Positions 1-64,000 of a DNA stretch of 64,000 bases are shown one piece after another. The position numbers and the translations under genes were made by a program. Source of the stretch: Oscillatoria sp. FACHB-1406 (GTDB taxonomy: Bacteria > Cyanobacteriota > Cyanobacteriia > Cyanobacteriales > Spirulinaceae); the NCBI RefSeq assembly GCF_014698145.1, contig NZ_JACJSM010000001.1, positions 88,633 to 152,632 of the forward strand, given 5' to 3'. How positions within the stretch are numbered: position 1 is the stretch's first letter; every line of letters starts with the position of its first letter. The notes beneath the pieces are model-generated. The model was not told the DNA's origin and searched no databases. It saw nothing but the letters and a program-made list of their open reading frames with translations.

Positions 1-213
1 TGGTTAGCCACCATTATTCTTGAAGCTCGAGACGCGATCGCGCCGCGACTGCGCGCCGGAATTGCTTTCCTAGGAAGCGGTGCAGTCTATCTCCTCACTC
101 AAGTTTTAGGCAAAGCAATTGGATTAGTCGGGCGCGGAATTCTCCAAGGTTTCGGCAGCACTCTACAGGATAACCGTTACGGCAAACGCACTCGCCCCGA
201 TAAACGCTCTTAA
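1..213 (+). CDS. 3' end of a CDS entering from the left (hydrophobic, probable membrane protein); stop TAA at 211-213
   Basis: Frame 1 is open from base 1 to TAA at 211 and translates to ...AIGLVGRGILQGFGSTLQDNRYGKRTRPDKRS. No start lies inside the window. Confidence 0.35.
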   Translation, partial: WLATIILEARDAIAPRLRAGIAFLGSGAVYLLTQVLGKAIGLVGRGILQGFGSTLQDNRYGKRTRPDKRS

Positions 214-277
214 TTCTGGATTCAATTCATACTCGCGCTAGCATTAAAGTGATGAGGCTCGCCCCACTCCATGCGTT

Positions 278-652
278 ATGACAAATCATACCGATCCTTT
301 CCAAGAAAAACCGCTTAAACGCTTGCAGATGTATTTTTGCTTGATCCCCGTGCTGGGGATCGTTCCAGCGTTGTGGATGCTTGTCCGTCAAGAAGGCGAT
401 CGCGAACAGCAAGCTGTCAGTCGTTTAGCCATTACCTTAGCCCTCGCTTGGCTGCTTGCTTATACTTCCTTTGCAGTTGGAGCGGCTCAAACTTCAGAAA
501 TCATCAAATTTCGCTTGCTCTTTCTCGACGGCTTGCTTGCGTCGGGCTATACTCTGACTTGTCTGGGTTTGATGCTGCGCTTATGGCGAAAAAAGTCGCT
601 GCGTTTGCCGGGAATGAGCCAATGGTCGGAAAAGTTCGGGCCGAGGTTTTAA
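278..652 (+). CDS. small hypothetical membrane protein (3 predicted TM helices)
   Basis: 124-aa ORF with three hydrophobic segments (MYFCLIPVLGIVPALWMLV, AITLALAWLLAYTSFAVGAA, LLFLDGLLASGYTLTCLGLMLRLW). The overlapping ORF at 337..735 is judged less likely. Confidence 0.4.
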   Translation: MTNHTDPFQEKPLKRLQMYFCLIPVLGIVPALWMLVRQEGDREQQAVSRLAITLALAWLLAYTSFAVGAAQTSEIIKFRLLFLDGLLASGYTLTCLGLMLRLWRKKSLRLPGMSQWSEKFGPRF

Positions 653-858
653 AGCGAGCCTGTCGAGAATTGATTGTTGGTTGGGGAATAATTGTTTTTG
701 AAGGGGGACTAAAGGTGTCAGCCCTTCACTCTTAACGAGGTGCTAATGCTAAACTGGGTTCGATTTCCCGATTTTTACCAAGAATCGCTGTAGACGTTGC
801 TAAGAGCGTCAAAAACCCCTTAGACTGCTCGTAAAATAATTGCCAAATTGAGAACACT

Positions 859-2316
859 TTGCGTGTGAGGAAACCTGTGTCAGTTCAAAAAACTCGAGAA
901 ATAAGCCGTTCGGAAAAAAAAGTGGTTCGGGCTGCTGGTCGAAAAAAACCGTCTAAGCGCGATCGCCGTCGGCATTTGTTGAAGTTGGGCATTGGTTTGA
1001 GTGCAGTGGGCGTTATTTCTGCTGCTGCGGGTGCATTGCTGGCGTTCTCTCTTTCGGCAACACCGCTACGGCAATCGAAATTGACACCGGAGGAAGCGGC
1101 GATTTTTGGGAATGACGCGATCGCGACTCAAAATCTCAAGCTTCCCTCACTGACGCGACCCGTTAATATTATTATTGTCGGAACAAAAGTCCTATCTTCG
1201 GATGTCGATCGCCCCTTGGAAGAATCGGGCTACGATAGTCTTGTAGACTCCTTTGAGGGTTTATCCGACACTTTGCTATTACTGCGGTTCGATCCGAAAA
1301 GCGAGCGCGTGACTTTGCTCTCGATTCCCCGCGATACCCGCGTTGAGATTGAAGGTCATGGCGTTGCGAAGATTAACGATGCTAATTTTATTGGCGGTCC
1401 GGCACTGACGGCAAAAACGGTAAGCAATCTGCTCGAAGGAATCCCGATCGATCGCTACGTGCGCTTGAACGTCCAAGGGGTGGAAAAGCTGATCGATGCG
1501 TTAGGGGGAGTCCGAGTTAATGTCCCCAAGGATATGAAGTATACGGATAATACTCAACATCTCTACATCGATCTGAAGAAAGGCGAACAAGTTCTCAATG
1601 GCGACCAAGCCTTACAGTTTTTACGCTTCCGCCACGATGAGTACGGGGATCTCGGACGGGTACAACGACAGCAAATGCTGCTGCGCGCTGCGATCGATCA
1701 ATTACTCAAGCCCAGTGTTGTCGTGCGCATTCCCAAAATTCTTAAAGTCATTCAGTCTCATCTCGACACGAACTTAAGCGTCGAAGAGTTGGTGGCACTG
1801 TCGGGATTTACCGCACAAACCGATCGCTCTCAAGTTGAAATGTTAGTCCTTCCCGGCGATTTTAATGGGGACGGACGGCACGGAATTAGTTACTGGCTTC
1901 CCGATTCTAGAGGCATCGAACGGATGCTCGCCCAAAGCTTCGACCAAGGGTACAGCGAAGTTGAAACGCGATCGCCGGAAAACTTAAATATTGCGATTCA
2001 GGATAGTACCGGCGAGCCGGGAGCGGCTCGGGCTTTTGCTGCCAAACTCAGCGAGGCGGGATACCCGAATGTTTATATCGATCGAGATTGGCACGAAGAA
2101 TTGAATGTTACCCGTATTGTCGCTCAAAAAGGCGATCGCGCCAGTGCTGAAGCCATGAAAAAAACTTTAGGATTGGGAGAAATTCGCGTTGAAAGTACGG
2201 GAGTTTTAACTTCAGATCTTACCATTCAACTGGGTAAAGATTGGCTCGAAACAGACAAGTCCCACAATGGGTTTGTCAATCAAAAATCCAATCGCGACTC
2301 TCAAGATCGCGGATAA
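859..2316 (+). CDS. LytR-CpsA-Psr (LCP) family cell-envelope protein with N-terminal membrane anchor
   Basis: N-terminal TM segment followed by an LCP core (LLLLRFDP...LLSIPRDTRV...NDANFIGGPALTAKTV...GDQALQFLRFRHDEYGDLGRVQRQQ) and a C-terminal LytR_C-like region. Alternative start codon GTG. Confidence 0.8.
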   Translation: MRVRKPVSVQKTREISRSEKKVVRAAGRKKPSKRDRRRHLLKLGIGLSAVGVISAAAGALLAFSLSATPLRQSKLTPEEAAIFGNDAIATQNLKLPSLTRPVNIIIVGTKVLSSDVDRPLEESGYDSLVDSFEGLSDTLLLLRFDPKSERVTLLSIPRDTRVEIEGHGVAKINDANFIGGPALTAKTVSNLLEGIPIDRYVRLNVQGVEKLIDALGGVRVNVPKDMKYTDNTQHLYIDLKKGEQVLNGDQALQFLRFRHDEYGDLGRVQRQQMLLRAAIDQLLKPSVVVRIPKILKVIQSHLDTNLSVEELVALSGFTAQTDRSQVEMLVLPGDFNGDGRHGISYWLPDSRGIERMLAQSFDQGYSEVETRSPENLNIAIQDSTGEPGAARAFAAKLSEAGYPNVYIDRDWHEELNVTRIVAQKGDRASAEAMKKTLGLGEIRVESTGVLTSDLTIQLGKDWLETDKSHNGFVNQKSNRDSQDRG

Positions 2317-2335
2317 TGAAAGATGATTGACTTCG

Positions 2336-3196
2336 TTACAATAACGAATCCATCAAATCCATAATCCGGAGACTTTCTGAGGACAATTCAGGCAATTGTT
2401 TCTCGCCGTGAATGAGTTCGTATTCCAATAGCCCTTTCAAGGAGATGATCTTGAGACTGTTTTCGGCTAAGGTGGCTGCGATCGCCTCAGCCGCTGGCAA
2501 GTATCCGATCGCGCCTAAATCCATCAAGGCCGAGCGCCGCAGTTGCAATTTATCATCTAACAACGCCTCTTCCAGCCGCTTACCATATTTGTCTTCCCTT
2601 GTCAACTGATATAAAGCGCGAGCGGCAGAATATTGGACTTTGGGAACGGGATGCTCGAGAAAGGGTTGAATCGATGCGCTCGCATCGCTGGCTTGCAGCA
2701 TCCCGATCGCTTCGAGAATCGCCGCATAAGGTTGTACTAAGTGCGGTTTACCCGCTTGCTCAACCGCCGCAGCTACGCCCCCCTCCAATAATCCCACTAA
2801 CGCCGGAATTGCCGTCGCATCGCCCAACATTCCTAGGGCTTCGGCAGCAGACTCCCTCACGTAATAATCTTCGCACTGCAAGCAGTCGATCAGGGCAGAC
2901 ACAACGCGGCGATCGCCCAATTTTCCTAACGCTGTCGCGGCGTTTCGCCGCAGGGGATAGCCGCCGTCGGGCGTGCGGTCGGCTTCGTCGGTTAGCGCTG
3001 CCCACAGTGCTTCGACAGCTTCGGGCGTGCGGACGCGATTTTTGCCCAGCCACCAAGCCGCATAGTAACGCTGTCCCAAGTCTTCTTGTTGTTGCAACCG
3101 CGCGATCGCGCTTTGAGCCGTCCAAGACGAATCATCGGCAGAACTAACTTCTACCGATGATTCCAAGCCGGTCTGAATTTCTGGCTTATCGTTCAC
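2336..3196 (-). CDS. cpcE: phycocyanobilin lyase subunit CpcE (HEAT-repeat protein)
   Basis: 286 aa with HEAT/PBS-lyase repeats. The sequence YYAAWWLGKNRV...TPDGGYPLRRNAATALGKLGD...CEDYYVRE...KPHLVQPY...KVQYSAARAL...LQLRRSALMDLGAIGYLPAAEAIA...NSLKIISLKGLLE...LDLMDSLL matches CpcE closely. It is the last gene of the cpc operon. Confidence 0.85.
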   Translation of the reverse strand: MNDKPEIQTGLESSVEVSSADDSSWTAQSAIARLQQQEDLGQRYYAAWWLGKNRVRTPEAVEALWAALTDEADRTPDGGYPLRRNAATALGKLGDRRVVSALIDCLQCEDYYVRESAAEALGMLGDATAIPALVGLLEGGVAAAVEQAGKPHLVQPYAAILEAIGMLQASDASASIQPFLEHPVPKVQYSAARALYQLTREDKYGKRLEEALLDDKLQLRRSALMDLGAIGYLPAAEAIAATLAENSLKIISLKGLLEYELIHGEKQLPELSSESLRIMDLMDSLL

Positions 3197-3249
3197 TGTT
3201 TCCTAACGATTGTTGGCTTTCTAACTCAGCATTCTCTTCTATAGAACGC

Positions 3250-3507
3250 TTACTGAGCCTTAATGCTAACAATTTTACCGCCCATACGATTGATACGTTG
3301 CATTTCTTCGTTCATGCGGCTGTAGGGAACGACGATCGAAATCGTGCTGCTGGAGCGAAACTGATAATTATTGCTGTCGTTGCTGGTATTTTGTTTTAAA
3401 CCTTCAACTTCATAAATGAAAACGCGACCTTTTGCAGGGCTATCGGAGCCTCCAACCAGAGCAGAGCGACCAAGCATTGTTAAAATTCTCCTACTTTGAA
3501 ATGTCAC
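3250..3507 (-). CDS. cpcD: phycobilisome rod-capping linker CpcD (small CpcD-domain protein)
   Basis: 85 aa with a CpcD domain (MLGRSAL...GRVFIYEVEGL...VPYSRMNEEMQRINRMGGKIVSIKAQ). It lies between cpcC1 and cpcE. Confidence 0.85.
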   Translation of the reverse strand: MTFQSRRILTMLGRSALVGGSDSPAKGRVFIYEVEGLKQNTSNDSNNYQFRSSSTISIVVPYSRMNEEMQRINRMGGKIVSIKAQ

Positions 3508-3631
3508 AAAAAAGAGTTAAATCGGGCGATCGAGGGTTAACGAAGCCGTTCCGAGCCGAGAAATTTCAATCTCGCTATCGTAACCGCACGCTAATGCCCC
3601 GATCGCCCGAAGATGTAGTTAATGAAGTTAA

Positions 3632-4510
3632 CTACGCCGGGGTGATACTGGCAACTTTACCGCCTTGGCGGTTAATGATTTGCAGCGTGTTGTTAAGCTC
3701 TTCGTAAGGTACGATCCAAGCTTTGCTGGCACGGCGCACGCGAGGATAACCTTGCTTGCTCATCCCAGCGACTTCAATACGATAGAGGCGACCGGGAGTA
3801 CCAAATGGCGTAACGCCACCGAGAGCGCGACTAGGCGTTCCGCCCGAAGCGCGCGAGCGGGAGGCGACGTAAGCCCAACCGTTACTGCTGTTGGAAGGAG
3901 CCACCACTGAGGAAACGCTATTGCGAGCCAATTCGCCCGCTAAACGTCCACCTTTGCTATTAAGTTGCGCGCGATCGCTATTCGCATAACCGCGATACAG
4001 ACCCAACATCCGCGTAAAGCCAACGGTTCTGTGACCCGTTTGGACTTCAAAGCTATGAATGTAAGGGACGATATTTTCGCCAAAGTATTGGTTGTACTCG
4101 TCCGAATCGATATAAGAATCGATATCGGCATCGTACCCTTCGTTTTCGTAACGATCTAAGTGTTCGATAATTTCAGCTTCACTATAGGGCGCGCGTCCCA
4201 ACAGATGCTTGAAATTAAGCTCGATAACCCGCGATTGGAAGTTGGGGTAGAAGAATTTATTCTTATACAGTTCCGACTTTGCAACGGCACGAACAAACTC
4301 TTTAACGCTGAGGGAGCCGTTCGCCAAGAGCGATTCTGCGCTCGTGAGGCGTTCCGACTTCATCAGGTAGTCGTTTCCGAGGACGTGGCGATAAACAGCA
4401 TTGATGACGGCTTTCGCATCATCTGGACTCCAGTTAGGGCGAAGCTCTAAAGGCTCCATCTCAGCGAAGGCAGAAGTCCCCAACCGAGAGGCTGCGGTCG
4501 TAATTGCCAT
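3632..4510 (-). CDS. cpcC: phycocyanin-associated rod linker CpcC (PBS-linker domain plus C-terminal CpcD domain)
   Basis: 292 aa. The N-terminal PBS linker domain ([47 protein letters not shown]) and the C-terminal YRIEVAG...[25 protein letters not shown] are diagnostic. It is the second of two tandem paralogs. Confidence 0.85.
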
Positions 4511-4548
4511 TCAGTTTTCTCCTTAAGTTATATTGGATTATTCACGCG

Positions 4549-5361
4549 CTAGGCGGGCGAAACCCCTAGCACTTTGCCACCCCGAGCGTTGATTTCTTGC
4601 AACTTGCTCGATAACTGCTCGTAAGGAACGAGGTACTCGAGGTTGCTGCGACGAATTTTTGCCATACGGCCGGGTTTTGGCGCTTGGATGGCCCGAACGC
4701 GGTAAAATTTACCTCGGCTGCCTCCCGAAACGCCGGCAAGCGCTTCTTGGGTAGAGCCAATGAAAACACGAGATGCCGTATTTTGAGCGACTTCGCGCGT
4801 CAGGCGGCCTGCTTGCACCGCGCGATCGCTCGTGGCATAACCGCGATACAGTTGGAACATTCGGCTGAAACCGACCGTTTTTTGACCGCGCTGCGTCTCA
4901 AAGCCGCGATAATACGGCACGATTGAGTCGCCAAAGTTTTCTTGATATTCGAGCGAATCGATGTAAGAATCGATGTCGGCTGCGTATCCCCGTTGATTAT
5001 AAAGATCGGTATGATAAGCGACTTCTGACTGGTCGTAAATAGCTCGTCCCAGCAGGTGCTTGTAGTTCAACTCGATAAAGCGGTTTTGGGGAAGAGTATG
5101 AAAAAACTTATTGCGATAAACTTCCGACTGAGCCACTGCTCGGACGAAATCTTTAACGCTAATGGAACCATTGCGTAATAAAGATTCAGCGCTGGTTAAG
5201 CGCTCGCCTGCCATTAGGTGGTCATTCCCCAAGACTTGGCGATAAACCGCGCGAATCACAACTTCTGCATCTTCGGGAGAATAGTTCGGACGTAGCTCTA
5301 CCCGTCCCGACTCCAGAAACGGTTCAAATCCCAACCGTTGGGCTGCTGCTAAACTTGTCAT
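4549..5361 (-). CDS. cpcC: phycocyanin-associated rod linker CpcC paralog (PBS-linker plus CpcD domain)
   Basis: 270 aa with the same architecture ([16 protein letters not shown]...[20 protein letters not shown]...YRVRAIQ...[25 protein letters not shown]). It lies immediately downstream of cpcA. Confidence 0.85.
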
Positions 5362-5474
5362 CTTTACCTCCGGATCTTACTTGCTTACAACGAGACCCGG
5401 AGAGGCAAACGATTGTTAACCCGATTGCTAACAACCCCCTGCTTTCCCGGGTCTGCGGATTTTAACTAGCTAGT

Positions 5475-5963
5475 CTAGCTCAGGGCATTGATAGCGTAAT
5501 CGATGTAGCAGTTAGCTTCAGAGGCAGCATCGCCAGAGAGACCGTGGTTGGATTTGATGTGCTTGAGGGCTTCAACGTACCAGCTAGGAGACAATTCAAA
5601 GGTGCTGTTGATTTCATCTAAGCCAGCAACCAAGTATTCATCCATCGGACCGGTGCCACCAGCGATCAAGCAATAGGTGACCATACGCAGGTAGTAGCCG
5701 ATGTCGCGAGCGCACTTGGCTTTACCTTCCGAAGAAGAAGCGTAGTTGGAACCATCCATTTGGGTGGTGTAAGGGAACTTCTTGTAAACAGCATTGGCTG
5801 CGCCTTCGGTTAAGCTTTGAGCTTTAGAAGCTAAGGCTTTAGCTGCTTCTAAACCAGATTTCGCTTGACGGAGACGACCAAAAGCGACTTGAAGTTCGGA
5901 GGTACTCAGGAAGCGACCTTGGGAATCAGCAGCAGCGACGGCTTCAGTCAAAGGGGTTTTCAT
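5475..5963 (-). CDS. cpcA: C-phycocyanin alpha subunit
   Basis: 162 aa, near-identical in pattern to known CpcA ([29 protein letters not shown]...[71 protein letters not shown]). Confidence 0.95.
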
Positions 5964-6031
5964 AGTTTCAATATCTCCCGATTATTTTGCAAAGTTTTGG
6001 TACAAAGAATCCTCTAAGGTGCAAGCTAGGT

Positions 6032-6550
6032 TTAGCCCACAGCAGAAGCAGCAGCATCAAAGTAGCCTGCGATTTCAGACATTAATTGGCTGCAATCGCC
6101 TTGGGTAATACCGTTGCGATCGTTAGCAATTGCGATCGCGGCATCTTTCATTTTTTGAACGCCAGCAGCAACGGAACCGCCGGGAACGCCCAGAGCAACA
6201 TAGGTTTCGCGTAAGCCATTCAGGCAGCGATCGTTGAGGACACTAGCATCACCAGTGAAGATTGCGTAGGTGATATAGCGCAAGATGATTTCCATGTCGC
6301 GCAAGCAAGCAGCCATACGACGGTGGGTGTAAGCATTTCCACCCGGAGCGATTAATTGAGGCTGTTCGGCAAACAGAGCGCGAGCGGCATTAGCGACGAT
6401 CGTCGAAGAGCTACCGGTGATACGGTTAACGGCATCAATACGTTTGAGGCCATCGCCGACCATCGAGTTCAGCGCGTCGATTTGCGAATCAGAAAGGAAA
6501 TCGCCACGAGCGTCAGCTTGGGAAACCACCCGAGTGAATGCGTCTAACAT
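6032..6550 (-). CDS. cpcB: C-phycocyanin beta subunit
   Basis: 172 aa ([16 protein letters not shown]...[53 protein letters not shown]...[46 protein letters not shown]). It is followed upstream by a ~700-bp leader/promoter region. Confidence 0.95.
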
Positions 6551-7268
6551 CGAATTTATCTCCTACTTGAGCTAAGTTTGAGTTTGGTTTGAAAAAAGGA
6601 GTTCCTCTTGGTCGGGCTTTGCCCTTGTCCCGAGGCAACTTGGCGGTTGGGGTGAAAGCGTATCTTTATCAGTCCGGGATACTCAAGGCTTTTCATTTTC
6701 TTGAGACCGTTTTCTCCTTAAGCCGGGAGAATATCTGACGGTTTCTTAACAAATCCCTAAAAACGAGTGGTTTTATGAGAGAGGTTACGAAAATGCGCGA
6801 GTTGAGATTCAGATTGACTTTGACTGCCTTCGTTTACCCTTCAGATAACTTTTATACAACGCTGTCGAGCTTTTTTTTGTTACATCTTGTTAAGTTTTTG
6901 AGGACGCTGGGTCTTAAACAAATTTAAACTTGACCCCTCGATCTCGCACTCGCTCAAGACTGAACAACTCTCCAAATTGGCAAGCTCGCTGCTCGACCCG
7001 ACATTGAGTAAAGTCGCTTGCGCTCTGCTGTTAATCCTCCTGGCCCGGAATTGTAACGGGCGAGCTTAACGGCTCGGCTCTCGCTGACTTGATACTCCTC
7101 ACAATTGAGGTTAAAGGATTGAGGCGCAAAAGGTATCGATCTTTACAGTTTTCAAAACAACTTAACAAAGCGCAACATAAAGATACGATAGGGCGATCTC
7201 AATGCACGAGAGGCGCGTTGATGATTCGAGCGAATGTGGGGGCAAACGAGTTCAGTCCCCTTCCTTCA

Positions 7269-8507
7269 TCAACCACGGGCGTGCTTTTGGAGAAAATAGC
7301 CCACTAAATAAAGAGAACCGCAGAGAATGACCGGTAAATCGCCTTCAATGGCGACATTTAAACCAGAAAAGAGATCGGGGAAGGTTTGGACGACGACATC
7401 GGGACAAGTCGCGCGGGCAATGACAGCCAGAGCTTCGGGGGGAGCGCTATCGGGGTTGGGAACCGGTACGAGGTACAAGCGATCGCCGGGACGCAGCAGA
7501 GCGGCGAAAATATCGGCTCGATCCTTTGTCGAAAGGATACCCATCACCCAAGTCACGGGAGAATCGAGCGTATTGACGTATTGCCGTAGAGCTATCGCTG
7601 CGGCGGGATTGTGCGCGCCGTCAAGCAAAATCGAGCGTCCCTGCCACCTCGTCCATTGCAATCGCCCCAGCCAGCGGGCGTTTGCCATCCCCGCTTGAAT
7701 CGCGGTTAGGGGAATTTTCCAACCCTGCTGCTGGAGAATTTGTAAACCCGCGATCGCGATCGCGGAATTCATTAACTGAAACTCTCCTAACAGCGATAAT
7801 GAATACTCAATTCCACCATATTCTGCGCGATGTTCGCCCATTTTTCGCGCTGGAGCGACCCAGACTGCCGGACAATTTACGGCGACAATTCTTTCTCGCA
7901 CAACCGCTTCAGCTTCGGGCGGCAATTGACCAACAACCACCGGACAATTATGCTTTAAAATTCCTGCCTTTTCGCGAGCAATATCGGCAACCGTCGGCCC
8001 CAAAACTTGCCAATGTTCGAGACTAATGGAAGTAATTGCTGTTAAGGCGGGTTTATCGCACACATTTGTTGCATCCAAACGTCCGCCCAAACCGACTTCG
8101 ATAACAGCAATATCCACAGATTGCTGCGCGAAATACAACCAAGCAGCAGCCGTAATGACTTCAAATTGTGTCGGACTTTCAGCTTTTACGGCAATCGCAG
8201 CTTTAACCTGCTTCAAAATCCGTTCTAATTCTGTCTTCGCGATCGCTTTGCCATTAACACAAATGCGTTCTGTCCAATCAACTAAATGAGGGGAAGTATA
8301 ACATCCGACGCGATAACCTGCGGCAGTCAGAACGGAGGAGAAATAGGCGCAGACAGACCCTTTGCCATTGCTTCCCGCAATGTGAATAATCGGAAATTCT
8401 TGTTGCGGATTTCCTAAGCCAGCAAGTAATTTCCGAATGCGATCGAGTCCGAGGTGAACGCCAAAGTGCTGTAACGAAGTTAAGATAGAGTCAATCGTGT
8501 CGGTCAT
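7269..8507 (-). CDS. folC: bifunctional folylpolyglutamate synthase / dihydrofolate synthase
   Basis: 412 aa with a Mur-ligase family P-loop (HIAGSNGKGSVCAY) and YTSPHLVDWTERI..NGK, typical of FolC. Confidence 0.85.
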   Translation of the reverse strand: MTDTIDSILTSLQHFGVHLGLDRIRKLLAGLGNPQQEFPIIHIAGSNGKGSVCAYFSSVLTAAGYRVGCYTSPHLVDWTERICVNGKAIAKTELERILKQVKAAIAVKAESPTQFEVITAAAWLYFAQQSVDIAVIEVGLGGRLDATNVCDKPALTAITSISLEHWQVLGPTVADIAREKAGILKHNCPVVVGQLPPEAEAVVRERIVAVNCPAVWVAPARKMGEHRAEYGGIEYSLSLLGEFQLMNSAIAIAGLQILQQQGWKIPLTAIQAGMANARWLGRLQWTRWQGRSILLDGAHNPAAAIALRQYVNTLDSPVTWVMGILSTKDRADIFAALLRPGDRLYLVPVPNPDSAPPEALAVIARATCPDVVVQTFPDLFSGLNVAIEGDLPVILCGSLYLVGYFLQKHARG

Positions 8508-8726
8508 TTCAGTTATCAGTAAGCAGCGATCGGTAAAGCGATTATTATTTTAAATCGAGGGAATAACACCAGTAATCTTGATAGGATTTTTCCCTAAAAG
8601 AAGGCTAAAACCCTTTTTTTTATTGAGGGCTGACAAGAAACACTCATTCAGCTAAAATTCAGAATTGCGCCCAATCCACTTAAAATTGTAAGAGTCCCCG
8701 ATTTTAGAAAGCCTAAAATTAAGACG

Positions 8727-10916
8727 ATGGAATTTTTCGAGAGCGAAAGGTTTAGCGAGATTGTTAGTCGGTGTAAGCATAGCGCGATCGGTAAGCATTT
8801 AGCCAGCGCTCTCTACGTTCATGTAAGCGCCCTTCCCGCGATCGATTTATGCTTGCAGGATTACGAAAAACTCGCTCGCAGCGCTACTGAAGGAGTGCCT
8901 AGCGCTACTCTAGTTAAATTTAACCTCGAGAAACCGACGCTCTCTTATCTTTTTTATCCTGACTTCGATCGCGATCCGCATCCCGCCCTACACGCCAGCA
9001 TTCAAGTCAATTTATTAACTTTAACGGCAACCAGGCGAGATTACAGCACTGTATCCAATTCTCCCATTTTGCATCGCAAAGAAACTTTTGTTTTACCCGA
9101 TTATCCTCACTACGCTCAATTTGCAGAACTGACACGCCAGGAAGAAGCATTAGGATTGCTTGCCAACGCTCGTTTTATTGGCACGCGCCGTCAATGGTTG
9201 CAACGGTTAGCCTTTCATGAAGTCGAAATTATCGACCATCAAGTTATTCAAAATTCAAAATCAACAGATCGAAATGAACAAGATATAGAAGTCATTCAAA
9301 ATTTAATTGTTGAAATTCAAAGCGATCTAGAAGATAGAAGGGAAATTCAAAATGAGGGAATTATAGAAGAAAAAGTCGAACCTTCTGTTACTCTTATTGT
9401 ACCGCCGGTTGAAATTGCGCGCCATCGAGCAGCAATTGCGCGCAAACAGTTATCGCGTCCGACGCGAGTTGTACTAGAAGCGGGATTGTTTGAAGAAGGA
9501 ACGACGTTTTTTGATTATGGATGTGGGTACGGTTGGGATTGCGATCGCATCGCCGAACAAGGCTATACTAGCTCCGGCTGGGATCCCTACTATCGCCCCA
9601 ACGTACCGAAAGTTGCGGCAGATATCGTTAATTTAAGCTACATTATCAACGTTATTGAAGACCCAAGCGAACGTAGAGAAGCGTTAATTAATGCTTGGGA
9701 ATTAACCCAAAAAGTGTTAGTAGTCGCCGCGCAAGTTCTCATCCAAGATTCGTTTAGCGGACAAATTGCCTATGGCGATGGAATTATCACGCGGCGCAAT
9801 ACTTTTCAGAAATATTACGAACAGGAAGAACTAAAATTTTATATCGATCGCGTCCTCGAAGTCGATGCAATTCCGGTGGAGTTAGGGATTTACTTTGTCT
9901 TTCGCGATGCGACGCAAGCGGAAGCTTTTCGCGCTTCCCGATTTCGTTCCCGCGCGACAACACCGCGCATTCGCAAACAAGTCCGTCGCTTTGAAGACTA
10001 CGAAGTCATGCTAGCCCCGCTGATGGCGTTTGTAACGGAACGAGGACGATTGCCGGTTAAAGGGGAATTAATACAAGAAGCGGAGATTTGGCGCGAATTT
10101 GGCAGCCATCGCCGCGCTTTTGATTTAGTGTTGCAAGCGACAGAGGAATCGGAATGGAGCGCGATCGCAGAAAAACGCCGCCAAGACCTTAAAGTTTATT
10201 TAGCGCTTTCTCATTTTGGCAAGCGTCCGAAAGCGAGCGAACTCTCGCCACCCGTAAAAGAAGATTTCAAAGCGTTATTTGGCAGTTACAAACAAGCCTG
10301 TTTGCTTGCAGATTTAATGTTATTTAGCCTTGGCGACTTGCAAAACATTACCGATATTTGTCGAACGAGTCCGGTGGGTAAAAAATTAACAAAAAGTTTT
10401 ACCGTTCATTTCAGCGCTTTAGAAACGCTTGACCCACTTTTGCGGTTGTATGAAGGCTGCGCCAGTCGCACTTTTGGGCGTTTAGAATCAGTGACATTAG
10501 TTAGATTCCATCTCGATCGCCCGCAAATTTCCTACTTATTTTATCCCGATTTCGATCGCGACCCTCATCCCGCCCTAACAACCAGTATGCACGTTGCGCT
10601 CCAAGACCTCCAAGTTTTTTACCAAGAGTACGACGAAGACAATCCGCCCCTCCTCCATGAAAAAGATTTATTCGTTCTGCCCGACTACCCCAACGCCGAA
10701 AAATTCGCAAAATTAACCCAACAAGAGAAAGATTGGGGTTTGCTGGATGACTATCGCGCCATTCGATCGCGTCGCGGCTGGTTGAAGTGTTTGGAAGACC
10801 ATTCTGCGATTCTAAAAAATCACCAATTAACGCGCTGTAAAGATGCCGACCCGTATAAATTAAAACTGTTGCGTGCAGCCGTTAGAACTCGTCAAAAAAA
10901 GCGAAGCCAAACCTAA
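8727..10916 (+). CDS. large class-I SAM-dependent methyltransferase-like protein with an internally duplicated ~100-aa flanking domain; possibly related to the 'DNA phosphorothioation-associated putative methyltransferase' family
   Basis: 729 aa. A central Rossmann MTase core carries motif I FFDYGCGYGWD, post-I SSGWDPYY and motif II ADIVNLSYIINVIED. Residues ~60-165 (LVKFNLEKPTLSYLFYPDFDRDPHPAL...HRKETFVLPDYPHYAQFAELTRQEEALGLL...RRQWLQRL) are repeated at ~565-670 (LVRFHLDRPQISYLFYPDFDRDPHPAL...HEKDLFVLPDYPNAEKFAKLTQQEKDWGLL...RRGWLKCL). The family assignment rests on recollection, not a search. Confidence 0.6.
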   Translation: MEFFESERFSEIVSRCKHSAIGKHLASALYVHVSALPAIDLCLQDYEKLARSATEGVPSATLVKFNLEKPTLSYLFYPDFDRDPHPALHASIQVNLLTLTATRRDYSTVSNSPILHRKETFVLPDYPHYAQFAELTRQEEALGLLANARFIGTRRQWLQRLAFHEVEIIDHQVIQNSKSTDRNEQDIEVIQNLIVEIQSDLEDRREIQNEGIIEEKVEPSVTLIVPPVEIARHRAAIARKQLSRPTRVVLEAGLFEEGTTFFDYGCGYGWDCDRIAEQGYTSSGWDPYYRPNVPKVAADIVNLSYIINVIEDPSERREALINAWELTQKVLVVAAQVLIQDSFSGQIAYGDGIITRRNTFQKYYEQEELKFYIDRVLEVDAIPVELGIYFVFRDATQAEAFRASRFRSRATTPRIRKQVRRFEDYEVMLAPLMAFVTERGRLPVKGELIQEAEIWREFGSHRRAFDLVLQATEESEWSAIAEKRRQDLKVYLALSHFGKRPKASELSPPVKEDFKALFGSYKQACLLADLMLFSLGDLQNITDICRTSPVGKKLTKSFTVHFSALETLDPLLRLYEGCASRTFGRLESVTLVRFHLDRPQISYLFYPDFDRDPHPALTTSMHVALQDLQVFYQEYDEDNPPLLHEKDLFVLPDYPNAEKFAKLTQQEKDWGLLDDYRAIRSRRGWLKCLEDHSAILKNHQLTRCKDADPYKLKLLRAAVRTRQKKRSQT

Positions 10917-10939
10917 AAATTGTTTGAAAGCTCATTAGC

Positions 10940-11118
10940 GTCAACTTAAGGTGAAACACTTAGCCCGCCAGGAACTCAAGTTCCTGCCCGATCGCTGAAA
11001 CCCGTTGAAACGGGTTAAATACATTTGAATTTCCCAGTCCTATAAAGAGGACTTGAGTTATTAGCCTTGGGTTTGAACCCAAGGCGGGCTAGGTGAGCAG
11101 GTTTAAGCTTAAGTTGAC
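10940..11118. repeat. ~180-bp element bounded by inverted repeats (GTCAACTTAAG...CTTAAGTTGAC and TTAGCCCGCC...GGCGGGCTAG), enclosing four perfect 18-20-bp hairpins
   Basis: Hairpins CAGGAACTCAAGTTCCTG (10969..10986), AACCCGTTGAAACGGGTT (10999..11016), AGTCCTATAAAGAGGACT (11036..11053) and CCTTGGGTTTGAACCCAAGG (11066..11085). The element sits in the spacer between the convergent MTase-like gene and amt. Confidence 0.6.
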
Positions 11119-11213
11119 ACCAATGAACATTGTTATGCCCTCTTCGGGAATCGTGAAAAATTAATGAGAATTGGTATAAGAACGGTATCAGTCCGCTCGT
11201 TATCCATTGTCAA

Positions 11214-12626
11214 TTACTCGACAGTTTCTCGCTTGCTGGCATAGGCAGAGGAACCGCCCAAGAAATCTTCCTCGCTATATCCTTCTTCTCCGTGAACGGG
11301 AACGTCAATCCCTTGCGTTTCAACTTCAGGATGGACGCGCAAGGGCATAATAGCTCCTAAAATTTTGAGTAGAACGAACGTGCCGACTGCTGCAAAAATG
11401 TAGGTCGCTGCAACCCCAACAAATTGCTCCCAAACCTGTACGGGATTGCCAAAGAATAAGCCATTATCGCCAAATTCATTGACGGCTTTAGTGGCAAACA
11501 AACCCGTCAACATCGCACCTACTGTTCCGCCAACGCCGTGAACGGGATAGGTATCGAGGGAGTCGTCGAACCGAAGTTTGGCGCGCCAACTGACGGCGTA
11601 GAAGCAGCAAACAGCCGTAATCGAACCAATCATAATCGCACCGATGGGAGTCACGAAACCAGCAGCGGGCGTTACGCCAACGAGTCCGGCAAGAAATCCG
11701 CTGGCGATGCCAATGGCGGTTGGTTTGCCGCGCAGCACCCATTCTAAAAGAACCCAGGTCAGTCCTCCAGCAGCAGTCGCGACGAGGGTAGCGACGAAGG
11801 CAACAGTTGCTAGCGCGCCCGCCCCTAATGCACTACCCGCATTAAAGCCGAACCAACCGAACCAAAGCAACCCGATTCCGAGAAGGACAAAGGGGACGTT
11901 ATGGGGCGGCGTTTGGCGATCTGGAAAGGTGCGACGCGGCCCTAAAACCCAAGCGGCGACAACGGCAGAAACCCCCGAACTGATATGAACGACGGTTCCT
12001 CCGGCGAAGTCTAACGCGCCGAAACTGCCAATCCAACCTTTACCCCAAACCCAGTGGGCGAGGGGGGAATAGATGAAGGTTGACCACAGCAAAACGAACC
12101 AAAAATAAGCTTTAAAGCTCATACGTTCGACGATTGCGCCGGAGATGAGTGCGGGGGTGATGATGGCGAACATAAGCTGGTACGCCATGAACACTTCGTG
12201 GGGGATGGTGGGCGCGTAGCCGACGGGATCGGGCGCATCGAAGGCTACACCGTTCAGGAAAAGCCAATTCAAGCTACCGATGAAGGGATTGGCGGTGAAG
12301 GCGGGATCTGCTCCAGGAGTGATGGAGGTGGGGGCAAAGGCGAGGCTGTAACCCCAGAAGACCCAAGTTACGCCGACGATAGCCATTAGAATGAGGCTCA
12401 TCATCATGGTATTGAGGACATTGCGCGATCGCACCAATCCGCCGTAGAAAAAGGCTAAGCCGGGAGTCATCAACAACACCAACGCTGAAGAGACGAGCAT
12501 AAAGGCCGTATCGCCCGTATCGATTTTTGGGGCAGCGGCGGCAGCCTCCTGGGCCCAAGCCGCTTCAGTAAACGGCCCGCCCATTAGTCCGAGGGCAAGC
12601 AGCAAAACGATTAAAATTTTTGCCAT
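11214..12626 (-). CDS. amt: ammonium transporter (Amt/MEP family) with cleavable signal peptide
   Basis: Amt-family TM protein (DFAGGTVVHISSGVSAVVAAWVLGPRR..., WFGWFGFNAGSA). The ORF track starts at 12677 (MTPAYFFNL...). The internal ATG at 12626 (MAKILIVLLLALGLMGG...AWAQEAAAA) gives the signal peptide typical of cyanobacterial Amt1 and is preferred. The longer form is not excluded. Confidence 0.85.
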   Translation of the reverse strand: MAKILIVLLLALGLMGGPFTEAAWAQEAAAAAPKIDTGDTAFMLVSSALVLLMTPGLAFFYGGLVRSRNVLNTMMMSLILMAIVGVTWVFWGYSLAFAPTSITPGADPAFTANPFIGSLNWLFLNGVAFDAPDPVGYAPTIPHEVFMAYQLMFAIITPALISGAIVERMSFKAYFWFVLLWSTFIYSPLAHWVWGKGWIGSFGALDFAGGTVVHISSGVSAVVAAWVLGPRRTFPDRQTPPHNVPFVLLGIGLLWFGWFGFNAGSALGAGALATVAFVATLVATAAGGLTWVLLEWVLRGKPTAIGIASGFLAGLVGVTPAAGFVTPIGAIMIGSITAVCCFYAVSWRAKLRFDDSLDTYPVHGVGGTVGAMLTGLFATKAVNEFGDNGLFFGNPVQVWEQFVGVAATYIFAAVGTFVLLKILGAIMPLRVHPEVETQGIDVPVHGEEGYSEEDFLGGSSAYASKRETVE

Positions 12627-12920
12627 ACAATTGTTCTTCTTTGTCGATCTGAGATTAAAAAAGTAGGCAGGTGTCAATAACCCTGCAACAGCCCGCAGTA
12701 ACCTTCCAGCACGAGCCCCCCCGCGCGACTCCTGCGGGTTTCATCGTTCGTAACGAGTTACGGTATATTGAGAAATTTTGGAGGATTTTGATAGGTGCAG
12801 CGCGTAAAATCAATACGCGAGAACACTAACGCTCTTCCTCGCGCTGAAAACTTTATTGATGTCAGCCGCTAGCTAGGCCAACTTCAAGAGTCATTCCATC
12901 AATTCCTGCAAGGCAATTCT

Positions 12921-12934
12921 GTATCTTAGGATAC
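12921..12934. promoter_or_regulatory. candidate NtcA binding site GTATCTTAGGATAC (GTA-N8-TAC) within the palindrome tGTATCTTAGGATACa, in the amt upstream region
   Basis: Perfect match to the NtcA consensus GTAN8TAC. amt1 is a canonical NtcA target in cyanobacteria. A TAN3T -10 box at the canonical 22-nt spacing is not obvious on either strand. Confidence 0.4.
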
Positions 12935-13098
12935 AGTTAGGCTTTTCTTAAGCTTGCAAGGGTGGAATTCTTCCGCGCTCGAATGTTGCGAAATATTTAA
13001 TATTGCAGCGAAATGATATAAGGGTAACGATGAGTGTGATAACTTCTATTGATGTTAAATAAAGTTTAGCGGTCTCGAAGATTAAGGAGGGGAATACC

Positions 13099-13317
13099 TT
13101 GAATTTACAGCCTTCTCAACCGATGGATTCGTTCTCGCGCGAAGATATTAGCGAGTATGTTGCAGAGCTTCAACTCCACATGACGCTGCACGCTCGCCAT
13201 TTGCTGCCTAACTTGAGTGAAGTCTGCGACAGCCGCCAACAAATGTTGCAGGAAACTCAAGCCTACGCGGAAAAGTTAGTTTCCCGCCAGTCAGTTTTAG
13301 GTTTTCGTTCTCTGTAA
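13099..13317 (+). CDS. small hypothetical protein (72 aa) with strong Shine-Dalgarno AAGGAGG 8 nt upstream of a TTG start
   Basis: ORF preceded by ttaAGGAGGggaatacc. No recognisable domain. Confidence 0.3.
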   Translation: MNLQPSQPMDSFSREDISEYVAELQLHMTLHARHLLPNLSEVCDSRQQMLQETQAYAEKLVSRQSVLGFRSL

Positions 13318-13349
13318 TATCGATCGCTCAAAGTTGTAGCGATCGCGTT

Positions 13350-14957
13350 CTACTCGTTTTCATCGGTAAGTCCGAGGGAACGAGTAGTTTCACTGTTTAA
13401 TTTTTCCTTGACAGTTTGCAAGATTTGTGCTTCCTCCGGAGTGATTTGGCTGTCGAGATCGGCGATTTTTTGGCATTGTGCTAAGAGCGGTACGGCAAAA
13501 TCGGGATTCACTTGCTCCAGCAACGCTTCGAGGTCGGCGGGCGCGTCTAAATGGGCGGTAATAGTTTCGAGGGAGGCGGGCGCAAAATTAGCAGCTTGCA
13601 AGGCAGCTAAAACTTCCTCGCGACTGAGATTGGGGTTGCCCGTGCGGACGAGATGAGCGAGGATGCGATCCATAAGAGTTTGTTGGGCGATCGCGTCTTC
13701 AACGTAATCATTACTTTCTTCCTTCGCTTGCTCCAAAGCCTCCGGTAGTGGCTTATTAGAATTCAGCTTCGCTTCGTAAAACCGACAAGCGCCGTAGCCC
13801 AGAGCATACACCATCGCAGCATTGCTCCCCGCCCCGATAACGGCTCCCGCGATCGGCACGTTTCGCAACAACGCTTCCAAACCCAGATTCAGAGCGCGAT
13901 TGCTACCTAAAGATAAACCGAAGATTGCCAAAACTTCCGCCTTTCGCTCCGGATCCTCTAAATCCAACCCGTACAAACCGGCGATTTGATAGACCATTTC
14001 TGCTTGCAGAAGCGTGGTTGAAGCCACGTCAATCGCTAACATCGGTACGACAGCACCGGGCAATAAGCTGGTTGCCAAACCCGAACCGCCAGCGAGCATC
14101 GCCTTTTGTAACATTACACGATGCGCGATCGCGCGCGGGCTTTCGTTCGGATACTGCTGCTTTAACTGCTCGACTTCGGCTTGCGCCTTCACCGCATCCA
14201 CTTCGTCAAGCAGCGCGATTAACCAATCGGCTTTAAACGCTTTCGCGAGTTGCTTCAAACCGGGAGTATTATCAATCGCTGCTAAAAGCTGTCCCGTTCC
14301 TCCCGCCAGCTTCCCCGCCGTGCCGCCGAGCGCGCTAGCCGCTCCTTTCATCGCACCGCCCGCTTTCGCCGCCGTCGTTCCCAGCGCCCCGCCAACGGTT
14401 TCTCCCGCACGTCCTGCCGCCGAACCGACAGCACCCGCCACGCCTGCAACGGTTTCTCCCGCGCGTCCAGCGGCATCTTTAGCCGTTTCGCCCGCGCGTC
14501 CTGCCGCCGAACCGACAGCCCCCGCTACGCCTGCAACGGTTTCTCCCGCACGTCCAGCGGCATCTTTAGCCGCTTCCCCCGCGCGTCCGGCCGCCGAACC
14601 GACAGCCCCCGCAATCGCGCCCAGCCACCCGGATTTCGAGGGTGTGTTTTGCTTGGGCTGTTTTCCCTCAGCGATCGCAAATTCCTCTTCCCAATCCGGA
14701 AACTCATCGCCGCTCTTTTTAGCGTAGACTTTCACCTGGCGAATTTGGGTCAGCGCTAAATCCTGGAGTGCTTGACGGAGCGGCGGGAGAAGCGAACGTT
14801 CTGGAGTGCTTTCCCCAGAAAGCATCACTTGCAACAGGGCTTTCTCAACCGAGACTTTAACGGTCAGTTGTTCGGAAGCTAAGGCTTGCTGGAGGAAAGA
14901 TGCGATCGCGTTAGGATCGCCTTCTCGAGCCGCTTCGATCGGGTTGATTGGATTCAT
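13350..14957 (-). CDS. hypothetical protein with three tandem 25-aa Ala/Gly-rich repeats, a hydrophobic DUF697-like region and a C-terminal TerB-like tail
   Basis: 535 aa. Repeats are (GAVGSAAGRAGE[A/T]AKDAAGRAGETVAGVA)x3. A central hydrophobic region (LLPGAVVPMLAIDVASTTLLQAEMVYQIAGLYGLDLEDPERKAEVLAIFGLSLG...) is present. The DUF697/TerB assignments are recollections. Confidence 0.6.
   Translation of the reverse strand: MNPINPIEAAREGDPNAIASFLQQALASEQLTVKVSVEKALLQVMLSGESTPERSLLPPLRQALQDLALTQIRQVKVYAKKSGDEFPDWEEEFAIAEGKQPKQNTPSKSGWLGAIAGAVGSAAGRAGEAAKDAAGRAGETVAGVAGAVGSAAGRAGETAKDAAGRAGETVAGVAGAVGSAAGRAGETVGGALGTTAAKAGGAMKGAASALGGTAGKLAGGTGQLLAAIDNTPGLKQLAKAFKADWLIALLDEVDAVKAQAEVEQLKQQYPNESPRAIAHRVMLQKAMLAGGSGLATSLLPGAVVPMLAIDVASTTLLQAEMVYQIAGLYGLDLEDPERKAEVLAIFGLSLGSNRALNLGLEALLRNVPIAGAVIGAGSNAAMVYALGYGACRFYEAKLNSNKPLPEALEQAKEESNDYVEDAIAQQTLMDRILAHLVRTGNPNLSREEVLAALQAANFAPASLETITAHLDAPADLEALLEQVNPDFAVPLLAQCQKIADLDSQITPEEAQILQTVKEKLNSETTRSLGLTDENE
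14382..14621. repeat. in-frame tandem repeat, 75-bp period, ~3.2 copies, inside CDS 13350..14957
   Basis: The DNA repeats ...gcacgtccagcggcatctttagccg(t/c)ttc(g/c)cccgcgcgtcc(t/g)gccgccgaaccgacagcccccgc(t/a)a(c/t)... This corresponds to the 25-aa protein repeat. Confidence 0.75.
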
Positions 14958-15000
14958 TGCTTTGACAAGCGATCGCTGAATAATTTCGATATTTTAAAAG

Positions 15001-15085
15001 AATGGACAATTGACAATGGGCATTAATTGGCAATTATCAATTATTACAATCGTTGTCCATTGTCAATTATCAATTATCCATTATG
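15001..15085. repeat. AT-rich palindromic intergenic element built from GGACAATTGACAAT / TTGTCCATTGTCAATTATCAATTAT units (genome-specific repeat family)
   Basis: Inverted arms aatGGACAATTGACAATggg ... cgTTGTCCATTGTCAATTATCaattatccatta. Related copies at 16780..16950, 34001..34190, 37425..37465, 58321..58463 and 63070..63108. Confidence 0.6.
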
Positions 15086-16666
15086 ACAAGAGGCTTTCAG
15101 CGTACTGGGAGCGGCAAAGTTACCTTCTAAGCGAATATTGCGATCGTTAGCGTGGAGATGGCGCAGAATTAAGTAGATCGATTCGACGCGATCGCTCGCC
15201 CCAATTTTATCGGCTAATTCTGCCACAGAAAGCGGAGCCGCAGTCTCCTGTAAAGTTTCAACGACTTGTCGCTGCAACTCCAACACTGAAGCGGCAGCCT
15301 TTTTACCCGCTTCCACTCCCGGTTGGTGGTAAGCATTAATATTAATCAAACTGGCATACAGGGTAACAGTCCGCTCGTACAGCGCGATTAACGCGCCCAC
15401 TGTCCGCGCGTTAACCTCGGGAATGGTAACGACAATGGAATCGCGATGATTTTCATACAACGCTTGGCGCGTTCCTTGCAGCAAACCAGAGAGATAATCT
15501 CCCGAAGTTACGCCCTCCTCAACTTCTACCGATGCGCCTTGACGATCTTTCAGCACTTCAATAAAGGTCAGGAAAAAGTTCGGCACGCCCTCGCGCAGTT
15601 GTTGCACGTAAGCGTGTTGGTCGGTGCTGCCTTTATTGCCATAAACGGCAATCCCTTGATAGACAGTATTGCCGTCGAGATCTTTTTCTTTTCCGAGCGA
15701 TTCCATCACCAATTGTTGTAGGTAGCGACTGAACAACAACAAGCTATCTTTGTAAGGCAAAACAACCATATCTTTTTCGCCTTTACCGTTACCCGCGTAA
15801 TACCAAGAAAGGGCGAGAAGGGCGGCGGGATTGGTTTTGAGATCGGGGCGGCGAGTAGTTGCGTCCATCGCTTTTGCCCCTTCGAGGAGTGCGCGAATAT
15901 CGATTCCTTGGAGGGCAGCATTAACTAACCCCACAGCCGATAATTCTGAGGTGCGCCCTCCTACCCAATCTTCCATCGGAAAGGTGGAAAGCCAACCTTC
16001 AGATTTTGCGAGTCGGTCGAGTTGAGAATCAGTGCCGGTAATCGCGATCGCGCGGGCGGGGAAATTGAGTTCGCGGGCTGAAAAAGCTGCTTTCGCCTCT
16101 AGCATTCCGTTGCGTGTTTCCGGCGTACCGCCCGACTTAGAAATAACGACGACGAGGGTGGTGCTGAGGCGATCGCCAATTTGCGCGATCGCTTTGTCGA
16201 AGCCTTCCGGGTCGGTATTATCGCTAAAATGTAGTGTCAGGGGCGCATCGATGGGGGCAAGCGCTTCCGAGACGAATTGCGGCCCCAAGGCCGAACCGCC
16301 AATGCCAATCGAAAGAATATCGGTAAACTTGCTGGCATCGGGAGGGTGAATCTCGCCGCTATGGATTTGACGGGCAAACGTTTCGATTTTTTCGAGGGTT
16401 GCAACGATATCTTGTTTTAATTCCGGCGTGGGTGCTAGATCCGGATCGCGCAGCCAATAGTGACCGACCATGCGGTTTTCATCCGGATTCGCGATCGCAC
16501 CGCCTTCGAGGGCTTCAATATCCCGAAAAGCTTTCGCTAAGCGCGATCGCATCTGTTCGACAAACCCACTCTCGAAGCGCATTCGGCTGATATCGAGGTA
16601 AAATCCTAAGTTTTCGTCGTAGTACAGCCACTCTTGATAGCGCTGCCATAATGCCGCATTATCCAT
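15074..16666 (-). CDS. pgi: glucose-6-phosphate isomerase
   Basis: 530 aa with the PGI family signature along its full length ([23 protein letters not shown], cyanobacterial-type Pgi). Confidence 0.9.
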
Positions 16667-17001
16667 AAAATGATTTCATTCCGCTCAACCATTGCCTAGT
16701 GTACGCGAGCGCCTCCCCGCTTCTGAATTTGTAGATCGATAAATTTACACTTTGGGCGACGGAAGTCAGAGATAATTGACAATAGCAACTGATAATTGAG
16801 AATTTTGAATTGCGAGCGTAAGGGACTGATAGGTTTCTTCCGATTGTGCGATCGCGCTTTTAAATTTCCCCAAAGGTAATCGAGGGAGAAACTTGGTAGA
16901 ACTGCTTACTCTCCATTAATAACTAATAACTGATAACTATTAACTGCAAAGCAATAGAGTACAGTAGGTACTATACCTTCAAGGACAGGTGTGCCTTAAT
17001 T

Positions 17002-17391
17002 ATGCAAGATCGAGAACTGCCAAAAAAACCCGACTCGCTCTTCTCGCTATCGCAAGAAGATCTCGAAGTGGAAGAAGCCTCCGCGCCGCAACCCGCGCCG
17101 CAACCCGCGCCCGAACTCCATCACGATACTCGACAATTTTCCGGGGAAGCCGTGGTTGATGAAGAAATTCGCCCCCAAGAAAGAGGGCGAGTTTACTTCC
17201 GCTCGAGTTGGTGGTTTGCTCGGTGTAATAGCGATATTACCCTTCCTCCCGGCGCTCGGGTTGAGGTGATGGGTTTAGAGACGGAAAACATGACTTTATT
17301 AGTCGTTCCTTACGGCGAAAAAAAGGAACCAGTTGAACCCATTATCCTAGAGCCAGACTCGATCTTATCACCGGAGCAAGAGCCGAATTAA
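17002..17391 (+). CDS. hypothetical protein (129 aa), acidic/Pro-rich N-terminus
   Basis: ORF only. No confident domain. Confidence 0.35.
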   Translation: MQDRELPKKPDSLFSLSQEDLEVEEASAPQPAPQPAPELHHDTRQFSGEAVVDEEIRPQERGRVYFRSSWWFARCNSDITLPPGARVEVMGLETENMTLLVVPYGEKKEPVEPIILEPDSILSPEQEPN

Positions 17392-17671
17392 TCGAGATTT
17401 ACTCCTTAAGAACTACAATTAACAATTGAAGAAAAGCTTAAATTGAATTCAAAGTTTTCTTCGATTGTCAACTGTACCCATATTCGCTAAAGCCTAGCAG
17501 GAGTAAGCTTTAGCGAAACTCATAGTATTTGGCTGTAGGTAAATCTGGGAATGCTGGCTCGGATGAAAGTTAAAATCTTACCCGAAAAGTAAAGACATTT
17601 CATGAATTACCCGGATAGGATAGATAGGTCATGAAATATTTTTACGGCTAGGCTATTAAAGACCTAACTTA

Positions 17672-19357
17672 GTGAGGAGACTAGACACAGAGATGAAAGG
17701 CAATTTGCAAATTTCGTCCGCGATCGTCATGCTATTTTTAACCAGTTGGGTAACAATTCCCGATCGCGTTCGAGCAATTCCGCCAGCAGAAAACGCGCCC
17801 GAAATTCCCAGCCAGAGTTTCCCCGAAGTCGGTTCCGCCCCCTTACCTGAAAGCGAACTTCAAGTCCAAATGCTTCCCGCTGCCCAATTTCGGGACGTAC
17901 AACCCACCGATTGGGCCTTTGAAGCCTTGCAGTCGCTCCAACAACGCTACGATTGCTTAGCCGGATATCCCGATCGCACCTATCGCGGCGATCGTCCCCT
18001 CACGCGCTACGAATTTGCCGCCGGACTCAACGCCTGCCTTACCAAACTCGAGGAATTCCTGCAAAAAGGTCAACTCGCCACTCAAGAAGACCTCGAAACC
18101 GTGCGTCGCCTCCAGCAAGATTTCGCCACCGAACTCGCTACCCTAAAAGGGCGCATGGATAACCTCGAAACTCGCACCCAAGCCCTTGAAGATAACGCCT
18201 TCTCTACCACAACCAAACTCAGCGGCTTAGTTGTGATGGGCGTACAAGGACGCACCGACAGCACCGCCGATATTGATCCCCGCGATGGCATCAAAGACAC
18301 CCCCGATCGCGCTGACAATATTAATACCATCTCCTTTGCCTCGCTCTACTTAACCACAAATTTCTCCCCGCGCAGCTATCTGGCTACCGGGCTTTTCGCT
18401 GGAATAGGAACCACTCGGTTCGATCCCGCTAACGCCCTTAAAAACGATGGTTATCTAGCCTACGATCTCCCCAGTAACAGCGATTTAACAATCAGCGATC
18501 TTCATTTTCACTGGCTGCTTGCCGACAATCTCGGCCTGATGGTCGGTACCGAAGGCGTAAATATTATCAATGCCTTCCGGGGACCAAACCGATATGCAAG
18601 CGCAGCTACAGGAAATCCGAGTTACTTTGCGCAGCGCAACCCCGTGCTGAATATTGGCGGTTACTTCGGCAAGGGTTTAGCCTTGGATTGGCAAATTGCC
18701 AAACAAGTTAGCCTGCAAGCGCTCTACCAGAGTAGTAATTTAGGTCGTTACGGTTTGCGCGAGCGAGGATTGTTTGATGGGAATACGACGGCGGCAGTAC
18801 AACTTTTGCTCACGCCCGCCGACCCCCTCGATCTTGCCTTATATTACGTCAATAATTATTCGTTTGACGGTTGCTTGTTTACTTTAGTTGGCGACGATTG
18901 TTTGAACGCTGGAAATCGTCCCATGCAAACTCACGCTATTGGGGCAACGTTGAATTGGCAAATTTCACCCCAAGTTACGATGGGGGCTTGGGGCGGTTAC
19001 ACGACTTCCTCCATCCCTGGCGAGTCGGGAAGCGTGCAGACGACCAATTATATGGTTTATCTCAATTTGCCCGACCTATTGAGCGAAGGAAATTTAGGCG
19101 GCATCTCGATCGGACAACCCCCGAAGATTGTTAGCAGTACGTTGCCTGCGGGAAATAATATACCCGCTATGTTGGGGCAGCCGAATTCATCGGGAGGACA
19201 ACCGGGAACGACGTTACAACTCGAGGCTTTTTATCGAATGCGGCTAAGCGATAATCTCAGCATCACTCCCGGCATTATTCACATTTTTAACCCGCGTCAT
19301 ACGCCGGACAGCGAGCCGGTTACAATTTTTCTGTTGCGCAGTAGTATCTTTTTTTAA
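17672..19357 (+). CDS. SLH-domain outer-membrane porin (cyanobacterial OprB/SomA-like)
   Basis: Signal peptide, then an SLH domain (FRDVQPTDWAFEALQSLQQRYDCLAGYPDRTYRGDRPLTRYEFAAGLNACL), a coiled-coil segment and a C-terminal beta-barrel ending in an aromatic residue (…SSIFF). It is a paralog of 34394..36199. Confidence 0.8.
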   Translation: MRRLDTEMKGNLQISSAIVMLFLTSWVTIPDRVRAIPPAENAPEIPSQSFPEVGSAPLPESELQVQMLPAAQFRDVQPTDWAFEALQSLQQRYDCLAGYPDRTYRGDRPLTRYEFAAGLNACLTKLEEFLQKGQLATQEDLETVRRLQQDFATELATLKGRMDNLETRTQALEDNAFSTTTKLSGLVVMGVQGRTDSTADIDPRDGIKDTPDRADNINTISFASLYLTTNFSPRSYLATGLFAGIGTTRFDPANALKNDGYLAYDLPSNSDLTISDLHFHWLLADNLGLMVGTEGVNIINAFRGPNRYASAATGNPSYFAQRNPVLNIGGYFGKGLALDWQIAKQVSLQALYQSSNLGRYGLRERGLFDGNTTAAVQLLLTPADPLDLALYYVNNYSFDGCLFTLVGDDCLNAGNRPMQTHAIGATLNWQISPQVTMGAWGGYTTSSIPGESGSVQTTNYMVYLNLPDLLSEGNLGGISIGQPPKIVSSTLPAGNNIPAMLGQPNSSGGQPGTTLQLEAFYRMRLSDNLSITPGIIHIFNPRHTPDSEPVTIFLLRSSIFF

Positions 19358-19499
19358 TAGGTGGGCATTGCTGTTGAGTAGGGGCGATTGACCTTTCTGA
19401 TTTTCCTCATCGATGTGTCTGTTGCCATAGATTGCCGACCCGGTTTCTCGCGCCGAGAAACAGTGTAAGATCCACGCATTCAAAAATTGTCACGGATTC

Positions 19500-20030
19500 A
19501 TGGATATCAAGGAGTTTTTCGAGCAGAGTTCGGGAAAATGGTTTGCCCAACGCACGCATTACAACCTCGCTAGTCAAGCCGCAGGCAGCAGTAAAGCCGA
19601 GATTGAGATTGAGTTTTTAGCCGTTGACGCGCCTGAAATCGTTCAACTCTGCGAGCAACAGCACGTTAGTTCGGCGCAAGCTTGCGGAGGCTTAAAAATA
19701 AGTTGGGATAACTCTGTCGATTGGGGAGGGACGAAGGAAAAAGGGTTTGCTATTCTTGTTGCAGTTCCCGACTCCGAGAATCCCCAAACGGGCAAGTTTC
19801 TGCGGGGCAGCAGCAATCCTAAAGAGCAAAGTCTTGCTGGGGATTATGCGATTGGAGAGGATGAAGCCTTAACCCTGACGCTAGAAAACGGTAGCTTGCA
19901 CGCCGAAGAACGCCTGTGGTTTGCCAGTCCCAACTTGCGCTTGCGAAGCAGTTTCGTGAAAAATAACGGTCGATTTAGCGATAGTACGTTTTATTCCGAA
20001 ATTCGCAGAATGGTAGCACCGGCAACTTGA
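19500..20030 (+). CDS. cpcS: phycobilin lyase of the CpcS/CpeS (S/U-type) family
   Basis: 176 aa with CpeS-family hallmarks (EFFEQSSGKWFAQRTHYNL, ILVAVPDSENPQTGKFLRG, ERLWFASPNLRLRSSFVKNNGRFSDSTFYSEIRR). These align with CpcS-I of Synechococcus as recalled. Confidence 0.8.
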   Translation: MDIKEFFEQSSGKWFAQRTHYNLASQAAGSSKAEIEIEFLAVDAPEIVQLCEQQHVSSAQACGGLKISWDNSVDWGGTKEKGFAILVAVPDSENPQTGKFLRGSSNPKEQSLAGDYAIGEDEALTLTLENGSLHAEERLWFASPNLRLRSSFVKNNGRFSDSTFYSEIRRMVAPAT

Positions 20031-20251
20031 TTTCGCGATCGCGCAGGAATTCGCCGAGCGGCGCGCGCCAGTCATATCAAGACTATACTGCGAGGCTAGA
20101 AGAATCGATCGACTCCTCGATCTTGACAAAATGGCATCAGTAAGAATTTCTGAGTTTAGGGGCGAATGGCAATTCGTTCCTATTTTTAATTGGGTTAACG
20201 CCGAAAACGAAAGCCTGTCCCTACGTTGAGAATTCTTCTACCTTAACCGCC

Positions 20252-21145
20252 TCAAACCCGATCGCGATCGGTTAAAATTTCGTAGCCTTCCTTCGTCACC
20301 AGCACCGTATGCTCGAATTGAGCAGAAAGCGCATTATCCACCGTCACTACCGTCCAGCGATCCTTCAGCGTCCGCGTAAACCGTTTCCCCGCATTCAAAA
20401 TCGGTTCAATCGCGATTGTCATTCCCGGTTTTAGCCGCACGTTAGGTAAATCGTTCGTGCGCGTATTAAACACCGCCGGTTCTTCGTGCAGCTTCCGCCC
20501 TACGCCATGTCCGGTGTAATCCTCCACCACACTAAATCCCTGTTCTTTAACGCTATCTTCAATCGCCCCGGCAATATCGAGCAAGCAATTTCCCGCTTGT
20601 ACCTGTTCGATTCCTGCATACAGTGCCGCTTCTGCTGCGCGAATCAAGCGTTCTGCCTCCGGAGACACTTTGCCCACCGCAATCGTAATGCAGGAATCGC
20701 CGTGAAAGCCGTCCTTATACGCCCCCGTATCGACTTTAAGAACGTCGCCCGCCCGAATCACCTTTTTTGGGCTGGGAATCCCGTGGACGACTTCATTGTT
20801 CACAGAGGCGCAAATGGAAGCGGGAAAGCCGTGATAGCCCTTAAAACTCGGCGTTGCGCCCATTTCCCGAATTCGCTGTTCGGCGTAAGTGTCTAAGTCC
20901 GCAGTCGTCATCCCCGGTTCGACTCGTTGTGCAATCTCCTTAAGAACGGTGGCAACAATCCGCGACGATTCGCGCATCAGTTCGATTTCGAGTTCGGACT
21001 TTAATTCTATCCCGCGACGCGATCGCTTCATGGGGGGCAATCCATTCGTAGAGCTTGACTTTTCTTTCTTTCTATGTATGTTGGACAGGAGATTATTAAG
21101 AATATTCACAACTGGGACTTCTGCCGGTGTAGTGTCGATCGCCAT
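20252..21145 (-). CDS. map: type I methionine aminopeptidase (start uncertain; possible internal start ~21031)
   Basis: MAP pita-bread fold motifs ([50 protein letters not shown]). The N-terminal ~40 aa of the ORF may not be translated. Confidence 0.85.
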
Positions 21146-21195
21146 TGTAATGTAATGTCAATCTTTTGCGCTTTGCCACAAGATGGATTTGCGCG

Positions 21196-21368
21196 CCGCA
21201 GGAGAACGCGACCCAATCGTGCTAAATTGAACGGATCTCGTTCGGTTCGGATGGGGAGCAGCCATTCGATATTAAAGGGGAAAGTTCGGTGCAAATCCGG
21301 CGCTGTCCCGCAACTGTGAGGCATTTTTCAAAATGCTAAGTCAGGAAGCCCGCCGAAACGATTCAATT
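21196..21368 (+). promoter_or_regulatory. cobalamin (AdoCbl/B12) riboswitch in the 5' leader of hupE/ureJ
   Basis: Conserved core AAGGGGAAAGTTCGGTGCAAATCCGGCGCTGTCCCGCAACTGTGAG followed by a B12 box AGTCAGGAAGCCCGCC. Both match the cobalamin riboswitch consensus (GGTGAAAATCC...CCCGCCACTGTGA...AGYCMGGAxxCCxGCC). Confidence 0.75.
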
Positions 21369-21401
21369 TGGCTTAATTTATCAAACATCTGCGAGGTACG
21401 G

Positions 21402-22046
21402 ATGATTTTAAAAATGAAAAGTGTTTCGGGGCGCGCCATTGCGCTAGGTTTAAGTATTGGGATCTTCAGTTTAGCGATCGCGACTCAACCCGCTTTTGCC
21501 CACCATGCAATGGGCGGAAGAATGCCCGCTAACTTTTTTGAAGGGTTTATCACAGGTTTAGCGCATCCCATTATCGGTTTCGATCATTTTGCTTTTATCA
21601 TCGCAGTTGGCTTATTCGCCGCGCTTAAACCCCAAAAAGGTTGGTGGATTCCGGTTGCTTTTGTGATTGCCACATTAGGCGGTACGGGGCTGCATCTTTT
21701 GAAGTTGAATATTCCTTTTTCAGAAGCCTTTGTAGCCGCTTCAATTATTTCAGTAGGGTTACTGTTTGCTGCCAATTGCACCCCAGCGCTTGCCGGTGCG
21801 ATCGCGTTTTCCGCGCTAGCAGGAATTTTCCACGGTTATGCTTACGGCGAATCGATTGTTGGGGCGGAACCAACGCCATTAATCGCGTATTTAATGGGGT
21901 TTGCAGCGATTCAACTCGCGATCGCGTCGGGTGTTTGTTGGGGGTGGCGCGCTTTGCAAACGAAAGGTAGCTTAACTGCCAGTTCGCTGCGTTTTGTAGG
22001 TTTGATTTTCTGCGCGATCGGGGCAACTTTTTTAGCGATCGGCTAA
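21402..22046 (+). CDS. hupE: HupE/UreJ family Ni/Co transporter
   Basis: Signal peptide plus HupE signature (AFAHHAMGG...GFITGLAHPIIGFDHFAFIIAVGLFAA). The ORF-track start at 21333 overlaps the riboswitch, so the ATG at 21402 (MILKMKSV...) is preferred. Confidence 0.8.
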   Translation: MILKMKSVSGRAIALGLSIGIFSLAIATQPAFAHHAMGGRMPANFFEGFITGLAHPIIGFDHFAFIIAVGLFAALKPQKGWWIPVAFVIATLGGTGLHLLKLNIPFSEAFVAASIISVGLLFAANCTPALAGAIAFSALAGIFHGYAYGESIVGAEPTPLIAYLMGFAAIQLAIASGVCWGWRALQTKGSLTASSLRFVGLIFCAIGATFLAIG

Positions 22047-22101
22047 TTTCGATTTAAATTGACGTTGCACTGACTAGACTTCTTATTTCGGTTAAAATAA
22101 T

Positions 22102-22136
22102 GGTGCGTTACGCTTCGCTAACGCACCCTACTTTTT
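22102..22136 (+). terminator. probable intrinsic terminator of hupE: hairpin GGTGCGTTACGCTTCGCTAACGCACC followed by CTACTTTTT; also a copy of a dispersed hairpin repeat
   Basis: 9-bp stem, 8-nt loop, T-run 5 nt downstream. The same 38-bp sequence occurs in reverse complement at 29761..29798. Confidence 0.5.
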
Positions 22137-22358
22137 AAGTGATGAGTCTTATTTTGCTCGATTACTTTAAAAAATTCCCAATTTAGTAGGGTGGGCATTG
22201 CCCACCAGCCAAGGCTTCCAGCTTTGAGGAATGCTCATTCTTCGACCCGTAGCGCTATATTTTGCTCGATACTTTAAAAAATTCAAATTTAGCGAGCGAT
22301 CGCAACTACAATTTTCACCCAAAAAGCTGGAACACAAATTTAAAATTTTGTTTCTCCA

Positions 22359-23315
22359 ATGAAGCGTTATCTTATCGATCGCCTCCTCATCTCAATTCCC
22401 ACCTTAATCGCGATTAGCATCGTTATCTTTTTAATCCTTGCCCTCGCTCCCGGCGATCCGATGGGAGAGTTTGCTTCCAACCCTTCAATTACCGCCGAAG
22501 TCCGAGAAAATATTCGGCGATCGCTCGGTTTAGACCAGCCGATTTATATTCGTTATTTTAAATGGGCGGGGTCGTTCTTGCGCGGCGACTTAGGCTACTC
22601 CTTCACCAGTCGTTCTCCCGTTATCCAACTTATTTTACAGCGCTTGCCCGCTACCTTATGGGTCGCTGGGACTGCCTATTTTTTTAGCCTCATTATTGCC
22701 CTTCCTTTAGGCATTTTATCCGCCCTAAAACGCCATTCCATTTTAGATCGCGTCGCCACTACCTTTGCCTTTCTCGGCTTTTCCCTGCCCACCTTTTTCA
22801 CCGGGCTACTGTTTATCGTTATCTTTAGCGTGCAACTGAAATGGTTTCCCTTCATTTATAACAGCACGCTCCAAGTTACCGATCTTAAAAGTTTGCTCGC
22901 CCAAATCCAACAATCTGTCATGCCGATCGCGGTGTTAGCCTTATACCAAGCTGCCGTTTTAATGCGCTACGTGCGTTCTTCCATCCTCGAAGAATTGGAT
23001 CGCGATTACGTTCGTACTGCGCGCGCTAAAGGGTTGGTAGAATGGATTGTTGTCAATCGCCACATTCTTCGTAACGCTCTGATTCCCGTCGTTACTCTCG
23101 TTGCGCTGGAAATTCCTAATATTTTCACCGGCGCGCTTGTCACCGAACAAGTCTTTCGCGTTCCCGGAATTGGTGCGTTATTAATTGAATCGATTTACCG
23201 CAGCGATACGCCGGTGGTGATGGCAATTACCTTTATTTACGCAATTTTAATCGTCATTTTTAATTTAGTTGCGGATTTGACTTATGGGATTCTCGACCCG
23301 CGCGTGAGAGAATAA
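22359..23315 (+). CDS. ABC transporter permease, DppB/OppB/NikB family
   Basis: 318 aa with the ABC-type dipeptide/oligopeptide/nickel permease topology and the EAA-like loop (ARAKGL...RNALIPVVT). Confidence 0.8.
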   Translation: MKRYLIDRLLISIPTLIAISIVIFLILALAPGDPMGEFASNPSITAEVRENIRRSLGLDQPIYIRYFKWAGSFLRGDLGYSFTSRSPVIQLILQRLPATLWVAGTAYFFSLIIALPLGILSALKRHSILDRVATTFAFLGFSLPTFFTGLLFIVIFSVQLKWFPFIYNSTLQVTDLKSLLAQIQQSVMPIAVLALYQAAVLMRYVRSSILEELDRDYVRTARAKGLVEWIVVNRHILRNALIPVVTLVALEIPNIFTGALVTEQVFRVPGIGALLIESIYRSDTPVVMAITFIYAILIVIFNLVADLTYGILDPRVRE

Positions 23316-23565
23316 TGCGCTGAAATCGGGTTAGATAATTCGAGTGGGTAGTAGTAGATATCCTTCGATAAATTGAGTTGCAATTAGCGTCGCGGTGTCG
23401 TATATTGATAATTAGAACGTACCGTTTAACTTAAGAACTGGGTTCCTGGAAAAATTGGTTGTTCTCGCCTCTGCTCTTTTGTGTAATACAAGATATTACA
23501 GGCTGCTCAAAAAAATTTCGCGCTTCGCGCGATTGAAAAGGGCAAGAGGGGAAAAGGGGAGAGGG

Positions 23566-25428
23566 CTAGGGAATCCTGGGGGAGAGAGCAGCGCGGAACC
23601 CGATAAGGTCGTTAGAATCATCGGGATGGCCCCTGAGGCGATTCGCAGAACGGCAGAGCCCCGAATGGTTGAGCCAAGAACCACCGCGAAGCAGGCGCGT
23701 ATCCCCTTCATCGCTAGTTAGCCATATAGTTTCATTGTTGGGTGCACCTTGATAATTTTCGTGCCAATGGTCTGCGCACCATTCCCATACGTTCCCGTGC
23801 ATTTCATACAGTCCATATCCGTTCGGCGGTAATGTTCCTACTTCCACAGTTTTTTCTCGGTATTCTCCTTTCGGGTCGTTTCCGAAGCGATATCCGTAGG
23901 GATATATCCCGTAGTTGTTCACTAATGCTGACGTTATTGTTTCCCCAAAATGAAACGGCGTTGTTGTTCCAGCGCGACAGGCGTATTCCCATTCGGCTTC
24001 ACTCGGTAGTCAATACTGTTTCCCTGTTTTTTTGGACAGTCTTTTACAAAATTCTTCGGCTTCCCACCAAGTTACTCGCTCTACCGGATGATTTGCTCCT
24101 TTAAAATTGGATGGGTCGGGGTTGAGGTCGTGGAGGATTTTGGGGAGGGCGGCGACGGCTTTCCATTGCGCTTGGGTAATGGCATATTTGCCCAGATAGA
24201 AGGGTTGGATTGTGACTTGATGTTGCGGACTTTCACTCTTCAATAAGGTGTGTTTGTATATTTTAGATAATCTCTCGATTTCCCTATCATCCGTCCCCAT
24301 TATAAAACTCCCGCCCGGAATCGCCACCATTTCTAACCCAACTCCCCCAGCGATTTCTTCAGTAAAATAATTGGCTTGACTGGAACTGCGGTTTTCAACA
24401 TTACCCCGATTATCGACGCTTATCACTTCAAAGCTGAAACTTCGTAGGTTGGGTGGCGACGTAACAATCCTTTTTGAAGGACTCGCTGGAGTTGTCAGTA
24501 CAACGGCTATTCCTTCCAAAGCTTGTAAGGCTTCTTTTGCCGATTGATAGCGATCGCGTGCAAAGGGTTGTAGCATCGTATCTAAGACTTCCCCAAAACG
24601 CTCATTCGCCGTTCTCGATTGCTTCTGCAACTGCTCCCGCCACTGCCAGTCCTGCGTCGATGCGTCGAAAAGGTCGTCTCTTATCGTACCGTCGAGTTGC
24701 TGTTCCGGAAAACACCCCGTCAGCAACCGCGCGCAGGTTGCCCCCAAACTATAAATATCGCTCGCTCGTACCGGCTGTCCCATTGCGTGTTCTATTGCAG
24801 CGTATCCTGGAGTAAAGATTTGCGTTCCTGGCTTTGTTAGCGTCGTTCCCGTTATCTGTTTGGCTCCCCCAAAGTCAATCAACACGAACTCTGATGCACC
24901 GGAAACAAGCGTTTTTCGCATGATGTTTTCCGGTTTAATATCTCGATGCAACACGCCATTTTCATGGATATATTGCAGCACCGGCAGCAAACTCTGCAAA
25001 AGTTGCCGCGTTTTGAATTCGCTAAAAAGACCTTGTTTAAAGCATTCTTTAAGGAGGTTGTCTCCGGCAATATATCGCTGCACTAAGTACAGCGAGTTAT
25101 CATGCTTGAAGTAGGCATACAGGCTCGGGATTTGCGGATGGTCTAATTCGTGAAGGCGCTGCGCTTCTTGCATGAAGAGTTCTGTAGCTTTGGCGAGGTT
25201 TTTTTGTTGTTGGGCAAGAAATTTTTTGATGACGCAGGGGCGATTGAGACATTTGGTGTCTTCAGCGAGGTAAGTTCTGCCGAAAGCGCCTTCTCCGAGG
25301 AGTCGAGTAACGCGATATTGATTGTGGAAGAGGTAGCTGGAGGTAAGGGGAAACCCGCAACTGCTGCAAAAGCTATGGTGGTTGGGATTGAAGGGGTTGG
25401 AACAGGCGGGGTTAAGGCAGTCCACCAT
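23566..25428 (-). pseudogene. kinase-FGE-sulfatase fusion gene interrupted by a single in-frame TGA (24010..24012); the downstream FGE half continues in the same frame to 23566
   Basis: The reading frame runs ...[50 protein letters not shown]...GGSWLNHSGLCRSANR.... Intact homologs have [12 protein letters not shown], so the stop replaces an Arg codon (CGA to TGA). Confidence 0.55.
24010..25428 (-). CDS. Ser/Thr protein kinase (N-terminal zinc ribbon plus Hanks kinase) fused to the N-terminal half of an FGE-sulfatase (SUMF1) domain; ends at an in-frame TGA
   Basis: CxxC...CxxC ribbon, kinase motifs (LGEGAFGRTY, VIKKF, HRDIKPENIM, DFG), then the FGE domain start (GLEMVAIPGGSFIMGTDD...HQVTIQPFYLGKYAITQAQW...HPVERVTWWEAEEFCKRLSKKTGKQY*). 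Confidence 0.8.
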   Translation of the reverse strand: MVDCLNPACSNPFNPNHHSFCSSCGFPLTSSYLFHNQYRVTRLLGEGAFGRTYLAEDTKCLNRPCVIKKFLAQQQKNLAKATELFMQEAQRLHELDHPQIPSLYAYFKHDNSLYLVQRYIAGDNLLKECFKQGLFSEFKTRQLLQSLLPVLQYIHENGVLHRDIKPENIMRKTLVSGASEFVLIDFGGAKQITGTTLTKPGTQIFTPGYAAIEHAMGQPVRASDIYSLGATCARLLTGCFPEQQLDGTIRDDLFDASTQDWQWREQLQKQSRTANERFGEVLDTMLQPFARDRYQSAKEALQALEGIAVVLTTPASPSKRIVTSPPNLRSFSFEVISVDNRGNVENRSSSQANYFTEEIAGGVGLEMVAIPGGSFIMGTDDREIERLSKIYKHTLLKSESPQHQVTIQPFYLGKYAITQAQWKAVAALPKILHDLNPDPSNFKGANHPVERVTWWEAEEFCKRLSKKTGKQY

Positions 25429-25519
25429 GAGGGGAGAGGGTGAGGATTTTGTTTTCTAGTTTAACCCCTGCACGGGGTTGCCTTGTTCTTCCCTCCCCCA
25501 GTTCTCGGCGCAAAATTAT

Positions 25520-25551
25520 CTGTAGAGACGTTGTATACAACGTCTCTACAG
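25520..25551. repeat. perfect 32-bp palindrome CTGTAGAGACGTTGTA|TACAACGTCTCTACAG, equal to two abutted terminal inverted repeats of the MITE-like element at 29828..30064
   Basis: Exact palindrome. Its half-site is identical to the left TIR of the 237-bp element at 29828. Confidence 0.7.
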
Positions 25552-25571
25552 GCGATTTGTTCTTTCTTAAG

Positions 25572-26486
25572 TCAATGATAAAGATTAGGCAAAATAAACC
25601 CTAAGCCCAATAAGAATCCACTCCAAAAATGGAGTTTCACGGCAATAAATTTGCAATTGCTGACTCGTTCCGGGCGATCGTGATTTTCGCTGACATGGCG
25701 GACGAGTTCGTAACCGATGGGGAGGGTAATAAAAACGATCGCTGTCCAGAGGGGAAAGTTGCCGATAATCAGTCCGATCGCGACCATCGCAAACAAACTC
25801 GCGACCGATACCGCTAACACTTTAGCACCCAGCGCCGTACCCAAGCGCACGATCGGCGATCGCTTCCCGGCAGCGAGATCGTCTTCGACTTGGTGAAAAT
25901 GGGAACAGAAGAGAATAATTGAGGTACTGACCCCGACAAATGCAGAAGCAAGCAGGAAGGCGGGAGAGAAGCTTTGCGCTTGGGAATAGTAGGCAGCGGC
26001 AATGGCGAGGGGGCCAAAGCTGAAAAAACAGATAATTTCGCCTAAACCCAAGTAACCGAGGCGAAAAGGCGGCCCTTGGTAGGTGTAACCGAGGGCGCAA
26101 CAGAGGAGAACGAGGGCGAGAACGGTGACATCGCGTTGCAGGAACGCGATCGCAATAATGCCCGAGATTCCCAATCCCAAACAAAGATTAGCAATCCAAA
26201 ATACTAAGGATTTATTGCCGGTTAAATTAACAACAGAATGGGCTTTATTTTTATCGATTCCTGTTTCCGAGTCGAAGACATCATTACTTAAATTAAGCCA
26301 TGCAATAATCGCAATCGCAGCCGTTAGAAATAGGAAAAAGGGTAAGTTTCGCCACTGTTGGGTTTGCCAGTTCGCGATCGCGCTTCCCACCCAAATTGGC
26401 ACGACAGCGACGCTATACATGGGCGGTTTAATCGCCGCCATCCATAATTTTTTATCAGAATTAGCAATAAGATTGGTTGTTGTCAT
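25572..26486 (-). CDS. menA: 1,4-dihydroxy-2-naphthoate phytyltransferase (UbiA prenyltransferase family)
   Basis: 304 aa, ~9 TM helices, UbiA-family Asp-rich region (NLSNDVFDSETGIDK) and the overall MenA pattern. It is paired with an adjacent isochorismate synthase. Confidence 0.8.
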   Translation of the reverse strand: MTTTNLIANSDKKLWMAAIKPPMYSVAVVPIWVGSAIANWQTQQWRNLPFFLFLTAAIAIIAWLNLSNDVFDSETGIDKNKAHSVVNLTGNKSLVFWIANLCLGLGISGIIAIAFLQRDVTVLALVLLCCALGYTYQGPPFRLGYLGLGEIICFFSFGPLAIAAAYYSQAQSFSPAFLLASAFVGVSTSIILFCSHFHQVEDDLAAGKRSPIVRLGTALGAKVLAVSVASLFAMVAIGLIIGNFPLWTAIVFITLPIGYELVRHVSENHDRPERVSNCKFIAVKLHFWSGFLLGLGFILPNLYH

Positions 26487-26883
26487 TAGCTCAGAACGAT
26501 TAAAACTGCAATTAATAAGACGAACGTCACTTCGCGGAATTCAAAATTTAAAATGTTCCCTCGAAAGGATTTTAGCAATTTTGAACGGTCGCTAAATTCG
26601 CGCTTTGGCGCACTCAACTAATTTTGAATTTGCCTTTTATTTAGCTTCCGGCGCGATCGCGCGAGTTTGCCGACGAATTCAGCGCGCGCAATTAGGGTTC
26701 CCATTGTTCGCTACTATAGGGAGAGCGCTTGCTCTCAATCCCTAATTTGAACTGTCTTGCCACTCCTGCAACAGTTCTGAAAGCTTACATCGGTTCGTCA
26801 GAAAGGAGCGCAATCCCTCTAGACATACCATAATGTCTGCCCGAGGCTGTAAATAAGATAAGTTTTTTTACGATACTGCTTCC

Positions 26884-28308
26884 ATGCCAGCGCTCCCTTG
26901 CCGTGCTAACCTCTTTCAGGGCGATCGAGAACTTTATCGGTTTCTCCTCAACTGTCAAGAGCAATCCCTTCGTAAAAGGGAGTCTGTAATTGTAAGTTGG
27001 TCGCAAGAAATCGAGTTAATCGACCCGCTCGCCGTCTTACAAGTTGCCATTCAACTGAGTTCAAAAGCTTGGCATTTTTATTGGGAAAATGCGCGTGAGG
27101 AAGAGGCAGTATTTGCATTTGAGACAGCGCATATTTTAGAAATTGAAACGGGCGAACGTTTTCTGCGCTCGAAGGAGTTTGTTCGCAATTGTTTGAAACA
27201 AATTGTGCGGACGGGAGAGGAGAGTTTGCCTTGGGCGGGGCCGCATTTCTTTGCTAATTTTACCTTTTTTGAAGGGCGAAGAGAGTCAGGTTCGCCTTTC
27301 CCTAGTGCAACGTTGGTATTACCGGAATTTCAGGTAGCGCGGCGGGGGAATCGGGCGACGGTCACGTATCATTTTGCGATCGACGATCGCGCGAATTTAG
27401 AGGCGATTTTCGAGCGTCGATCGCGTTATTTTGAGTGGATTGAAAGCGGACGAAAGCAGCACAGCGGACTTCTTTCGCGTTCGAGCGCGATCGCGATTGA
27501 GGTTCCCGATGACGGAGCGGAACGCTTTGCTAAAGCGGTAAAATCGGCATTGCACGAGATCGATCGCGATCGCTACAGTAAAATCGTTTTGGCACGAGCG
27601 CTAGAAGTCGTTTCTCCCGTTCCTTTTCAACTGGCGGAATCGATCGACAACCTGCGGCGAGATCGTCCCGATTGTTATATTTTTTCGGCCAGTAACGGGC
27701 GGGGGATTAATTTTATTGGGGCGAGTCCGGAACGGTTGATGTGCGTGCGCGATCGCCAATTTATTGCCGATGCGCTGGCGGGTTCTGCACCGCGCGGTGG
27801 AACGCCGGGGGAGGACAGCGCGATCGCGCAAAAGCTTTTGCACGGCGAGAAAGAACGGCGAGAACACGAAGCAGTGAGCGATTTTATCGATCGCCGCTTG
27901 CAAGAATTGGGATTGCAACCCGCGCGATCGCCCTTGCAACTTTTGCAACTGCCCAACATTCAACACCTGCGAACCACCTTTCAAGGGCAGGTTCCCGATC
28001 GCATTCATCCCCTCGATATCGTCGCTAAACTGCACCCCACCCCAGCAATGGCCGGGGTTCCCACCGCCGCCGCTTGCGAGCGAATTCGTCGTTACGAACC
28101 GTGCGATCGCTCCCTTTACGCCGCCCCCCTCGGTTGGATAGACGGAAACGGGAACGGAGAATTTATCGTTGGCATTCGTTCGGCGTTTATTCAAGGCGAT
28201 CGCGCGCGACTTTACGCCGGTGCGGGGATTGTCGCCGGTTCCGATCCGCACAAAGAATTAGCCGAAGTGCAACTCAAATTACAAACTATCTTAAAAGCAC
28301 TGGCTTAG
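26884..28308 (+). CDS. menF: isochorismate synthase (chorismate-binding enzyme family)
   Basis: 474 aa with a C-terminal chorismate-binding domain (LHPTPAMAGVP...SLYAAPLGWIDGNGNGEFIVGIRSAFIQGDRARLYAGAGIVAGSDP..EL.E...K). It is divergent from menA. Confidence 0.8.
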   Translation: MPALPCRANLFQGDRELYRFLLNCQEQSLRKRESVIVSWSQEIELIDPLAVLQVAIQLSSKAWHFYWENAREEEAVFAFETAHILEIETGERFLRSKEFVRNCLKQIVRTGEESLPWAGPHFFANFTFFEGRRESGSPFPSATLVLPEFQVARRGNRATVTYHFAIDDRANLEAIFERRSRYFEWIESGRKQHSGLLSRSSAIAIEVPDDGAERFAKAVKSALHEIDRDRYSKIVLARALEVVSPVPFQLAESIDNLRRDRPDCYIFSASNGRGINFIGASPERLMCVRDRQFIADALAGSAPRGGTPGEDSAIAQKLLHGEKERREHEAVSDFIDRRLQELGLQPARSPLQLLQLPNIQHLRTTFQGQVPDRIHPLDIVAKLHPTPAMAGVPTAAACERIRRYEPCDRSLYAAPLGWIDGNGNGEFIVGIRSAFIQGDRARLYAGAGIVAGSDPHKELAEVQLKLQTILKALA

Positions 28309-28583
28309 GCGCGATCTTGGCGACTTTCCAAGCGAAACAACCACACCATCAACGCCACCACCCCAAGCTGCAAAGCAAAATTGGGCAGCGCCGAAGCCAC
28401 TTCTCGTCCCGCTGCAAGTTGGGATAAAAAGATCGTCGCGCCGATAAACCCCGATGCGCCAAAACCAACGTAAACGAATTTTCGCAACCCCCGGTAAGGC
28501 GCTTTCGCTTCCGCTTTTAGGCGGGCGTAAAGTTCGGCATCCATTGGCTCTTTCCGGCGCGGGCGTTTGTTAGAATCAGTCAT
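28305..28583 (-). CDS. small hypothetical membrane protein (92 aa)
   Basis: ORF with one or two hydrophobic segments (FVYVGFGASGFIGATIFLSQLAAG, LQLGVVALMVWLF). Confidence 0.4.
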   Translation of the reverse strand: MTDSNKRPRRKEPMDAELYARLKAEAKAPYRGLRKFVYVGFGASGFIGATIFLSQLAAGREVASALPNFALQLGVVALMVWLFRLESRQDRA

Positions 28584-28718
28584 TTATTCTCTGTTGGGCT
28601 GCTTAAACTCTTCGATTATCGCGCAATCGGCTAAGGGGATGCTTCTAATGCGGGCGAGCCAGCGAAGTCCAGAAAAAATTATTTTTTTTACAGGCATTGT
28701 GTTAAAATAGTTAACCGT

Positions 28719-28790
28719 GCCGATGTAGCTCAGTGGTAGAGCACTCGATTCGTAATCGAGCGGTCGTGAGTTCAAATCTCATCATCGGCT
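28719..28790 (+). tRNA. tRNA-Thr (anticodon CGU)
   Basis: GCCGATGTAGCTCAGTGGTAGAGCACTCGATTCGTAATCGAGCGGTCGTGAGTTCAAATCTCATCATCGGCT folds as a cloverleaf with a 7-bp acceptor stem GCCGATG/CATCGGC, D-loop AGCTCAGTGGTAGAGC and T-arm GTGAGTTCAAATCTCAT. The anticodon loop is TTCGTAA. No CCA is encoded. Confidence 0.9.
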
Positions 28791-28896
28791 TGAACTTAAA
28801 TGAACCAATCCTCTTTCAAGTAATTTTATGCTACGATAGATTATGTCAGCATTGACATGACTCCTCAATAAAGTTAATTCTTATGTTTAACTTTAA

Positions 28897-29244
28897 ATGA
28901 AAAAATCTCAAAAGCCAGACAAACTACTTGTCTGGCTTGAGGGTGAAGTAAAAACGCCTCCCTTTTCAGCTGCTGCCCGCATTGAAGCAGGACAATTGTT
29001 AAGAAGATTGCAGCAAGGAGAAATCTTGACCATGCCTTCTTCTCGACCCATGCCAATGATCGGTACTCACTGTTATGAATTGCGGATAGGCGATAGCGAA
29101 GCTGGTAAGCAATGGCGAATAATTTATCGTATTGACTTTGATGCAATTGTTATCGCCGATGTTTTCCAAAAGACAACACAAAAAACACCAAAGCGAGCAA
29201 TTGATAACAGTAAACGACGACTCAAGTTATACGACGAAATTTAA
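28897..29244 (+). CDS. higB: type II toxin, HigB/Gp49-like (RelE/ParE superfamily)
   Basis: 115 aa. CYELRI...WRIIYRID...IVIADVFQKTTQKTPKRAIDNSKRRLKLY matches the Gp49/HigB family pattern (...FQKKS...TPK.EI....RRLK). Confidence 0.7.
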   Translation: MKKSQKPDKLLVWLEGEVKTPPFSAAARIEAGQLLRRLQQGEILTMPSSRPMPMIGTHCYELRIGDSEAGKQWRIIYRIDFDAIVIADVFQKTTQKTPKRAIDNSKRRLKLYDEI

Positions 29245-29272
29245 GAATCATTATCAATTTAGCTGAATAGAG

Positions 29273-29626
29273 TTGGATTTTTATAAGATTCGATCGAGGT
29301 TATTAACTATGGATATATTAAAGCGTCAACGCTTAGAAGCAGCGGGTTGGAAAGTCGGAAATACTGAAGATTTTCTCGAATTATCCCCCCAAGAAGTTGA
29401 TTTTATAGAATTAAAACTCTCTCTTAGCAAGCATTTACGAGAATTACGATTGAATCAAAATCTTTCTCAAGAAAGATTAGCGAAAAAAATAAAATCCAGC
29501 CAGTCAAGAGTTGCTAAAATGGAGTCAGGAGACCCTTCCGTGTCTTTTGACTTAATCGTGCGAACACTGCTGGCGATGGGAGCAACTTATCAGGATTTAG
29601 CAACGGCGATCGCATCTTGCGAGTAG
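29273..29626 (+). CDS. higA: HTH XRE-family antitoxin (HigA-like)
   Basis: It lies immediately downstream of higB. HTH region LRELRLNQNLSQERLAKKIKSSQSRVAKMESGD. The true start may be the ATG at 29309 (MDILKRQRL...). Confidence 0.65.
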   Translation: MDFYKIRSRLLTMDILKRQRLEAAGWKVGNTEDFLELSPQEVDFIELKLSLSKHLRELRLNQNLSQERLAKKIKSSQSRVAKMESGDPSVSFDLIVRTLLAMGATYQDLATAIASCE

Positions 29627-29827
29627 TTTCTATTTCTCATCGCCCTTATAGGCTATTTATAGCACTAGACAACTCGATAAAGGTTGCATTAGAAAAATGA
29701 GATGATGCTTTGGATAGGTTGCCCTGTCCAAATCTATTGCACTACTTTAGCTATGCCACAGTAGTAGGGTGCGTTAGCGAAGCGTAACGCACCATTCATT
29801 ATCTTAACCGCCCACCTTATTGCCGAA

Positions 29828-30064
29828 CTGTAGAGACGTTGTATATATAGCAATCCCAAATAGGTTGTGATAAGTACGAGCGCTGAAAGCCATACGCAGC
29901 AACGCTCTATCTTCCGAGAAATATTTTAAACAATTTGGGATTGCTATAGCAGTTTTCAATTGGATGAGGTACAGAGCGATCCCCCTAAATCCCCCTTATT
30001 AAGGGGGACTTTTAAAAAAAGCGTACCTCACGCACATGAAAAACGCTATACAACGTCTCCACAG
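29828..30064. mobile_element. 237-bp MITE-like non-autonomous element with 18-bp terminal inverted repeats CTGTAGAGACGTTGTATA / TATACAACGTCTCCACAG and internal hairpins
   Basis: TIRs differ at 1 of 18 positions. Internal inverted repeats are TATAGCAATCCCAAAT...ATTTGGGATTGCTATA, GAGGTAC...GTACCTC and a CCCCCTTAATAAGGGGG hairpin. There is no coding capacity. Related sequences at 25520..25551 and 62925..63071. Confidence 0.65.
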
Positions 30065-30102
30065 GTCTTAAGAACAAGTTTATAAATAGTCTCTTAACGC
30101 TA

Positions 30103-32067
30103 TTATTCTGCTGTAGAAACTTTCCCATCCCCCGTTACCGCCGTCGAGAAAGTGTGTCCGCCCGCTTCTACTTTTAACGTTCCTACCTTCCAGCCCAAGG
30201 AAACAATCGACGGCCCGGAAACGACGCGATAGAGATCGAAATGCTGCAACCAATCGTAAACTTCGCCGTTACGTTCAATAATAGGAAGTTGTTCGAGAGC
30301 GCGCCAAGTTAAATTAAGGGTATTGCTATCACTCCCTTTTAACCCCACCGTTCCTTCCTTTAAACGAGCAAGATTTAACTCTCCCTTACGCTTCACCGCT
30401 TCCTTAAAACGAGCGTAATCATTCCCCTCTACGAGATCGCCCGTTTCTAACGCAAAACCGGCTAGTTCTTGACCCTTTGGGGTGGCTTTTATCCATCGTT
30501 CTGCCCCGTAACCGCGCGTCGCTTTCTTTTCCGGTATGGGAACGTCTGTATAATCATTAAGTTGAATCGGACGAATCGCGATCGCAACTTTTTCTAATCG
30601 CACAAACCAAATTCCCTCTTCAATCTCCATCTTCGCTGTTTTCGGCAGTTGAAAAAAGAACGGTCGGTTGGCCGGACGCAACCAAATTAAGAGATTGCGG
30701 AACTGTCCGATTTGGTCGCCCGGATTTTTCCCCGGTTTCACGCCTTCCTCGCCCGTATTGGCAACAAAAAAGTCAACGCCGCGCTGAGAATTATTGGCCA
30801 TGATTTTAAATGGCCCGACATCGCCATCGGCAAACCCAGAAACAACGCTGCCCATTTGATACGTCCGCCCGAAAAACTGAGTTTCCCAATACGCCGGTTT
30901 ATCCTCCCCGTCCTGCTTCCAATTTTCATAAATTGGTTTCGTCGCCATCATCTCGACGGGTTGCTTGAATTGCTTTCGCGCCAAGGCAACGACAGCTAAG
31001 GGCGGTCGGTAGCGACTGGTAATCATGTAGAGGGTATCGAGTTCGGGTTCGGGGTTGGGCTGGGGAACATCGCCGAAGTAGAGGTCGAAGGTACGCGCCG
31101 CAGAAGAACCGTAAACGACGTTAGCACCGCCGTAATCGCGTTTTGTCGGCCCGCCCCAACCGCCGCGACGATATTTAAGGGCAGCAGCGGTTGACATCCA
31201 ATCTAAGGCGGCTTTGGCGATCGCTTTGACTTCGGAGTCTTTGGCGAAGTCGTAGAGGTTGAGGTAGGGGGCAAAGGTGTGACTGTGGTAGTTTTCTGAG
31301 TCCCATTCGCCCATCCCGATGTGGTATAGCGCCCAAACGTAACGCTGGATTTTTTGCTTGTAGAGTTGGCGGACGGCTTCGTTTCCGGTTTCTTCTGCCA
31401 TGAGGTAAACGGAGGTTTCACGCATGGCGCGCAGGTTATCGGTGTTGCGCCCGTCTACCCACAATCCGCGCCGCTGAATCGACCAGTCTTGTCCGCTGCC
31501 ATCACCGTTTCCGTAAAGGGGATGGGGACGTTCGAGGGGGTCGCGTTCCGTCCATTTTTTGGCACCGTCAAACATTCGTTGTTTGTAGGCGGGGTTGAGG
31601 AAGGAACCGAAGAGGAAGTATTTGCGAATTTGACCTTTGAGGGTGAAGGAGAAGTAGTAGTCAATGCCGTCGGTGTGGGCGTGTTCTGGGGTTTGGGAGT
31701 CTTCTTGTTGGAGAAAGGCGATCGCGCGTTCTTTATTTCCGGCGAGAAAGTCGAACATAGCGCGAGGATAAGATCGTTTCTCGTTTTCTTGGGTCGTGTT
31801 CCCATAGGTTTTGGGGTTGCTGTAAAGCTGGATAATGGCAAGCGCGCGCTGCTCGAATTCGGCTTCGAGTTCCGGAGTCCAAGGGTTTTGCAGTTTTTGT
31901 GGAATGTCGGCCGGTTGGAGATTGAGAAAAGGCCCGCGATCGGAGGGACGCGGGACGATAGCAGCCGAATTTGGGGAAGAAGGGGAGAAATTGGGAGCTA
32001 TGCAACCGCAAAGCGCGATCGCGAGTGCAATGGCTGTATTCTGAATTCTTAATGTCAGCTTCCTCAT
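30103..32067 (-). CDS. large secreted hypothetical protein, probable lipoprotein (654 aa); possible polysaccharide-acting enzyme-like fold
   Basis: N-terminal signal peptide ending ...IALAIALCGC (lipobox-like), Trp/Tyr-rich body and no confident domain. Confidence 0.55.
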   Translation of the reverse strand: MRKLTLRIQNTAIALAIALCGCIAPNFSPSSPNSAAIVPRPSDRGPFLNLQPADIPQKLQNPWTPELEAEFEQRALAIIQLYSNPKTYGNTTQENEKRSYPRAMFDFLAGNKERAIAFLQQEDSQTPEHAHTDGIDYYFSFTLKGQIRKYFLFGSFLNPAYKQRMFDGAKKWTERDPLERPHPLYGNGDGSGQDWSIQRRGLWVDGRNTDNLRAMRETSVYLMAEETGNEAVRQLYKQKIQRYVWALYHIGMGEWDSENYHSHTFAPYLNLYDFAKDSEVKAIAKAALDWMSTAAALKYRRGGWGGPTKRDYGGANVVYGSSAARTFDLYFGDVPQPNPEPELDTLYMITSRYRPPLAVVALARKQFKQPVEMMATKPIYENWKQDGEDKPAYWETQFFGRTYQMGSVVSGFADGDVGPFKIMANNSQRGVDFFVANTGEEGVKPGKNPGDQIGQFRNLLIWLRPANRPFFFQLPKTAKMEIEEGIWFVRLEKVAIAIRPIQLNDYTDVPIPEKKATRGYGAERWIKATPKGQELAGFALETGDLVEGNDYARFKEAVKRKGELNLARLKEGTVGLKGSDSNTLNLTWRALEQLPIIERNGEVYDWLQHFDLYRVVSGPSIVSLGWKVGTLKVEAGGHTFSTAVTGDGKVSTAE

Positions 32068-32597
32068 CTTTTAGCTCCCATTCACAAGTGCAAATACTGC
32101 AAAAAATAGCGAGCAATCCACTCAACTCGCGCGATTCGGGATGGCTTGGGCCTACAACGATCCCCGTTTTTAAACTGCGATTAATTATACCTATCTATCA
32201 TTTCTGCTGCGATTATCAGCTTGCGATCGCGAGCTTGGGGTTGCAGCAATGGATTAAAACTTAGATTTGGGGGGTCTTATCCCCCATCAAGATTAGTATT
32301 TGACTGTGCTTACCCCCTCAATTTTTGCAGGTTACAATTCCGAGCAATTGAATTAAATTTCAACCTCAACCCACCGTACTTGCAGAAATGAGATATAAGG
32401 GTTAGAGGTTTACAGAGAGCGCGTTTCAGCTTTAAAAAGCAGTTTTATATATCTTATCGATCCAAAAAAGTCAAGAGAAATTAGAAATTATTATTATGGG
32501 TTCGCGGGTCTCGAAAATGCTGAGGACGTTTGGCTAGTTCAGACTGTAAAATGTTCAATCGGACACGAAACATTTACCATTCTTTAATATTTAGCTT

Positions 32598-33998
32598 ATG
32601 GTCATGCCTGAATGGGGATGGTTGTCGCGAGGGACACTCCTAGGTGTCGTCGGAACGGTGGCGCTAGTTGCGTTATTTTCATCGGAAAGACCGAAGACAT
32701 CGCCGGTAGTCTCAAATTCCGAAGTTGCACCGAGTTCAACTGCATCGACAAACCGGACTAAGCGGATCGCCGTACCCATGCTTGCCACCTTAGCGAGTTA
32801 CGCGCAGCCCCAAACCCAAACCACTGGAAAGCAATTCGGCGTGCAAGCAGCGCAGGCAGCAACGCCAGAAGGAGAATATCAAGCGCCTGCCGCTCCGATT
32901 ATGCCGCCCGCAGAACTGTTCGCTACGCCGGTTTCTCTAGGGATGTTAGCCATTGGCGCGGCGGAGGGGAATTATCGAGTTTTCCGAGAGAAAGGAACTC
33001 TCTACGTCGAGCAAACCCCTCTTTACTTCGGGCATACCGATCCGGGGAATTTTGCGACGAACTATGGTCCTTGCAGCGACCAAGGCAGAAGTCGAGGGAA
33101 TATCGAGTTAGCAGCCCAGATGTGCGTCGATAGATCGCGCCGCCAACTTCCCGTTAATATCGCCGATTTAGTAGCAGTAGGAATTGATGCCAATCGCGAC
33201 CCGGAAGCGTTAATTAATGCGGCGGATCTTTACAACCAAGCGAGCGAAATTCATTCCCGACGTTTTCCCCAAGCACTGACAATCGCGCGGCGGGGCGGAC
33301 TGAAGGGATTAGAAGCGATCGCATGGGCGCGCACTGCTTCTTTTTATCTCAACGATTACGGCGAACTCGACATCGAGAAAGGGGCAAACCGTGCGGGCGG
33401 ACTGATCGGGATTTGCTCGCGGGAAAATCGGGCTGTAACCGAGTGGGAGTGCGTTTACCACGACCAAATGCGACGGGCGCGAGCAATTTCCGACGCGATC
33501 GCGCAATACTTCCAAATTCCTGACTCTGCCCTCCTTGTGGCAGCGAATAATCCCCCAGCAGGCGCTAAAGCTGCGCCCAACTCGCCCCCTATCGCTTACA
33601 AATTTCCCACTCAAGGGCGCGTTCGCAAAAGTTACAGCATTACTGGCAAACAAAAACATCCCGCGATCGATATTGCCGCCCCCGAAGGTACGCCAATCAT
33701 CGCCGCCGCCGACGGTAAAGTCATCGCAGCGGGAGTGGGCGACGAACCGGAAGTCGTTCGAGCAGCGGGACAAAATTGGGGCAAAGCCTTAGTCCTCGTA
33801 ATCTCCCACGATAACGGTGACAGAACGATTTACGCTCACAATCAACGCCACATTGTTAAAGTCGGTCAAAAAGTGACCAAAGGACAAACAATAGCACTCG
33901 TCGGTCAAAGTGGTAATGCTGAGTATCCTCACCTCCACTTTGAACTAAAACATAACGGACAATCGGTCAATCCCCTATCCTATATTCAATTCAATTAA
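32598..33998 (+). CDS. M23 family metallopeptidase (LytM-like) with a large N-terminal domain of unknown function
   Basis: C-terminal M23 motifs (HPAIDIAAPEGTPIIAAADGKVI...ISHDNGDRTIYAHNQ...GQSGNAEYPHLHFEL). N-terminal signal/TM segment. Confidence 0.8.
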   Translation: MVMPEWGWLSRGTLLGVVGTVALVALFSSERPKTSPVVSNSEVAPSSTASTNRTKRIAVPMLATLASYAQPQTQTTGKQFGVQAAQAATPEGEYQAPAAPIMPPAELFATPVSLGMLAIGAAEGNYRVFREKGTLYVEQTPLYFGHTDPGNFATNYGPCSDQGRSRGNIELAAQMCVDRSRRQLPVNIADLVAVGIDANRDPEALINAADLYNQASEIHSRRFPQALTIARRGGLKGLEAIAWARTASFYLNDYGELDIEKGANRAGGLIGICSRENRAVTEWECVYHDQMRRARAISDAIAQYFQIPDSALLVAANNPPAGAKAAPNSPPIAYKFPTQGRVRKSYSITGKQKHPAIDIAAPEGTPIIAAADGKVIAAGVGDEPEVVRAAGQNWGKALVLVISHDNGDRTIYAHNQRHIVKVGQKVTKGQTIALVGQSGNAEYPHLHFELKHNGQSVNPLSYIQFN

Positions 33999-34000
33999 GG

Positions 34001-34190
34001 CTAGCTGAATAATGGACAATTGACAATTGATAATGGACAACGTTCGTACAAATTCATTGCTCCCTTGAGGCGAAGTCTCTTTTTAGGGCATCGGTACTAA
34101 TTGGAGGTGTAAGGGTATGGGCAATAGAGCCATTAACGGCTCCGAACGTTATCAATTGTCCATTATCAATTGTCAATTATTCACCGCTCG
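34001..34190. repeat. GGACAAT/TTGACAAT-type palindromic intergenic element (two inverted arms ~30 bp separated by ~120 bp)
   Basis: Left arm aatGGACAATTGACAATTGATAATGGACAA (34001..34030) and right arm TTATCAATTGTCCATTATCAATTGTCAATTATT (34150..34182) are reverse complements. Confidence 0.6.
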
Positions 34191-34393
34191 CCTTTGCTCC
34201 AAATTCAGCACTCAGAATTTTTAATTTCAAATCATCATCGAAGCGTTGCATTTATTGCATCGCCTTTATTAATTTTGCATCAAAGAATACATCAACAATT
34301 TTAACCGCACTTTAACTTTCTCTTAACTGAAACTCAAACCTTTGAGTCTTCAGCCATTGCATCTCAGTTCTCTGAGATCGGAACGCTACCAGT

Positions 34394-36199
34394 GTGAGGA
34401 AAATTGTGAAATCCAATCAAATTAAACCCTTCGAGACATTTAGCACTTCAGCATTGCTCGTAAGCACTTTGCTGCTATCTGTATCGCTCAAAGCAGCAGC
34501 AAACCCCGCTACTCCAGAGGTTCCCTCTGAACTCTCTACGCCGGTTTTACCTCAACCTACAGAGGTTCCCTCTGAACTCTCCACGCCTGTTTTACCTCAA
34601 CCTACAGAAGATGGCAATCAGGCTGCCCTCAATGAGATTGAAAGCTATAGCAACACCGAGGCAGAAAGTTCCCTCGGTCAAGAGTTGCAAGGAGCTTCCA
34701 AATTTCGCGACGTTCGTCCCACTGACTGGGCCTTCCAAGCCTTAGATGACCTCATTAAGCGCTACGATTGTCTCGTTGGCTATCCCGACGGAACTTTTCG
34801 AGGCAATCGTCCCCTCAGCCGTTACGAATTTGCCGCCGGTTTGAATGCTTGTTTGAATCAAATCGAACGGTTAATCTCCTCTTCTGGTGGTGATTTCGCC
34901 ACTCGCGAAGACCTTGAAACGTTGCGTCGCCTGATGCAAGAGTTTGAAACCGAACTTGCTTCCCTCGGTACTCGCGTCGATAACTTAGAAGCACGTACTG
35001 CCTTCCTAGAAGATCATCAATTCTCGACGACAACGAAACTATCGGGCGAGGTGATTTTTGCTCTTTCCGATGCTTGGGGCGGTCAAACCGATAATACCCA
35101 TACTGTCTTTCAAAACCGAGTTCGTCTCAATTTCCTAACCAGTTTTACCGGCAAAGATCAACTGCAAGTCCGCCTGCAAGCTGACAACGCGCCGCCTCTG
35201 TTGCCCGGTAACATGGTCTTTAACGATAACCCTAACCCGACAACAACCCAAGAAGGGCGTTTCACTTACGACGGTCCCAATCCCGGCAATACGCCCAATA
35301 ATGTTTTTATTGACATCCTGCGCTATCGTTTCCCCATCGGGAATAAAATCAACGTGCAGATTATTGCCAACGGTGGTTTGCATCATTACTACGTCGATAC
35401 CGTAAACCCTTATTTTGAAGGATTGGCGGGCGGTTCTAATGCCATTTCGCGCTTTGCGGAACGCAACCCCATCTATCGTATCGGGCCGTTTGGAGCGGGT
35501 GCGGCGGTCGCCATTAAACCTTTAGATGCGGTGCGCGTCGATTTAGGATATATTGCCAACGAAGCTGAGGATCCTGGTTCCGGTTCGGGATTGTTTAATG
35601 GTAATTATTCCGCGATCGCGCAAGTCGTTGTCGGTAATACTCATAAAATCGGCTTCACCTACGTCCACGCTTACGACGGCACAACCGCTGCGACTTTCCC
35701 CACGCGCTTTGCTCTGGGCGGAACGGGAACCAGTTATGCTAACCTTGCCCCTGCTGCCCTCGCGCGTATTACCGGACTTCCTGCCGCTCGGATGAATACG
35801 CCTGTCGTGAGTAACTCCTACGGGATCGAAACCTCTTTACCCATTACGCCCAACATTGTTTTTAACGGCTGGGTGGGATTAACCAATGCGCGTTTGATCG
35901 GTTTGGGCGATGCTAATATTTGGAACTTCGCTGGCGGTTTAGCGTTCCCGGATTTAGGTCAAGCGGGCAATCTCGGCGGTCTCTTTTTCGGGGCAGAACC
36001 GACGCTACGCGGCTTGCGGACTTCGGGTAATCGCTCTTTTTCTCGAGATTTTGCTTACCATTTCGAGGCATTTTACCGCCACCAAATTGGGAAAAATATC
36101 TCCATTACTCCGGGGGTAATTTGGTTGCTCAATCCCAACCAAAATTCAGCTAATAATGACGCGGTGATTGGGACATTACGAACGACGTTTACGTTCTAA
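34394..36199 (+). CDS. SLH-domain outer-membrane porin (OprB/SomA-like), paralog of 17672..19357
   Basis: Signal peptide, duplicated PEVPSELSTPVLPQPTE segment, SLH domain (FRDVRPTDWAFQALDDLIKRYDCLVGYPDGTFRGNRPLSRYEFAAGLNACL), coiled coil and a beta-barrel ending ...TTFTF. Confidence 0.8.
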   Translation: MRKIVKSNQIKPFETFSTSALLVSTLLLSVSLKAAANPATPEVPSELSTPVLPQPTEVPSELSTPVLPQPTEDGNQAALNEIESYSNTEAESSLGQELQGASKFRDVRPTDWAFQALDDLIKRYDCLVGYPDGTFRGNRPLSRYEFAAGLNACLNQIERLISSSGGDFATREDLETLRRLMQEFETELASLGTRVDNLEARTAFLEDHQFSTTTKLSGEVIFALSDAWGGQTDNTHTVFQNRVRLNFLTSFTGKDQLQVRLQADNAPPLLPGNMVFNDNPNPTTTQEGRFTYDGPNPGNTPNNVFIDILRYRFPIGNKINVQIIANGGLHHYYVDTVNPYFEGLAGGSNAISRFAERNPIYRIGPFGAGAAVAIKPLDAVRVDLGYIANEAEDPGSGSGLFNGNYSAIAQVVVGNTHKIGFTYVHAYDGTTAATFPTRFALGGTGTSYANLAPAALARITGLPAARMNTPVVSNSYGIETSLPITPNIVFNGWVGLTNARLIGLGDANIWNFAGGLAFPDLGQAGNLGGLFFGAEPTLRGLRTSGNRSFSRDFAYHFEAFYRHQIGKNISITPGVIWLLNPNQNSANNDAVIGTLRTTFTF

Positions 36200-36303
36200 T
36201 CTCTAATCCAGTCTGTCACTAGCGGGGCGAGTTATTCTCTGCCCCGCTAGTTGTAAGATTGAAGGCGCGATCGCATCCGGTGAATCCCTAAATTCTTTCA
36301 ACC

Positions 36304-37413
36304 TTATAGCGCTTCTGCCGTCTCTGGCGATTCTGCCAACTGTTCTAAGCGTTCTTGCTGATCTTGGGAGATACAAGCCTGGATAATATGTTCGATATTT
36401 CCCTCCAATGACTCGTTTAAACCGAAGTTTTGCCCCAAACGGTGGTCGGTAACGCGATTATCCTTGTAATTATACGTGCGTATTTTCTCGGAGCGAGAAC
36501 CCGTCCCAACTTGCGATCGCCGCATTGAAGTGACGGCCTCTTGCTGCTCGCTCAACTTCATTTCATACAACTTAGCACGCAAAATCTGCATTGCCCGTTC
36601 CCGGTTCTGTAATTGCGATCGCTCCTCAGTACACTTAACCCGAATCCCCGTCGGTTTGTGGATTAAATCCACCGCCGTTTCCACCTTATTCACGTTTTGT
36701 CCGCCTGCACCGCCGGAACGCATCGTCGAAAGCTCGATATCCTTGGGATCGATATGAATCTCCACATCGTCTACCTCGGGCATGACTGCGACAGTCGCCG
36801 TCGAAGTATGAACGCGCCCGCCCGCCTCCGTCACCGGAACGCGCTGCACGCGATGAACCCCCGCTTCAAATTTTAACTGGCTGTAGACGCGATCGCCCTG
36901 AATTTCCAGCACCGCTTCCTTAAACCCTCCCATTTCCGCCAGCGACTCGCTTACCAGCGAAACCTTCCAGCGCTGTGACTCCGCATAGCGAGAATACATC
37001 CGCAACAAATCCCCCGCCCAAATACTCGCCTCATCGCCTCCCGTACCGGCGCGAATTTCCAGCATAATATTCTTATCGTCGTTCGGATCTCGCGGCAAAA
37101 GCAAAATTTTCAACCGCTGTTCCAAATCTTCTAATTTCGCTTCCAACTCATCCACTTCCAAAGCAGCCATCTCTTGCATCTCGAGATCGCCACCTGCTTC
37201 CTTCAGAATTTCCTTCGCCCCCACTAATTCCTCACCTGCGGTTTTCCATTCTTCATAAGTATTCACCGTTGCTTCCAGCGAAGCTCGTGCCTGTGCAACG
37301 CGCTGCAACTCATCGGGATTCGTCACAATATCGGGATCTGCAAGGCGGCGAGTCAACTCATTGTAAGTTTGCTCGACGGATTGAAGTTTATCTAATAAAT
37401 AGGATTCAGCCAT
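36304..37413 (-). CDS. prfA: peptide chain release factor 1
   Basis: 369 aa with a GGQ motif ([16 protein letters not shown]) and the RF1-type tripeptide region. Confidence 0.9.
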
Positions 37414-37559
37414 GACTACCTCGATCGGTTATCAGTTATCAGTTATCAATTGGCAGTTATTTAAAGTTCAACGGCGGAGTGCCAACTCTACAGTTAATTT
37501 CTTATACGCAATTAACCCAGCAGAAATTCTGCTGGGTTAACCAAGATTCACGACTATTG

Positions 37560-37802
37560 CTATTGTTCTTGAGAATCCGATTTTGCTTCGGTTTGAGCGA
37601 ACATCCCATACTTCCGCATGAAACGTTCGACGCGACCTTCCGTATCGACCATTTTTTGCGTTCCAGTATAAAACGGATGATTGCCGGACCAAACTTCAAC
37701 GTTAATAACGGGTTTCGTTGCGCCGACAGTCATAACAACTTCGCCATTGCAAATCACTTTCGCGTCGGGATACCACTCGGGGTGAATATCGGGTTTCGGC
37801 AT
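37560..37802 (-). CDS. rpmE: 50S ribosomal protein L31
   Basis: 80 aa (MPKPDIHPEWY...VWSGNHPFYTG). Confidence 0.85.
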   Translation of the reverse strand: MPKPDIHPEWYPDAKVICNGEVVMTVGATKPVINVEVWSGNHPFYTGTQKMVDTEGRVERFMRKYGMFAQTEAKSDSQEQ

Positions 37803-37912
37803 AATTCCTTTTCTGTTTTAGCGATATATTTTAGACCGGCCAAGCAATCTATGAGGCGGCGGGAGGTCTTGCTTTCTTAATTATAATACCAGCCAGACCC
37901 CAACCCTTCGTT

Positions 37913-38326
37913 CTAGCGCTTGGAGTATTGCGAGGCTTTGCGAGCTTTTTTGAGTCCGTATTTTTTACGTTCTTTAGCACGCGGATCTCGCGTTAGGTAG
38001 CCTTCCCCTTTCAAGGGCTTGCGATTATCGGGGTCAAGTTGGCATAAGGCTCTAGCTACGCCCAAACGAACGGCATCAGACTGTCCGGTTAAGCCGCCGC
38101 CGTGGGCTTTGACTAAGATATCGTACTCGTTTTCTAAACCCAACGTTTCTAAGGGAGCCTTCGCAGCAGCGAGGTAGCTGGGGTTGCGATTGAAGTAATC
38201 GTCGCCCTGACGCTCGTTGACAATTAGTTGACCGTTACCGGGAACGAGACGAACGCGCGCAACAGAGCTTTTGCGGCGACCGGTTCCCCAATAGATAACT
38301 TTGTTTTGCGATTCTGCGTCCTGCAT
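37913..38326 (-). CDS. rpsI: 30S ribosomal protein S9
   Basis: 137 aa with the conserved C-terminus [17 protein letters not shown]. Confidence 0.9.
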
Positions 38327-38787
38327 TAATTTTCTCCGGGAATAGTATTAATTTTGAGTTCTTGGGGTTGCTGGGCTTGGTGGGGATGATTGGGGCCGGC
38401 GTAGACTTTGAGTTTAGTAAAGAGTTTGCGCCCGAGAGAGTTTTTCGGCAGCATTCCTTTAACTGCTTTTTCGATAATGCGTTCGGGAATGCGGTCTTGT
38501 AGTTGGGCAAAGGTTTCGGTTTTCATCCCGCCGGGACGACCGGAATGGCGGCGATAGAGTTTTTGACTGCTTTTTTTGCCGGTGACGGCGACCTTTTCGG
38601 CATTGACGACGACAACAAAATCGCCGGTATCCATATGGGGAGTAAAGGTTGGTTTGTTCTTGCCTCTAAGGATGCTGGCAATTTCGGTAGCCAAGCGTCC
38701 GAGGCGTTGGTCTGCGGCATCGACGACGTACCATTTCGGGTCGAGCGTTTCGAGGGTGGGTAGGGGTGTTTTGTTCATAGTTAGCAT
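38326..38787 (-). CDS. rplM: 50S ribosomal protein L13
   Basis: 153 aa ([22 protein letters not shown]). Confidence 0.9.
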
Positions 38788-39633
38788 TTAAATAGAGGGG
38801 TTAAAGACGAACTGGGGTTGAGTATCGAACCACAGGTTTTTAGCAAAGGGGCATTCGGGATAGCCCACCCTCAGCAAGCATAAACCCTTGGCGGGAGCGG
38901 CGTATTTAACGCGATCGCGCCGCTGTTCGACCCAAATATCGGTAAAGTTAGCCAGCGATCGCTTGCCGGTGCCGACTTCGACGAGCATCCCCACTAGAAG
39001 CCTCACCATCCCGTACAAGAAGCCGTTCGCTTGGATCTCTAGCGTTACTATAGAGCCTCGGCGGTAGCATTCGACCGCTTGTACCTCGACCCAGGAGTGC
39101 TGGCGGCGGGAACCGGCGCGGTGAAAAGCAGCGAGGTGATGGCTGCCGAGCAACGGCTCGAGAGCGGCTTGCATGAGCGTTTCTTGCAGGGGGGCATGAT
39201 AATAATGCCAAGAAAAGGGGGCAACGAACAAGTTGGGCTGGGCTGCGGTGTATAGGGTATAGCGATAGCGCCGCCAGAGCGCGCTAAAGCGGGCGTGCCA
39301 GTCAGCAGGAACGGCGGCGGAACCTCGGATGCGGACATCTTCGGGTAGGAGACCGTTTAAAACAACTGCCCATTTCTCCGGAGGAATGGGGCTGGCAACG
39401 TTGAAGTGGGCAAATTGAGCGGCAGCGTGAACGCCCGTATCGGTACGACCGGCTCCGTGAACGGTAACGGGATGACCCACGACAGACGCGATCGCCGTTT
39501 CAATCTCTTCTTGGACGCTACGACGATCGGGCTGGCGCTGCCAACCATAAAAATGGGTTCCCAGGTACTGAATAACGAGGGCAATCCGCTGGGTTTCCGG
39601 ACTGGCAGTAGGCATGAGCGCGATCGCGGGCAA
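38788..39633 (-). CDS. truA: tRNA pseudouridine(38-40) synthase
   Basis: 281 aa (YLGTHFYGWQRQ...HGAGRTDTGVHA). It lies between rplQ and rplM as in other cyanobacteria. Confidence 0.85.
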   Translation of the reverse strand: MPAIALMPTASPETQRIALVIQYLGTHFYGWQRQPDRRSVQEEIETAIASVVGHPVTVHGAGRTDTGVHAAAQFAHFNVASPIPPEKWAVVLNGLLPEDVRIRGSAAVPADWHARFSALWRRYRYTLYTAAQPNLFVAPFSWHYYHAPLQETLMQAALEPLLGSHHLAAFHRAGSRRQHSWVEVQAVECYRRGSIVTLEIQANGFLYGMVRLLVGMLVEVGTGKRSLANFTDIWVEQRRDRVKYAAPAKGLCLLRVGYPECPFAKNLWFDTQPQFVFNPSI

Positions 39634-39635
39634 GA

Positions 39636-39986
39636 CTAAACTAGCGAGATAATCGCCATTTCTGCATTATCGCCCCGCCGCCGCACGGTTCGCACGATGC
39701 GAGTATAACCGCCGTTTCGACTGCCGTAGCGATCGGGTACATCAGCAAAGAGGGCGTGGACGAGATCTTTGTCGAGCAAGTAGCCCAAGGCTTGACGGCG
39801 AGCGGATAAAGAACCGTCTTTAGCGAGAGTGATCATTTTTTCAACCTCAGAGCGCACCGCTTTGGCGCGAGTTTTGGTTGTTTTAATCTCACCGTGCCGA
39901 ATGAGTTCTGTCGCCAGCGATCGCAGTAGGGCGCGGCGCTGGTCTGCCGGAAGTCCCAGTTGAGGGACGCGACACCGATGACGCAT
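39636..39986 (-). CDS. rplQ: 50S ribosomal protein L17
   Basis: 116 aa ([22 protein letters not shown]...GGYTRI). Confidence 0.9.
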
Positions 39987-40010
39987 TTAACTTTCTCCTC
40001 TTAATTCGTT

Positions 40011-40952
40011 CTAGGTTTTGGCTTTTTCTTGGGGCAAGGTAATGCCCAAGCGATGGTGGAGCGCTTCGATGACTTCTTCGGCAGACTTTTGACCGAAATT
40101 TTTGATCTCGAGCAAGTCTTCTTGCGAGTAGTCGAGTAGGTCGGCAACTGTATTGATTTGCGCCCGTTTCAAGCAGTTGTAAGCCCGAACTGACAATTGT
40201 AGTTCTTCAATCGGAATTTGCCGCGTCGGATCTTCGATATCGGGTTCGTCGATTTCGCCATTGCCGATATTCAGATCTTTGAGCGGGTTAAATAGATCGA
40301 CGACGATTTCCGCTGCTTGGGAGAGCGCTTCATCGGGCTTCAAGCTGCCGTTCGTCCAAATGTCGAGGATTAACCGATCTTTGGCTGCCGAGCCATCGAC
40401 CAGGGCATCTTCCACGCTGTAATTGACCTTACTGACGGGCATGAAGACCGCATCGATTTGCAGGAAATCTAATGGAGTCGTATCGTCGCGCCCGCGATCG
40501 ACCGCTCGATAGCCTTTGCCTTTTTCGACGCGAAATTCCATCTCCAGTTTGGCTCCCTCAGCGAGAGTGGCCACGTACTGGTTCGGATCGACGACGGCGA
40601 TTTCCGAAGGCAGGTCGAACTGACTTGCCGTAACGGTTCCCGCTCCTGTGGCGACGAGGCGACCGATTTGGGGCGTAGAGGAGAAGCTCTGAAAGACAAT
40701 TTCTTTCATGTTCAGGAGAATTTCGAGAACGTCCTCCCGAACGCCTTTGAGGGTAGCAAATTCGTGGCTCACTCCGGCAATGCGCACGGCGGTCACGGCT
40801 GCCCCCTCTAAGTTGGCGAGCATGACTCGTCTCAGGGCGTTGCCGACAGTAGTTCCCTGACCTCGCTCCAGGGGTTCGATAACAAACCTGCTATATTGAC
40901 TTTGGTTTTTGTGAGTTTTCGACTCTACACAATCAATTTGAAATTGCGCCAC
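40011..40952 (-). CDS. rpoA: DNA-directed RNA polymerase alpha subunit
   Basis: 313 aa with RpoA N-terminal and alpha-CTD domains. Confidence 0.95.
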   Translation of the reverse strand: MAQFQIDCVESKTHKNQSQYSRFVIEPLERGQGTTVGNALRRVMLANLEGAAVTAVRIAGVSHEFATLKGVREDVLEILLNMKEIVFQSFSSTPQIGRLVATGAGTVTASQFDLPSEIAVVDPNQYVATLAEGAKLEMEFRVEKGKGYRAVDRGRDDTTPLDFLQIDAVFMPVSKVNYSVEDALVDGSAAKDRLILDIWTNGSLKPDEALSQAAEIVVDLFNPLKDLNIGNGEIDEPDIEDPTRQIPIEELQLSVRAYNCLKRAQINTVADLLDYSQEDLLEIKNFGQKSAEEVIEALHHRLGITLPQEKAKT

Positions 40953-41051
40953 GGAGTGACCTCCCTTATTTGAAAGATAAAACTGAAAAGGTTAAAGGCA
41001 TTAAGTTAACGATCGAGGTGAGCGCCCGCTTTTTGCCCTGCGTTTAACCCC

Positions 41052-41444
41052 TTACACTCTTCGTCGTTTTGGAGGTCGGCAACCATTGTGCGGAATCGGC
41101 GTTACGTCTCGAATTAGGGTAATTTCTAAACCGGATGCTTGTAGGGCGCGGATTGCGGTTTCTCGCCCCGCTCCGGGCCCGCTCACCATCACTTCGAGTT
41201 GGCGCATTCCTTGCTCGATCGCGCGCTTGGCCGCGTTATCGGCAGCGGTTTGGGCGGCAAAGGGCGTTCCCTTTTTCGCGCCTTTAAAACCGCTAGAGCC
41301 GGAGGATGCCCATGAAATCGTGTCTCCCCGCGTATCGGAGATCGTAACGATGGTGTTATTGAAGGTGGAGCGAATATGTGCTACTCCATTGGGGACGTTC
41401 CGTTTGTGCTTTTTTGCACTGGTTTTTTTGGTGGGTCGCGCCAT
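41052..41444 (-). CDS. rpsK: 30S ribosomal protein S11
   Basis: 130 aa ([16 protein letters not shown]...). Confidence 0.9.
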
Positions 41445-41492
41445 TTTGTTTCTCTAGAGATCTATCTAACTCGGTTCCAACCGAATCCTTAT

Positions 41493-41876
41493 TTATTTCT
41501 TCGCTGCTGCTTTCTTCTTACCGGCGACGGTAACTCGTCTGCCGCGACGAGTCCGAGCGTTGGTGCGCGTCCGCTGACCCCGCACGGGCAAGCCTTGACG
41601 GTGGCGGCGGCCTCTATAAGTGCCGATATCGACTAAGCGCTTAATATTCATCGATTCTAAGCGTCTCAAGTCCCCTTCGACTTGGAAGTTATCTTCGATG
41701 AACGCGCGCAAGGTCGTTACTTGCTCGTCCGTTAAGTCTCGAACCCGGATGTCAGGGCTGACTCCGGTTTCGGCCAAGATTTTTTGCGATCGCGCCAACC
41801 CAATTCCGAAGATGTAGGTTAGCCCGATCTCAACCCGCTTATCTCGCGGCAGATCTATTCCAGCTATGCGTGCCAC
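41493..41876 (-). CDS. rpsM: 30S ribosomal protein S13 (GTG start; ORF-track start at 41975 is an upstream extension)
   Basis: The conserved N-terminus [26 protein letters not shown] begins at the GTG 41874..41876. S13 is ~126 aa. Confidence 0.9.
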
Positions 41877-42093
41877 ACTTACTTTCTCCCTAACTGTTGC
41901 TTCGATCGAGCGACGTTTCAACTTGTCAGTCGCCCGTTTTCTGTTTACAATTTGAGGAAACCTGCTTTCTCCCAATGCGGTTAGCGCTTTGGGTTAGCGC
42001 AGTATCGCCTTGAATCTTGGCGCGGTTCCTGCTTTCTCCCAATGCTATTAGCGCTTCGGGTTTGAACCGGTCGCCTCAAATTCGGCTTCTACT

Positions 42094-42207
42094 TTAACCT
42101 TGGCGCTGTTTGTGCTTCGGGTTCGAGCAGATCACCATAACGCGGCCGCGACGACGGATGACGCGGCATTTTTCGCAAATCTTTTTGACTGATGCTCTAA
42201 CTTTCAT
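42094..42207 (-). CDS. rpmJ: 50S ribosomal protein L36 (not in ORF track)
   Basis: The reverse strand encodes [37 protein letters not shown], with ATG at 42205..42207 and TAA at 42094..42096. Confidence 0.85.
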
Positions 42208-42279
42208 GCCGATTTTGGCAACACTGCAAGCTTATCATTATATCAATTTATTTGTATTTTTTCCAGCATTTATAGGAAT

Positions 42280-42504
42280 TTATTTCTTCCGCAATCGATA
42301 AGTAATCCGACCTTTCGTAAGGTCGTAGGGAGTTAGCTCCACCTTAACGCGATCGCCCGGAAGAATCTTGATATAATTCCGTCGAATTTTGCCAGAAATA
42401 TGAGCCAGAACGTTAAAGCCGTTATCGAGTTCGACTCGAAACATGGCGTTCGGAAGAGACTCCGTTACCGTCCCTTCCATTTCAATCAGATCTTGTTTGG
42501 GCAA
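42280..42504 (-). CDS. infA: translation initiation factor IF-1
   Basis: 74 aa ([18 protein letters not shown]...HISGK.R...I.ILPGD.V.VEL.PYDL.KGRI..R). Confidence 0.9.
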
Positions 42505-42651
42505 GGGTTTTTCTGCCTCTCTTCAATGATATTTATCGGTTTCACTCTCATCGATACAGCTTAACTTCCTCCCAATCGGGATAGAAGGCTAATCGATTTT
42601 GTCGCAACTTCGACTACAGTTTAGCAAAAATTAACAACTTTTTGCTCGCGA

Positions 42652-43233
42652 TTATGCGTGTTCGGGTTCCGGTTCCACTTCTAGAAGTTTGCGCAGAGCA
42701 ACAGTGACTTCATGAGGAGGCCGATTGCCATCCACAACCTGCAAACGAAGCTGGTAAAATTCATTCACAGGTTCCGTTTGCTCGCGATACACTTCCAAAC
42801 GGCGGCGAATCGTTTCTTCGTTGTCATCTTTACGCCCCCGCGCCAGCAGGCGTTCGACGAGAATATTATCCGGCACGTCCAAAGCCAGTACCAATTCTAA
42901 AGGCTGTTCGAGTTCGAGCAACAATTGGTCTAGAAACTCTGCTTGAGGAACGGTACGGGGAAAGCCATCCAAAATCCAGCCATCTCGAGCATCCTCCTCG
43001 CCCAAGCGCTCGCGAATCAAACCCAGAATTAATTCATCTGGAACTAACTCCCCCGCATCCACAAAACCTTTAGCTTTTACCCCCAAAGGCGTGCTGCGGG
43101 CGATCGCATCGCGTAAAATATCCCCCGTAGAGATATGTGGAACTTGCAACATTTCCGTCAAGCGTTGGGCTTGCGTTCCCTTTCCCGCGCCGGGAGGACC
43201 TGAAAAAACCAATCTTTTCTTAGTCATAACCAA
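42652..43233 (-). CDS. adk: adenylate kinase
   Basis: P-loop GPPGAGKGTQA and an LID-less short cyanobacterial-type Adk. The start may be the internal Met (MTKKRLVF). Confidence 0.9.
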   Translation of the reverse strand: MVMTKKRLVFSGPPGAGKGTQAQRLTEMLQVPHISTGDILRDAIARSTPLGVKAKGFVDAGELVPDELILGLIRERLGEEDARDGWILDGFPRTVPQAEFLDQLLLELEQPLELVLALDVPDNILVERLLARGRKDDNEETIRRRLEVYREQTEPVNEFYQLRLQVVDGNRPPHEVTVALRKLLEVEPEPEHA

Positions 43234-43324
43234 CTTTTATTAAAAACAATGCCCTCTTAAATCTCCCAATTCCCCAACTTCGAGTCGCGAAGGATATTGC
43301 CTTCGCAACTCAACGCTTCAATCC

Positions 43325-44647
43325 TTACTTCTTCACCATCCCCTCATAACGCTGGGAAATGACATAAGTCTGAATTTGCTTCGCCGTATCGATCGCAACC
43401 CCCACTAAAATCAAAAGAGAAGTTGCCCCAAAACCTCGCAGAGTTTGCACCCCCGTTGCGCTTTCCACTGCCGTTGGTACTGTCGCGACTAAGCCTAAGA
43501 AAATCGCCCCCAAGAACGTCAAGCGATTTAATACGCCCTCCAAATACTCGCTCGTCGCCTTCCCCGGACGAATCCCCGGAATGCTTGCCCCCATCTTCTT
43601 CAAATTTTGCGACATATCCACGGGATTGACGATCAGCGAAGCATAAAAATAGCTAAAAAACACGATTAACGTTAAGTAGACCAGAACGTAAGCCCAGTTT
43701 CCCGGCTGTAACGCTGTTACGATGCTCTGCAACACCTTACTCGCCCCCTCCGCCTTAGCCACAAAGGGCAATCCGGCTAAAGAAGCAGGCAACACTAAAA
43801 CGGCTGAGGCAAAAATAATCGGCATTACGCCTCCCTGATTGAGGCGCAACGGCAGGTAATTCTTCCGCTCCCGATACAACCGCTTGCCGACTTGACGGCG
43901 AGCCGAAATAATCGGAATGCGGCGCGTCCCTTCTTGCACGAAGACAATCCCGACAATCGTTGCTAAGAACACCAACAACAGCACCACGACTTGGACAACC
44001 GCTTCGCGCCCGCCCTTCGTCGCGAACTCAATCGTATTGCCCAGCGTCGTCGGCAAAACTGCTACGATGTTGACAAAAATCAACAAAGATGCACCGTTGC
44101 CAATGCCGCGCTCGGTAATCAACTCCGAAATCCACATCACGAACATCGAACCGGCTGTCAGCGCCAACACGGTTTCAATAACAAAGGCTGGACCGTAATT
44201 AATCGCGTAGGGACGCAACAGCCCGATGGTAATCCCGAAACTCTGAATTATCGCCCACCCCAGGGCAACATAGCGGGTAATTTGAGAAATTTTCCGCCGT
44301 CCGGCTTCCCCTTCATTTTTTTGTAAATTCTCCAACGAAGGCAAGGCTGCCGTCAGGAGTTGAATAATGATGGAAGCATTAATAAACGGCAAAATCCCTA
44401 AAGCAAAAATTCCGAGAGCCGTCAGACCACCCCCGGAAAAGATATCGAGAAAACCGAGAACTGAATTCCCGCGAATTCCCTCAGCAAAAGCTTCGAGATT
44501 GATACCCGGAACGGGAACTTTCACGCCGAAGCGAACGAGAATCAACAAGCCAATTGTAATTAAGACTCGCCCTCGCAAACCCGCCGCTTGGGCCATTTGC
44601 AAGAACGTCTCTTGCGCTGTGGGCGCTTTATCGCGACTAACAACCAT
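43325..44647 (-). CDS. secY: preprotein translocase subunit SecY
   Basis: 440 aa, 10 TM segments, SecY family. Confidence 0.9.
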   Translation of the reverse strand: MVVSRDKAPTAQETFLQMAQAAGLRGRVLITIGLLILVRFGVKVPVPGINLEAFAEGIRGNSVLGFLDIFSGGGLTALGIFALGILPFINASIIIQLLTAALPSLENLQKNEGEAGRRKISQITRYVALGWAIIQSFGITIGLLRPYAINYGPAFVIETVLALTAGSMFVMWISELITERGIGNGASLLIFVNIVAVLPTTLGNTIEFATKGGREAVVQVVVLLLVFLATIVGIVFVQEGTRRIPIISARRQVGKRLYRERKNYLPLRLNQGGVMPIIFASAVLVLPASLAGLPFVAKAEGASKVLQSIVTALQPGNWAYVLVYLTLIVFFSYFYASLIVNPVDMSQNLKKMGASIPGIRPGKATSEYLEGVLNRLTFLGAIFLGLVATVPTAVESATGVQTLRGFGATSLLILVGVAIDTAKQIQTYVISQRYEGMVKK

Positions 44648-44871
44648 AAAACATTTCCTTTAACAGACGAACGGTCTAGTAGCGTTGCGCGGAATTCAAA
44701 ATTAAAAGTTCAAAATGCTTGTCTTCGGCAAACGCAAACAGCAATTCTGAACGGTAACTTTATTTCCACTAGCGCTGACTAACAATAACCTCGATCTTAA
44801 GTTATTTTTTTAATCGTGGGTTCGGTCGGGCGAGACAGCACTAGCCAGTTCGCCCTATCTCGCCTCTAACT

Positions 44872-45318
44872 TTAGCTAACCACTTCACACTGACCGCCTG
44901 CGGCTTCAATTTTACTTTTAGCACCAACGGTAAAAGCGGCGGCTTTTACCTGAAGCGGAACGTTAAGTTCTCCATCCCCAAGAATTTTCAGCGGGCCGCG
45001 ATTGGTTTTAATCGAGCCATTTTCTAAAAGAAGTTCGAGGGTAACTTCTGTGTTGGGTTCCAGGGAAGCGAGGTCTTTGACGTTAATCGTCGTGAAATGT
45101 TTGGGATTGACGACGGTGAAATACTTCAGTTTGGGAACGCGGCGATAGAGGGGCATTTGTCCGCCTTCAAATCCCGGTTTAGTTCCCGTACCGGAGCGCG
45201 ATTTTTGACCCCGCATCCCAAAGCCGCAACTCGCACCCTGTCCGGCGGCGATACCGCGTCCGACTCGTCGGGGGCGCGTGCGAGACCCTTTTTTGGGGAC
45301 TGCATCGTTGATTCGCAT
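44872..45318 (-). CDS. rplO: 50S ribosomal protein L15
   Basis: 148 aa with a Gly/Arg-rich N-terminus. Confidence 0.9.
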
Positions 45319-45378
45319 GGTGGTTTGTCCTTGTTAATGTAAGAGCTACAGTGGGGATAAACCCCAAGTCTTAAAAAA

Positions 45379-45900
45379 TTAAGCGTAGAGATGTTCGAGA
45401 GAGATGCCGCGCTCGCGGGCTACGTCGGAGAAGGTTCGCAGGGTTTCTAAGGCATCAATCGCCGCCCGAGCGTTATTGAGGGGGTTATTCGAGCCGAGTT
45501 GTTTGGCTAAAATATTTTTCACGCCTGCGAGTTCGAGGACGGTTCGCACGGCTCCCCCTGCAATTACGCCCGTACCGGGAGCGGCGGGACGCATCATCAC
45601 TTTCGCGCCGCCCGCAGCACCGTTAATGGGATGGGTGATGGAGTTGGCTTTGGTGAGGGAGATTTCAATCAGTTGTTTTTTGCCATCGGCTACGCCTTTA
45701 CGGACGGCTCCGATTACGTCGCTCGCTTTGCCGACTCCTACGCCGACTTGACCTTTTTCGTTACCGACGACGACAATGGCGCGGAAACTGAGTTTTTTAC
45801 CGCCTTTGACGACTTTACTAACCCGACGGATTTGAATGACCCGTTCTTGGAAGTTGGATTCTTTTTCTTTGGTTCGGCTTTTTTTGTTTTGTTTTGCCAT
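45379..45900 (-). CDS. rpsE: 30S ribosomal protein S5
   Basis: 173 aa ([21 protein letters not shown]). Confidence 0.9.
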
Positions 45901-45955
45901 CGGAGTTGTCCCGTAGTTATCGATATCCTAGGTGAGGGCTATAGCAGAAAAACGT

Positions 45956-46318
45956 CTAAAAGTCAAGACCCGCTTCGCGAGCGGATTCGGCTAAAGCTTT
46001 GACGCGCCCGTGATAAAGGTTGCCGCCGCGATCGAAGACGACTTTCGTAATCCCTTGCGCTATGGCGCGTTCGGCGACCAATTTGCCAACCGCAGAGGAG
46101 GCTTCGCAGGTCGCCCCCGAAGCGAGATCGCCCTTGAGTTGAGGTTCGAGGGTTGAGGCTGCAACCAAGGTCGAGTGTTGGGTGTCGTCGATGACTTGAG
46201 CGTAGATATGTTGGTTGGAGCGGAAAACAGCTAAGCGAGGGCGTTCTGCTGTGCCACTGACGCTTTTCCGCAGGCGTTGGTGGCGGCGTTGGACTAATTC
46301 TTTGCGAGTGCGTTTCAT
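45956..46318 (-). CDS. rplR: 50S ribosomal protein L18
   Basis: 120 aa ([18 protein letters not shown]). Confidence 0.9.
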
Positions 46319-46320
46319 GG

Positions 46321-46878
46321 TTATTTTTTGCCTCCTTTACCGGTTTTACCCGCTTTGCGGCGAACCACTTCGCCTTGGTAGCGAATCCCTTTGCCTTTAT
46401 AAACTTCGGGAGGACGGACGGATCGAATTTTAGCGGCAATGTTGCCGACAACTTCTTTATCGATACCGCTGATGGTAATTTGCAAGCCTTTGCTGTCTTT
46501 AGGGACATCGAGTTGTATGCCTTCGGGCGGCTCGATTTCCACGGGATGGCTGTAGCCGACGTTAAGGACGAGGTTTTTACCTTGCATTTGGGCGCGATAG
46601 CCTACGCCTTGGATTTCCAGTTGCTTGGTGTAACCTTTAGATACGCCCTCGATCATGTTGGCGACGAGGGTGCGGGATAAACCGTGGCGCTGGCGGGCGA
46701 GGCGAGATTCGTCGCGGCGGAGAACTTTAACGAGGTTGCCGTCTTGTTCGACGCTAACCGGATTGGTGAGGGTGCGAGCGAGTTGACCTTTGGGGCCTTT
46801 AACTGTAACGTTTTGTCCGTCGATCTCGACGGTCACTTTATCGGGGAGGTCGATGGGGCGCTTGCCAATACGAGACAT
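46321..46878 (-). CDS. rplF: 50S ribosomal protein L6 (start reassigned to the Met of MSRIGKRPI)
   Basis: The conserved L6 N-terminus [17 protein letters not shown] begins at 46878. The ORF-track start at 46932 would overlap rpsH. Confidence 0.9.
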
Positions 46879-46916
46879 AGGTTGACTAACTCCTGAGATT
46901 TGCGATCGGAGGATGG

Positions 46917-47318
46917 TTACCAGACGTAACACAGGACTTCGCCGCCGATTCCTTGCTTGCGCGCTTCTCGGTCGGTCATAATCCCGCTGGAAGTGGAAAT
47001 GATGGCGATGCCAATACCGCCGAGGACGCGGGGTAGTTCTTTACTGTTTTTGTAGACGCGCAAACCCGGTTTACTGATGCGCTTGAGATGGCGAATCAAG
47101 GGCTGGCGGTTTTTACCCACGTATTTAAGGGAAATCATGAGTTGCTTTTTCACGCCTTCCCCGACTTCTTCGTAGTCGCCAATGAAGCCTTCATCTCTGA
47201 GGACTTTAGCAATACTGCGGGTCATTTTTGTCGATGGGATGGCGGTGGTAGCGTGCCGGACTGCACCCGCGTTACGGATGCGGACGAGCATATCGGAAAT
47301 GGTGTCGTTTGCTGCCAT
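46917..47318 (-). CDS. rpsH: 30S ribosomal protein S8
   Basis: 133 aa ([13 protein letters not shown]). Confidence 0.9.
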
Positions 47319-47349
47319 GTTTGTTTCTCGATCCTTGCTTCAATCGGGC

Positions 47350-47895
47350 TTAATTACTCCGGAATGGCATTCCCATTTCTTTGAGTAAGGCGCGACCTTC
47401 TTCGTCGGTGCTGGCGGTGGTGATAATTGAAATGTCCATGCCTCGAATTTTATCGATGCTGTCGTATTCAATTTCAGGGAAAATAATCTGTTCGCGGATG
47501 CCGAGGCTGTAGTTGCCTCTACCGTCGAAGCTTTTGGGGCTGATACCGCGAAAGTCGCGAATGCGGGGGAGGGCGATCCCAATCAGGCGATCGAGGAAAG
47601 CATACATCCGTTCGGAACGCAGCGTCACCATAAGACCGACAGGCATCCCCTGACGGAGTTTGAAGCCTGCGATCGCTTTTTTAGCGCGGGTGACGACGGG
47701 CTTTTGTCCGGTAATCGTCGCGAGTTCTGCAATCGAAGATTCTAAGGCTTTAGCGTTTTGGCTGGCTTCACCCAGTCCGCGATTGACTGTAATCTTCACC
47801 AATTTGGGGACTTGGTGAACGTTAGTGTAGGAAAATTGTTCCTTAAGTTTGGGAACGATCGTTTCTTCGTAAGTGGTTTTCAGTCGTTGAGTCAT
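47350..47895 (-). CDS. rplE: 50S ribosomal protein L5
   Basis: 181 aa. Confidence 0.9.
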
Positions 47896-47897
47896 GG

Positions 47898-48263
47898 CTA
47901 GTCGATGATTTCTCCGGTCTTTTTCAGCATCCGCACTTTACGACCGTCTTCAGTGAAGGTGTAAGCGATGCGGCTGGCGACTTTTTCTTTAGTGGAATAG
48001 AGCATGACATTGGAACTGTGAATGGGCGCTTCAAAAGTGTCGATGCGTCCGGATTCGCCTTCCTGTTGCGGCTTGACGTGCTTGGTTCTAATGTTCACGC
48101 CTTTGACAACGACTTTGCTCTGGGTAGGAATGCTTTTGAGAATTTCTCCGACTTTACCCTTGTCGCGACCGGCGATGATTTGCACGGTATCGCCTTTTTT
48201 AACGTGCATTTTGTAGCGTTGGGTTTGAGATTTTGCCGATTTACCCGGTTTTGTTGCGGCCAT
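47898..48263 (-). CDS. rplX: 50S ribosomal protein L24
   Basis: 121 aa with a KOW motif ([19 protein letters not shown]). Confidence 0.9.
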
Positions 48264-48268
48264 TTAAT

Positions 48269-48637
48269 TTAAATTACCTCTGGAGCAAGAGAGACGATTT
48301 TGGTAAAGTTTTTTTCGCGCAGTTCGCGAGCAATAGGCCCGAAGACGCGCGTCCCTTTAGGATTACCGTCTTGGTTAATAATGACGGCGGCGTTATCGTC
48401 AAAACGGATGCTCATACCGCTGTCGCGACGAACCGATTGCCGGGTGCGGACGACGACGGCGCGAACGACATCGGATTTTTTGACCCCCATATTGGGGATG
48501 GCATCCTTGACGACGGCGATAATTTCATCGCCGATGCCAGCATAGCGGCAGTTGCCGGTGCCGAGAACCCGCAGGCACATTAGTTTTTTGGCCCCGCTAT
48601 TGTCGGCGACGTTGAGGTAGGTTTGTTGTTGGATCAT
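48269..48637 (-). CDS. rplN: 50S ribosomal protein L14
   Basis: 122 aa ([18 protein letters not shown]). Confidence 0.9.
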
Positions 48638-48698
48638 GGTTCGTTCGGTGGACGGTGAATGGGGGCAGCGGGCGCAATTTAGGGTTAACGCTTCGCGG

Positions 48699-48947
48699 TT
48701 ATTCGTTCGCCGAACTAAGGATTTCAGCGACTTTCCAGCGCTTGGTGCGACTGAGAGGGCGCGTTTCTTGAATGCGGACGCGATCGCCTTCTTTGCACTG
48801 ATTTTCTTCGTCGTGGGCTTTATAGCGCTTGGTTTTAACGACGATTTTTCCGTATTTGGGGTGGGGAGAGCGATTTTCGATCGCGACGACGACGGTCTTA
48901 TCCATCTTGTCGCTCACGACGACTCCCACGCGTTCTTTAACTGCCAT
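48699..48947 (-). CDS. rpsQ: 30S ribosomal protein S17
   Basis: 82 aa. Confidence 0.9.
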
Positions 48948-48953
48948 TGGCGT

Positions 48954-49211
48954 TTACTCCTCCTCGGTGGCGGGGGCGGTTTGGGCGATGGACGGGGCTG
49001 CTTCTCGCTGGGCGGCGATTTCCCGTTCTCGTTCGACGGTTAAAAGTTGGGAGATGCGATGCTTCAAGTGCTTGAACTCGTGAGTTTTTTCGAGTTGGCG
49101 CGTGGCTTGTTGCAGGCGCAAGGTAAAGAGTTGGCGCTTGGCCGCGATAATTTCGTCGCTCAATTCGTCGTCGCTGAGTTTGCGCGCGTCTTCAATCTTC
49201 GGAAAAGCCAT
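48954..49211 (-). CDS. rpmC: 50S ribosomal protein L29 (with C-terminal Ala/Glu-rich extension)
   Basis: 85 aa. The L29 core ELSDEIIAAKRQLFTLRLQQATRQLE is followed by a ~20-aa tail. Confidence 0.85.
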   Translation of the reverse strand: MAFPKIEDARKLSDDELSDEIIAAKRQLFTLRLQQATRQLEKTHEFKHLKHRISQLLTVEREREIAAQREAAPSIAQTAPATEEE

Positions 49212-49214
49212 GAT

Positions 49215-49634
49215 TTAGGTATACTCCTGCTCTCGAGTCACGAATTTAGTCTTAATCGGCAGTTTTTGCATGGCAAGACGCATGGCTTCGCGAGCGATTT
49301 CTTCAGAAACACCGGCCATCTCAAACATAATCCGGCCGGGTTTGACGACGGCAACCCAGAATTCAGGAGAGCCTTTCCCGGAACCCATCCGGGTTTCAGC
49401 GGCTCGCATGGTTACGGGTTTGTCGGGGAAGATGCGAATCCAGATTTTTCCCCCCCGGCGAACGTATCGAGTCATCGCCCGACGGGCGGCTTCGATTTGA
49501 CGCGCGGTAATCCAGGCCGGTTCGGTTGCTTGCAAGCCGAAGTCGCCGAAATTGAGCGTGCTGCCTTGGGTGGAGAGGCCTTTCATGCGTCCGCGTTGCT
49601 GTTTGCGGAATTTAGTGCGTTTGGGGCTTAACAT
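49215..49634 (-). CDS. rplP: 50S ribosomal protein L16
   Basis: 139 aa ([19 protein letters not shown]). Confidence 0.9.
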
Positions 49635-49685
49635 GGTTGGGTGCGATCTGCGATCGGGGTCGGTGATTTAAGGAATTCGGGCAAA

Positions 49686-50435
49686 CTATTCCGAGCGGTC
49701 TTCAAACTGCTGGCGGCGGCGCTGGCGGCGCGGCGTTTGCACGGGGGCGGCGGCGGGCGCTTCTTCAGTACCGGGAATAATTTCGCCTTTGAACACCCAA
49801 ACTTTAATGCCGAGGATGCCGTAAATAGTCAGGGCGGTTCGATAAGCGTAGTCGATATCGGCTCTCAAGGTGTGCAGTGGCACGCTCCCTTCGAGGGTGG
49901 ATTCAGTCCGCGCGATTTCCGCACCGTTCAAGCGACCGCTCACTTGAACTTTAATCCCTTGCACTTCGGCTTTGAGGGCGCGTTGGATGGCTTGACGCAC
50001 GACGCGACGGAAAGAAACCCGCCGTTCGAGTTGCTGGGCGATGTATTCGGCAATCAAACCGGCATCAGCATCGACGCGGGAGACTTCCACGACGTTAACG
50101 CGAATTTGTCGGTTGCCGCCGAGGAATTCTTGCAGTCCGGCGCGCAGGGAGTCGATTCCACTGCCGCCGCGACCGACAACTACACCGGGACGAGCGGTAT
50201 GAATTTCGAGATCGATCTGGTCGGCTTTGCGTTCGATACGAACTTCAGAAATGCCCGCGTAGGTCTGGTTTTTACCCTGACCGGAGCTTTTATTGAGAGT
50301 TTGCTCGACGTATTGACGAATTTTACGGTCTTCTTTTAAAAGTTCTGGATAGCGTTTGGTGTCGGCATACCAGCGCGACCGATGTTCTTTAGTAATGCCG
50401 AGGCGAAAGCCTCTCGGGTGTATTTTTTGTCCCAC
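49686..50435 (-). CDS. rpsC: 30S ribosomal protein S3 (GTG start; ORF-track start at 50492 is an extension)
   Basis: The conserved N-terminus [15 protein letters not shown] begins at GTG 50433..50435, preceded by GAGGA. This removes the overlap with rplV. Confidence 0.9.
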
Positions 50436-50449
50436 AACTATTTTCCTCG

Positions 50450-50809
50450 TTATTCCTCGACGTTGGGAGCTACCGCGACGGTAATATGGCACGTCGGTTT
50501 GCGAATTTGGTAGGCGCGTCCTTGCGCTCTGGGGCGGAAGCGTCTCAAGCTTGGCCCTTGGTCGGCGTAGGCCGAACTCACGGTCAGGGTGGCGGGGTCG
50601 TAGCCGTTGTTATGTTCGGCATTGGCGACAGCCGACCGCAAGACTTTGAGGACGGGTTCGCAGGCGCGATAGGGCATAAATTCGAGAATAATGAGGGCTT
50701 CTCGATAGGAGCGACCGCGAATTTGGTCGAGAACCCGCCGTACTTTGTGGGGGGACATCCGAATATAGCGCGCGATCGCTTTAACTTCTTCTTGGGTACT
50801 AACAGCCAT
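50450..50809 (-). CDS. rplV: 50S ribosomal protein L22
   Basis: 119 aa. Confidence 0.9.
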
Positions 50810-50858
50810 ACTTTCTCCTTATCGGGTTGCGAACGAGTTCTTAACCCTCATTTCTTCT

Positions 50859-51140
50859 TTATCTGCGTCCGGCTTTTTTGTCGCTCTTGGCATGACCTCG
50901 GAACGTCCGCGTCGGTGCAAACTCTCCTAATTTATGACCGACCATTTGCTCGGAAATAAATACGGGGACGTGCTGGCGACCGTTGTGAACGGCGATGGTA
51001 TGCCCGACCATTTGCGGTAGGACGGTGGAGGCTCTCGACCAAGTTTTGATCACTCGTTTCTCATTCTTGGCGTTAAGCTGTTCGATTTTCGACAGCAGGC
51101 TGTCGGCAATAAATGGACCTTTTTTGAGAGAACGACCCAT
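50859..51140 (-). CDS. rpsS: 30S ribosomal protein S19 (start at Met of [10 protein letters not shown])
   Basis: The conserved S19 N-terminus [16 protein letters not shown] begins at 51140. The ORF-track start at 51182 adds 14 non-conserved residues. Confidence 0.9.
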
Positions 51141-51204
51141 AGTTTGGATATGTGAACGATAAGGGCGGGCAAGCGATCGCAACTCGAGGCTCGCACCGCG
51201 TTTT

Positions 51205-52041
51205 CTATTGACCGGTGTTGCGACGGCGCACGATTAAAGCACTACTCTGCTTTTTCCGCTTGCGTGTCTTCATTCCCAGTGCTGGTTTGCCCCAAGGGGT
51301 AACCGGGCCGCTGCGACCAATCGGCGCGCGACCTTCGCCACCGCCGTGGGGGTGGTCTACTGGGTTCATGGCGCTACCGCGAACGTGAGGTCTCTTGCCT
51401 AAGCGACGGGTACGCCCTGCTTTACCCAAACTTAAGTTGCGAATTTCGGCATTGCCGACGCGACCGATGGTGGCGTAGCATTCGCGACGTACCATACGGA
51501 CTTCTTTGGAGGGCAATCTCAGGGTTACATAGTCTCCTTCTTTAGCGACGACTTGGGCTGCACCGCCTGCGGCACGAACGATTTGACCGCCGCGTCCAGC
51601 GACGAGTTCGATATTATGCACGTCGGTTCCCAAGGGAATCTTCGCTAAAGGTAGGGCGTTACCCGTTTCAAAGGGTGAATCGGGGCCGGAAATAATGCTA
51701 TCGCCGACTTTTAAGCCTGCCGGTGCGAGAATGTAGCGCTTTTCTCCATCTTGGTAGTAGAGAAGCGCAATTCTGGCATTGCGGTTGGGATCGTACTCGA
51801 TCGCTGCCACTTTTGCCGGGACGTTAAGTTTATCTCTGCGAAAGTCAATCTCGCGGTAGAGACGTTTGTGTCCGCCCCCGCGATGGCGACTGGTAACGAC
51901 ACCGCGATTGTTACGCCCTCGTTTGCGATGTTTATATCGCGTTAGAGATTTTTCTGGCTCGGTTTTGGTCACTTCAGCAAAGTCAGAGACGCTGGCTTGC
52001 CGAGTTCCGGGGGTCATTGGCCGGTAAGTACGAATACCCAT
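51205..52041 (-). CDS. rplB: 50S ribosomal protein L2
   Basis: 278 aa. Confidence 0.9.
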
Positions 52042-52105
52042 TGCAATTGTATTTGAGCGATTTGGGGTTTAGACTCGAAAAGGCACTCGCCACGGAGCAA
52101 GTTTC

Positions 52106-52414
52106 CTAGACTTCTGGGAAGAGGATGGGTTGCAGCGAGTCTTCCGCCGCAAGTGTGACGATCGCGCGTTTGTAAAGCGGCTTATAACCAATAAACTTGC
52201 CGACGCGCTTCTTTTTCCGGGGCGGACGCAATGTATTCACTTTCGTCACCTTTACCGAAAACAAACCTTCGATCGCTGCCTTAATTTCTGGCTTAGTGGC
52301 TTGGAGCGCTACGTCAAAAACGTACTTATTTTGCTCCATGAGCATCGTTGCTTTCTCGGTGACAATCGGTTTCAACACGAGGTCGGCGAGATCGCGAGGA
52401 TTGGTCTTAATCAC
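52106..52414 (-). CDS. rplW: 50S ribosomal protein L23
   Basis: 102 aa. Confidence 0.9.
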
Positions 52415-53066
52415 TGTAAACCTCCTGGATTTTTTGCAGCGCCAGGTTCGTTGTTACAATTTTGTCGGCGTTTAAGAGATCGTAAACGTTGAGAGCGGTG
52501 GCTAAAATCATCTTCAAATTCTCGACATTCCGCCCGGACAAATAAATGTTTTCGGATTTCTCGGGTAAAATCAGCAACACCTTCTCGTCGGGACTGGCTC
52601 CCCAACGCGCGAGGGCTGAAAGCAAATCCTTAGTTTTCGGTCGCGATAACTGTTCGCCAAACTCTTCAACGACAATTAAATCTTCGACGCGGTTTTGGAG
52701 AGCAGTACGCAGTGCCAATCGCCGCTCTTTGCGATTCATTTTTTGACTGTAATCTCTGGGCTTAGGACCAAAAATTACGCCGCCGCCCCGCCAGAGCGGA
52801 GAGCGGTTGGAGCCAGCGCGCGCCCGTCCCGTTCCCTTTTGTCGCCAAGGTTTGCGACCGCCCCCTCGGACTTCCGAGCGGGTTTTGGTGGAAGCTGTTC
52901 CTTGGCGGGCGTTGGCGAGGTGACGCACCAGCGCGCGGTGGACGATGTGCGCGGCATTTTCTTCTTTGGCTGCGCTCAATTCAAAGGATGCTTCTCCCGC
53001 CTCTTCGCCCTGCCAGTTTTTTACTACACAAGTAACCATGATTTTAAACTTGCTACTTTCCAACAA
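52407..53066 (-). CDS. rplD: 50S ribosomal protein L4
   Basis: 219 aa. It overlaps rplW by 8 nt and rplC by 14 nt. Confidence 0.9.
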
Positions 53067-53691
53067 TGTTTGCGGGGGCGATGCTCAGCAATCCGCCCGG
53101 TTTGCCGGGAACGGCTCCTTTAATCAGGATGAGATTGCGTTCGGAATCGACGCGGACGACCGAGAGCTTGCGGATGGTGACTTGCGTGCCGCCGTATCTT
53201 CCCGCTAGCTTTTTGCCGGGGAAAATGCGACCGGGCGTGGTTCCAGGACCGGTCGAACCGGGTTCGCGGTGGTTCTTCGAGCCGTGAGACATGGGGCCGC
53301 GTCTGAAGTTATGCCGCTTTTGATAGCCGGCGAAGCCTCGCCCCATGCTAATACCGGTGACATCGACCAGTTGCCCGCTGCTCAGAATATCGGCGACGAT
53401 GGACTGACCTAGCTCGTATTGAGCGGCATTCTCGAGGCGATATTCTTTTAGGTGGCGCAGGGGGACTGCATTAGCTTTTTTGAGGTGGCCTAACTCGGGT
53501 TGAGAAAGGGCTTTCTCTTTGACTTGGCTGAAACCGAGTTGAACGGCTTCGTAGCCGTCGGTTTGTTGGGTTTTGATTTGCGTAACCGTACAAGGCCCTG
53601 CTTGGATGACGGTGACGGGAATGGCAATTCCGGTCTCCGGATCGAAGATTTGGGTCATGCCGAGTTTGGTTCCGAGGATTCCGAGAGTCAC
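53053..53691 (-). CDS. rplC: 50S ribosomal protein L3 (GTG start; ORF-track start at 53883 is an extension)
   Basis: The conserved N-terminus [17 protein letters not shown] begins at GTG 53689..53691, preceded by AGAGAGGGG. Confidence 0.9.
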
Positions 53692-54141
53692 GGATTTACC
53701 CCTCTCTTTCTTAAGTAGACAACAGGAAGTTTTGAGATGCGGCTTGACGGACAGCAAGCAACTGACCGCCCAGCGACCGACACGGGAAAGCTTCCCATTC
53801 CGGCAAGGGCGGGATGCCATTCTCGATCTCTGGATTGCTGCAAAACGGATAGCCCGGGGAGAGTGTAATATACCCTTCTCCATCGCTGCGGACTAATTCG
53901 ATTGCCTGCGATCGCTCCCGACTTAAGGATTGCAATCCTCAGTTTCCGAAGCAAGGCAAAACTCAACGCCAGAGCGTTACACGCTTTTTGAGTTCAGCTA
54001 GAATGACGCGAGGGTATTTCAGCCGAACCCCGTTGAGGTCACAATTTGCTATCCTATCGCACTTATGGCCTCTTGTCAAGCACCTTAAAAGTAATTTAAT
54101 CGATAAGTGCGATCGCTTCGGGCTGCCGCGAAAGCACTAAT

Positions 54142-55014
54142 TTAAAGATATTTCTGCAATAACAGTTCGAGCTTCTCTTTTGTTGCAGCAGGAGCGCGAT
54201 CGAGCGGCGTTAAAATAGCGTATTTTAGTGCGGAGTGGGCATCGGACGGGGGAAAGTTCTCGCTCAATCGGCGCACGGTTTCTCGGACGATCTTCTGGGC
54301 GTTAGCGGCGTTTTGCTGGAGGTTAGCAATCACCATCTCAACGGTTACGTGGTCGTGTTCGGGATGCCAGCAGTCGTAATCGGTAACGAGGGCCAAGGTT
54401 GTATAGGCAATTTCAGCTTCCCGGGCGAGTTTGGCTTCGGTCAAGTTGGTCATGCCGATTACACTAGCTCCCCAACTGCGATAAAGATTGGATTCTGCTT
54501 TCGTCGAAAAAGCAGGACCTTCCATGCAAATATAAGTTCCGCCGCGATGTAGGGTAACATCGGGGAGATTCAAACTCGCGATCGCGTCGGCAACAACACC
54601 AGCTAAATTGGGGCAGATTGGCTCGCCGAAGCCAACGTGAGCGACAATCCCCTCGCCAAAAAAGCTGGCGATGCGATGTTGAGTGCGATCGATAAATTGG
54701 TCGGGAATCACTAAATCGAGGGGCTTCACTTCTTCGGCGAGGGAACCCACTGCCGATGCTGACAGAATGTACTCAACGCCCAACTGCTTGAAGGCGTGGA
54801 TATTAGCGCGGAAAGGGATTTCTGAGGGGGTGAGGTGATGATTGCGTCCGTGGCGCGCTAAAAAGACAACCGGTTCGCCTTCTAACTTCCCAACAAGTAA
54901 CGCATCTGATGGCGAGCCGAAGGGCGTATTGAGGATAATTTTTTCGACCTCTTGCAACGCCTCCATTTTGTAAAGACCGCTGCCACCAATAATGCCAATT
55001 CTTGCTGTCACCAT
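54142..55014 (-). CDS. mtnP: S-methyl-5'-thioadenosine phosphorylase
   Basis: 290 aa of the PNP/MTAP family ([39 protein letters not shown]). Confidence 0.8.
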
Positions 55015-55023
55015 ATGTTTTGC

Positions 55024-55599
55024 CTAGGCTTTCTCTAAAGTATGAAGGTATTGCCACCAACGATTGAGCGGGTAGTAAATGACCGGGGCCCACAAGCTAC
55101 TAAGGAGCGCGCAAATCGGGGTCACTTTTTGATGGGCGAGCCATATCTGAGCCAAGTTCCAGGAACCGTATTGCTCGTAATTAAACAATAGAAATTGAAG
55201 GGCGGTAATCGCTTCGGCAAGGGGAACCATCCCCAAAACCAACAGCGAGATCGCAATAATATCTTCTTGGCGATCGCCGAGTCTAGTATAGCCTTGTTTG
55301 TAGAGACGCGCTGATAAAAAACCAACGCAGCCCAGACTCAGCGCATGAGTGGGATAAGCCGCTGTCATGCCATCGAGAATCAATCCTAGCGCTAAACCCG
55401 CCATCGCGCCCTGAAATGGCAATCGCTTGGCGCTCCAAACCACAACCCAAATCAACACCCAATCCGGTTTCACTCCCACTAACTCGGTTCCCGGCAAACG
55501 CATCGGCAGCAACAACAAACAGATTAACGCCGAGCCGATAATGACGGCCCAATTCAACAGTTTGCGAAGATTTGGGGGGAGTTGTGAGACCTCGATCAT
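55024..55599 (-). CDS. mreD: rod shape-determining protein MreD (polytopic membrane protein)
   Basis: 191 aa, 5 TM segments, immediately downstream of mreB-mreC. Confidence 0.65.
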   Translation of the reverse strand: MIEVSQLPPNLRKLLNWAVIIGSALICLLLLPMRLPGTELVGVKPDWVLIWVVVWSAKRLPFQGAMAGLALGLILDGMTAAYPTHALSLGCVGFLSARLYKQGYTRLGDRQEDIIAISLLVLGMVPLAEAITALQFLLFNYEQYGSWNLAQIWLAHQKVTPICALLSSLWAPVIYYPLNRWWQYLHTLEKA

Positions 55600-55752
55600 T
55601 ACGGAGATTTAGAGAAGTGAAATTGTGACATACTCCTGACGCTCGCGCTACCGATCGCCGAGAGCGACGGTTTCTCAGTGACCTCCCGGCAACCCATCGG
55701 GCGTATCCTGAGCTTTAAGAACGGGATGCCCAACCGCTCTATATTTTTAGAT

Positions 55753-56496
55753 TTATTGACCTTGATAGGGATGAACGACCACCCATTCTAAGTAATCCAT
55801 CGGAGCGCTTAGCTTGACAACAACTTCTGGAGCGGGACTTTTTTCCAGGTCTACGGTTTCGACAAAGCCGACGGGCGTTCCAGGGGGATATAAATGACTC
55901 ACTGAAGAAGTCAAGATTTTATCGCCCGGTTTGACGTTCGGCACTTTGTTGAAAAATTCCATAACAACCTTTTCCGAGCTTGCGCCGCGCAAAAAGCCCA
56001 TTTCTCGAGTGCGACCGACCATCGCCCCGACGCGACTGGTGGGGTCGCTAGCGAGTAGAACGCGACTGGTATTCGGGGTCACTTGTATAATGCGACCCAC
56101 TAAACCGCCCGGGCCGGTCACGATATAACCGACCTTAATTCCTTCTTCGCTACCCCGTCCCAAGGTCACTTGATTCCACCAGCGATCGACACTACGACCG
56201 ACAACGGGCGCGGTGAGCGAGGGGAGTTTTTGCTTTTCGGTATACTTAAGGATTTGTTTGAGTTGTTCGTTTTGTTGTTCGAGTTCGTCAACTTCTGCTT
56301 GCAATTCTTCAACGCGAGCATTGGTCAAACGTTCTTCGGGTAGGGGACGGGGTTGCAAGGGGCGAACCATCCAGTAATATAATTCTGAGACGACGGCTCC
56401 TTGGGTCTGGCGGATGAATAGGGCGGTTCCGATAACCAGAACGGTTAAAAAAACTTGGGAGCCATAACGATCCCACCAGCGGCGTACTGTAAACAT
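55753..56496 (-). CDS. mreC: rod shape-determining protein MreC
   Basis: 247 aa with an N-terminal TM helix, a coiled coil (ELQAEVDELEQQNEQLKQ) and an MreC beta-domain. Confidence 0.8.
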   Translation of the reverse strand: MFTVRRWWDRYGSQVFLTVLVIGTALFIRQTQGAVVSELYYWMVRPLQPRPLPEERLTNARVEELQAEVDELEQQNEQLKQILKYTEKQKLPSLTAPVVGRSVDRWWNQVTLGRGSEEGIKVGYIVTGPGGLVGRIIQVTPNTSRVLLASDPTSRVGAMVGRTREMGFLRGASSEKVVMEFFNKVPNVKPGDKILTSSVSHLYPPGTPVGFVETVDLEKSPAPEVVVKLSAPMDYLEWVVVHPYQGQ

Positions 56497-56563
56497 AACT
56501 TGCGGTTCTGTTGCTTGATTTGTGCGGTCTGTTGCGTCTCTGGCTGCCCTTGGATGGCCTTGT

Positions 56564-57604
56564 TTACATCGGACGAGAGCGTGCGCTGAAGACTCGTTCG
56601 AGTTGTTTGAAGTTCTCGAGAACGCGACCTGTTCCTAGAACGACGCAGCTAAGGGGATCGGCGGCAATGTGAGTGACGATTCCAGTTTCGTGACCGATGA
56701 GGGTATCGATTCCTTTGAGGAGCGCGCCGCCGCCTGCGAGCATGATACCGCGATCGATAATGTCGGCAGCGAGTTCGGGGGGCGTTCGTTCTAGGGTACG
56801 TTTGACCGCATCGACGATGACGGCGAGGGGTTCTGCCATACTCTCGCGGATTTCGGGACCTTTAATGGTGACGGTGCGCGGCAATCCGGAGAGTAAGTGC
56901 AACCCGCGCACTTCCATCATGACATCGTTGTCGCCGTCGATGGGGTAGGCCGAACCGACTTGAATTTTGATTTCTTCGGCGGTGCGTTCCCCGATGACGA
57001 GGTTATGAACTTTTTTCATGTACTGAACGATGGCTTCGCTCAGTTCGTCGCCGGCAACCCGCACCGATTCGCTTAAGACGCTACCTTGCAAGCTTAAGAC
57101 GGCAACTTCGGTGGTTCCGCCGCCGATGTCGATGATCATGTTACCTGTTGGTTCGGCAACGGGAAGCCCCGCACCAATGGCAGCAGCGACGGGTTCGTCA
57201 ATTAAGTAAACGTCTCTTGCACCGGCTTGGGATGCGGCTTCCATAACGGCGCGACGTTCGACTCCGGTGACTCCGCTGGGAATACCGATGACGATTCGCG
57301 GTGAGGAGTATTGTCCCCCGTGAACTTGGCGGATGAAGTGCTTGAGCATGAGTTCGGCGGTATCGAAGTCTGCAATTACGCCATCGCGTAGCGGGCGCAA
57401 GGCGACAACGTTACCTGGAGTCCGACCTAGCATTTTTTTGGCATCTTCGCCCACGGCTAGCGGGACTTTCATTTCGCGATCGATGGCAACAACGGAGGGT
57501 TCTTGAAGAACGATTCCTTTGCCGGATACATACACTAAGGTGTTGGCTGTTCCCAGATCGATTCCCATGTCTCTTGACCGGGAAAAGCGGTTAAAAAAAC
57601 TCAC
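56564..57604 (-). CDS. mreB: rod shape-determining protein MreB (actin homolog)
   Basis: 346 aa ([24 protein letters not shown]). Confidence 0.9.
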
Positions 57605-57961
57605 TCGTTTCTACGCCCCCAAAAGTTTACGCGCTACGTGACCGAATGGCGCTCCGATCGGAATCTGTTCATCCAATCCGAACATCAATCGAGGTGGATT
57701 TTATTACGTTTTAGCTTCTGCGTCTAGTGCGGTATCCAAATTTATGTTAGAGTACCGCTTTTTGCCTAAGCTTTCTTTATCGATGCTGCTCGCTTGATTT
57801 GGCTTCAAAGATGAATCCGGCGAGATTATGCTATTTTCGGGGTTCCGTCGCCGGTTTCCGGAATAAAAAATGCTTTAAATCGAAGTTGCTTCTTTTCTTG
57901 ACGGGTTTGCGCTACACTGGAAACAACGATTAAATACTGATGTACCAACTAGGTTTAGCTT

Positions 57962-58324
57962 ATGAGTCTCAATATGGTTCATTTGGTCGGTCGTGCCGGT
58001 ATGAATGCCGATATTAAGTATTTTGATTCGGGGAAATCGATTGGCGAGGTGACTTTGGCAGTTCGTCGCATGAGTCGGGACGACCAACCGGATTGGTTTA
58101 ATTTAAAATTTTTCGGTAAAACGGCAGAAATTGCGAATAATTATGTGAAGAAAGGGGCGTTAATTGGCGTTCAAGGGTCTTTAAAAATAGAAACCTGGAA
58201 CGATGCAACTACGGGTTCTTTACGTTCTAAGCCGGTTATTTATGTGAGTCGTTTAGATTTATTGGGGTCGAAGCAAGATACGGAAGCGGCGGCTGCGAGT
58301 TACTCGGAAAGCGGGTATAATTGA
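57962..58324 (+). CDS. ssb: single-stranded DNA-binding protein
   Basis: 120 aa with an OB fold (MVHLVGRAGMNADIKYF.SGK.IGEV.LAVRR...DWFNLKFFGKTAEIA..YVKKGALIGVQGSL). Confidence 0.85.
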   Translation: MSLNMVHLVGRAGMNADIKYFDSGKSIGEVTLAVRRMSRDDQPDWFNLKFFGKTAEIANNYVKKGALIGVQGSLKIETWNDATTGSLRSKPVIYVSRLDLLGSKQDTEAAAASYSESGYN

Positions 58325-58463
58325 CAATGGACAATGGACAATGGACAATGAATAATTATTACTAGAATTGATAATTGATTCAAGAGCTTCAAAAACCGAT
58401 TCTACCTTATCTTATTGAGAAGTTTATCAATTATCCATTGTCCATTATCAATTATCCATTAAT
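58321..58463. repeat. GGACAAT-type palindromic element between convergent ssb and SIMPL gene (arms TTGACAATGGACAATGGACAATGGACAATGAATAATTATT / TCAATTATCCATTGTCCATTATCAATTATCCATTAAT); probable bidirectional terminator
   Basis: Two ~40-bp arms are reverse complements separated by ~60 bp. The GGACAAT unit is tandemly repeated 3x in the left arm. The right arm overlaps the stop codon of the SIMPL gene. Confidence 0.6.
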
Positions 58464-59229
58464 ACGAGATTTCTAAGGTGACGGAAGCATTAACTGCTTG
58501 GTCGCCGCCGATAACGGGGCTACTAGCTGCTTCCCCTCGCACCATCGCATTTTGTAGGTAAATTGGCGGGTTAACGTTTTGTCCGTTAATGACAATTTTG
58601 ACGATATCTTTGCGGCTGAGATTGAGGGAACTTAAGACCGCATCGGCTTGGGATTGTGCATCTTGGGTGGCTTCGCGCAGGGCTTGCTTTTGGGCGGCTG
58701 AAATGGCGCTATCCTCAGCGATGAAGCTTACGCCGTCGATGCGCGTCGCCCCAGTTTGAATCGATTCGTCCATTAATGCTCCGGCTTTTTCCGTAGGAAC
58801 GCGGAAGCTTACCGTATTTGTACCGATATAGCCGATGAGATTTTGCTGCTCGTTCCGATAGTCGTAGTTGGGTTGCAAGCTAATGCCGGTGGTTTGCAGT
58901 TGGGCGACATTGCGCGATCGCAACAAGTTAACTACGGCAGAGGTACGACTGGCAACTTCTTGTTGAACTTCAGCGGCGGTTTTGCCCCGGATTTCAACGC
59001 CGAGTTGCACGCGCGCGATGGTTGTGGGGATAACTTCTTCACCTTGTCCGGTGACGGTTAAGGTTCGCAAGGCTCGTTCTTGGGCTTCGGCGCTCATCGG
59101 GAATGCTAGGGTTAAAAGGGCAGCGGCGATCGCAATCTGTCTGGGATAATGCGATATAACGGAGAGCGAAGTAAATCGTTGGGGCAAATATAATTTCATC
59201 GTTAATTGAAGATTAAAGAATCTCCTCAC
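58459..59229 (-). CDS. SIMPL-domain (DUF541) periplasmic protein
   Basis: 256 aa with a signal peptide and the SIMPL pattern (LTVTGQGEE...A.V.LGVE..GKTA.EVQQE...). The family assignment is recalled. Confidence 0.7.
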   Translation of the reverse strand: MRRFFNLQLTMKLYLPQRFTSLSVISHYPRQIAIAAALLTLAFPMSAEAQERALRTLTVTGQGEEVIPTTIARVQLGVEIRGKTAAEVQQEVASRTSAVVNLLRSRNVAQLQTTGISLQPNYDYRNEQQNLIGYIGTNTVSFRVPTEKAGALMDESIQTGATRIDGVSFIAEDSAISAAQKQALREATQDAQSQADAVLSSLNLSRKDIVKIVINGQNVNPPIYLQNAMVRGEAASSPVIGGDQAVNASVTLEISY

Positions 59230-59655
59230 AGGTTACTAACCTTCATCGTAGGTCTCGCGGCAAAGCATCGCACCCGGGTTACAATTTTTGTAACTGAGAG
59301 GCATATTAGGCTTGGAAGCCCCTCAGAGTAAGTTTTGGGAGTTTAGGTCGAGCGAGGGCTACTTTGAGCGAAAAATTGCGTCCTTAGCTCTGTTGTAGCG
59401 AAACTTTAACATTTTCAGAGGGAAAGCAGTTTTTTTACATAATTTCTAAAAATATAATTCAATTTGCGGAAATTTATGTATCCTAAAGAATAAGCGTTTC
59501 GGCCTATTCCGGACGACTTGTAGAGTGGATAACTTTTTGGGTCTAACTCGATCGACTCCTCCAATCGGTAATTTTCTGAGCAGGAAAGATTGACTTAGAA
59601 ATAAGTTTTGCGAACCCATCTAAATCAAGTGCCAAACAAAATTGCCACCTGAAGA

Positions 59656-60159
59656 ATGCTTCGTCTCCTCTTGCATTTCCCGCGACTAGATGGAGAGAGT
59701 ATGGACTTAACGACGGTGGAACATTCAGTTCGAGAAATTGGGATGACCGCCCCGACAATTTTGGCGGTTGACGATCATGAAGATTGCTTAATCTTATTGG
59801 TAAATATTTTGGAATTGATGGGCTGTACTTGTATCGCAGCCGGTACTGCCAAAGAAGCTTTATCTAAAATTGGAAGTTGTCCCCTCGATCTTATTTTATT
59901 GGATATCGTGTTGCCGGATATGAATGGGCTAGAACTTTTAGCTCGAGTGCGGAAGAAATACCCGGGCAATAAAGTACCTGCGATCGCAGTAACTGGACTG
60001 GTGTCCCGACAGGAGAGAGCGCGCATTCAAAAAGCAGGTTTCGACGATTATCTTTGTAAGCCTTACTCAATCGGCGATCTGGAATGTTTGCTTCACCGTC
60101 ACCTCGATGGAAAATTAACTGCCGGACCGAGTTTGAACGGTAAAGCTCAGTGGTTTTAA
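59656..60159 (+). CDS. stand-alone response regulator receiver (CheY-like)
   Basis: REC domain (ILAVDDHED...DLILLDIVLPDMNGLELL...AIAVTGL...AGFDDYLCKP). No output domain. Confidence 0.75.
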   Translation: MLRLLLHFPRLDGESMDLTTVEHSVREIGMTAPTILAVDDHEDCLILLVNILELMGCTCIAAGTAKEALSKIGSCPLDLILLDIVLPDMNGLELLARVRKKYPGNKVPAIAVTGLVSRQERARIQKAGFDDYLCKPYSIGDLECLLHRHLDGKLTAGPSLNGKAQWF

Positions 60160-60171
60160 GATCGCTCACTT

Positions 60172-61716
60172 CTAAGTGACCGTCTTCCGAGCCTCGACCC
60201 AAGTTACAATTGCTGCGGTTAAGCCTTCTAGAGTATATTCTCTAGCCTCAACATCAACGCGATCGCACAATTCGTAGCAAGTTTTTGAGGTTTGAGGACC
60301 GATGGAAGCAATGCAAATATTTTCGAGATATTGCTGCGGGGAGAGGGAGAGTTCGCGAGTCAGGAGATGGCAGAAGTTTTGGACGGTTTTGGAACTGGCA
60401 AAGGTGACAATATCGATCGCTTGGCGTTGGAAAGCAGCTAATACGGCGGGTGGAACGCGATCGGGACAGGCGGATTGATAGGCGGGGACTTCGACGACAG
60501 TTGCACCGCGTTCGCGCAGTTCTCGCACTAAAACATCGCGTCCCCCGGTTTCCACGCGGGGGAAGAGGATTTTTTGACCTTTGAGGGGTTCGGGAAAATG
60601 TTCGACAAGGGAATCGGCGACAAAATCGGGCGGAATAAAGTCCGGCTTGAGGTTTTGCTTTTCTAGGGCGGCGGCAGTTTTTTTGCCAACGACGGCAATT
60701 TTTAGGCTGGCGAGGGAGCGAACATCGGGTAGCGATCGCACTAACCGCTTGAAAAAGTAGTCTACCGCATTACTGGAGGTCAGAATCAACCACTGGAAGC
60801 TTGGGAGATAGGCGATCGCGCCATCTAGCGGAACCCAACTCGAGGGCGGTACAATTTCTAGGGCGGGCATTTCGATAACGCTAGCCCCCTGCGCTTGTAA
60901 CAATTGGGAAAAAGCGCTCGACTGTTCGGCAGCGCGGGTTACTAGAACGGTTTTCCCGGAAAGGGGCAGTGGGGAAACAGAAAAAGACTCGGACATTTGA
61001 AATAAGGGACGCAAGTTAACGACTTCTCCAGCGATAATGACGCAAGGAGAGAGGGAAACGCCAGAGGTGCGATCGAGAATATTATCTAGCGTTCCCTGCC
61101 AAATTTGTCGATCGGGATTGCCGCAATTGCGGATAATCGCAATTGGCAAGGAAGGATTGCGCCCGAACTGTTGCAAGAACTCGACAATCGCTGCTAAATT
61201 GCGCCCGCCCATCAGAAACACCAGCGTATCGAGGCGAGAAAGCGCTTCCCAATCCAAGCTATCCGGTTGATGGGCGCTAACGACGGCGAAGGTATTGCTG
61301 AGGTGTTTATCGGTGAGAGGGATGCCTGCTAATAAAGGGGCAGCAAGGGCGGAGGAAAGTCCGGGAACGATTTCAAAAGGACATCCCGCCATTTTTAGGG
61401 CTTCAACTTCTTCGCGGGCGCGCCCGAAGATTAAGGGATCGCCACTTTTGAGGCGAACGACTTGCTTTCCTTGCTGGCAGTAGGTTACGAGTAAACGATC
61501 GATTTCTGCTTGGGGCATACTGGGTTTGCCGCCGCGCTTACCGACATCGATATAGAGGCAATTCGGCGGTAAAAGTTGCAGCAGTTCGGGGTTAATGAGG
61601 GCATCGCAGATCGCAACATCGGCACAACGCAAAAGTTGTTCGCCCCGATGGGTTAGGTAATCCCAACTTCCCACGCCCACACCGACGAGATAGACTTTGC
61701 CGAGATTAAAGTTCAA
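60172..61716 (-). CDS. cobA: bifunctional uroporphyrinogen-III C-methyltransferase / uroporphyrinogen-III synthase (CobA-HemD fusion)
   Basis: N-terminal TP-methylase domain (VYLVGVGVGSWDYLT...VVRLKSGDPLIFGR..EE...GCPFEIVPGLSS) and C-terminal HEM4 domain. Confidence 0.8.
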   Translation of the reverse strand: MNFNLGKVYLVGVGVGSWDYLTHRGEQLLRCADVAICDALINPELLQLLPPNCLYIDVGKRGGKPSMPQAEIDRLLVTYCQQGKQVVRLKSGDPLIFGRAREEVEALKMAGCPFEIVPGLSSALAAPLLAGIPLTDKHLSNTFAVVSAHQPDSLDWEALSRLDTLVFLMGGRNLAAIVEFLQQFGRNPSLPIAIIRNCGNPDRQIWQGTLDNILDRTSGVSLSPCVIIAGEVVNLRPLFQMSESFSVSPLPLSGKTVLVTRAAEQSSAFSQLLQAQGASVIEMPALEIVPPSSWVPLDGAIAYLPSFQWLILTSSNAVDYFFKRLVRSLPDVRSLASLKIAVVGKKTAAALEKQNLKPDFIPPDFVADSLVEHFPEPLKGQKILFPRVETGGRDVLVRELRERGATVVEVPAYQSACPDRVPPAVLAAFQRQAIDIVTFASSKTVQNFCHLLTRELSLSPQQYLENICIASIGPQTSKTCYELCDRVDVEAREYTLEGLTAAIVTWVEARKTVT

Positions 61717-61849
61717 GGTATTTCCTAACTGCTAAAGTCATGTTTTACAAAACTAATTGAATGAAGTTTAAGACCAATACAGAGGTAGGTTATTAGCTCG
61801 TTATAGCCAATACCCTGGCTTAAACTGACTGGGCTTAGAAACTGTTTTT

Positions 61850-62836
61850 TTAACTTAAGGATTCTGCTAGCATCTTTTTGACGTAATTCGGCAAAGCAAA
61901 GGCAGCTTGGTGAATTTCGGCATTGTAGTATTGCAAGTTGTTCTCGCGCTCAAAAGCTGCAACGCTTTCAGAACTCACTTTACGAGGATCGATCGCACCG
62001 TTTGAAGCGAGTTGAAAACTCCAAATTCCAGAAGGATAAGTCGGGATTTGAAACAGTAAAACGTAAACTCGATCCGCTCCGAAAATCTTTTTTAAACAGG
62101 CATTTAGTTCTGCAAAAACTGTTTGATGAAAGGCAGGAGATTCAGCTTGCGTTACGAGTAAACCATTGGGCTTGAGCGCGCGCTGGCAATTGCGATAAAA
62201 TTCAGCAGAAAAAAGTCCTTCGGCTGGCCCGACTGGATCGGAACCATCGATAATAATTAAGTCGTAACTTTCGGCAGCAGCATCGGCAATAAATTTGAGT
62301 CCGTCGCCAACTTGAAGATCGAGTTTGGGATGGGAAAAACTTTGGGAGAGGGTGGGAAGATGGAGCTTGCAAGCTTCGATGACGTTTGCATCGATTTCTA
62401 CCATCACGACTCGCTCGATTTCGGGATGTTTAAGAATTTCTCGCACTGTCCCGCCATCACCGCCGCCGATGACGAGAACATCTTTAACAGCACCGTGGGC
62501 TAAAATTGCGGGATGCGCGATTGTTTCGTGGTAATGCGCTTCGTCCTTCTCAGTACACATGACCATGTTATCGATTGTCAGTGTTTTCCCGTAGCCATAG
62601 GTCTCAATAATCCGAACTCGCTGAAATTCTGAGGTTTTATCGTAGAGGATTTCACCCGTGTAGCGTAGGGCAAGAGCTTGGTTTTCATCGGCATCGGTAA
62701 ACCAATATTGGCGATCGCGCGGAGAGGTTTCTGCATTTGCCTGCATTTTACTGTCCGGCTGGATTTGAATCGAGTCCATATGCGCCCCTTTGCAAAAAAG
62801 TTGAGATAGGGTTATAAGATACCGCAATTGCGGCAT
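61850..62836 (-). CDS. speE: polyamine aminopropyltransferase (spermidine synthase)
   Basis: VLVIGGGDGGTVREILKH...VVMVEIDANVIE...DLIIIDGSDPVGPAEGLF. The N-terminal ~20-30 aa of the ORF are probably not translated. Confidence 0.8.
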   Translation of the reverse strand: MPQLRYLITLSQLFCKGAHMDSIQIQPDSKMQANAETSPRDRQYWFTDADENQALALRYTGEILYDKTSEFQRVRIIETYGYGKTLTIDNMVMCTEKDEAHYHETIAHPAILAHGAVKDVLVIGGGDGGTVREILKHPEIERVVMVEIDANVIEACKLHLPTLSQSFSHPKLDLQVGDGLKFIADAAAESYDLIIIDGSDPVGPAEGLFSAEFYRNCQRALKPNGLLVTQAESPAFHQTVFAELNACLKKIFGADRVYVLLFQIPTYPSGIWSFQLASNGAIDPRKVSSESVAAFERENNLQYYNAEIHQAAFALPNYVKKMLAESLS

Positions 62837-62924
62837 TCTTGGATCGGGGGGAGACAGAGTGAGGGGGTGATGGGGTGCGCGATGAATTCAACGATTAAGT
62901 CAAATTTCTTAATTCTTAATACTA

Positions 62925-63071
62925 ATTCCCAACTCCCAACTAATAGCTATAGCAGTTTTCACCTAGATGAGGTACACCCAGCGGGCGAATACCATTCGCC
63001 CCGTCTCGAAATCCGCGCCCCTACCGATTTGATTTTTGGAACTGTACCTCACGCCAACGAAAAACGCTATA
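62925..63071. repeat. degenerate, TIR-less relative of the MITE-like element at 29828..30064
   Basis: It shares GCTATAGCAGTTTTCA(a/c)(t/c)T(g/a)GATGAGGTACA and GTACCTCACGC(a/c)(c/a)A(t/c)GAAAAACGCTATA with the 29828 element, with a different central hairpin (GGGCGAATACCATTCGCCC). Confidence 0.5.
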
Positions 63072-63109
63072 TTCATTATTCATGATTCATCATTCATTAT
63101 TCATTAAAA

Positions 63110-63973
63110 TCAGGGCAGCCAACGAGGGCGCATTCCGGTAAGGGGAAGCTCAACTAAGTCGGGCTGAGATTTTTCGTCGGGGACGGCGGAAGGAGCAATA
63201 AGCAGCCAAAGTTTGCTGGAAACGATCGCGTCGCCAGAATTCGTTCTTAATAAGGCTCTATCGTTGAGGTTAGAATCGACAATGATGCGATCGAATAAAA
63301 CCCCAATTCCATCGGGGGCTAAACTCATCTGTATATCTCGATAGTCGGGCAGCTTAACAATGGGCGCGCCCTTTGCTTTTTCTAAATCGATCGCGGCAAA
63401 ATAGGGTTTTTCGAGATATTTTTCGCCTTCGGAAACTTCTGTTAGCAAGCAATACAAAATCGTACTCGAAGGGCTGAATTGACAGTTAACAATTGAGCCT
63501 TTCACGTCGGCAACTTTGCGCTGCGTGCCAAGAGCGTCTACTACATAAAGCGATTGGACGTAGCGCAATTTCGGATCGTTTTGATTGAAATTTACGAAAA
63601 CGGCAGCGGAACCGTCTCGATTGAAACTCAGAATTCTGCCAAATTGCGGTAAGAAATCTAGAGCTTTTTCTTGTTCGTTGAGGGGAAAAACAGCAATTCC
63701 TTCACCTTTAGCGGCGACAAGGGTTTGACTGTCCGGCGCGATCGCAAAATCGCCGCTCGGTGTATCGTTAAGGGGTTGAATTTCGTTATTCTCTCGTTTA
63801 ATCCAAAGTTTGGTATCAGCAGGATTTTTGCGATTGATACGCTGAATGACGATGTTTTTGCCATCGCGAGAGAGATCGAATTTGAGGTTTTGATAGTCTT
63901 GATTATTTACGACTCGTTCGATACTGTTAGCAGTTGGTTCTGCGGTGTCTAAGCCCGTAGGAACTTCGTACAA
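63110..63973 (-). CDS. hypothetical protein, possibly beta-propeller-like; reading frame stays open to the window edge, so the 5' end may be truncated
   Basis: 287-aa ORF. The frame upstream of Met 63973 has no stop through base 64000. Confidence 0.5.
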   Translation of the reverse strand: MYEVPTGLDTAEPTANSIERVVNNQDYQNLKFDLSRDGKNIVIQRINRKNPADTKLWIKRENNEIQPLNDTPSGDFAIAPDSQTLVAAKGEGIAVFPLNEQEKALDFLPQFGRILSFNRDGSAAVFVNFNQNDPKLRYVQSLYVVDALGTQRKVADVKGSIVNCQFSPSSTILYCLLTEVSEGEKYLEKPYFAAIDLEKAKGAPIVKLPDYRDIQMSLAPDGIGVLFDRIIVDSNLNDRALLRTNSGDAIVSSKLWLLIAPSAVPDEKSQPDLVELPLTGMRPRWLP

Positions 63974-64000
63974 TTGCTGTTCGAGGACATCAATGCTACC

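Follow-up and report, generated by a model that had tools for sequence, protein, structure and literature searches.

What does a putative methyltransferase do when it belongs to a family named after DNA phosphorothioation (PT) and is encoded at a locus with no PT genes around it? This question is raised by a gene in a 64-kb stretch of DNA from Oscillatoria sp. FACHB-1406, analysed as a whole and referred to here as the window. An earlier sequence-only reading had described its product as a 729-aa methyltransferase-like protein and had named a ‘phosphorothioation-associated’ family. The open reading frame and all of the amino acid strings quoted in that reading are present in the translation, and the family assignment was borne out by profile searches: TIGR04096 (dnd_rel_methyl), whose NCBIfam title is ‘DNA phosphorothioation-associated putative methyltransferase’, aligns from end to end (profile positions 1–476 of 478 on aa 229–702) with a score of 843.6 bits (E 4e-254), against a curated whole-protein cut-off of 150 bits. 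P0001, the Oscillatoria sp. FACHB-1406 protein at NCBI, is an exact, 100% match to the window protein, and its record bears the TIGR04096 family name. The window protein is an intact, full-length member of this uncharacterised family, which comprises 3638 clusters at 50% identity (E<1e-3).

The literature offers little guidance as to function. No paper was found on TIGR04096 or on the window protein, nor any published assay or biochemical datum for any member of the family; the TIGR04096 methyltransferase is left undiscussed in reviews and comparative studies of PT systems, and one PT paper makes passing mention of a methyltransferase adjoining PT genes in Fischerella. A PADLOC scan of the protein returned no match with any model.

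Gene and surroundings

The features of the gene and its product are collected in Table 1. Its GC content (0.455) and GC3 (0.415) are both the lowest among the 35 open reading frames of the window. The promoter-like site upstream is weak evidence, coming from a consensus scan in which such sites were no more numerous than in shuffled sequence. Rfam, searched over positions 8400–11300, gave only a sub-threshold match to Acido-Lenti-1 (29.3 bits vs a gathering score of 37).

Table 1. Features of the TIGR04096 gene and its product (positions in the window)
Feature	Position	Strand	Residues	Remarks
Promoter-like site CTGACA-17-TAAAAT	8630..8658	+		10/12 consensus matches; ~70 nt upstream of ATG
Gene for 729-aa TIGR04096-family putative methyltransferase	8727..10916	+		ATG start, stop codon included; ORF list and translation
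N-terminal X domain	8739..9254	+	5-176	Remnant of first MTase-helical-X unit; outside TIGR04096 model
Motif NSPILHRKE	9057..9083	+	111-119	Window form of family NPP[IV]LHRKE
Acidic linker	9255..9410	+	177-228	Poorly conserved, partly disordered
Class-I (Rossmann) SAM-methyltransferase core	9411..9956	+	229-410	
Basic N-terminal lid of core, ARHRAAIARKQLSRP	9417-9461	+		
Motif I, FFDYGCGYGWD	9507-9539	+	261-271	
GWDP motif, within SSGWDPYY	9570-9593	+	282-289	
Core segment ADIVNLSYIINVIED	9618-9662	+	298-312	
RRNTFQKYY in core	9792-9818	+		
All-helical domain	9957..10346	+	411-540	Between core and C-terminal X; AF2 secondary structure
C-terminal X domain	10347..10835	+	541-703	Copy within TIGR04096 model
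Degenerate C-copy motif NPPLLHEKD	10641-10667	+		In C-terminal X domain
Basic C-terminal helix	10836..10913	+	704-729	Net charge +7; AF2 helix aa 709-728

The absence of dnd, restriction or other partner genes, which the sequence-only reading had pointed out, holds for the vicinity of the gene, and for Dnd/Ssp-related genes it extends to the entire 64-kb window, in which tblastn with 27 queries (cysteine desulfurase, DUF4007/SspB, SspC, SspD, DndB/C/D/E, SspH-like, GmrSD and HNH proteins) found none. The direct neighbours are folC-like and amt genes; Pfam identified in the window cpc phycobilisome genes, the folC-like Mur ligase, amt, PGI, porins and a ribosomal-protein/SecY/RpoA operon. None of the 28 cyanobacterial loci shares the folC/amt neighbours. 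The dnd/ssp neighbourhood behind the family name is therefore lacking at the window locus, and is found at the loci of 20 relatives.

The methyltransferase core and the segments around it

The SAM-binding core that had been proposed from the motifs in the translation was recovered by structure as well. The full-length AF2 model has a pLDDT of 92.1 and a pTM of 0.75, and Foldseek matched its core to class-I methyltransferases (Trm9, GSMT, O-MTs, CcbJ and ToxA among them) with a probability of 1.0, the similarity being remote (E about 1e-4, 10–17% identity). Pfam Methyltransf_23 scores weakly on the window protein itself (18.5 bits, gathering score 27) and matches 40 of 67 TIGR04096 relatives, with a best E of 2.5e-8; sequence-profile matches in the PDB are at the level of motif I only. 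At 74%, the core is the best-conserved part of the protein. The residues A236, R239, S243, D263, G265, C266, G267, D271, D286 and P287 of the core and lid, and likewise V301, N308, R316, D351, G352, T359, F360, Q361 and R441, are family-invariant, as judged on alignments of 96 and 67 sequences that include the window protein, and all are present in it. Fold and motifs mark the protein as class-I SAM-dependent methyltransferase-like, with catalysis predicted.

The core is flanked by segments of quite different character. The linker before it has a net charge of -8 and a mean pairwise identity of 14%, and its aa 203–224 have a pLDDT below 50 in the AF2 model. Two stretches of the helical domain weakly match a DNA-binding repeat, the homing-endonuclease-associated PF18780 (E 0.001), as do 5 of 67 members, a resemblance that serves as a hint only. 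The X, core and helical domains are each about neutral in net charge, and DNA binding is therefore not evident from composition.

Two unequal X domains and their origin

The sequence-only reading had noted an internal duplication of about 100 aa flanking the core. Pairwise alignment upheld the duplication, far above chance, and enlarged it: aa 12–175 and 541–703 are identical at 75 of 164 positions (46%, E 9e-47), and the repeat unit, here termed X, therefore measures ~165–170 aa. Both copies contain SYLFYPDFDRDPHPAL (aa 73–88 and 602–617) and FVLPDYP (aa 121–127 and 649–655). Their nucleotide sequences agree best over a stretch of 97 nt (71% identity) in which synonymous differences are numerous, so that the duplication is old; recent gene conversion between the copies, which was considered, is ruled out by the same figures. 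Structural and profile searches gave X no solved structural relative and no relative of known function: PDB sequences searched with phmmer and with profiles yielded nothing for X, it has no fold similarity to solved sulfur-binding domain (SBD) structures, and it matches no known target-recognition domain.

The two copies are not equivalent. Across the family, each protein retains NPP[IV]LHRKE in a single X domain, which is the N-terminal copy in two-copy forms and the sole copy in one-copy forms such as that of Arthrobacter (L048:10001-11444). The C-terminal copy of all cyanobacterial two-copy proteins has lost the Arg of HRKE, replaced by E, Q or Y, and in proteobacterial two-copy proteins this copy is degenerate. 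Despite this asymmetry both copies are conserved, at 58% and 63%, the higher figure being that of the C-terminal copy.

The origin of this arrangement is indicated by relatives. The basic TIGR04096 unit consists of methyltransferase core, helical domain and X domain, in that order. In a 1020-aa relative (P0003), aa 7–307 align to aa 235–545 of the window protein (49% identity, E 2e-100), and this first methyltransferase is without D351, T359-F360-Q361 and R232/R239. Among 45 relatives with an N-terminal extension, the segment preceding X matches progressively shorter C-terminal parts of the methyltransferase and helical domains. No remnants of a first methyltransferase or helical module were found upstream of the window gene's ATG. 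The alignments identify the window protein as a single-chain pseudo-dimer left by an old tandem duplication of the whole unit. An ancestral methyltransferase-helical-X unit duplicated in tandem; the first unit then lost its methyltransferase and helical parts, its X alone remaining, and the second has kept all of the family-invariant core residues while the key Arg is gone from its X motif. The N-terminal X, with NSPILHRKE intact, may serve the sole methyltransferase site, and in one-copy relatives X may serve it across a homodimer. The N-terminal X is on this evidence the remnant of a whole-unit duplication and not an added flanking domain.

Relatives and their linkage to PT systems

The genomic setting of relatives is informative. 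Genes of dnd or ssp type lie within 10 kb at 10 of 11 non-cyanobacterial TIGR04096 loci and at 10 cyanobacterial loci. The layouts are varied: the methyltransferase gene (MT) precedes the cluster as MT-dndBCDE in Pseudoalteromonas, follows it as dndBCDE-MT in Arthrobacter, stands beside dndA/dndBCDE in Nonomuraea, is arranged as sspA-MT on a Rhodobacteraceae plasmid and as sspD-F-G-H-MT on four alphaproteobacterial plasmids, and is divergent from sspB-C-D in Trichormus, Leptolyngbya, Scytonema, Nostoc and locus L012. These relatives are an accessory of PT DNA-modification systems, of both the Dnd and the Ssp type. A tractable homologue (WP_011153563.1, gene SGL_RS00125) is also found on plasmid pSYSM of Synechocystis PCC 6803.

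The window protein belongs to a different part of the family. Together with six relatives it forms a monophyletic clade (bootstrap 100%) in which every copy is solitary among unrelated housekeeping genes, and the clade is old (62–71% identity). One of its members, the metagenome-assembled genome SBLK, carries the solitary methyltransferase gene on one contig and a complete sspB-C-D-GmrSD-sspA cluster on another, which makes action in trans plausible. In searches with the SspD proteins of Trichormus and SBLK, the top 120 of almost 8000 matches included no SspD of FACHB-1406, an outcome that carries no weight either way. The uniformly solitary clade and the lack of any PT gene in 64 kb in turn make a PT-independent role quite possible. 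A Crocosphaera clade (bootstrap 100%) is likewise without recognisable PT genes, except for a weak DndD-like ABC ATPase in six loci, as are the tandem forms of ~1000 aa, a grouping with only 58% support.

The X domain also occurs in viruses. Viral sequences, which were also screened with a degenerate DNA pattern for NPP[IV]LHRKE, contain stand-alone X genes in a 485-kb phage (L041:7947-8519; LR745208.1, 186110-186682) and in IMG/VR contig L059, and the motif is retained in these viral proteins; ‘viral’ contigs of IMG/VR possibly include host islands. In the phage, a small methyltransferase ORF lies ~0.4 kb downstream of X, matches the family core profile (E 5e-7) and shares family motifs. Viral contigs bear MT or X without PT genes. 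In viral contig L054 X is fused to an N-terminus rich in Cys and His, which on inspection resembles HNH but has no Pfam match and is not counted as an HNH domain. X is probably an autonomous module, linked to the methyltransferase, for targeting or substrate binding, with DNA the most likely target. A separable activity is suggested by whole cyanobacterial clades in which the gene persists with no PT genes next to it, and by phage X alone or near a small methyltransferase.

Possible functions of the protein

The reading preferred here, held tentatively and with slightly less than even confidence, is that this TIGR04096 pseudo-dimer assists PT modification in trans, as an accessory methyltransferase directed at DNA. 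Rather than methylating bases as half of a conventional restriction-modification pair, the window copy would be a DNA-directed modification methyltransferase whose substrate is PT-modified DNA or whose partner is a PT module at another site in the genome; it has been kept throughout its clade as a solitary chromosomal gene. Against this reading weigh the absence of PT genes from the 64 kb, the solitary clade, the likeness of the core to small-molecule and tRNA enzymes and not to DNA methyltransferases, the near-neutral charge of the domains, the weakness of the PF18780 match and the lack of an X relative with known function. The alternative of a PT-independent orphan, domesticated in the clade for, e.g., partner-free methylation of DNA, RNA or a metabolite in regulation or stress tolerance, is rather unlikely. 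It would account for the solitary state of all seven clade members amid housekeeping genes, for the similar condition of the Crocosphaera clade and the tandem forms (the weak DndD-like ATPase aside), for purifying selection on all domains and for the viral contigs; against it stand the full ssp cluster elsewhere in SBLK, the PT linkage of the rest of the family, and the fact that cyanobacteria commonly possess PT systems (PMC8569181, PMC12914056). A bolder reading is speculative and improbable: X would be a new reader of the DNA backbone or of PT, and the enzyme would methylate the PT sulfur or an adjacent non-canonical DNA position, in this clade acting in trans on PT from an unlinked module. 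Such methylation would create a second backbone mark, or would erase PT through a labile S-methyl triester. Such an activity would explain why the family accompanies both Dnd and Ssp, why its core resembles methyltransferases of small nucleophiles, and why phages carry X (with or without MT), possibly as counter-defence.

Other readings give the core or the X domains a different task. The sequence-only reading had suggested that duplicated recognition domains might read a bipartite or symmetric target; the protein would then be a conventional orphan DNA base methyltransferase, with the two X copies recognising a bipartite or palindromic sequence. One catalytic core between two homologous domains, and a solitary gene as in Dam- or CcrM-type orphans, would suit this idea, which we nonetheless judge very improbable: after strand 4 the protein has VNLSY (sequence there VNLSYIINVIED) and not the m6A/m4C motif (D/N/S)PP(Y/F/W), its NPP/NSP motifs are confined to the X domains and are no part of the Rossmann fold, the cytosine-C5 motifs PCQ and ENV are absent from the translation, and DNA methyltransferases, C5 enzymes included, are found neither among the 50 best structural matches listed nor among the PDB profile matches. 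Two equivalent recognition domains are disfavoured by the HRKE Arg lost from the C-terminal copy and by the single X of one-copy relatives; nor does X carry a marker of a DNA target-recognition domain or match a known one, and the core resembles small-molecule and tRNA methyltransferases. That last resemblance suits a sulfur-relay enzyme, in which X would be a protein-interaction domain. Its substrate for S-methylation would be free sulfide, a persulfide or a thiocarboxylate made by cysteine desulfurase or PAPS-reductase-like enzymes, and its role to control or detoxify sulfur flux. Small-molecule methyltransferases are structurally closest to the core, there is weak motif-I-level similarity to TehB-type chalcogen methyltransferases, the gene adjoins the sspA/dndA cysteine desulfurase gene in the same orientation on the Rhodobacteraceae plasmid and in Nonomuraea, and sulfur-mobilising enzymes are components common to Dnd and Ssp. 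This role is improbable, since a multi-domain, pseudo-dimeric layout of 480–1000 aa is atypical of a small-molecule methyltransferase, the phage X and MT pairs have no sulfur-relay genes near them, and the TehB similarity spans only ~28 residues of motif I. Least probable of all is a non-catalytic product, be it a regulator that only binds SAM or DNA and acts on PT genes as sensor or repressor, or a relic decaying after the loss of its partners. Divergence from sspB in many cyanobacteria is a layout common for regulators, the first methyltransferase module of tandem forms has clearly decayed, and no other open reading frame of the window is as low in GC; intact invariant residues, the high conservation of the core, the full-length reading frame and the age of the solitary clade all speak against it.

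Comparison with known systems

TIGR04096 now has a domain anatomy, in which a methyltransferase core is followed by a helical domain and by X, a domain without solved structural relative, together with an evolutionary logic, tandem duplication followed by complementary decay, from which the important residues and the X copy that counts can be predicted. To our knowledge, PT systems are the only DNA-backbone modification systems. Should the substrate be PT-DNA, PT epigenetics and defence would gain a further layer; should it be something else, the protein would be an ordinary orphan methyltransferase.

Compared with TIGR04096 as modelled, the window protein has the same motifs and invariant residues and covers the whole profile; the model comprises only methyltransferase, helical domain and X, and leaves the N-terminal X (aa 5–176) outside. 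With respect to Dnd (DndABCDE) and Ssp (SspABCD, SspFGH), relatives are encoded in or beside the clusters in Gamma- and Alpha/Betaproteobacteria, Actinomycetota and Cyanobacteria, whereas the window has no component of either system and its gene is not clustered with dndBCDE or sspBCD. A TIGR04096-type methyltransferase is not a defined component of Dnd or Ssp (PMC8092258, PMC10853773). Orphan DNA methyltransferases (Dam, CcrM and the solitary methyltransferases of cyanobacteria) are alike in being solitary, clade-retained chromosomal genes, and in that the family is otherwise tied to a defence system; they differ in their base-methyltransferase catalytic motifs, all of which are absent from the window protein. 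With class-I small-molecule and tRNA methyltransferases (Trm9, glycine-sarcosine methyltransferase, TehB) it has in common the Rossmann fold, a GxGxG motif I, an acidic residue after strand 2 and a hydrophobic strand 4 followed by a helix. The basic lid RHKTAIxRxxLSRP, the motif DGxxTxRNTFQKYY and the helical and X domains set TIGR04096 apart from the Methyltransf_23 clan. The SBD readers of PT (ScoMcrA/SprMcrA, SBD-HNH) offer a parallel that is conceptual only: they too have an autonomous, PT-associated domain of ~160 aa joined to differing effectors, and X likewise has conserved Pro, Tyr and Arg residues.

Family identity and domain architecture

The methyltransferase (MT) gene of the window belongs to a family that is already named and is functionally blank. 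NCBI has an identical protein, from Oscillatoria sp. FACHB-1406, under the TIGR04096 name 'DNA phosphorothioation-associated putative methyltransferase', the family named in the sequence-only reading, and TIGR04096 was the single match in an NCBIfam search (843.6 bits against a cut-off of 150 bits). The match spans profile positions 1–476 of 478 and lies on aa 229–702, so the model takes in the catalytic core, the helical part and the C-terminal copy of the repeat, and leaves the N-terminal copy out. Pfam gave just one, sub-threshold match (Methyltransf_23), and a PADLOC scan of the protein gave none. Related sequences are numerous (3638 clusters at E<1e-3 and 609 at E<1e-30 in an exhaustive search of cluster representatives). 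The literature search gave no paper devoted to the family, and recent comparative papers on phosphorothioate (PT) systems do not treat it; one comparative paper mentions in passing a Fischerella methyltransferase beside PT genes and proposes that this enzyme may act independently.

An AlphaFold2 model built on a 96-sequence alignment was confident (pLDDT 92.1, pTM 0.75). Structurally, the modelled core comes closest to class-I methyltransferases that act on small molecules and tRNA (Trm9, glycine-sarcosine methyltransferase, O-methyltransferases, CcbJ and ToxA; E ~1e-4). Residues invariant in the 96 relatives include D263, G265, C266, G267, D286, P287, N308, R316, D351, G352 and T359-F360-Q361, alongside R232, R239 and S243 of a basic N-terminal lid; the window protein keeps them all, and its SAM-binding residues are intact. 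The predicted fold and these residues bear out the earlier proposal of a class-I SAM-binding core. The helical domain gave a weak match, also found in 5/67 members, that hints at a homing-endonuclease-associated repeat.

Positions of features in the window, in its protein and at the loci of relatives
Feature	Sequence	Position	Remarks
MT gene	window	8727–10916 (+)	ATG start, 729 aa (ORF list, translation)
X domain, N-terminal	window protein	aa 5–176	AlphaFold2
Acidic linker	window protein	aa 177–228	poorly conserved, partly disordered
Rossmann methyltransferase core	window protein	aa 229–410	
All-helical domain	window protein	aa 411–540	
X domain, second copy	window protein	aa 541–703	
Basic terminal helix	window protein		after second X
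Nested inverted-repeat element	window	10927–11131	~205 nt, between MT stop (10916) and amt stop (11214); outer arms 31 nt (81% complementary), inner arms 13 nt, three perfect 8–10-nt hairpins
ORF, 654 aa	window	30103–32067 (-)	no Pfam match at E<=1e-5
ORF, 287 aa	window	63110–63973 (-)	no Pfam match at E<=1e-5
Last two ORFs	window	61850–63973	GC 0.46, low like MT gene
TnpB/Cas12f-like gene	phage L041 (LR745208.1)	3406–4860	near X/MT pair, as is an RNA ligase
Stand-alone X	phage L041	7947–8519	190 aa, motif NKPILHRKE
MT-like ORF	phage L041	8961–9638	~0.4 kb downstream of X
Locus record on pSYSM	Synechocystis L001	16138–42162	
ABC ATPase	Crocosphaera L019	3168–5240	690 aa, SMC/AAA_23-type
Uma2 gene	L019	5980–6687	
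Uma2 gene	L024	9383–10075	
Uma2 genes	L044	9300–9869, 12339–12974	
Uma2 gene	L004	3915–6989	
Full SspC-like and GmrSD-like genes	SBLK L042 (JAGHZQ010000098.1)	~5779–9252, 10869–13151	by tblastn; gaps in deposited gene calls

Origin and asymmetry of the two X copies

The internal duplication claimed from the sequence is real (aa 12–175 against aa 541–703, 75/164 identical with one gap, E 9e-47, in a BLASTP comparison of the N-terminal 230 aa with the C-terminal 310 aa), and the peptide strings quoted in the earlier reading were all found in place in the translation; the repeated unit, termed X, is ~165–170 aa long and not ~100. At the DNA level the best-matching stretch of the two copies (97 nt) reaches no more than 71% identity. 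The duplication is therefore old, and it is selection that has kept the peptides identical.

By length, the proteins of the family form three classes, of ~480 aa (one X), ~650–730 aa (two X) and 800–1050 aa. The long cyanobacterial relatives are complete tandem duplications: in the 1020-aa P0003, aa 7–307 match the core and helical domain of the window protein (aa 235–545; 49% identity, E 2e-100); beyond this segment the protein continues with an X and then with another core, helical domain and X. This [MTase-helical-X]x2 order is that of the ~960–1050-aa cyanobacterial relatives (P0003, P0005, P0007, P0008, P0064, P0105 and others), in which the first MTase lacks some residues that are invariant in the family, and the motif is retained in both X copies; all four sampled loci of this form (L025, L026, L030 and L046) are solitary. 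When the segment preceding the first X was compared across 45 relatives with N-terminal extensions, it was found to shrink stepwise, matching window aa 225–535 in relatives of 960–1054 aa, a core bearing internal deletions in those of 880–920 aa, and only the end of the helical domain (~aa 460–535) in those of 750–810 aa. No residue of the MTase/helical unit is left before the N-terminal X of the window protein, nor is there a remnant in the DNA upstream of its gene. The protein thus has a pseudo-dimer origin, its N-terminal 'flanking' X being the survivor of a first whole unit.

The two copies are not equivalent. The motif NPP[IV]LHRKE is near-invariant in one X per protein, namely the sole X of one-copy proteins and the N-terminal X of two-copy proteins. 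The C-terminal motif is degenerate in proteobacterial two-copy proteins (LYFKE, LFLKS) and has lost its Arg in cyanobacterial ones (NPP[ILV]LH[EQY]K[ED]; NPPLLHEKD in the window protein). Both X copies nonetheless remain conserved among cyanobacteria, with mean pairwise identities of 58% and 63%; the core reaches 74% and the linker 14%. Decay has been complementary, unit 1 having kept its X and unit 2 its core, which together with the motif asymmetry speaks against the earlier suggestion of a symmetric target, read by equivalent modules. Such decay is what would be predicted if one-copy proteins worked as homodimers, with the X of each protomer serving its partner's catalytic site.

X as a stand-alone module in viral sequences

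A tblastn search of a phage collection with X found one record, a 485-kb uncultured phage carrying a stand-alone X. The nearby MT-like ORF matches Methyltransf_23 (E 8e-5) and the family-specific core profile (E 5e-7 in a small database), and shares with the window core the lid, WDP, NVIxxxER and DG..R.T motifs; the pair is a split X and MT version of the fusion protein. Searching IMG/VR by a degenerate DNA pattern for the X motif yielded seven contigs, some of which may be host islands; they include three full-length family members, a 171-aa stand-alone X, an X fused to a Cys/His-rich N-terminus without a Pfam match, and a core and X in separate ORFs. One BFVD structure matches X (E 9e-7).

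Genomic neighbourhood and PT linkage

The window is core chromosome: around the MT gene lie LytR, the cpc phycobilisome operon, a folC-like ligase, amt, EcsC-like, PGI, porin and CpeS genes, and farther along RF-1, RpoA, SecY, ribosomal proteins, MreB and HemD. The absence of dnd partners near the folC-like and amt neighbours, noted earlier, extends to Dnd and Ssp homologues across all 64 kb. GC and GC3 of the MT gene are the lowest among 35 window ORFs (z -2.0 and -2.3). The element downstream of it has no second copy in the window and only a sub-threshold Rfam match (Acido-Lenti-1, 29.3 bits vs 37); possible identities are a MITE-like insertion, a bidirectional terminator and a structured RNA.

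Outside the window the family earns its name. Among 11 non-cyanobacterial loci, PT linkage holds at ten, all but Massilia, with the arrangements MT-dndBCDE (Pseudoalteromonas), dndBCDE-MT (Arthrobacter), MT adjoining dndA and dndBCDE (Nonomuraea), sspD-C-B divergent from sspA-MT (a Rhodobacteraceae plasmid), sspD-F-G-H(FtsK-like)-MT (Methylobacterium, Azospirillum, Microvirga and Falsirhodobacter) and MT near an FtsK-like gene (Methylibium). Ten cyanobacterial loci are also PT-linked (Synechocystis PCC 6803 pSYSM, Trichormus variabilis, two Leptolyngbya, Picosynechococcus, Scytonema hofmannii, Nostoc sphaeroides, L012, L014 and L031), and ~22 have no PT genes within the available flanks. On pSYSM, which gives the model strain a two-copy homologue (WP_011153563.1, SGL_RS00125), the ssp module looks degraded and the MT intact: a cysteine desulfurase, a 458-aa HNH protein and DUF4007/SspB are present, the SspC-like gene retains only its first 563 aa and adjoins a LAGLIDADG gene, and SspD was not found within 12 kb. 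The island also holds a small HNH gene, DUF433, two toxin-antitoxin pairs and a DUF4276+AAA pair that reads as PARIS-like.

At six Crocosphaera loci (L017–L022) the only PT candidate is a weakly DndD-like ABC ATPase (22–27% identical to DndD), 1.5–3.5 kb upstream of MT, and neither DndC nor DndE was detected; the ATPase may belong to the DndD/CxC clade or be unrelated. Uma2-family putative endonuclease genes adjoin MT at several cyanobacterial loci, in Crocosphaera 13–40 nt upstream on the same strand, an adjacency that may be coincidence since cyanobacteria have Uma2 genes in great abundance.

In a neighbour-joining tree built on the region from core to X (200 bootstrap replicates), the window protein forms one clade (100% bootstrap) with those of a tar-biofilm MAG, Lusitaniella coriacea, MAG SBLK, a P01_E01 MAG, a Spirulina MAG and Spirulina subsalsa; every one of the seven is solitary, amid housekeeping genes that differ from locus to locus, and the PT-linked cyanobacterial copies cluster separately (68% bootstrap). 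MAG SBLK carries a complete sspB-C-D-GmrSD-sspA cluster on another contig, more complete than annotated given the genes recovered in gene-call gaps, so a solitary MT need not mean a PT-free genome.

Possible functions

X would be a module for targeting or for binding a substrate, the probable target being DNA, because it is found fused to MTases or in a pair with them, occurs in DNA-modification islands and phages, and accompanies a possible DNA-binding helical repeat. Its N-terminal copy may cooperate with the single active site of the window protein. The small-nucleophile-MTase-like core, the conserved basic cluster round the site and the family's link to Dnd and Ssp alike allow several methyl acceptors: the PT linkage itself, a base next to it or an intermediate of the sulfur relay.

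The leading reading, at somewhat less than an even chance, is a DNA-directed accessory methyltransferase of PT systems, the window copy of which would act in trans. An orphan function independent of PT comes next, as a tentative alternative, and methylation within the sulfur relay is improbable. A classical DNA base MTase with a bipartite site is ranked below that: strand 4 is followed by VNLSY in place of a DPPY-type motif, C5-methyltransferase motifs are absent, and no DNA methyltransferase is among the 50 best structural matches listed for the core. Least probable is a non-catalytic relic or regulator. The most novel idea, methylation of the PT sulfur of the backbone guided by a new reader domain, is a long shot. 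Relative to the named family, the new elements are the anatomy of the domains, the origin by tandem duplication, the uneven retention of the motif, the stand-alone and split forms in viral sequences, and solitary copies that form monophyletic clades; they are useful leads rather than the discovery of a new system.

Follow-up and report, generated by a model that had tools for sequence, protein, structure and literature searches.

A probable relic of a two-layer composite mobile element in the spacer between a methyltransferase-like gene and amt of Oscillatoria sp. FACHB-1406

The window, that is, the whole stretch of 64,000 nucleotides analysed here, contains a 297-bp spacer between the stop codons of a gene of 729 aa (10916) and of amt (11214). 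The former is methyltransferase-like and the two genes are convergent. A non-coding element of 193 bp (10933-11125) lies entirely within this spacer, and no ORF of at least 50 aa overlaps it. In a preliminary description the element had been placed at 10940-11118; the element is real, but this extent was too short, since the terminal repeats are 18 bp long and the true span is 10933-11125. All sequences quoted in that description were found where it had put them, including an outer inverted repeat, GTCAACTTAAG at 10940-10950 with its complement at 11108-11118, which is perfect over 11 bp. The inner repeat quoted there, TTAGCCCGCC and GGCGGGCTAG, is complementary at 9 of 10 positions, and the repeat search gave 13 nt at 92%. 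Four perfect hairpins of 18-20 bp had also been reported; four hairpins exist, but the one at 11036-11053 falls short of a perfect 18-bp palindrome. Together the four make up two inverted copies of a 63-nt half-unit with the order CCCGCC, hairpin 1, GGCTAATAGCTnAAGTC and hairpin 2 (Table 1).

Table 1. Features of the 193-bp element and its immediate flanks, in window coordinates
Feature	Position	Strand	Remarks
Left flank TTGAAAGCT	10924-10932	.	Expected site of one copy of the 9-bp target duplication; decayed, 3/9 match to the right flank
Terminal inverted repeat CATTAGCGTCAACTTAAG	10933-10950	+	With the next GTGAAAC, resembles the family "right-end" type
Short linker, terminal repeat to core	10951-10960	+	From the family alignment; linker length differs among members
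Half-unit A, diverged	10961-11023	+	CCCGCC, hairpin 10969-10986, hairpin 10999-11016
Hairpin	10969-10986		8-bp stem
Hairpin	10999-11016		8-bp stem
Spacer between inverted half-units	11024-11028	.
Half-unit B, near-canonical	11029-11091	-	CCCGCC, hairpin 1 (11064-11085), GGCTAATAACTCAAGTC, hairpin 2 (11036-11053)
Hairpin	11036-11053		AGTCCT/AGGACT, stem of just 6 bp, loop of 6 nt
Hairpin	11064-11085		10-bp stem
Linker, core to terminal repeat	11092-11107	-	From the family alignment
Terminal inverted repeat CATTGGTGTCAACTTAAG	11108-11125	-	Exact family consensus
Right flank AACATTGTT	11126-11134	.	Palindromic 9-mer, 7/9 like the family target RGCAnTGCY

RNA folding of both strands, which had been proposed as a check, gave structure beyond chance on both. 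The predicted fold of the plus strand reached -80.7 kcal/mol against -50.7 +/- 4.1 for shuffled sequences (z = -7.3), that of the minus strand reached -91.0 kcal/mol against -51.2 +/- 4.2 (z = -9.45), and none of 200 shuffles folded as well as the element on either strand.

The ends of the element match the end signature of subgroup IS231, CAT-------AA--TAA--- (PMC2266710 Table 1), at 8 of 8 specified positions. The family terminus, CATTGGTGTCAACTTAAG, shares 13 of 18 positions with the end of IS231C, among them TCAACTTAAG at positions 9-18, and the diverged window terminus, CATTAGCGTCAACTTAAG, shares 12 of 18; the IS231C ends, CATGCCCATCAACTTAAGAAT, and their 11-bp duplication were read directly from a Bacillus thuringiensis plasmid. 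Between the two 18-bp ends of the window copy (10933-10950 and 11108-11125), 15 of 18 positions agree.

Target duplications were found in the family. For the pairs of terminal inverted repeats (TIR) in genome loci, the 9-bp flanks agreed at 7 or more of the 9 positions in 19 of 29 cases and were perfectly identical in 10, against a mean of 2.4 of 9 in a shifted control; for those in metagenome loci, 13 of 38 had flanks identical at 7 or more positions. Examples of the duplications are AGCATTGCT, GGCACTGCC and GGCAATGCC, and the preferred target is the palindromic 9-mer RGCAnTGCY. TIR-bounded elements of about 200 bp (~195-210 bp) with 9-bp duplications occur elsewhere in the family, and in about 20 copies, which come from different genera and share termini and core in colinear order, a perfect or near-perfect 9-bp duplication lies directly outside the termini, indicating that the composite transposes as a unit.

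The 18-mer CATTGGTGTCAACTTAAG also bounds autonomous IS4-family elements. At loci such as L192, L156 and L229, TIR pairs spaced 1392-1488 bp apart enclose ORFs of 446-464 aa, which score 156-200 bits on NCBIfam transpos_IS4_1 (NF033592; cutoff 115) and match Pfam DDE_Tnp_1 (PF01609). These ORFs carry the motif Y-QR-R-WRI-E-DAFLLT-K, that is, Y(2)R(3)E(6)K (YQRRWRIEDAFLLTK in L192). Deletion intermediates of 1188, about 835, 763 and 473 bp were observed, and at L127, L012, L033 and L078 the same termini surround unrelated cargo. The outer layer is a MITE frame of the IS4 family with IS231-like 18-bp TIRs. An IS4-family DDE transposase supplied in trans would cut and paste this frame, leaving a 9-bp target duplication. 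In the metagenome sample, only 5 of 39 MITE-sized elements carried half-units.

Several further searches gave little. Plasmid BLAST returned a few copies and no autonomous element, scans of viral contigs gave three chance coding matches and otherwise none, and the ORFs adjoining unpaired terminal repeats in genome loci were host genes throughout (AcrB-like, secretin and TPS). Next to one terminal repeat, at L128, lies a nested IS630 that has ends of its own. A second terminal type, CTSAGATCTTGCACC, a repeat ending in CTSAG, surrounds the same core and is accompanied by direct repeats of 4-5 bp. Direct repeats of this size are not predicted by Y1 transposition.

The closest described systems for the outer frame are the IS231 subgroup of the IS4 family and its gene-less derivatives, MIC231 cassettes and IS4-family MITEs, which share the CAT start, TCAACTTAAG, varied cargo, target-selective insertion and a DDE enzyme with Y(2)R(3)E(6)K. 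The duplication of the IS231 subgroup is 10-12 bp whereas that of the present family is 9 bp, so the family was filed under the IS4 family and not under the IS231 subgroup; a 9-bp repeat lies within the overall IS4-family range (IS10: 9; IS4Sa: 8-10). The family transposase is only distantly related to that of IS231C (about 30% identity over short stretches), and no homologue of the IS231C transposase was found among the cyanobacterial loci searched. The query used for IS231 transposase was 99.4% identical to annotated IS231C. Subgroup IS231 is concentrated in one phylum (PMC2266710), and the IS231 matches obtained here were nearly all on Bacillus/Clostridium plasmids, whereas the hosts of the present family are cyanobacteria. 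The cargo also differs from that of IS231-type systems, being a REP-like doublet here. Nezha and other cyanobacterial MITEs (Zhou 2008; Wolk 2010; Fewer 2011) are described as small elements of Anabaena and Nostoc with terminal repeats, a direct repeat of ~10 bp and a strongly folded interior, and are thought to be moved by insertion sequences in trans (PMC3184786, PMC6042816). By these descriptions, Nezha measures about 138 bp and has a 10-bp direct repeat, and the present family measures ~195-210 bp and has a 9-bp repeat.

The window copy is a member of this family and aligns with it end to end, in the order terminus, linker, half-unit, spacer, half-unit, linker and terminus. Its identity to the family consensus is 66%, compared with 82-95% for typical members. 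In half-unit A the conserved linker GGCTAATAGCTnAAGTC is replaced by GCCCGATCGCTGAAACC, and this half-unit still scored 43.9 bits (E = 1.7e-10) with covariance model R1, the copy being outside the training set. Of the 8 bases of HIP1, a cyanobacterial repeat (GCGATCGC), 7 are present in GCCCGATCGCTGAAACC. Half-unit B scored 68.9 bits with the same model and also fits the motif pattern used for the genome-loci search. The target duplication is absent at the window copy (TTGAAAGCT and AACATTGTT match at 3 of 9 positions) although the family has it, and the copy was therefore filed as a decayed member. An empty-site comparison yielded no syntenic relative among the nearest homologues of the 729-aa gene, which are at most 72% identical and have other neighbours. 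In view of the missing duplication and of the lack of a syntenic empty site among these homologues, insertion at this site is inferred from family membership; an IS4 enzyme would have moved the copy into the spacer. No IS4 or Y1 transposase gene lies within the 64-kb window. The copy is an old mobile-element relic, neither a terminator nor a known RNA, and is probably inert and immobile now, as suggested by the loss of the duplication and of one linker and by the lack of an enzyme gene nearby.

These results bear on the three readings offered in the preliminary description, namely a miniature inverted-repeat element, a structured small RNA and a protein-binding array. The first is supported by the termini, the colinear body, the 9-bp duplications of the family, the autonomous 1.4-kb relatives and the deletion intermediates; the second was not borne out and the third holds in a narrow sense alone, as described below. 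As to the multiple copies that were to be looked for, only one copy of the element is present in the 64-kb window, but multiple dispersed MITE copies were seen across cyanobacterial genomes and metagenomes and the motif occurs at 120 or more genome loci, nearly all of them cyanobacterial. A single-copy sequence lacking conservation, which would have reduced the element to a fortuitous terminator region, is thus not what is seen at family level.

The half-unit is dispersed in filamentous cyanobacteria, alone or as head-to-head doublets. In ~1 Mb of motif loci, 226 units were counted, with 69 head-to-head doublets, whose inner gaps are mostly 0-22 nt, and 88 solo units. Units lie in either direction and were found singly, as doublets, as tandem arrays and within mobile frames of different kinds. 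Over 131 copies, 92.9% of the stem cells were paired, compared with 73% in shuffles and 26-48% in slid controls, and the covariation score was 0.534 against 0.164 in shuffles, none of 500 shuffles reaching the observed score, so that both hairpins covary. Among the stem mismatches, G·T (42) showed no preference as a wobble pair over A·C (57); strong covariation of both stems without such a preference points to a palindrome at the DNA level. Intrastrand templated repair can also maintain perfect palindromes, and for this reason covariation alone does not prove selection. The linker, a conserved 17 nt, is still conserved in 80 units outside the search pattern. The hairpin flanks are CCCGCC and GGCTAATAGC, and no GTAG or CGTC tag was found in them. 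Clustering of the ORFs in 125 loci selected by units revealed no recurrent neighbour and no common neighbour function; the Y1 gene described below, found at just 2 of these loci as a single-copy gene should be, escaped this step. A literature search with the sequence strings of the element returned nothing relevant.

Half-units were found within 160 bp of the Y1 gene at all nine loci examined, seven of which had been picked by protein homology alone. Three of these loci (L256, L257 and L259) show a bracket form with a unit (+), the gene and a unit (-). As controls, 54 kb of loci selected on other grounds and a canonical IS200/IS605 TnpA locus (L215) contained no units, and 20 units were found in 750 kb of metagenome loci. 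The half-units are physically associated with Y1 genes, the association being one of position. The nine aligned Y1 proteins are cyanobacterial, of low copy number and 146-155 aa long, and carry DHIH, WQ and Y[VI]xNQKxHH, with the exceptions of L254 (S for the motif Y) and L260 (DHLH). They are named IS200/IS605 transposase by NCBIfam, and with the curated RAYT model NF047646 they scored no more than 22-25 bits (cutoff 80). The IS608 TnpA query served as a probe only, and its matches were confirmed independently by Pfam and NCBIfam. TnpA_Y1 subclass 1.2, which is characterised by DH[IV]H, WQ and Y---Q--HH, a length of about 148 aa, cyanobacterial hosts and low copy number, is listed as "REP: no" and without IS properties (Quentin 2018, PMC6006769). 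By motif comparison, the Y1 proteins next to the half-units fit this signature (PMC6006769).

Most likely, the hairpin units serve as single-stranded DNA substrates for a Y1/HUH transposase. The Y1 enzyme would recognise the hairpins as single-stranded DNA, and the conserved linker would be the sequence-specific part. Since the same half-units bracket Y1 genes, the doublet is read as a gene-less REPIN-like or TIRtron-like derivative. The Y1 gene was also repeatedly found inside dnd and cas operons, a position that may tie the system to defence islands.

Among the known systems, REPIN/RAYT pairs (Bertels and Rainey 2011, PMC3116915) share with the present one inverted, dispersed, intergenic doublets that flank a low-copy Y1/HUH gene and show compensated stem changes. 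Unlike REPINs, the unit described here has two hairpins and a conserved 17-nt linker and has no GTAG/CGTC tag. The protein likewise differs, being class 1 (IS200-like) with Y---Q--HH, whereas RAYT has Y---NP, and it fails the curated RAYT model. The half-unit/Y1 system would work like a REPIN/RAYT pair, outside that protein family. In the text of PMC3733652, TIRtrons/TIRYT (Di Nocera 2013) have long inverted repeats on both sides of a Y1 gene. Some of these repeats are self-complementary or "double palindromic", and copies of them make up moderately abundant families in which they lie as dimers or clusters. On that text, TIRtrons are the closest architectural match to the bracket form at L256, L257 and L259; the same text describes them for RAYT-like (class 2) proteins with hosts including Acidobacteria and Stenotrophomonas, so that subclass, repeat sequence and phylum differ here. 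Subclass 1.2 was without REP in the survey, whereas nine of nine genes examined here are flanked by half-units.

The Rfam family Acido-Lenti-1 (RF01687) shares two hairpins, a linker starting with GGCUAAU and a second stem GUxCC...GGxACU with the half-unit. No other Rfam family touched the units repeatedly. It matched the window at 11036-11084 with 29.3 bits (E = 2e-4), and other matches scored 23.2 and 25.8 bits, against a gathering score of 37. Membership was rejected, the scores of 23-29 bits lying below threshold and most canonical units giving no match; a common origin with repeats that accompany Y1 genes in Acidobacteria is no more than a lead. Rfam matches to a microRNA and to plasmid RNAIII were also rejected, as they are explained by the long hairpins. 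The small dispersed repeats (SDR) of Nostoc (Elhai 2008) are reportedly hairpin repeats of very short length in filamentous cyanobacteria, frequently lying inside larger repeats.

Other explanations of the window copy were weighed against a mobile-element origin. The element could have been selected by the host to terminate transcription in both directions, or to stabilise 3' ends, at the convergent methyltransferase-like gene and amt, with repeat similarity being secondary. Its position exactly between two convergent stop codons is what such a function would call for, stable hairpins would fall in both 3' UTRs, and, in the text of PMC3733652, MITEs/REPs of other bacteria are reported to stabilise or destabilise adjacent mRNAs. 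However, no T-run follows any hairpin on either strand and the scan of 10700-11400 was negative; the element recurs in unrelated contexts (at least 120 genome loci by motif) as a family with target duplications, and relatives of the methyltransferase-like gene have other downstream neighbours, without the element. An incidental effect on mRNA 3' ends is compatible with the mobile-element reading and gives no alternative origin. A host-selected terminator is unlikely. At most, the window copy may incidentally stabilise or block the 3' ends of the methyltransferase-like and amt transcripts.

It is quite improbable that core and terminal repeats have nothing to do with each other, a REPIN-like doublet having landed between chance or relic IS ends, and that the 193-bp element never moved as a whole. 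The core does have at least three other kinds of flank elsewhere and in some places none, the lengths of the linkers from terminus to core vary, and the window copy has no target duplication; against this stand the ~20 colinear copies of termini plus core with 9-bp duplications, and the window copy is colinear along its whole length.

That the multi-hairpin fold is the functional product, as a structured small RNA or as a cis-acting RNA transcribed from one strand, carries very little probability, and the small RNA suggested earlier was not upheld. The very stable predicted folds of both strands (z = -7.3 and -9.45), the strong covariation of both hairpins in 131 copies and the sub-threshold resemblance to Acido-Lenti-1 would agree with an RNA. 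However, the window and ~200 kb of related loci contained no Rfam match at or above the gathering score, and no promoter-like or terminator-like sites were found in 10700-11400. The element is two-fold symmetric, either strand folds equally well, the mismatch counts (G·T 42, A·C 57) lack the wobble preference of an RNA, and the units are seen in either direction, singly or doubled, as tandem arrays and within different mobile frames. An array of palindromic operators for dimeric regulators, for example for nitrogen control of amt, is scarcely credible in spite of four palindromes within 120 bp and the conserved 17-nt linker, as the location is the 3' end of amt and not its promoter, the stems vary freely between copies yet stay complementary, the opposite of sequence-specific operators, and the genes beside the copies have no common function. 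Of the protein-binding array proposed earlier, what stands is a set of candidate Y1/HUH single-stranded DNA substrates, not an array of regulator sites.

Taken as a whole, 10933-11125 is very probably an old, probably immobile copy of a two-layer composite non-autonomous mobile element, in which the inner layer is a head-to-head doublet of the REP-like 63-nt half-unit inside an IS4-type MITE frame. More tentatively, and with slightly less than even confidence, the half-unit could be the missing DNA partner of the orphan TnpA_Y1 subclass 1.2, with the class-1 enzyme maintaining hundreds of doublets that have been captured as cargo of DDE-type MITEs. With doublets captured as cargo by DDE-MITE frames, one small element could respond to two unrelated transposition machineries.

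For the annotation of the window, the spacer holds a transposon relic rather than a regulatory RNA or a designed terminator. The relic led to a repeat family of filamentous cyanobacteria in which the linker is invariant and the two hairpins covary, and which adjoins every Y1 gene examined. Half-unit repeats cause breaks in assemblies and look like structured RNAs when genomes are scanned, which gives the model a practical use. If the proposed partnership is true, the orphan subclass 1.2 would gain a testable substrate, the half-unit being a ready oligonucleotide for binding and cleavage assays, the REPIN/RAYT idea would extend to IS200-like class-1 enzymes, and DDE-type MITE frames would be able to carry such doublets as cargo.

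The element at 10933-11125 occupies most of the 297-bp spacer between the stop codons of two convergent genes, the MTase-like gene and the ammonium transporter gene amt, as the preliminary description had placed it, and no promoter or terminator consensus was found at the element. The outer inverted repeat reported there was confirmed and the inner repeat TTAGCCCGCC / GGCGGGCTAG is present inside it, while the claim of four perfect 18-20-bp hairpins held for three with perfect 8-10-bp stems; the remaining one is not a perfect 18-bp palindrome. When both strands were folded, as had been proposed, each was far more stable than dinucleotide-preserving shuffles (z = -7.3 and -9.45; 0/200 shuffles equally stable). 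The coordinates of all features are collected in the table.

Coordinates of the features (those without an L number refer to the window; L numbers denote other loci compared)
Feature	Coordinates	Details
Outer inverted repeat GTCAACTTAAG	10940-10950; 11108-11118	Perfect over 11 bp
Imperfect hairpin	11036-11053	Stem 6 bp, loop 6 nt
Half-unit, general (63 nt)		CCCGCC, hairpin 1 (~7 bp), linker GGCTAATAGCTnAAGTC, hairpin 2 (GTCnnn...nnnGAC)
Half-unit A	10961-11023 (+)	Diverged; 43.9 bits, E = 1.7e-10; absent from training set
Half-unit B	11029-11091 (-)	68.9 bits
HIP1-like stretch CCCGATCGCT	10987-10996	7/8 bases of the cyanobacterial HIP1 octamer GCGATCGC
Upstream neighbour		729-aa ORF; 100% identity to Oscillatoria sp. 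FACHB-1406 protein named 'DNA phosphorothioation-associated putative methyltransferase' by NCBI
Other convergent neighbour		Ammonium transporter; Pfam Ammonium_transp, E = 7e-124
Tandem arrays	L077 1404-1938; L106 182-520; L021 6330-6420	
IS4-type elements at centre of palindrome GTAGGGGCACAGCAnTGCTGTGCCCCTAC	L005 3935-4290; L127 3490-3720; L126 3495-3515; window 11126-11140	
Nested insertions	L128 2639-4681	IS4-type terminal repeat at 3513; IS630-family inverted repeats 3557-3598 and 4640-4681
Second terminal type CTSAGATCTTGCACC	L120 4722-4882	Also L104, L111, L032, L038, L084
Small element ATGAGACTGTTGG...CCAACAGTCTCAT	L012 1030-1290	Also L056, L060, L070, L125
Uma2-family (DUF820) genes	L021 6404-7312; L016 47-1333; L111 2498-3268	Hormoscilla and others
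Y1 gene between dnd genes	L055 4766-7793; L254 120-4768; L261-L267 (gene 1501-1968)	dndC-like: PAPS_reduct; dndD-like: AAA_23/SMC_N, 661 aa
Y1 protein with serine	L254 2501-2944	Microcoleus sp. FACHB-53; AVDSVKNQKAHH
Y1 gene in type I-D cas operon	L260 1501-3450	Leptolyngbyaceae UHCC 1019; half-unit doublet 1932-2052

BLAST and the covariance model found no second copy of the element in the 64-kb window. A weak match on an Allocoleopsis plasmid shares this architecture, though its stem sequences differ, and through this copy a two-fold symmetry was seen, the core being one module present twice in inverted orientation. A search of the genome collection with a pattern from this module (CCCGCC, 14-18 nt, GGCTAATAnnTnAAGT) returned at least 120 loci; among the matches listed, nearly all were from filamentous cyanobacteria and several genomes carried multiple module copies. 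The multiple copies that the preliminary description had proposed to look for exist for the module in the genome collection; the element is single in the window. In the covariance model built from 131 copies of this half-unit, both half-units of the element were recovered, with no match in the rest of the window. Across ~1 Mb of loci 226 units were counted, with 69 head-to-head doublets and 88 solo units. Tandem arrays were also present: in local arrays, whole doublets recur every 186 bp (2.9 copies at 99% identity), partial units recur every 112 bp (3 copies), or the 5' part of a unit is repeated.

Hairpins 1 and 2 of the 131 half-units covary, with 92.9% of cells paired vs 73% in shuffles and a covariation score of 0.534 vs 0.164 (0/500 shuffles reach 0.534); slid controls gave 26-48% paired. 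The linker is near-invariant, also in 80 units outside the search-pattern selection. Stem mismatches (G·T 42, A·C 57) show no wobble preference, indicating that the constraint acts on DNA, or on both strands equally, and not on a one-strand RNA. The unit is similar to Acido-Lenti-1 of Rfam, whose threshold was never reached.

The ends of the window element, CATTGGTGTCAACTTAAG, bound the doublet in many other loci too, and elsewhere these ends enclose unrelated interiors. The 9-bp flanks of terminal-repeat pairs were identical at 7/9 positions or more in 19/29 and perfect in 10, against a mean of 2.4/9 in a shifted control, and the duplicated 9-mers have the palindromic consensus RGCAnTGCY, often in the middle of a longer GTAG-tagged palindrome. 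In a metagenome scan, autonomous elements of 1392-1488 bp with the same ends were found, with a 9-bp duplication where intact. Intact ORFs in three of them (L192, L156, L229) encode proteins of 446-464 aa scoring 156-200 bits with the NCBIfam IS4 model (cutoff 115), the Y(2)R(3)E(6)K motif is present in the L192 protein, and deletion derivatives of 1188, ~835, 763 and 473 bp bridge IS to MITE. The window element belongs to a family whose members have IS4-type ends and transpose as one unit, and of the options first offered, that of a MITE was right, given the shared ends, 9-bp duplications and autonomous partners.

Taken by itself, the frame is an IS4-family MITE of the usual sort. The ends fit the IS231-subgroup signature CAT-------AA--TAA--- (PMC2266710), and those of an IS231C copy read directly from a Bacillus thuringiensis plasmid (CATGCCCATCAACTTAAGAAT, 11-bp duplication) are identical at 13/18 positions, with TCAACTTAAG in the same register; the frame is kept outside the subgroup proper because of its 9-bp duplication and distant transposase.

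IS4-type elements, with examples from four loci including the window, insert at the centre of a REP-like palindrome whose GTAG tag is as in GTAG REP families reported from cyanobacteria, so that terminal repeats appear longer than they are. At one locus the insertions are nested: an IS4-type terminal repeat interrupts a TnpB-like ORF, and the element carrying this repeat is itself split by an IS630-family element.

Besides the IS4-type frame, units have at least three other flank types. A second terminal type surrounds the same doublet, with short direct repeats of 4-5 bp (perfect 4-mers 5/17 vs none in the control) that Y1 transposition does not predict. A small element with one half-unit is a further frame employing the module. 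Uma2-family endonuclease-like genes recur beside solo half-units; at L021 the gene is bracketed by one plus-strand and one minus-strand unit.

A local probe found genes for Y1/HUH tyrosine transposases in two unit-bearing loci (Pfam Y1_Tnp 92-98 bits; NCBIfam IS200/IS605 85-87 bits). When seven more homologues from other genera were added, selected by protein identity alone, half-units lay <=160 bp from the Y1 gene in all seven, while none were found across 54 kb of loci selected on unrelated grounds or at a canonical IS200/IS605 TnpA locus. In Anabaena, Heteroscytonema and Cyanosarcina the order is unit (+), Y1 gene, unit (-), and the doublet is exactly this bracket minus the gene. The proteins (146-155 aa; DHIH, WQ, Y[VI]xNQKxHH) match in motifs and length the signature of TnpA_Y1 subclass 1.2, a low-copy cyanobacterial group entered as "REP: no" and as having no IS properties (Quentin et al. 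2018, PMC6006769). By gene position, the core of the window element is the repeat flanking subclass-1.2 Y1 genes.

In three genera, a subclass-1.2-like Y1 gene lies between dndC-like and dndD-like genes, and in Limnoraphis the Y1 stop codon and dndD start overlap by 4 nt. The window element adjoins a gene whose name also refers to DNA phosphorothioation; this parallel may be coincidence. The Microcoleus Y1 protein has serine at the catalytic tyrosine position and may be an inactive copy. In the cas operon, the Y1 gene is directly 3' of a 1103-aa ORF (start overlapping) and 5' of Csc2 and Csc1.

The core behaves like a REPIN (PMC3116915) and, in bracket form, resembles the TIRtron as outlined in PMC3733652. 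The half-unit differs from REPIN/RAYT systems in having no GTAG tag and two hairpins per unit, and the Y1 protein beside half-units fails the RAYT model. Y1 relatives recognise REPs and IS200/IS605 ends as folded single-stranded DNA; by analogy, the Y1 enzyme would read the half-unit in this form, through stem shape and linker sequence.

An IS4 transposase acting in trans would have put the window copy into a palindromic 9-mer of the spacer; because no syntenic relative was found among the nearest homologues, we infer rather than show insertion at this exact site. Over its whole length the copy can be aligned to the subfamily that bears the doublet and is 66% identical to that subfamily's consensus, its flanks match at only 3/9 positions, and the right flank, AACATTGTT, is still like the preferred target. 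The linker of half-unit A is overwritten by GCCCGATCGCTGAAACC, and the HIP1-like stretch suggests HIP1-directed sequence drift inside the relic. The copy is probably inert today, since the target duplication is lost, one linker is overwritten, identity to consensus is only 66%, and neither an IS4 nor a Y1 transposase gene was found in the window. Any putative influence on the neighbouring mRNAs at their 3' ends would be incidental. Functionally the window element, a relic, is of little interest; the pairing of half-unit and Y1 gene in cyanobacteria is probably a new variant of the REP/Y1-transposase partnership, and this pairing, exposed by the relic, merits dedicated study.

Follow-up and report, generated by a model that had tools for sequence, protein, structure and literature searches.

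An in-frame TGA at a conserved arginine site interrupts a kinase-lectin gene of Oscillatoria sp. FACHB-1406, probably through a recent nonsense mutation

The interrupted locus and its surroundings

The window analysed here, a 64-kb stretch of the Oscillatoria sp. FACHB-1406 genome, carries a Ser/Thr kinase gene of 620 codons in which codon 473 is an in-frame TGA (24012..24010, minus strand). The initial annotation had claimed that a TGA at 24010..24012 splits a kinase-FGE-sulfatase gene and that the same frame runs on to 23566 with homology to the FGE domain. Reading of the strand, listing of the ORFs and their translation bore out the former claim, and 147 further codons with a domain match of 117.6 bits the latter. 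The parts of the locus were delimited as given below, together with neighbouring genes identified by exact look-up of their products.

25428..24013, minus: upstream ORF of 472 codons, start codon ATG at 25428, ending EEFCKRLSKKTGKQY and then TGA (ORF list, translation, Pfam)
within the 472-codon ORF, minus: N-terminal Cys-rich motif MVDCLNPAC...CSSCG
~25317..24523, minus: Ser/Thr kinase domain, residues 38-302 (Pfam Pkinase PF00069, 134.7 bits)
within the 472-codon ORF, minus: linker from the kinase to the FGE-sulfatase/CLec domain
from ~24333, within the 472-codon ORF, minus: first 107 residues of the FGE-sulfatase/CLec domain (profile positions 4-110, 58.5 bits)
24012..24010, minus: premature stop TGA, followed by C (next codon CTA), at the site of Arg in homologs
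24009..23569, minus: same-frame continuation of 147 stop-free codons, remainder of the FGE-sulfatase/CLec domain (profile positions 112-254, 117.6 bits)
23685..23593, minus: segment resembling a DGR-type variable region, GGSWLNHSGLCRSANRLRGHPDDSNDLIGFR (comparison with the paralog P0005 and with verified template repeats of the family)
23568..23566, minus: TAG, original stop of the full-length 620-codon gene (ORF list, translation)
23565..23518, minus: 3' flank with a pyrimidine-rich spacer CCCTCTCCCCTTTTCCCCTCTTGCCCTTTTC, a GC hairpin and a T-run (alignment with the flanks of eight verified variable regions)
19500..20030: CpeS-type lyase, MBD2576157
22359..23315: ABC permease, MBD2576160
25572..26486: MenA, MBD2576161
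further neighbours: isochorismate synthase, MBD2576162, and RF1, MBD2576169

The Pkinase match spans profile positions 1-259 of 263, and the GxGxxG-like loop, VIKK, HRDIKPEN and DFG are all kept in the translation. The TGA comes directly after the residues KKTGKQY and cuts the Pfam FGE-sulfatase domain exactly at profile position 111, and the frame that continues after it contains GGSWLN and closes on GFRAALSPRIP. By simple arithmetic the chance of 147 stop-free codons is about (61/64)^147, roughly 1e-3; the stretch downstream of the TGA was taken as real coding sequence because of the strength of its domain match. The locus thus has a complete Pkinase domain and, with Arg restored at codon 473, a complete FGE-sulfatase domain in the same frame, and it lacks the uninterrupted ORF of the fusion family named at NCBI bifunctional serine/threonine-protein kinase/formylglycine-generating enzyme family protein.

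The permease and MenA proteins that flank the locus bear consecutive GenBank accessions. Exact look-ups in the protein collection matched neither the product of 472 aa nor the ORF of 118 aa behind the stop (GTG 23922), nor the protein repaired at codon 473 by R, W or C. Since the flanking accessions are consecutive and these products are absent from the collection, no protein appears to have been deposited for the locus, and to judge from the accession numbering the GenBank annotation presumably treats it as a pseudogene. About 55 other genes of the window look intact, and a same-frame ORF-pair scan combined with Pfam annotation of about 50 ORFs revealed no other broken gene in the 64 kb.

Close counterparts of the gene were sought in several collections. 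The exact DNA pattern around the stop had no match in the GTDB genomes, and protein-guided scans of the GTDB genomes and JGI metagenomes recovered no ortholog, only paralog-level relatives with full-domain identity of at most about 59 % (64 % for one partial fragment, L134). Protein-database searches with the full-length sequence and with its C-terminal 318 aa gave nothing above 64 %, the best full-length match being a paralog from the same genome at 57 %; nothing closer than this paralog turned up in the collections searched, and the best homolog from another source is about 54-57 % identical. Two contigs of sister species (Logan SRR21279718 and SRR33871097), 92-93 % identical in DNA, end before the locus. 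In the metagenome relative L161, whose MenA is 79 % identical, an unrelated gene adjoins menA, which suggests that the kinase gene is a paralog particular to its lineage and not part of a conserved gene order.

Arginine at the site of the stop and the state of the gene

The claim of the initial annotation that homologs have Arg at the position of the stop was confirmed at both the protein and the DNA level. Among the best 120 homologous proteins, Arg preceded the motif LP[ST]E[AS][EQ]WE in 111 of its 121 occurrences; in the others the residue was Ser (4), Cys (4), Tyr (1) or Gln (1). In 79 genomic loci of other cyanobacteria the corresponding codon specified Arg in 81 of 84 motif occurrences and was CGN in every such case, CGA being the commonest (24), followed by CGC (22), CGG (20) and CGT (15); none of these 84 occurrences had a stop codon at the site. 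Likewise, tblastn of 162 loci aligned no stop with the TGA at 24012..24010, and in-domain stops were seen in only two other copies, at different positions. One of these two copies resembles a template-repeat copy rather than a gene. As the homologs mostly carry Arg encoded by CGN and have no stop at the site, the TGA is not a conserved recoding site.

Within the interrupted gene itself CGA accounts for 8 of 35 Arg codons, and for 16 % in 18 genes of the window. A single C-to-T transition, CGA to TGA, would be sufficient to explain the stop, and the codon counts thus agree with the cause suggested initially. AGA to TGA and TGY to TGA would also be single-step routes, but they fit the family less well and are less likely.

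With Arg restored, the FGE-sulfatase domain (PF03781) scored 191.4 bits over profile positions 4-254 of 255 and the Pkinase domain 133.8 bits. Nine intact homologs gave 176-199 and 119-147 bits, respectively. Since the restored scores fall within these ranges, there is no sign of secondary decay.

The paralog P0005 (MBD2576239, 643 aa), located on the same contig, is intact and has an identical peptide around the site with no stop. The interrupted gene is 49 % identical to it in the kinase domain, 76.6 % in the part of the lectin domain before the stop and 79.6 % in the part after it. Because the identity after the TGA is as high as before it, constraint downstream of the stop does not appear to have been relaxed. 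Judged from the sequence, the lesion would be either very recent or not real. The interrupted gene and MBD2576239 also have long identical stretches in common. With at least one intact paralog on the contig, the loss of one copy should be tolerable.

A lectin-like domain with a segment resembling a DGR-type variable region

The domain described initially as an FGE domain does have the FGE-sulfatase fold according to Pfam; the implied identity with a formylglycine-generating enzyme did not hold, as one catalytic Cys is absent and the domain resembles the CLec variable domains of DGR targets. Its best solved relative was PvdO (PDB 5HHA, E = 3e-37), human FGE (SUMF1; PDB 1Y1E/2AFT) being second (E = 3e-26). 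In the alignment to 8aru/5ssy the first catalytic Cys of FGE is replaced by Asn (GGSWLNHSGLC vs GGSYMCHRSYC), so that the domain lacks one of the pair of active-site Cys typical of SUMF1 (C336 and C341 in the human enzyme). On account of the missing Cys and the better match to PvdO than to human FGE, the domain is predicted to be a non-catalytic FGE-fold (C-type lectin) module and not a formylglycine-generating enzyme. The fold is common to FGE, PvdO and the domain studied here, for which a binding role rather than formylglycine generation may be expected by analogy with PvdO and with TvpA of Treponema denticola. TvpA (PDB 2Y3C) is a variable protein of a DGR and has a CLec fold of the FGE type; it matched the C-terminal half of the domain by sequence with E = 6e-22, and its variable residues are at the C-terminal end of the FGE-type fold (PMC5758913), which is where they would lie in the interrupted gene as well. 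TvpA differs from this gene in that it lacks a kinase domain and that its cognate DGR has been identified.

The last 31 residues of the domain (23685..23593) fit the scaffold GGSW......CRSA.R....P......GFR. When the last 41 residues were compared with those of P0005, 13 of 14 differences fell inside this segment resembling a variable region (VR). The differing codons were NNY in 13 of 14 cases (background 48 %), and the residues at the differing positions were NNY-encodable in 28 of 28 (background 79 %). Verified template repeats (TRs) of the family encode GGSWNNNPxNCRSAxRNxNxPDNRNNNIGFR, and it is at the Asn/adenine positions of these repeats that the interrupted gene and P0005 differ. Many of the relative loci that were fetched hold true DGR TR/VR pairs, their mismatches lying at TR adenines in 14 of 15 cases in L036, 19 of 19 in L048, 13 of 13 in L072 and, in L123, 17 of 17 and 18 of 19. 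Against 15 foreign TRs the VR-like segment showed mismatches at 52-64 % of the TR adenines and at 18-34 % of other bases (each comparison with P < 0.05, the 15 being mutually non-independent).

In the 3' flank the TAG is followed by a spacer rich in pyrimidines (CCCT/CTCTTGCCCTTTT), then by the hairpin GCGCG-AA-GCGCG, part of TCGCGC-GAA-GCGCGA at 23532..23518 (minus), and finally by a T-run. Eight verified VRs have homologous flanks with which it can be aligned, and L114 has exactly the same stem, GCGCG-AA-GCGCG. The GC hairpin could double as an intrinsic terminator. No terminator-like hairpin follows the premature TGA; the only one downstream, at 23532..23518, follows the full-length frame.

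By its sequence the gene thus has the features of a DGR target as regards a VR at the 3' end of the CLec/FGE domain and an IMH-like VR end accompanied by a GC-rich hairpin. The nearby reverse transcriptase (RT) or accessory gene expected of such targets was not found: Pfam scans of the ORFs detected no RT in the window, and the 64 kb contain no TR, that is, no repeat of the VR. Among cyanobacterial DGR targets and target paralogs, proteins of the kinase-CLec type are the most frequent; they are often encoded at remote loci (PMC7517822, PMC5758913), and such a remote-target arrangement may apply to the interrupted gene. Its architecture, an N-terminal Hanks-type kinase with a C-terminal FGE-sulfatase/CLec domain, matches that of the kinase-CLec DGR targets (Vallota-Eastman et al. 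2020, PMC7517822; category 'b12' of Wu et al. 2018, PMC5758913), as do the VR scaffold, the 3' flank with its hairpin and the presence of several paralogs per genome. It differs from them in that a stop breaks the ORF 108 codons before the VR-like segment and in that the 64-kb window has no TR or RT. Taken together, the gene looks like a member of the cyanobacterial kinase-CLec variable-protein family of the DGR-target type.

DGR mutagenesis was considered as the origin of the TGA and rejected. Between the stop and the VR-like segment downstream there are 108 codons, and the 81 Arg codons of the homologs are without exception CGN, never AGA. As the TGA is outside this segment and the codon design of DGRs, with AAY codons in the TR, avoids stops, the retroelement is not regarded as the cause of the stop.

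Origin of the stop codon and its consequences

The observations are probably best explained by a recent CGA-to-TGA nonsense mutation that inactivated one dispensable kinase-lectin paralog. This was among the options raised by the initial annotation (a recent nonsense mutation giving a pseudogene), and it emerged as the best supported one given the undegraded remainder of the gene, the lack of a deposited protein and the absence of the stop from homologs. A change from CGA (Arg) to TGA at codon 473 of the Ser/Thr kinase-CLec gene would end translation some 42 % of the way into the lectin domain, behind the kinase and the linker, and the product would be without the whole ligand-binding half, the hypervariable C-terminal region included. 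The result would be a pseudogene or, at best, a truncated gene. We infer a real, recent change of an ancestral CGA, which would have left the product without function. Low-level, unprogrammed read-through of the UGA would be conceivable and would not be a designed feature. The context of UGA followed by C is said to have been found by Poole et al. in 1995 to be the weakest terminator context in E. coli, and given this context some full-length protein might still be made. The case resembles ordinary nonsense pseudogenes (the 'internal stop' class of NCBI PGAP) in having a single stop at a conserved sense site, an intact frame and no deposited protein, and it is set apart from them only by its recency, there being no second lesion.

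An error in the consensus base is the only serious rival. If the true codon were CGA or another sense codon, the gene would encode an intact 620-aa kinase-CLec protein, and save for one base it is indeed indistinguishable from intact homologs, its identity to the paralog is equal on both sides of the stop, and it is the sole interrupted gene seen in the window. The total absence of decay fits a base error as well as a very recent mutation. A sequencing or assembly error was nevertheless judged unlikely, since the site is outside homopolymers and repeats, the length of the contig (602 kb) and the lack of any other broken gene in the window argue for a good consensus, and genuine nonsense alleles of dispensable paralogs are to be expected far more often than wrongly called bases in a consensus. 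That the truncated 472-aa protein is itself functional, as a kinase freed from its sensor domain, perhaps deregulated and under selection while the downstream part heads for decay, seems very unlikely. The kinase domain is complete with its motifs, and the CLec domain has been proposed as possibly autoinhibitory (PMC7517822), which would favour such a role. Against it, 107 residues of an incomplete fold would remain attached, which is hardly a designed boundary, none of the about 240 homologs listed ends at that point, and zero decay downstream leaves no time for selection to have acted on the new state.

Stop-codon read-through, which the initial annotation had also considered, found no backing in its programmed form: there was no structure downstream, no Rfam element and no conservation of the stop. 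That programmed recoding of the UGA, by read-through or as selenocysteine, yields the full-length protein is barely credible. UGA-C followed by CUA is a leaky context in E. coli and eukaryotes, which speaks for recoding, as does Cys at the site in 4 of 121 homologs, expected for a Sec/Cys pair. However, a stretch of 111 nt that spans the UGA and the sequence behind it folds no more stably than its shuffled versions (z = +0.52), a search of 23450..24250 brought up no Rfam family (SECIS being among those covered) at a cut-off as loose as E <= 10, no stop occurs at the site in the homologous loci surveyed above, and the conserved residue is Arg and not Cys. The marks of a selenoprotein, a SECIS hairpin right behind the UGA and Cys as the usual residue of homologs at this site, were thus not found, and selenocysteine and programmed read-through were both rejected. 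In the structure-sequence alignment the interrupted residue corresponds to the Arg of GK-R-LPTEAEWEY in human FGE, which we take to be Arg224 on the assumption that the crystal chain starts at residue 86. Near-cognate read-through of UGA would most likely insert Trp. R224W and R224Q are both listed as human FGE variants in multiple sulfatase deficiency (PMC10037891). Trp insertion would therefore parallel a disease variant, and since the aligned Arg224 has the variant R224W, Trp at the interrupted site is unlikely to be harmless.

Two further candidates were tried and rejected. An alternative genetic code does not apply, because TGA ends 7 of the 64 long ORFs of the window (TAA 39, TAG 18); among the annotated genes, MenA and CpeS end in TGA at their NCBI-annotated lengths. 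Re-initiation to give a separate C-terminal protein was dismissed, as it would yield at most 118 aa, under half a domain; the earliest start codons in frame behind the stop are GTG 23922, GTG 23847 and ATG 23802.

A more far-reaching and highly improbable alternative is that the interrupted copy is kept as a silent DGR cassette, a stored-variant or on-off layer atop DGR diversification. If this were true, the intact VR, the IMH-like end and the homing hairpin could still take up mutagenised cDNA, the copy could donate VR variants to MBD2576239 by gene conversion through the long identical stretches, and it could be re-activated by reversion or by read-through of UGA-C.

Under the preferred reading of a recent nonsense mutation, the finding has little significance beyond annotation. 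An apt label for the locus would be pseudogene, or else gene with a possible base error, in the kinase-CLec variable-protein family; the name sulfatase-maturation enzyme should be avoided. As a by-product, the analysis points to DGR-type target genes with conserved cis-elements for homing in Oscillatoria sp. FACHB-1406. A copy caught immediately after its inactivation would provide a small data point on turnover in a fast-evolving sensor family.

DGR-type 3' end of the interrupted gene and related loci

The 3' end of the interrupted kinase-lectin gene has the form of a diversity-generating retroelement (DGR) target:
23518..23685, minus strand, DGR-type variable region (VR) and 3' flank, with a GGSW...GFR scaffold and NNY codons at the variable positions.

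Downstream of the VR there is a pyrimidine-rich spacer followed by a GC hairpin; in other cyanobacteria, verified DGR VRs are followed by such a spacer and hairpin. Neither a template repeat (TR) nor a reverse transcriptase gene was found within the 64-kb window. Clear TR/VR pairs were present in 14 related loci from other cyanobacteria (L036, L048, L056, L072, L093, L098, L113, L114, L116, L119, L123, L138, L151 and L156). The TR and VR of each pair differ at 9 to 19 positions, nearly all of them TR adenines, and in several of these loci a single TR is accompanied by two or three VRs. All 14 share the conserved 3' flank motif TAGCCCTTTAC.CTCTTGCCCT.TTGC and a GCGCG-NA-GCGCG hairpin.

Surroundings of the gene and other features of the window

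The following features were annotated in the window:
8727..10916, plus strand, long ORF of 729 aa
21226..21371, plus strand, cobalamin riboswitch (58.2 bits)
21333..22046, plus strand, ORF for a HupE/UreJ-family membrane protein
25519..25552, near-perfect 14-15-bp palindromic hairpin CTGTAGAGACGTTGTATACAACGTCTCTACAG between the kinase gene and menA
28719..29626, plus strand, tRNA-Thr (CGT) gene, then a Gp49-like (HigB-type) and HTH_3 (HigA-type) gene pair
30103..32067, minus strand, long ORF of 654 aa

The intergenic hairpin is terminator-like for both strands. Close relatives of the source organism were represented by short contigs only: L162 (Logan SRR21279718) and L080 (Logan SRR33871097), both with 92-93 % DNA identity to the window, and the more distant L161 (JGI 3300081958), which has no DNA match and whose MenA is 79 % identical. 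Where the window has the kinase gene beside menA, L161 has an unrelated 377-aa gene.

The riboswitch lies immediately 5' of the HupE/UreJ-family gene and overlaps the start of its longest ORF. This position suggests that the gene encodes a cobalt or nickel transporter under B12 regulation. The real start codon is probably further downstream, since the 237-aa product of the longest ORF is absent from the protein collection. The Gp49-like/HTH_3 pair next to the tRNA gene looks like a toxin-antitoxin module. The two long ORFs gave no Pfam match at E <= 1e-3.

Intact paralog and codon usage

P0005 (MBD2576239), an intact paralog of the interrupted gene, is encoded beyond the window on the same 602-kb contig. 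Identity between the two proteins is 77-80 % across the lectin domain and falls to 49 % across the kinase domain; they share long identical stretches, and the differences are concentrated in two places, the VR and one loop. Such a pattern suggests domain-level gene conversion or partial duplication.

The Arg codon usage of the kinase-lectin gene (23569..25428, minus strand) is atypical: AGA and AGG account for 9 of its 35 Arg codons, versus 23 of 415 in 18 other genes of the window. The kinase-lectin gene family may thus have had a separate evolutionary history or be mobile.

Follow-up and report, generated by a model that had tools for sequence, protein, structure and literature searches.

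The question raised by this locus is whether a 237-bp stretch of intergenic DNA bounded by inverted 18-mers is a transposable element in its own right. The preliminary description of the window (the whole 64-kb stretch of Oscillatoria sp. FACHB-1406 DNA analysed here) presented it as a full copy of a new family of MITEs with 18-bp terminal inverted repeats (TIRs). Our analysis indicates that positions 29828-30064 very probably represent four nested small repeats, all of known kinds, and not a single transposon (Table 1). The 237-bp copy is a palindrome, P, whose central TATA has been interrupted by A and B1, two independent MITEs that target TA.

Much of what was first seen is real. The 18-mer CTGTAGAGACGTTGTATA is found at 25520-25537(+), 25534-25551(-), 29828-29845(+) and, with one mismatch, 30047-30064(-), i.e. 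four matches in the window against 0.00 expected from 100 shuffles. The first two overlap to give a perfect 32-bp palindrome (25520-25551), and the last two face each other around the 237 bp. This palindrome, the 237-bp stretch and the related copy at 62.9 kb are all intergenic, and the sole ORF overlapping the 237 bp is a TTG ORF of 51 aa. The DNA fold predicted for 29828-30064 (237 nt) reaches -51 kcal/mol (z = -10.4). Searches with tblastn also agree that the window encodes neither an IS630-type transposase nor a RAYT. The recognition of non-coding, mobile-element-derived DNA that includes MITEs was equally correct, as was that of a shared backbone with a variable centre.

The surroundings are rich in repeats as well. 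Two copies of a classical GTAG-tagged REP, GTAGGGTGCGTTAGCGAAGCGTAACGCACC, are present at 29764-29793(+) and 22102-22131(-), and another such REP, GTAGGGTGGGCATTGCCCACC, at 22186-22206(+). The copy at 29764-29793(+) lies 35 nt upstream of the 29828-30064 composite, which makes the intergenic region as a whole a nest of repeats. HIP1 (GCGATCGC) has a density of 1.36 per kb in the window, which marks the DNA as cyanobacterial, and the 654-aa protein encoded beside the composite shows 100% identity to a protein of Oscillatoria sp. FACHB-1406. A scan of the whole window at Rfam gathering thresholds returned only a cobalamin riboswitch (21226-21371(+), 58 bits) and a tRNA gene (28719-28790(+), 74.5 bits).

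Table 1. Positions in the window of the palindrome P, the MITE modules and the associated hairpins
Feature	Coordinates	Strand	Description
Intact palindrome P	25520..25551		Core 25522-25549, GTAGAGACGTTGTATACAACGTCTCTAC; stem of 14-15 bp with TATA loop; 20 nt 3' of the stop of ORF 25572-26486(-)
Split P, left arm	29828..29847	+	CTGTAGAGACGTTG (29828-29841) and TATATA, read as the P centre plus a duplicated TA
Module A	29848..29946		MITE-like hairpin element of 99 bp; TIR TAGCAATCCCAAAT; placed at the terminal TA of B1
Module B1	29947..30048		MITE of 102 bp, derived from an IS of the IS630 family; ends TAGCAGTTTTCA-N9-GGTACA ... GTACCTCA-N11-GCTA; right flanking TA at 30049-30050
Hairpin C	29978..30009		GATCCCCCTAAATCCCCCTTATTAAGGGGGAC; forms the centre of B1
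Split P, right arm	30051..30064	-	CAACGTCTCCACAG, 1 mismatch; 38 nt 3' of the stop of ORF 30103-32067(-)
Module B2	62950..63069		Complete B-family MITE of 120 bp; TA at 62948-49 and 63070-71; centre differs from that of B1 and holds a GTAG-tagged REP-like hairpin (minus strand, around 63024)

The palindrome P as a stand-alone repeat

P is a perfect palindrome of 28 bp, GTAG-AGACGTTG-TATA-CAACGTCT-CTAC, often extended to 30-32 bp. An exact scan with the 18-mer, limited to one genome per species, gave at least 120 loci, and those listed belong to Nostoc, Anabaena, Trichormus, Nodularia, Phormidium, Floridaenema, Planktothrix, Coleofasciculus and others. In approximately 100 of the 120 listed loci the second arm abuts the first, which forms the same palindrome as at 25520. 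P is thus a stand-alone hairpin repeat with the intact 28-32 bp form as its basic unit, and the copy at 25520 has the usual form; its RNA fold is predicted at -23.6 kcal/mol (z = -8.3). The 18-mer is half of P, and the 32-bp palindrome, which had been described as two fused TIRs and perhaps a minimal element, an excision footprint or a recombination product, is the basic unit itself. Loci without an intact P carry degenerate palindromes, half-sites, chance coding matches or otherwise interrupted palindromes. Pairs of P arms at other spacings occur in L093 and L094, and other inserts interrupt P copies in L063 and L093. None of the 120 listed loci outside the window has a MITE-like body of about 200 bp between a plus and a minus arm.

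Across 120 instances each of the columns 3-30 is conserved to at least 93%, the terminal GTAG is (near-)invariant and the two outer positions on each side are looser. Variants stay symmetric; their centres read GCATGC or ATATAT, and their arms GGGAC/GTCCC. Being a GTAG-tagged palindrome within the range of 20-40 bp, P is in form a GTAG-tagged REP-like hairpin. Direct repeats indicative of target duplication were absent from the flanks of the 120 instances. Copies of P, A and B were counted in other genomes, plasmids and metagenomes and, for the FACHB-1406 genome, in the 64-kb window. There are two copies of P in the window and at least 10 in Phormidium sp. R1S1 (CP143273), whereas unselected metagenome DNA of cyanobacteria holds only about 2 per 0.87 Mb; viral contigs gave zero matches. 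A text search of the literature with the sequences of P, A and B returned unrelated primers only.

Among 85 intergenic copies, 52 lie between tandem, 29 between convergent and 4 between divergent genes, and at least one gene 3' end adjoins 81 of the 85. The nearest stop codon is a median of 34 nt away. Both window copies follow the same pattern (Table 1). Seventeen further copies are intragenic.

Two arrangements of P deserve a separate description. Permanent residence of P within outer palindromes was considered and rejected, since only about 10% of copies extend by at least 6 bp (1% under the null). This fraction is exactly centred in a longer perfect palindrome and includes a P inside a P-like palindrome; examples are found in L047 (2895-2962), L061 (6225-6285), L096 (1808-1862) and L024 (1855-1905). 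Such centring suggests either that template switching extends palindromes or that P inserts at the tips of hairpins. In addition, half-sites of P are repeated in tandem right beside a full palindrome, with periods of 18, 20, 23 or 28 bp, and these arrays have an iteron-like look (L117 1010-1141, L089 5506-5606, L041 2151-2238, L054 4765-4832, L062 4931-4982). Possible origins of the arrays include slippage and repeated half-insertion.

Dispersal of P: mobile hairpin or host element

Some copies of P are located in frame in the adenylation domains of NRPS genes, in the loop from NPF(D/N)N to LYKTGD, where they encode AVETLYTTSL (L014 6486, L015 2831, L049 5177, L021 5303, L109 5412). Homologous NRPS modules without P were compared at L109 (~2114), L100 (~2745) and L047 (~2057-2120). 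In the orthologous NRPS module of [Phormidium] sp. LEGE 05292 the same spot is taken by another GTAG...CTAC palindrome, GTAGGGGCGGGTTT...AAACCCGCCCCTAC. One plasmid copy of P lies within a type I PKS gene (H60).

P was also detected outside cyanobacteria. Copies identical at 32/32 positions are present in Runella defluvii DSM 17976 (L055 1158-1189) and in an Anaerolineae MAG (L072 1943-1974), and a copy with 30/32 identities in a Chloroflexales MAG (L031 394-425). The DNA of these three loci has no HIP1 and a GC content of 46-66%. P follows the stop codon by 5 nt in L055 and by 34 nt in L072, which has additional half-sites beside P. The occurrence in Bacteroidota and Chloroflexota suggests transfer between phyla.

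No RAYT was found by tblastn in about 1 Mb of P-bearing DNA with eight RAYT queries, seven from the supplement of Di Nocera et al. and one from Gloeocapsa. A weak RAYT match in L002 proved to be due to chance, and the RAYT copy of the Gloeocapsa plasmid is broken by a stop codon. Two cyanobacterial RAYTs, in L243 and L173, carry GTAG REP flanks that are not P. These flanking REPs, GTAGGATGCGTTA... and GTAGGTTGGGTTGAGGAACGAAACCCAAC, are positioned at L243 540-580 and 1255-1310 and at L173 11118-11150 and 11785-11870. Together with their own GTAG REPs, these two RAYT genes provide a reference for RAYT-REP pairing in cyanobacteria. When ORFs within 1.5 kb of P were clustered over the 120 listed loci (~1 Mb of flanks), no transposase family emerged, and the clusters reflected only synteny and NRPS paralogues.

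Our leading, still tentative, explanation is that P is dispersed by a RAYT-like HUH enzyme acting on its GTAG-tagged hairpin. It is rather unlikely that P is mainly a cis-element of the host, and not mobile DNA, with the MITE insertions into it being incidental. Several features nevertheless speak for a host element: the sequence is nearly invariant across orders, and P sits a median of 34 nt past stop codons and is scarce between divergent genes (4/85). In a lenient scan the copy at 25520 is terminator-like on both strands. T-rich tails, on one side or both, accompany 54% of P copies and 26% of random positions, the latter being unmatched for intergenic composition. The 11-6-11 layout also recalls the core sites of recombinases. 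Candidate roles would be those of a bidirectional terminator, a stabiliser of mRNA 3' ends or a binding site for a conserved protein. However, 17 copies lie in ORFs, mostly in in-frame loops of NRPS A-domains, and homologous modules have no P or a different GTAG...CTAC palindrome; identical copies reside in Runella and in Chloroflexota MAGs; and P is nested in P-like palindromes, with half-sites in tandem arrays. These habits of entering ORFs, crossing phyla and nesting point to dispersing DNA. The two views are compatible, as REPs are both, and the position of P is compatible with a role for the host as a 3' hairpin.

Quite unlikely, in our opinion, is a variant of the mobile reading in which P and its sister GTAG...CTAC palindromes (e.g. 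GTAGGGGCGGG...CCCGCCCCTAC) would be a class of tiny hairpin elements whose mechanism of spread has yet to be linked to an enzyme. It draws on the lack of target duplication and the frequent landing at the exact centre of other palindromes, on sites that are either tens of bases past stop codons or in-frame NRPS loops, and on the identical 32-mers of cyanobacteria, Runella (Bacteroidota) and Chloroflexota. Dispersal by a RAYT-like enzyme remains the reading that we prefer.

Two MITE families and the make-up of the 237 bp

The interior of the split P consists of two modules with separate distributions. The backbone GCTATAGCAGTTTTCA...GAGGTACA / GTACCTCACGC...GAAAAACGCTATA is common to 29943-30050 and 62946-63071, the centres being different, and defines module B. 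The pattern TATAGCARTTWTCA-N9-GGTACA was recovered from at least 120 metagenome contigs; viral contigs yielded no match to B. Copies close with GTACCTCA-N~12-GCTATA and have a modal length of 95-109 bp (range 95-170 bp). Their centres are mutually unrelated in sequence, and the copies contain no ORF.

The origin of B is indicated by a metagenome contig (L149) that carries a 1029-bp element (183-1211) with B ends, TATAGCAATTATCA-N9-GGTACAG ... CTGTACCTCA-N~12-GCTATA. The transposase gene of this element carries a frameshift; its two ORFs match HTH_Tnp_IS630 (PF01710) and DDE_3 (PF13358; E = 1.6e-34), and they align with 4-125 and 147-297 of NF033545, the NCBIfam entry "IS630 family transposase". 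As B has the same ends, it has been derived by deletion from an IS of the IS630 family, and the backbone is the pair of ~30-bp ends of the latter. Transposases of the IS630/Tc1 type, which have a DDE motif, insert at TA and duplicate it. A TA follows the right end of B in 19 of 21 copies, compared with a background TA frequency of 8%, and both window copies are flanked by TA; this evidence comes from flanks, as no filled/empty pair was found for B. Short, non-coding and multicopy, with TIRs of the IS630 type and TA flanks, B has the properties of a MITE. L169 was set aside, as it holds a decayed DDE_3 remnant and no ORF.

B2 had been described as a TIR-less, decayed relative of the 237-bp copy. 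The shared backbone and the different centre are confirmed, but B2 is intact and has its own TIRs of ~30 bp. B is also found without P elsewhere, as two copies with the same centre as B1 on plasmids of Cyanobacterium sp. HL-69 illustrate in addition to B2. The central hairpin of B2, GTAGGGGCGCGG...GGGCGAATGGTATTCGCCC (62985-63030, minus strand), is a REP within a MITE; the nest at 29.8 kb has the opposite order, with MITEs in a REP. Directly 3' of B2, at 63072-63106, there are heptamer-type repeats (TTCATTA/TTCATGA), which also follow metagenome copies of B in the right flanks of L136, L172 and L240. Hairpin C, besides being the centre of one B subfamily, occurs without B in L041, L045, L048, L050, L060, L075 and many cyanobacterial plasmids. 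Its hosts include Synechocystis, Picosynechococcus, Nostoc, Leptolyngbya and others, sometimes with tandem arrays (L045 5230-5320, L048 6750-6952, L050 1317-1418; plasmid matches H3-H25).

Module A has a pair of 16-bp TIRs (29848/29946) that begin with TAGCAAT. Relatives with A-type TIRs were detected in Nostocales genomes and metagenomes (L057, L104, L116, L127, L132, L143, L219). In Nostoc spongiaeforme (L057) a 150-bp relative, TAGCAGTCCTAAAT...ATTTAGGATTGCTA, occupies a site that is empty, GAATTTATATATTAC, in two other Nostoc species (L039, L073), and removal of the element leaves one TA more than at the empty sites. This is direct evidence that the A-type element is mobile and duplicates its TA target, and TIRs together with filled and empty sites characterise the A family as TA-duplicating MITEs. 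The search for a cognate IS of A found none; in L116, a TAGC...GCTA pair of 1274 bp was a false lead and not an IS. Both A and B may be mobilised by an IS630 transposase that acts in trans from another place in the genome. Two unrelated contigs of a single metagenome assembly (L127 2950-3140; L132, minus strand, around 12284) have an A-type element whose right end directly adjoins the left end of a B-type element, which is also the arrangement in the window (29933-29960). This may reflect either a preference of A-type elements for the TA at the ends of B or the movement of A-B composites as single units.

The junctions of the composite read GTTG-TATATA-[A: TAGCAATCC...GGATTGCTA]-[B1: TAGCAG...CGCTA]-TA-CAAC, and the sequences across the P-arm/A/B joints are GTTGTATATATAGCAATCCC and AAACGCTATACAACGTC. 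They can be accounted for in two steps. An intact P would have stood ~38 nt past the stop codon of a 654-aa gene. B1 would have entered the second TA of the P centre, GTTG-TATA-CAAC, with duplication of the TA, and A would then have entered the first TA of the B1 TIR, again with TA duplication, to produce the observed junctions. This order of insertion is the one we infer, and it falls short of proof because the TA runs permit parses shifted by 2 bp. B2 would have arisen separately, by insertion of another member of the B family. The centres would vary as the MITE fillers differ and have been colonised by small hairpins (C in B1, the GTAG hairpin in B2).

Interruption of P is known from other loci. 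Floridaenema aerugineum (L061) has an intact P at a site where the orthologous copy of F. flaviceps (L063) is split by a different insert of ~125 bp, which demonstrates that P can be interrupted in this manner. In Trichormus (L051) the GTTGTATATATAGC junction likewise connects a P arm with another B-like TAGC element. As 0/125 listed B copies outside the window lie in P, the insertion of B1 is best explained by a generic IS630-type preference for TA and not by recognition of P. P, A and B are all missing 3' of the orthologous gene in the nearest relatives, and the elements of the nest are therefore lineage-specific, on the basis of homologues with 71-75% aa identity whose intergenic DNA is unalignable with the window.

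It is, by comparison, very improbable that the 237 bp belong to a single MITE family with 18-bp TIRs, with the palindrome as its minimal, solo or footprint form and the 62.9-kb copy as a decayed member. The near-perfect inverted 18-mers around a non-coding and strongly folding body of 237 bp make this view attractive. However, approximately 100 of 120 listed loci hold the intact palindrome and none of the others has arms around a MITE-like body of ~200 bp, so that the architecture is unique among them. The flanks of 29828-30064, gccgaa / gtctta, contain no direct repeat; the interior is made of two elements with their own TIRs, TA flanks and separate distributions; and in a plasmid search no match covered more than 45% of the 237 bp. 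With no further copies of the architecture, no target-site duplication and B ends that match those of an IS of a known type, the proposed new family does not stand.

Hardly credible at all is a structured non-coding RNA gene in the 237-nt stretch or in module B: the predicted folds are very stable and distant cyanobacteria share the outer and inner stems of B, but these stems are the TIRs of the IS630-family IS, the B centres are unrelated in sequence, hundreds of TA-flanked B copies occupy unrelated sites, no Rfam family reached its threshold (the best, RsaF, scored 29.9 bits, the gathering score being 60) and an E-value Rfam scan of 29600-30200 gave nothing credible.

Relation to known systems

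All components of the nest can be assigned to known kinds, namely a REP-like hairpin, IS630-derived MITEs and small nested hairpins. For the last of these, Elhai et al. in 2008 reportedly described SDR, small hairpin repeats nested in other repeats of Nostoc and Anabaena, which are said to occur inside one another and within MITEs, heptamer arrays and genes. The nested hairpins of the window seem similar to SDR by description. Nested small elements gather in the intergenic 3' regions of filamentous cyanobacteria, and the locus advises caution in annotation, since inverted arms around a hairpin-rich body may represent an interrupted palindrome and not the TIRs of a MITE. It also offers a clean case of IS630-type MITEs targeting the TA-rich loop of a REP-like hairpin, and defines a very abundant MITE family, B, along with the type of its parent IS. 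P itself is of some interest owing to its conservation across orders and phyla, its in-frame copies in NRPS genes and the fact that no linked transposase was found.

Among the repeats described by Di Nocera, De Gregorio & Rocco (2013, BMC Genomics 14:522, PMC3733652), GTAG REP families 12, 15 and 16 are those reported there from Anabaena, Nostoc and Cyanothece, and P is set beside them by description, not by sequence. As GTAG REPs are portrayed in that paper, P resembles them in being an extragenic palindrome that starts from GTAG near gene 3' ends, in its occasional in-frame intragenic copies and in its variants with compensatory changes. The same paper mentions REPs of A. variabilis nested in long TATAG...CTATA palindromes, an arrangement into which the REP-in-MITE of B2 would fit. 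P differs from GTAG REPs in that its tag is on both strands, and hence paired and not single-stranded, and in that it is near-invariant across orders and phyla, yet low-copy in most genomes. Compared with GTAG REPs and with the REPIN/RAYT systems of Bertels & Rainey (2011, PMC3116915), P also lacks the doublet of hairpins, and no RAYT was found with P at its flanks.

Modules A and B resemble MITEs of the class of Nezha, a cyanobacterial MITE derived from the IS630 family (Zhou et al. 2008, as summarised in PMC3184786). In the terms of that summary they share a length of 100-150 bp, the absence of coding sequence, stable hairpins, AT-rich targets and TA duplication. B is further comparable to this class, as outlined there, by TIRs that match an IS630-family IS, and A by filled and empty sites between related Nostoc species. 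The likeness of A and B to Nezha and ISNpu3 is one of description in that source, not of sequence.

The use of a REP-type hairpin as a landing site for a transposable element has a counterpart in IS1397 and IS621, which insert into enterobacterial REPs (cited in PMC3184786). As presented in that source, IS1397 and IS621 recognise REPs specifically, whereas the entry of B into P is best seen as generic TA targeting of its TATA loop.
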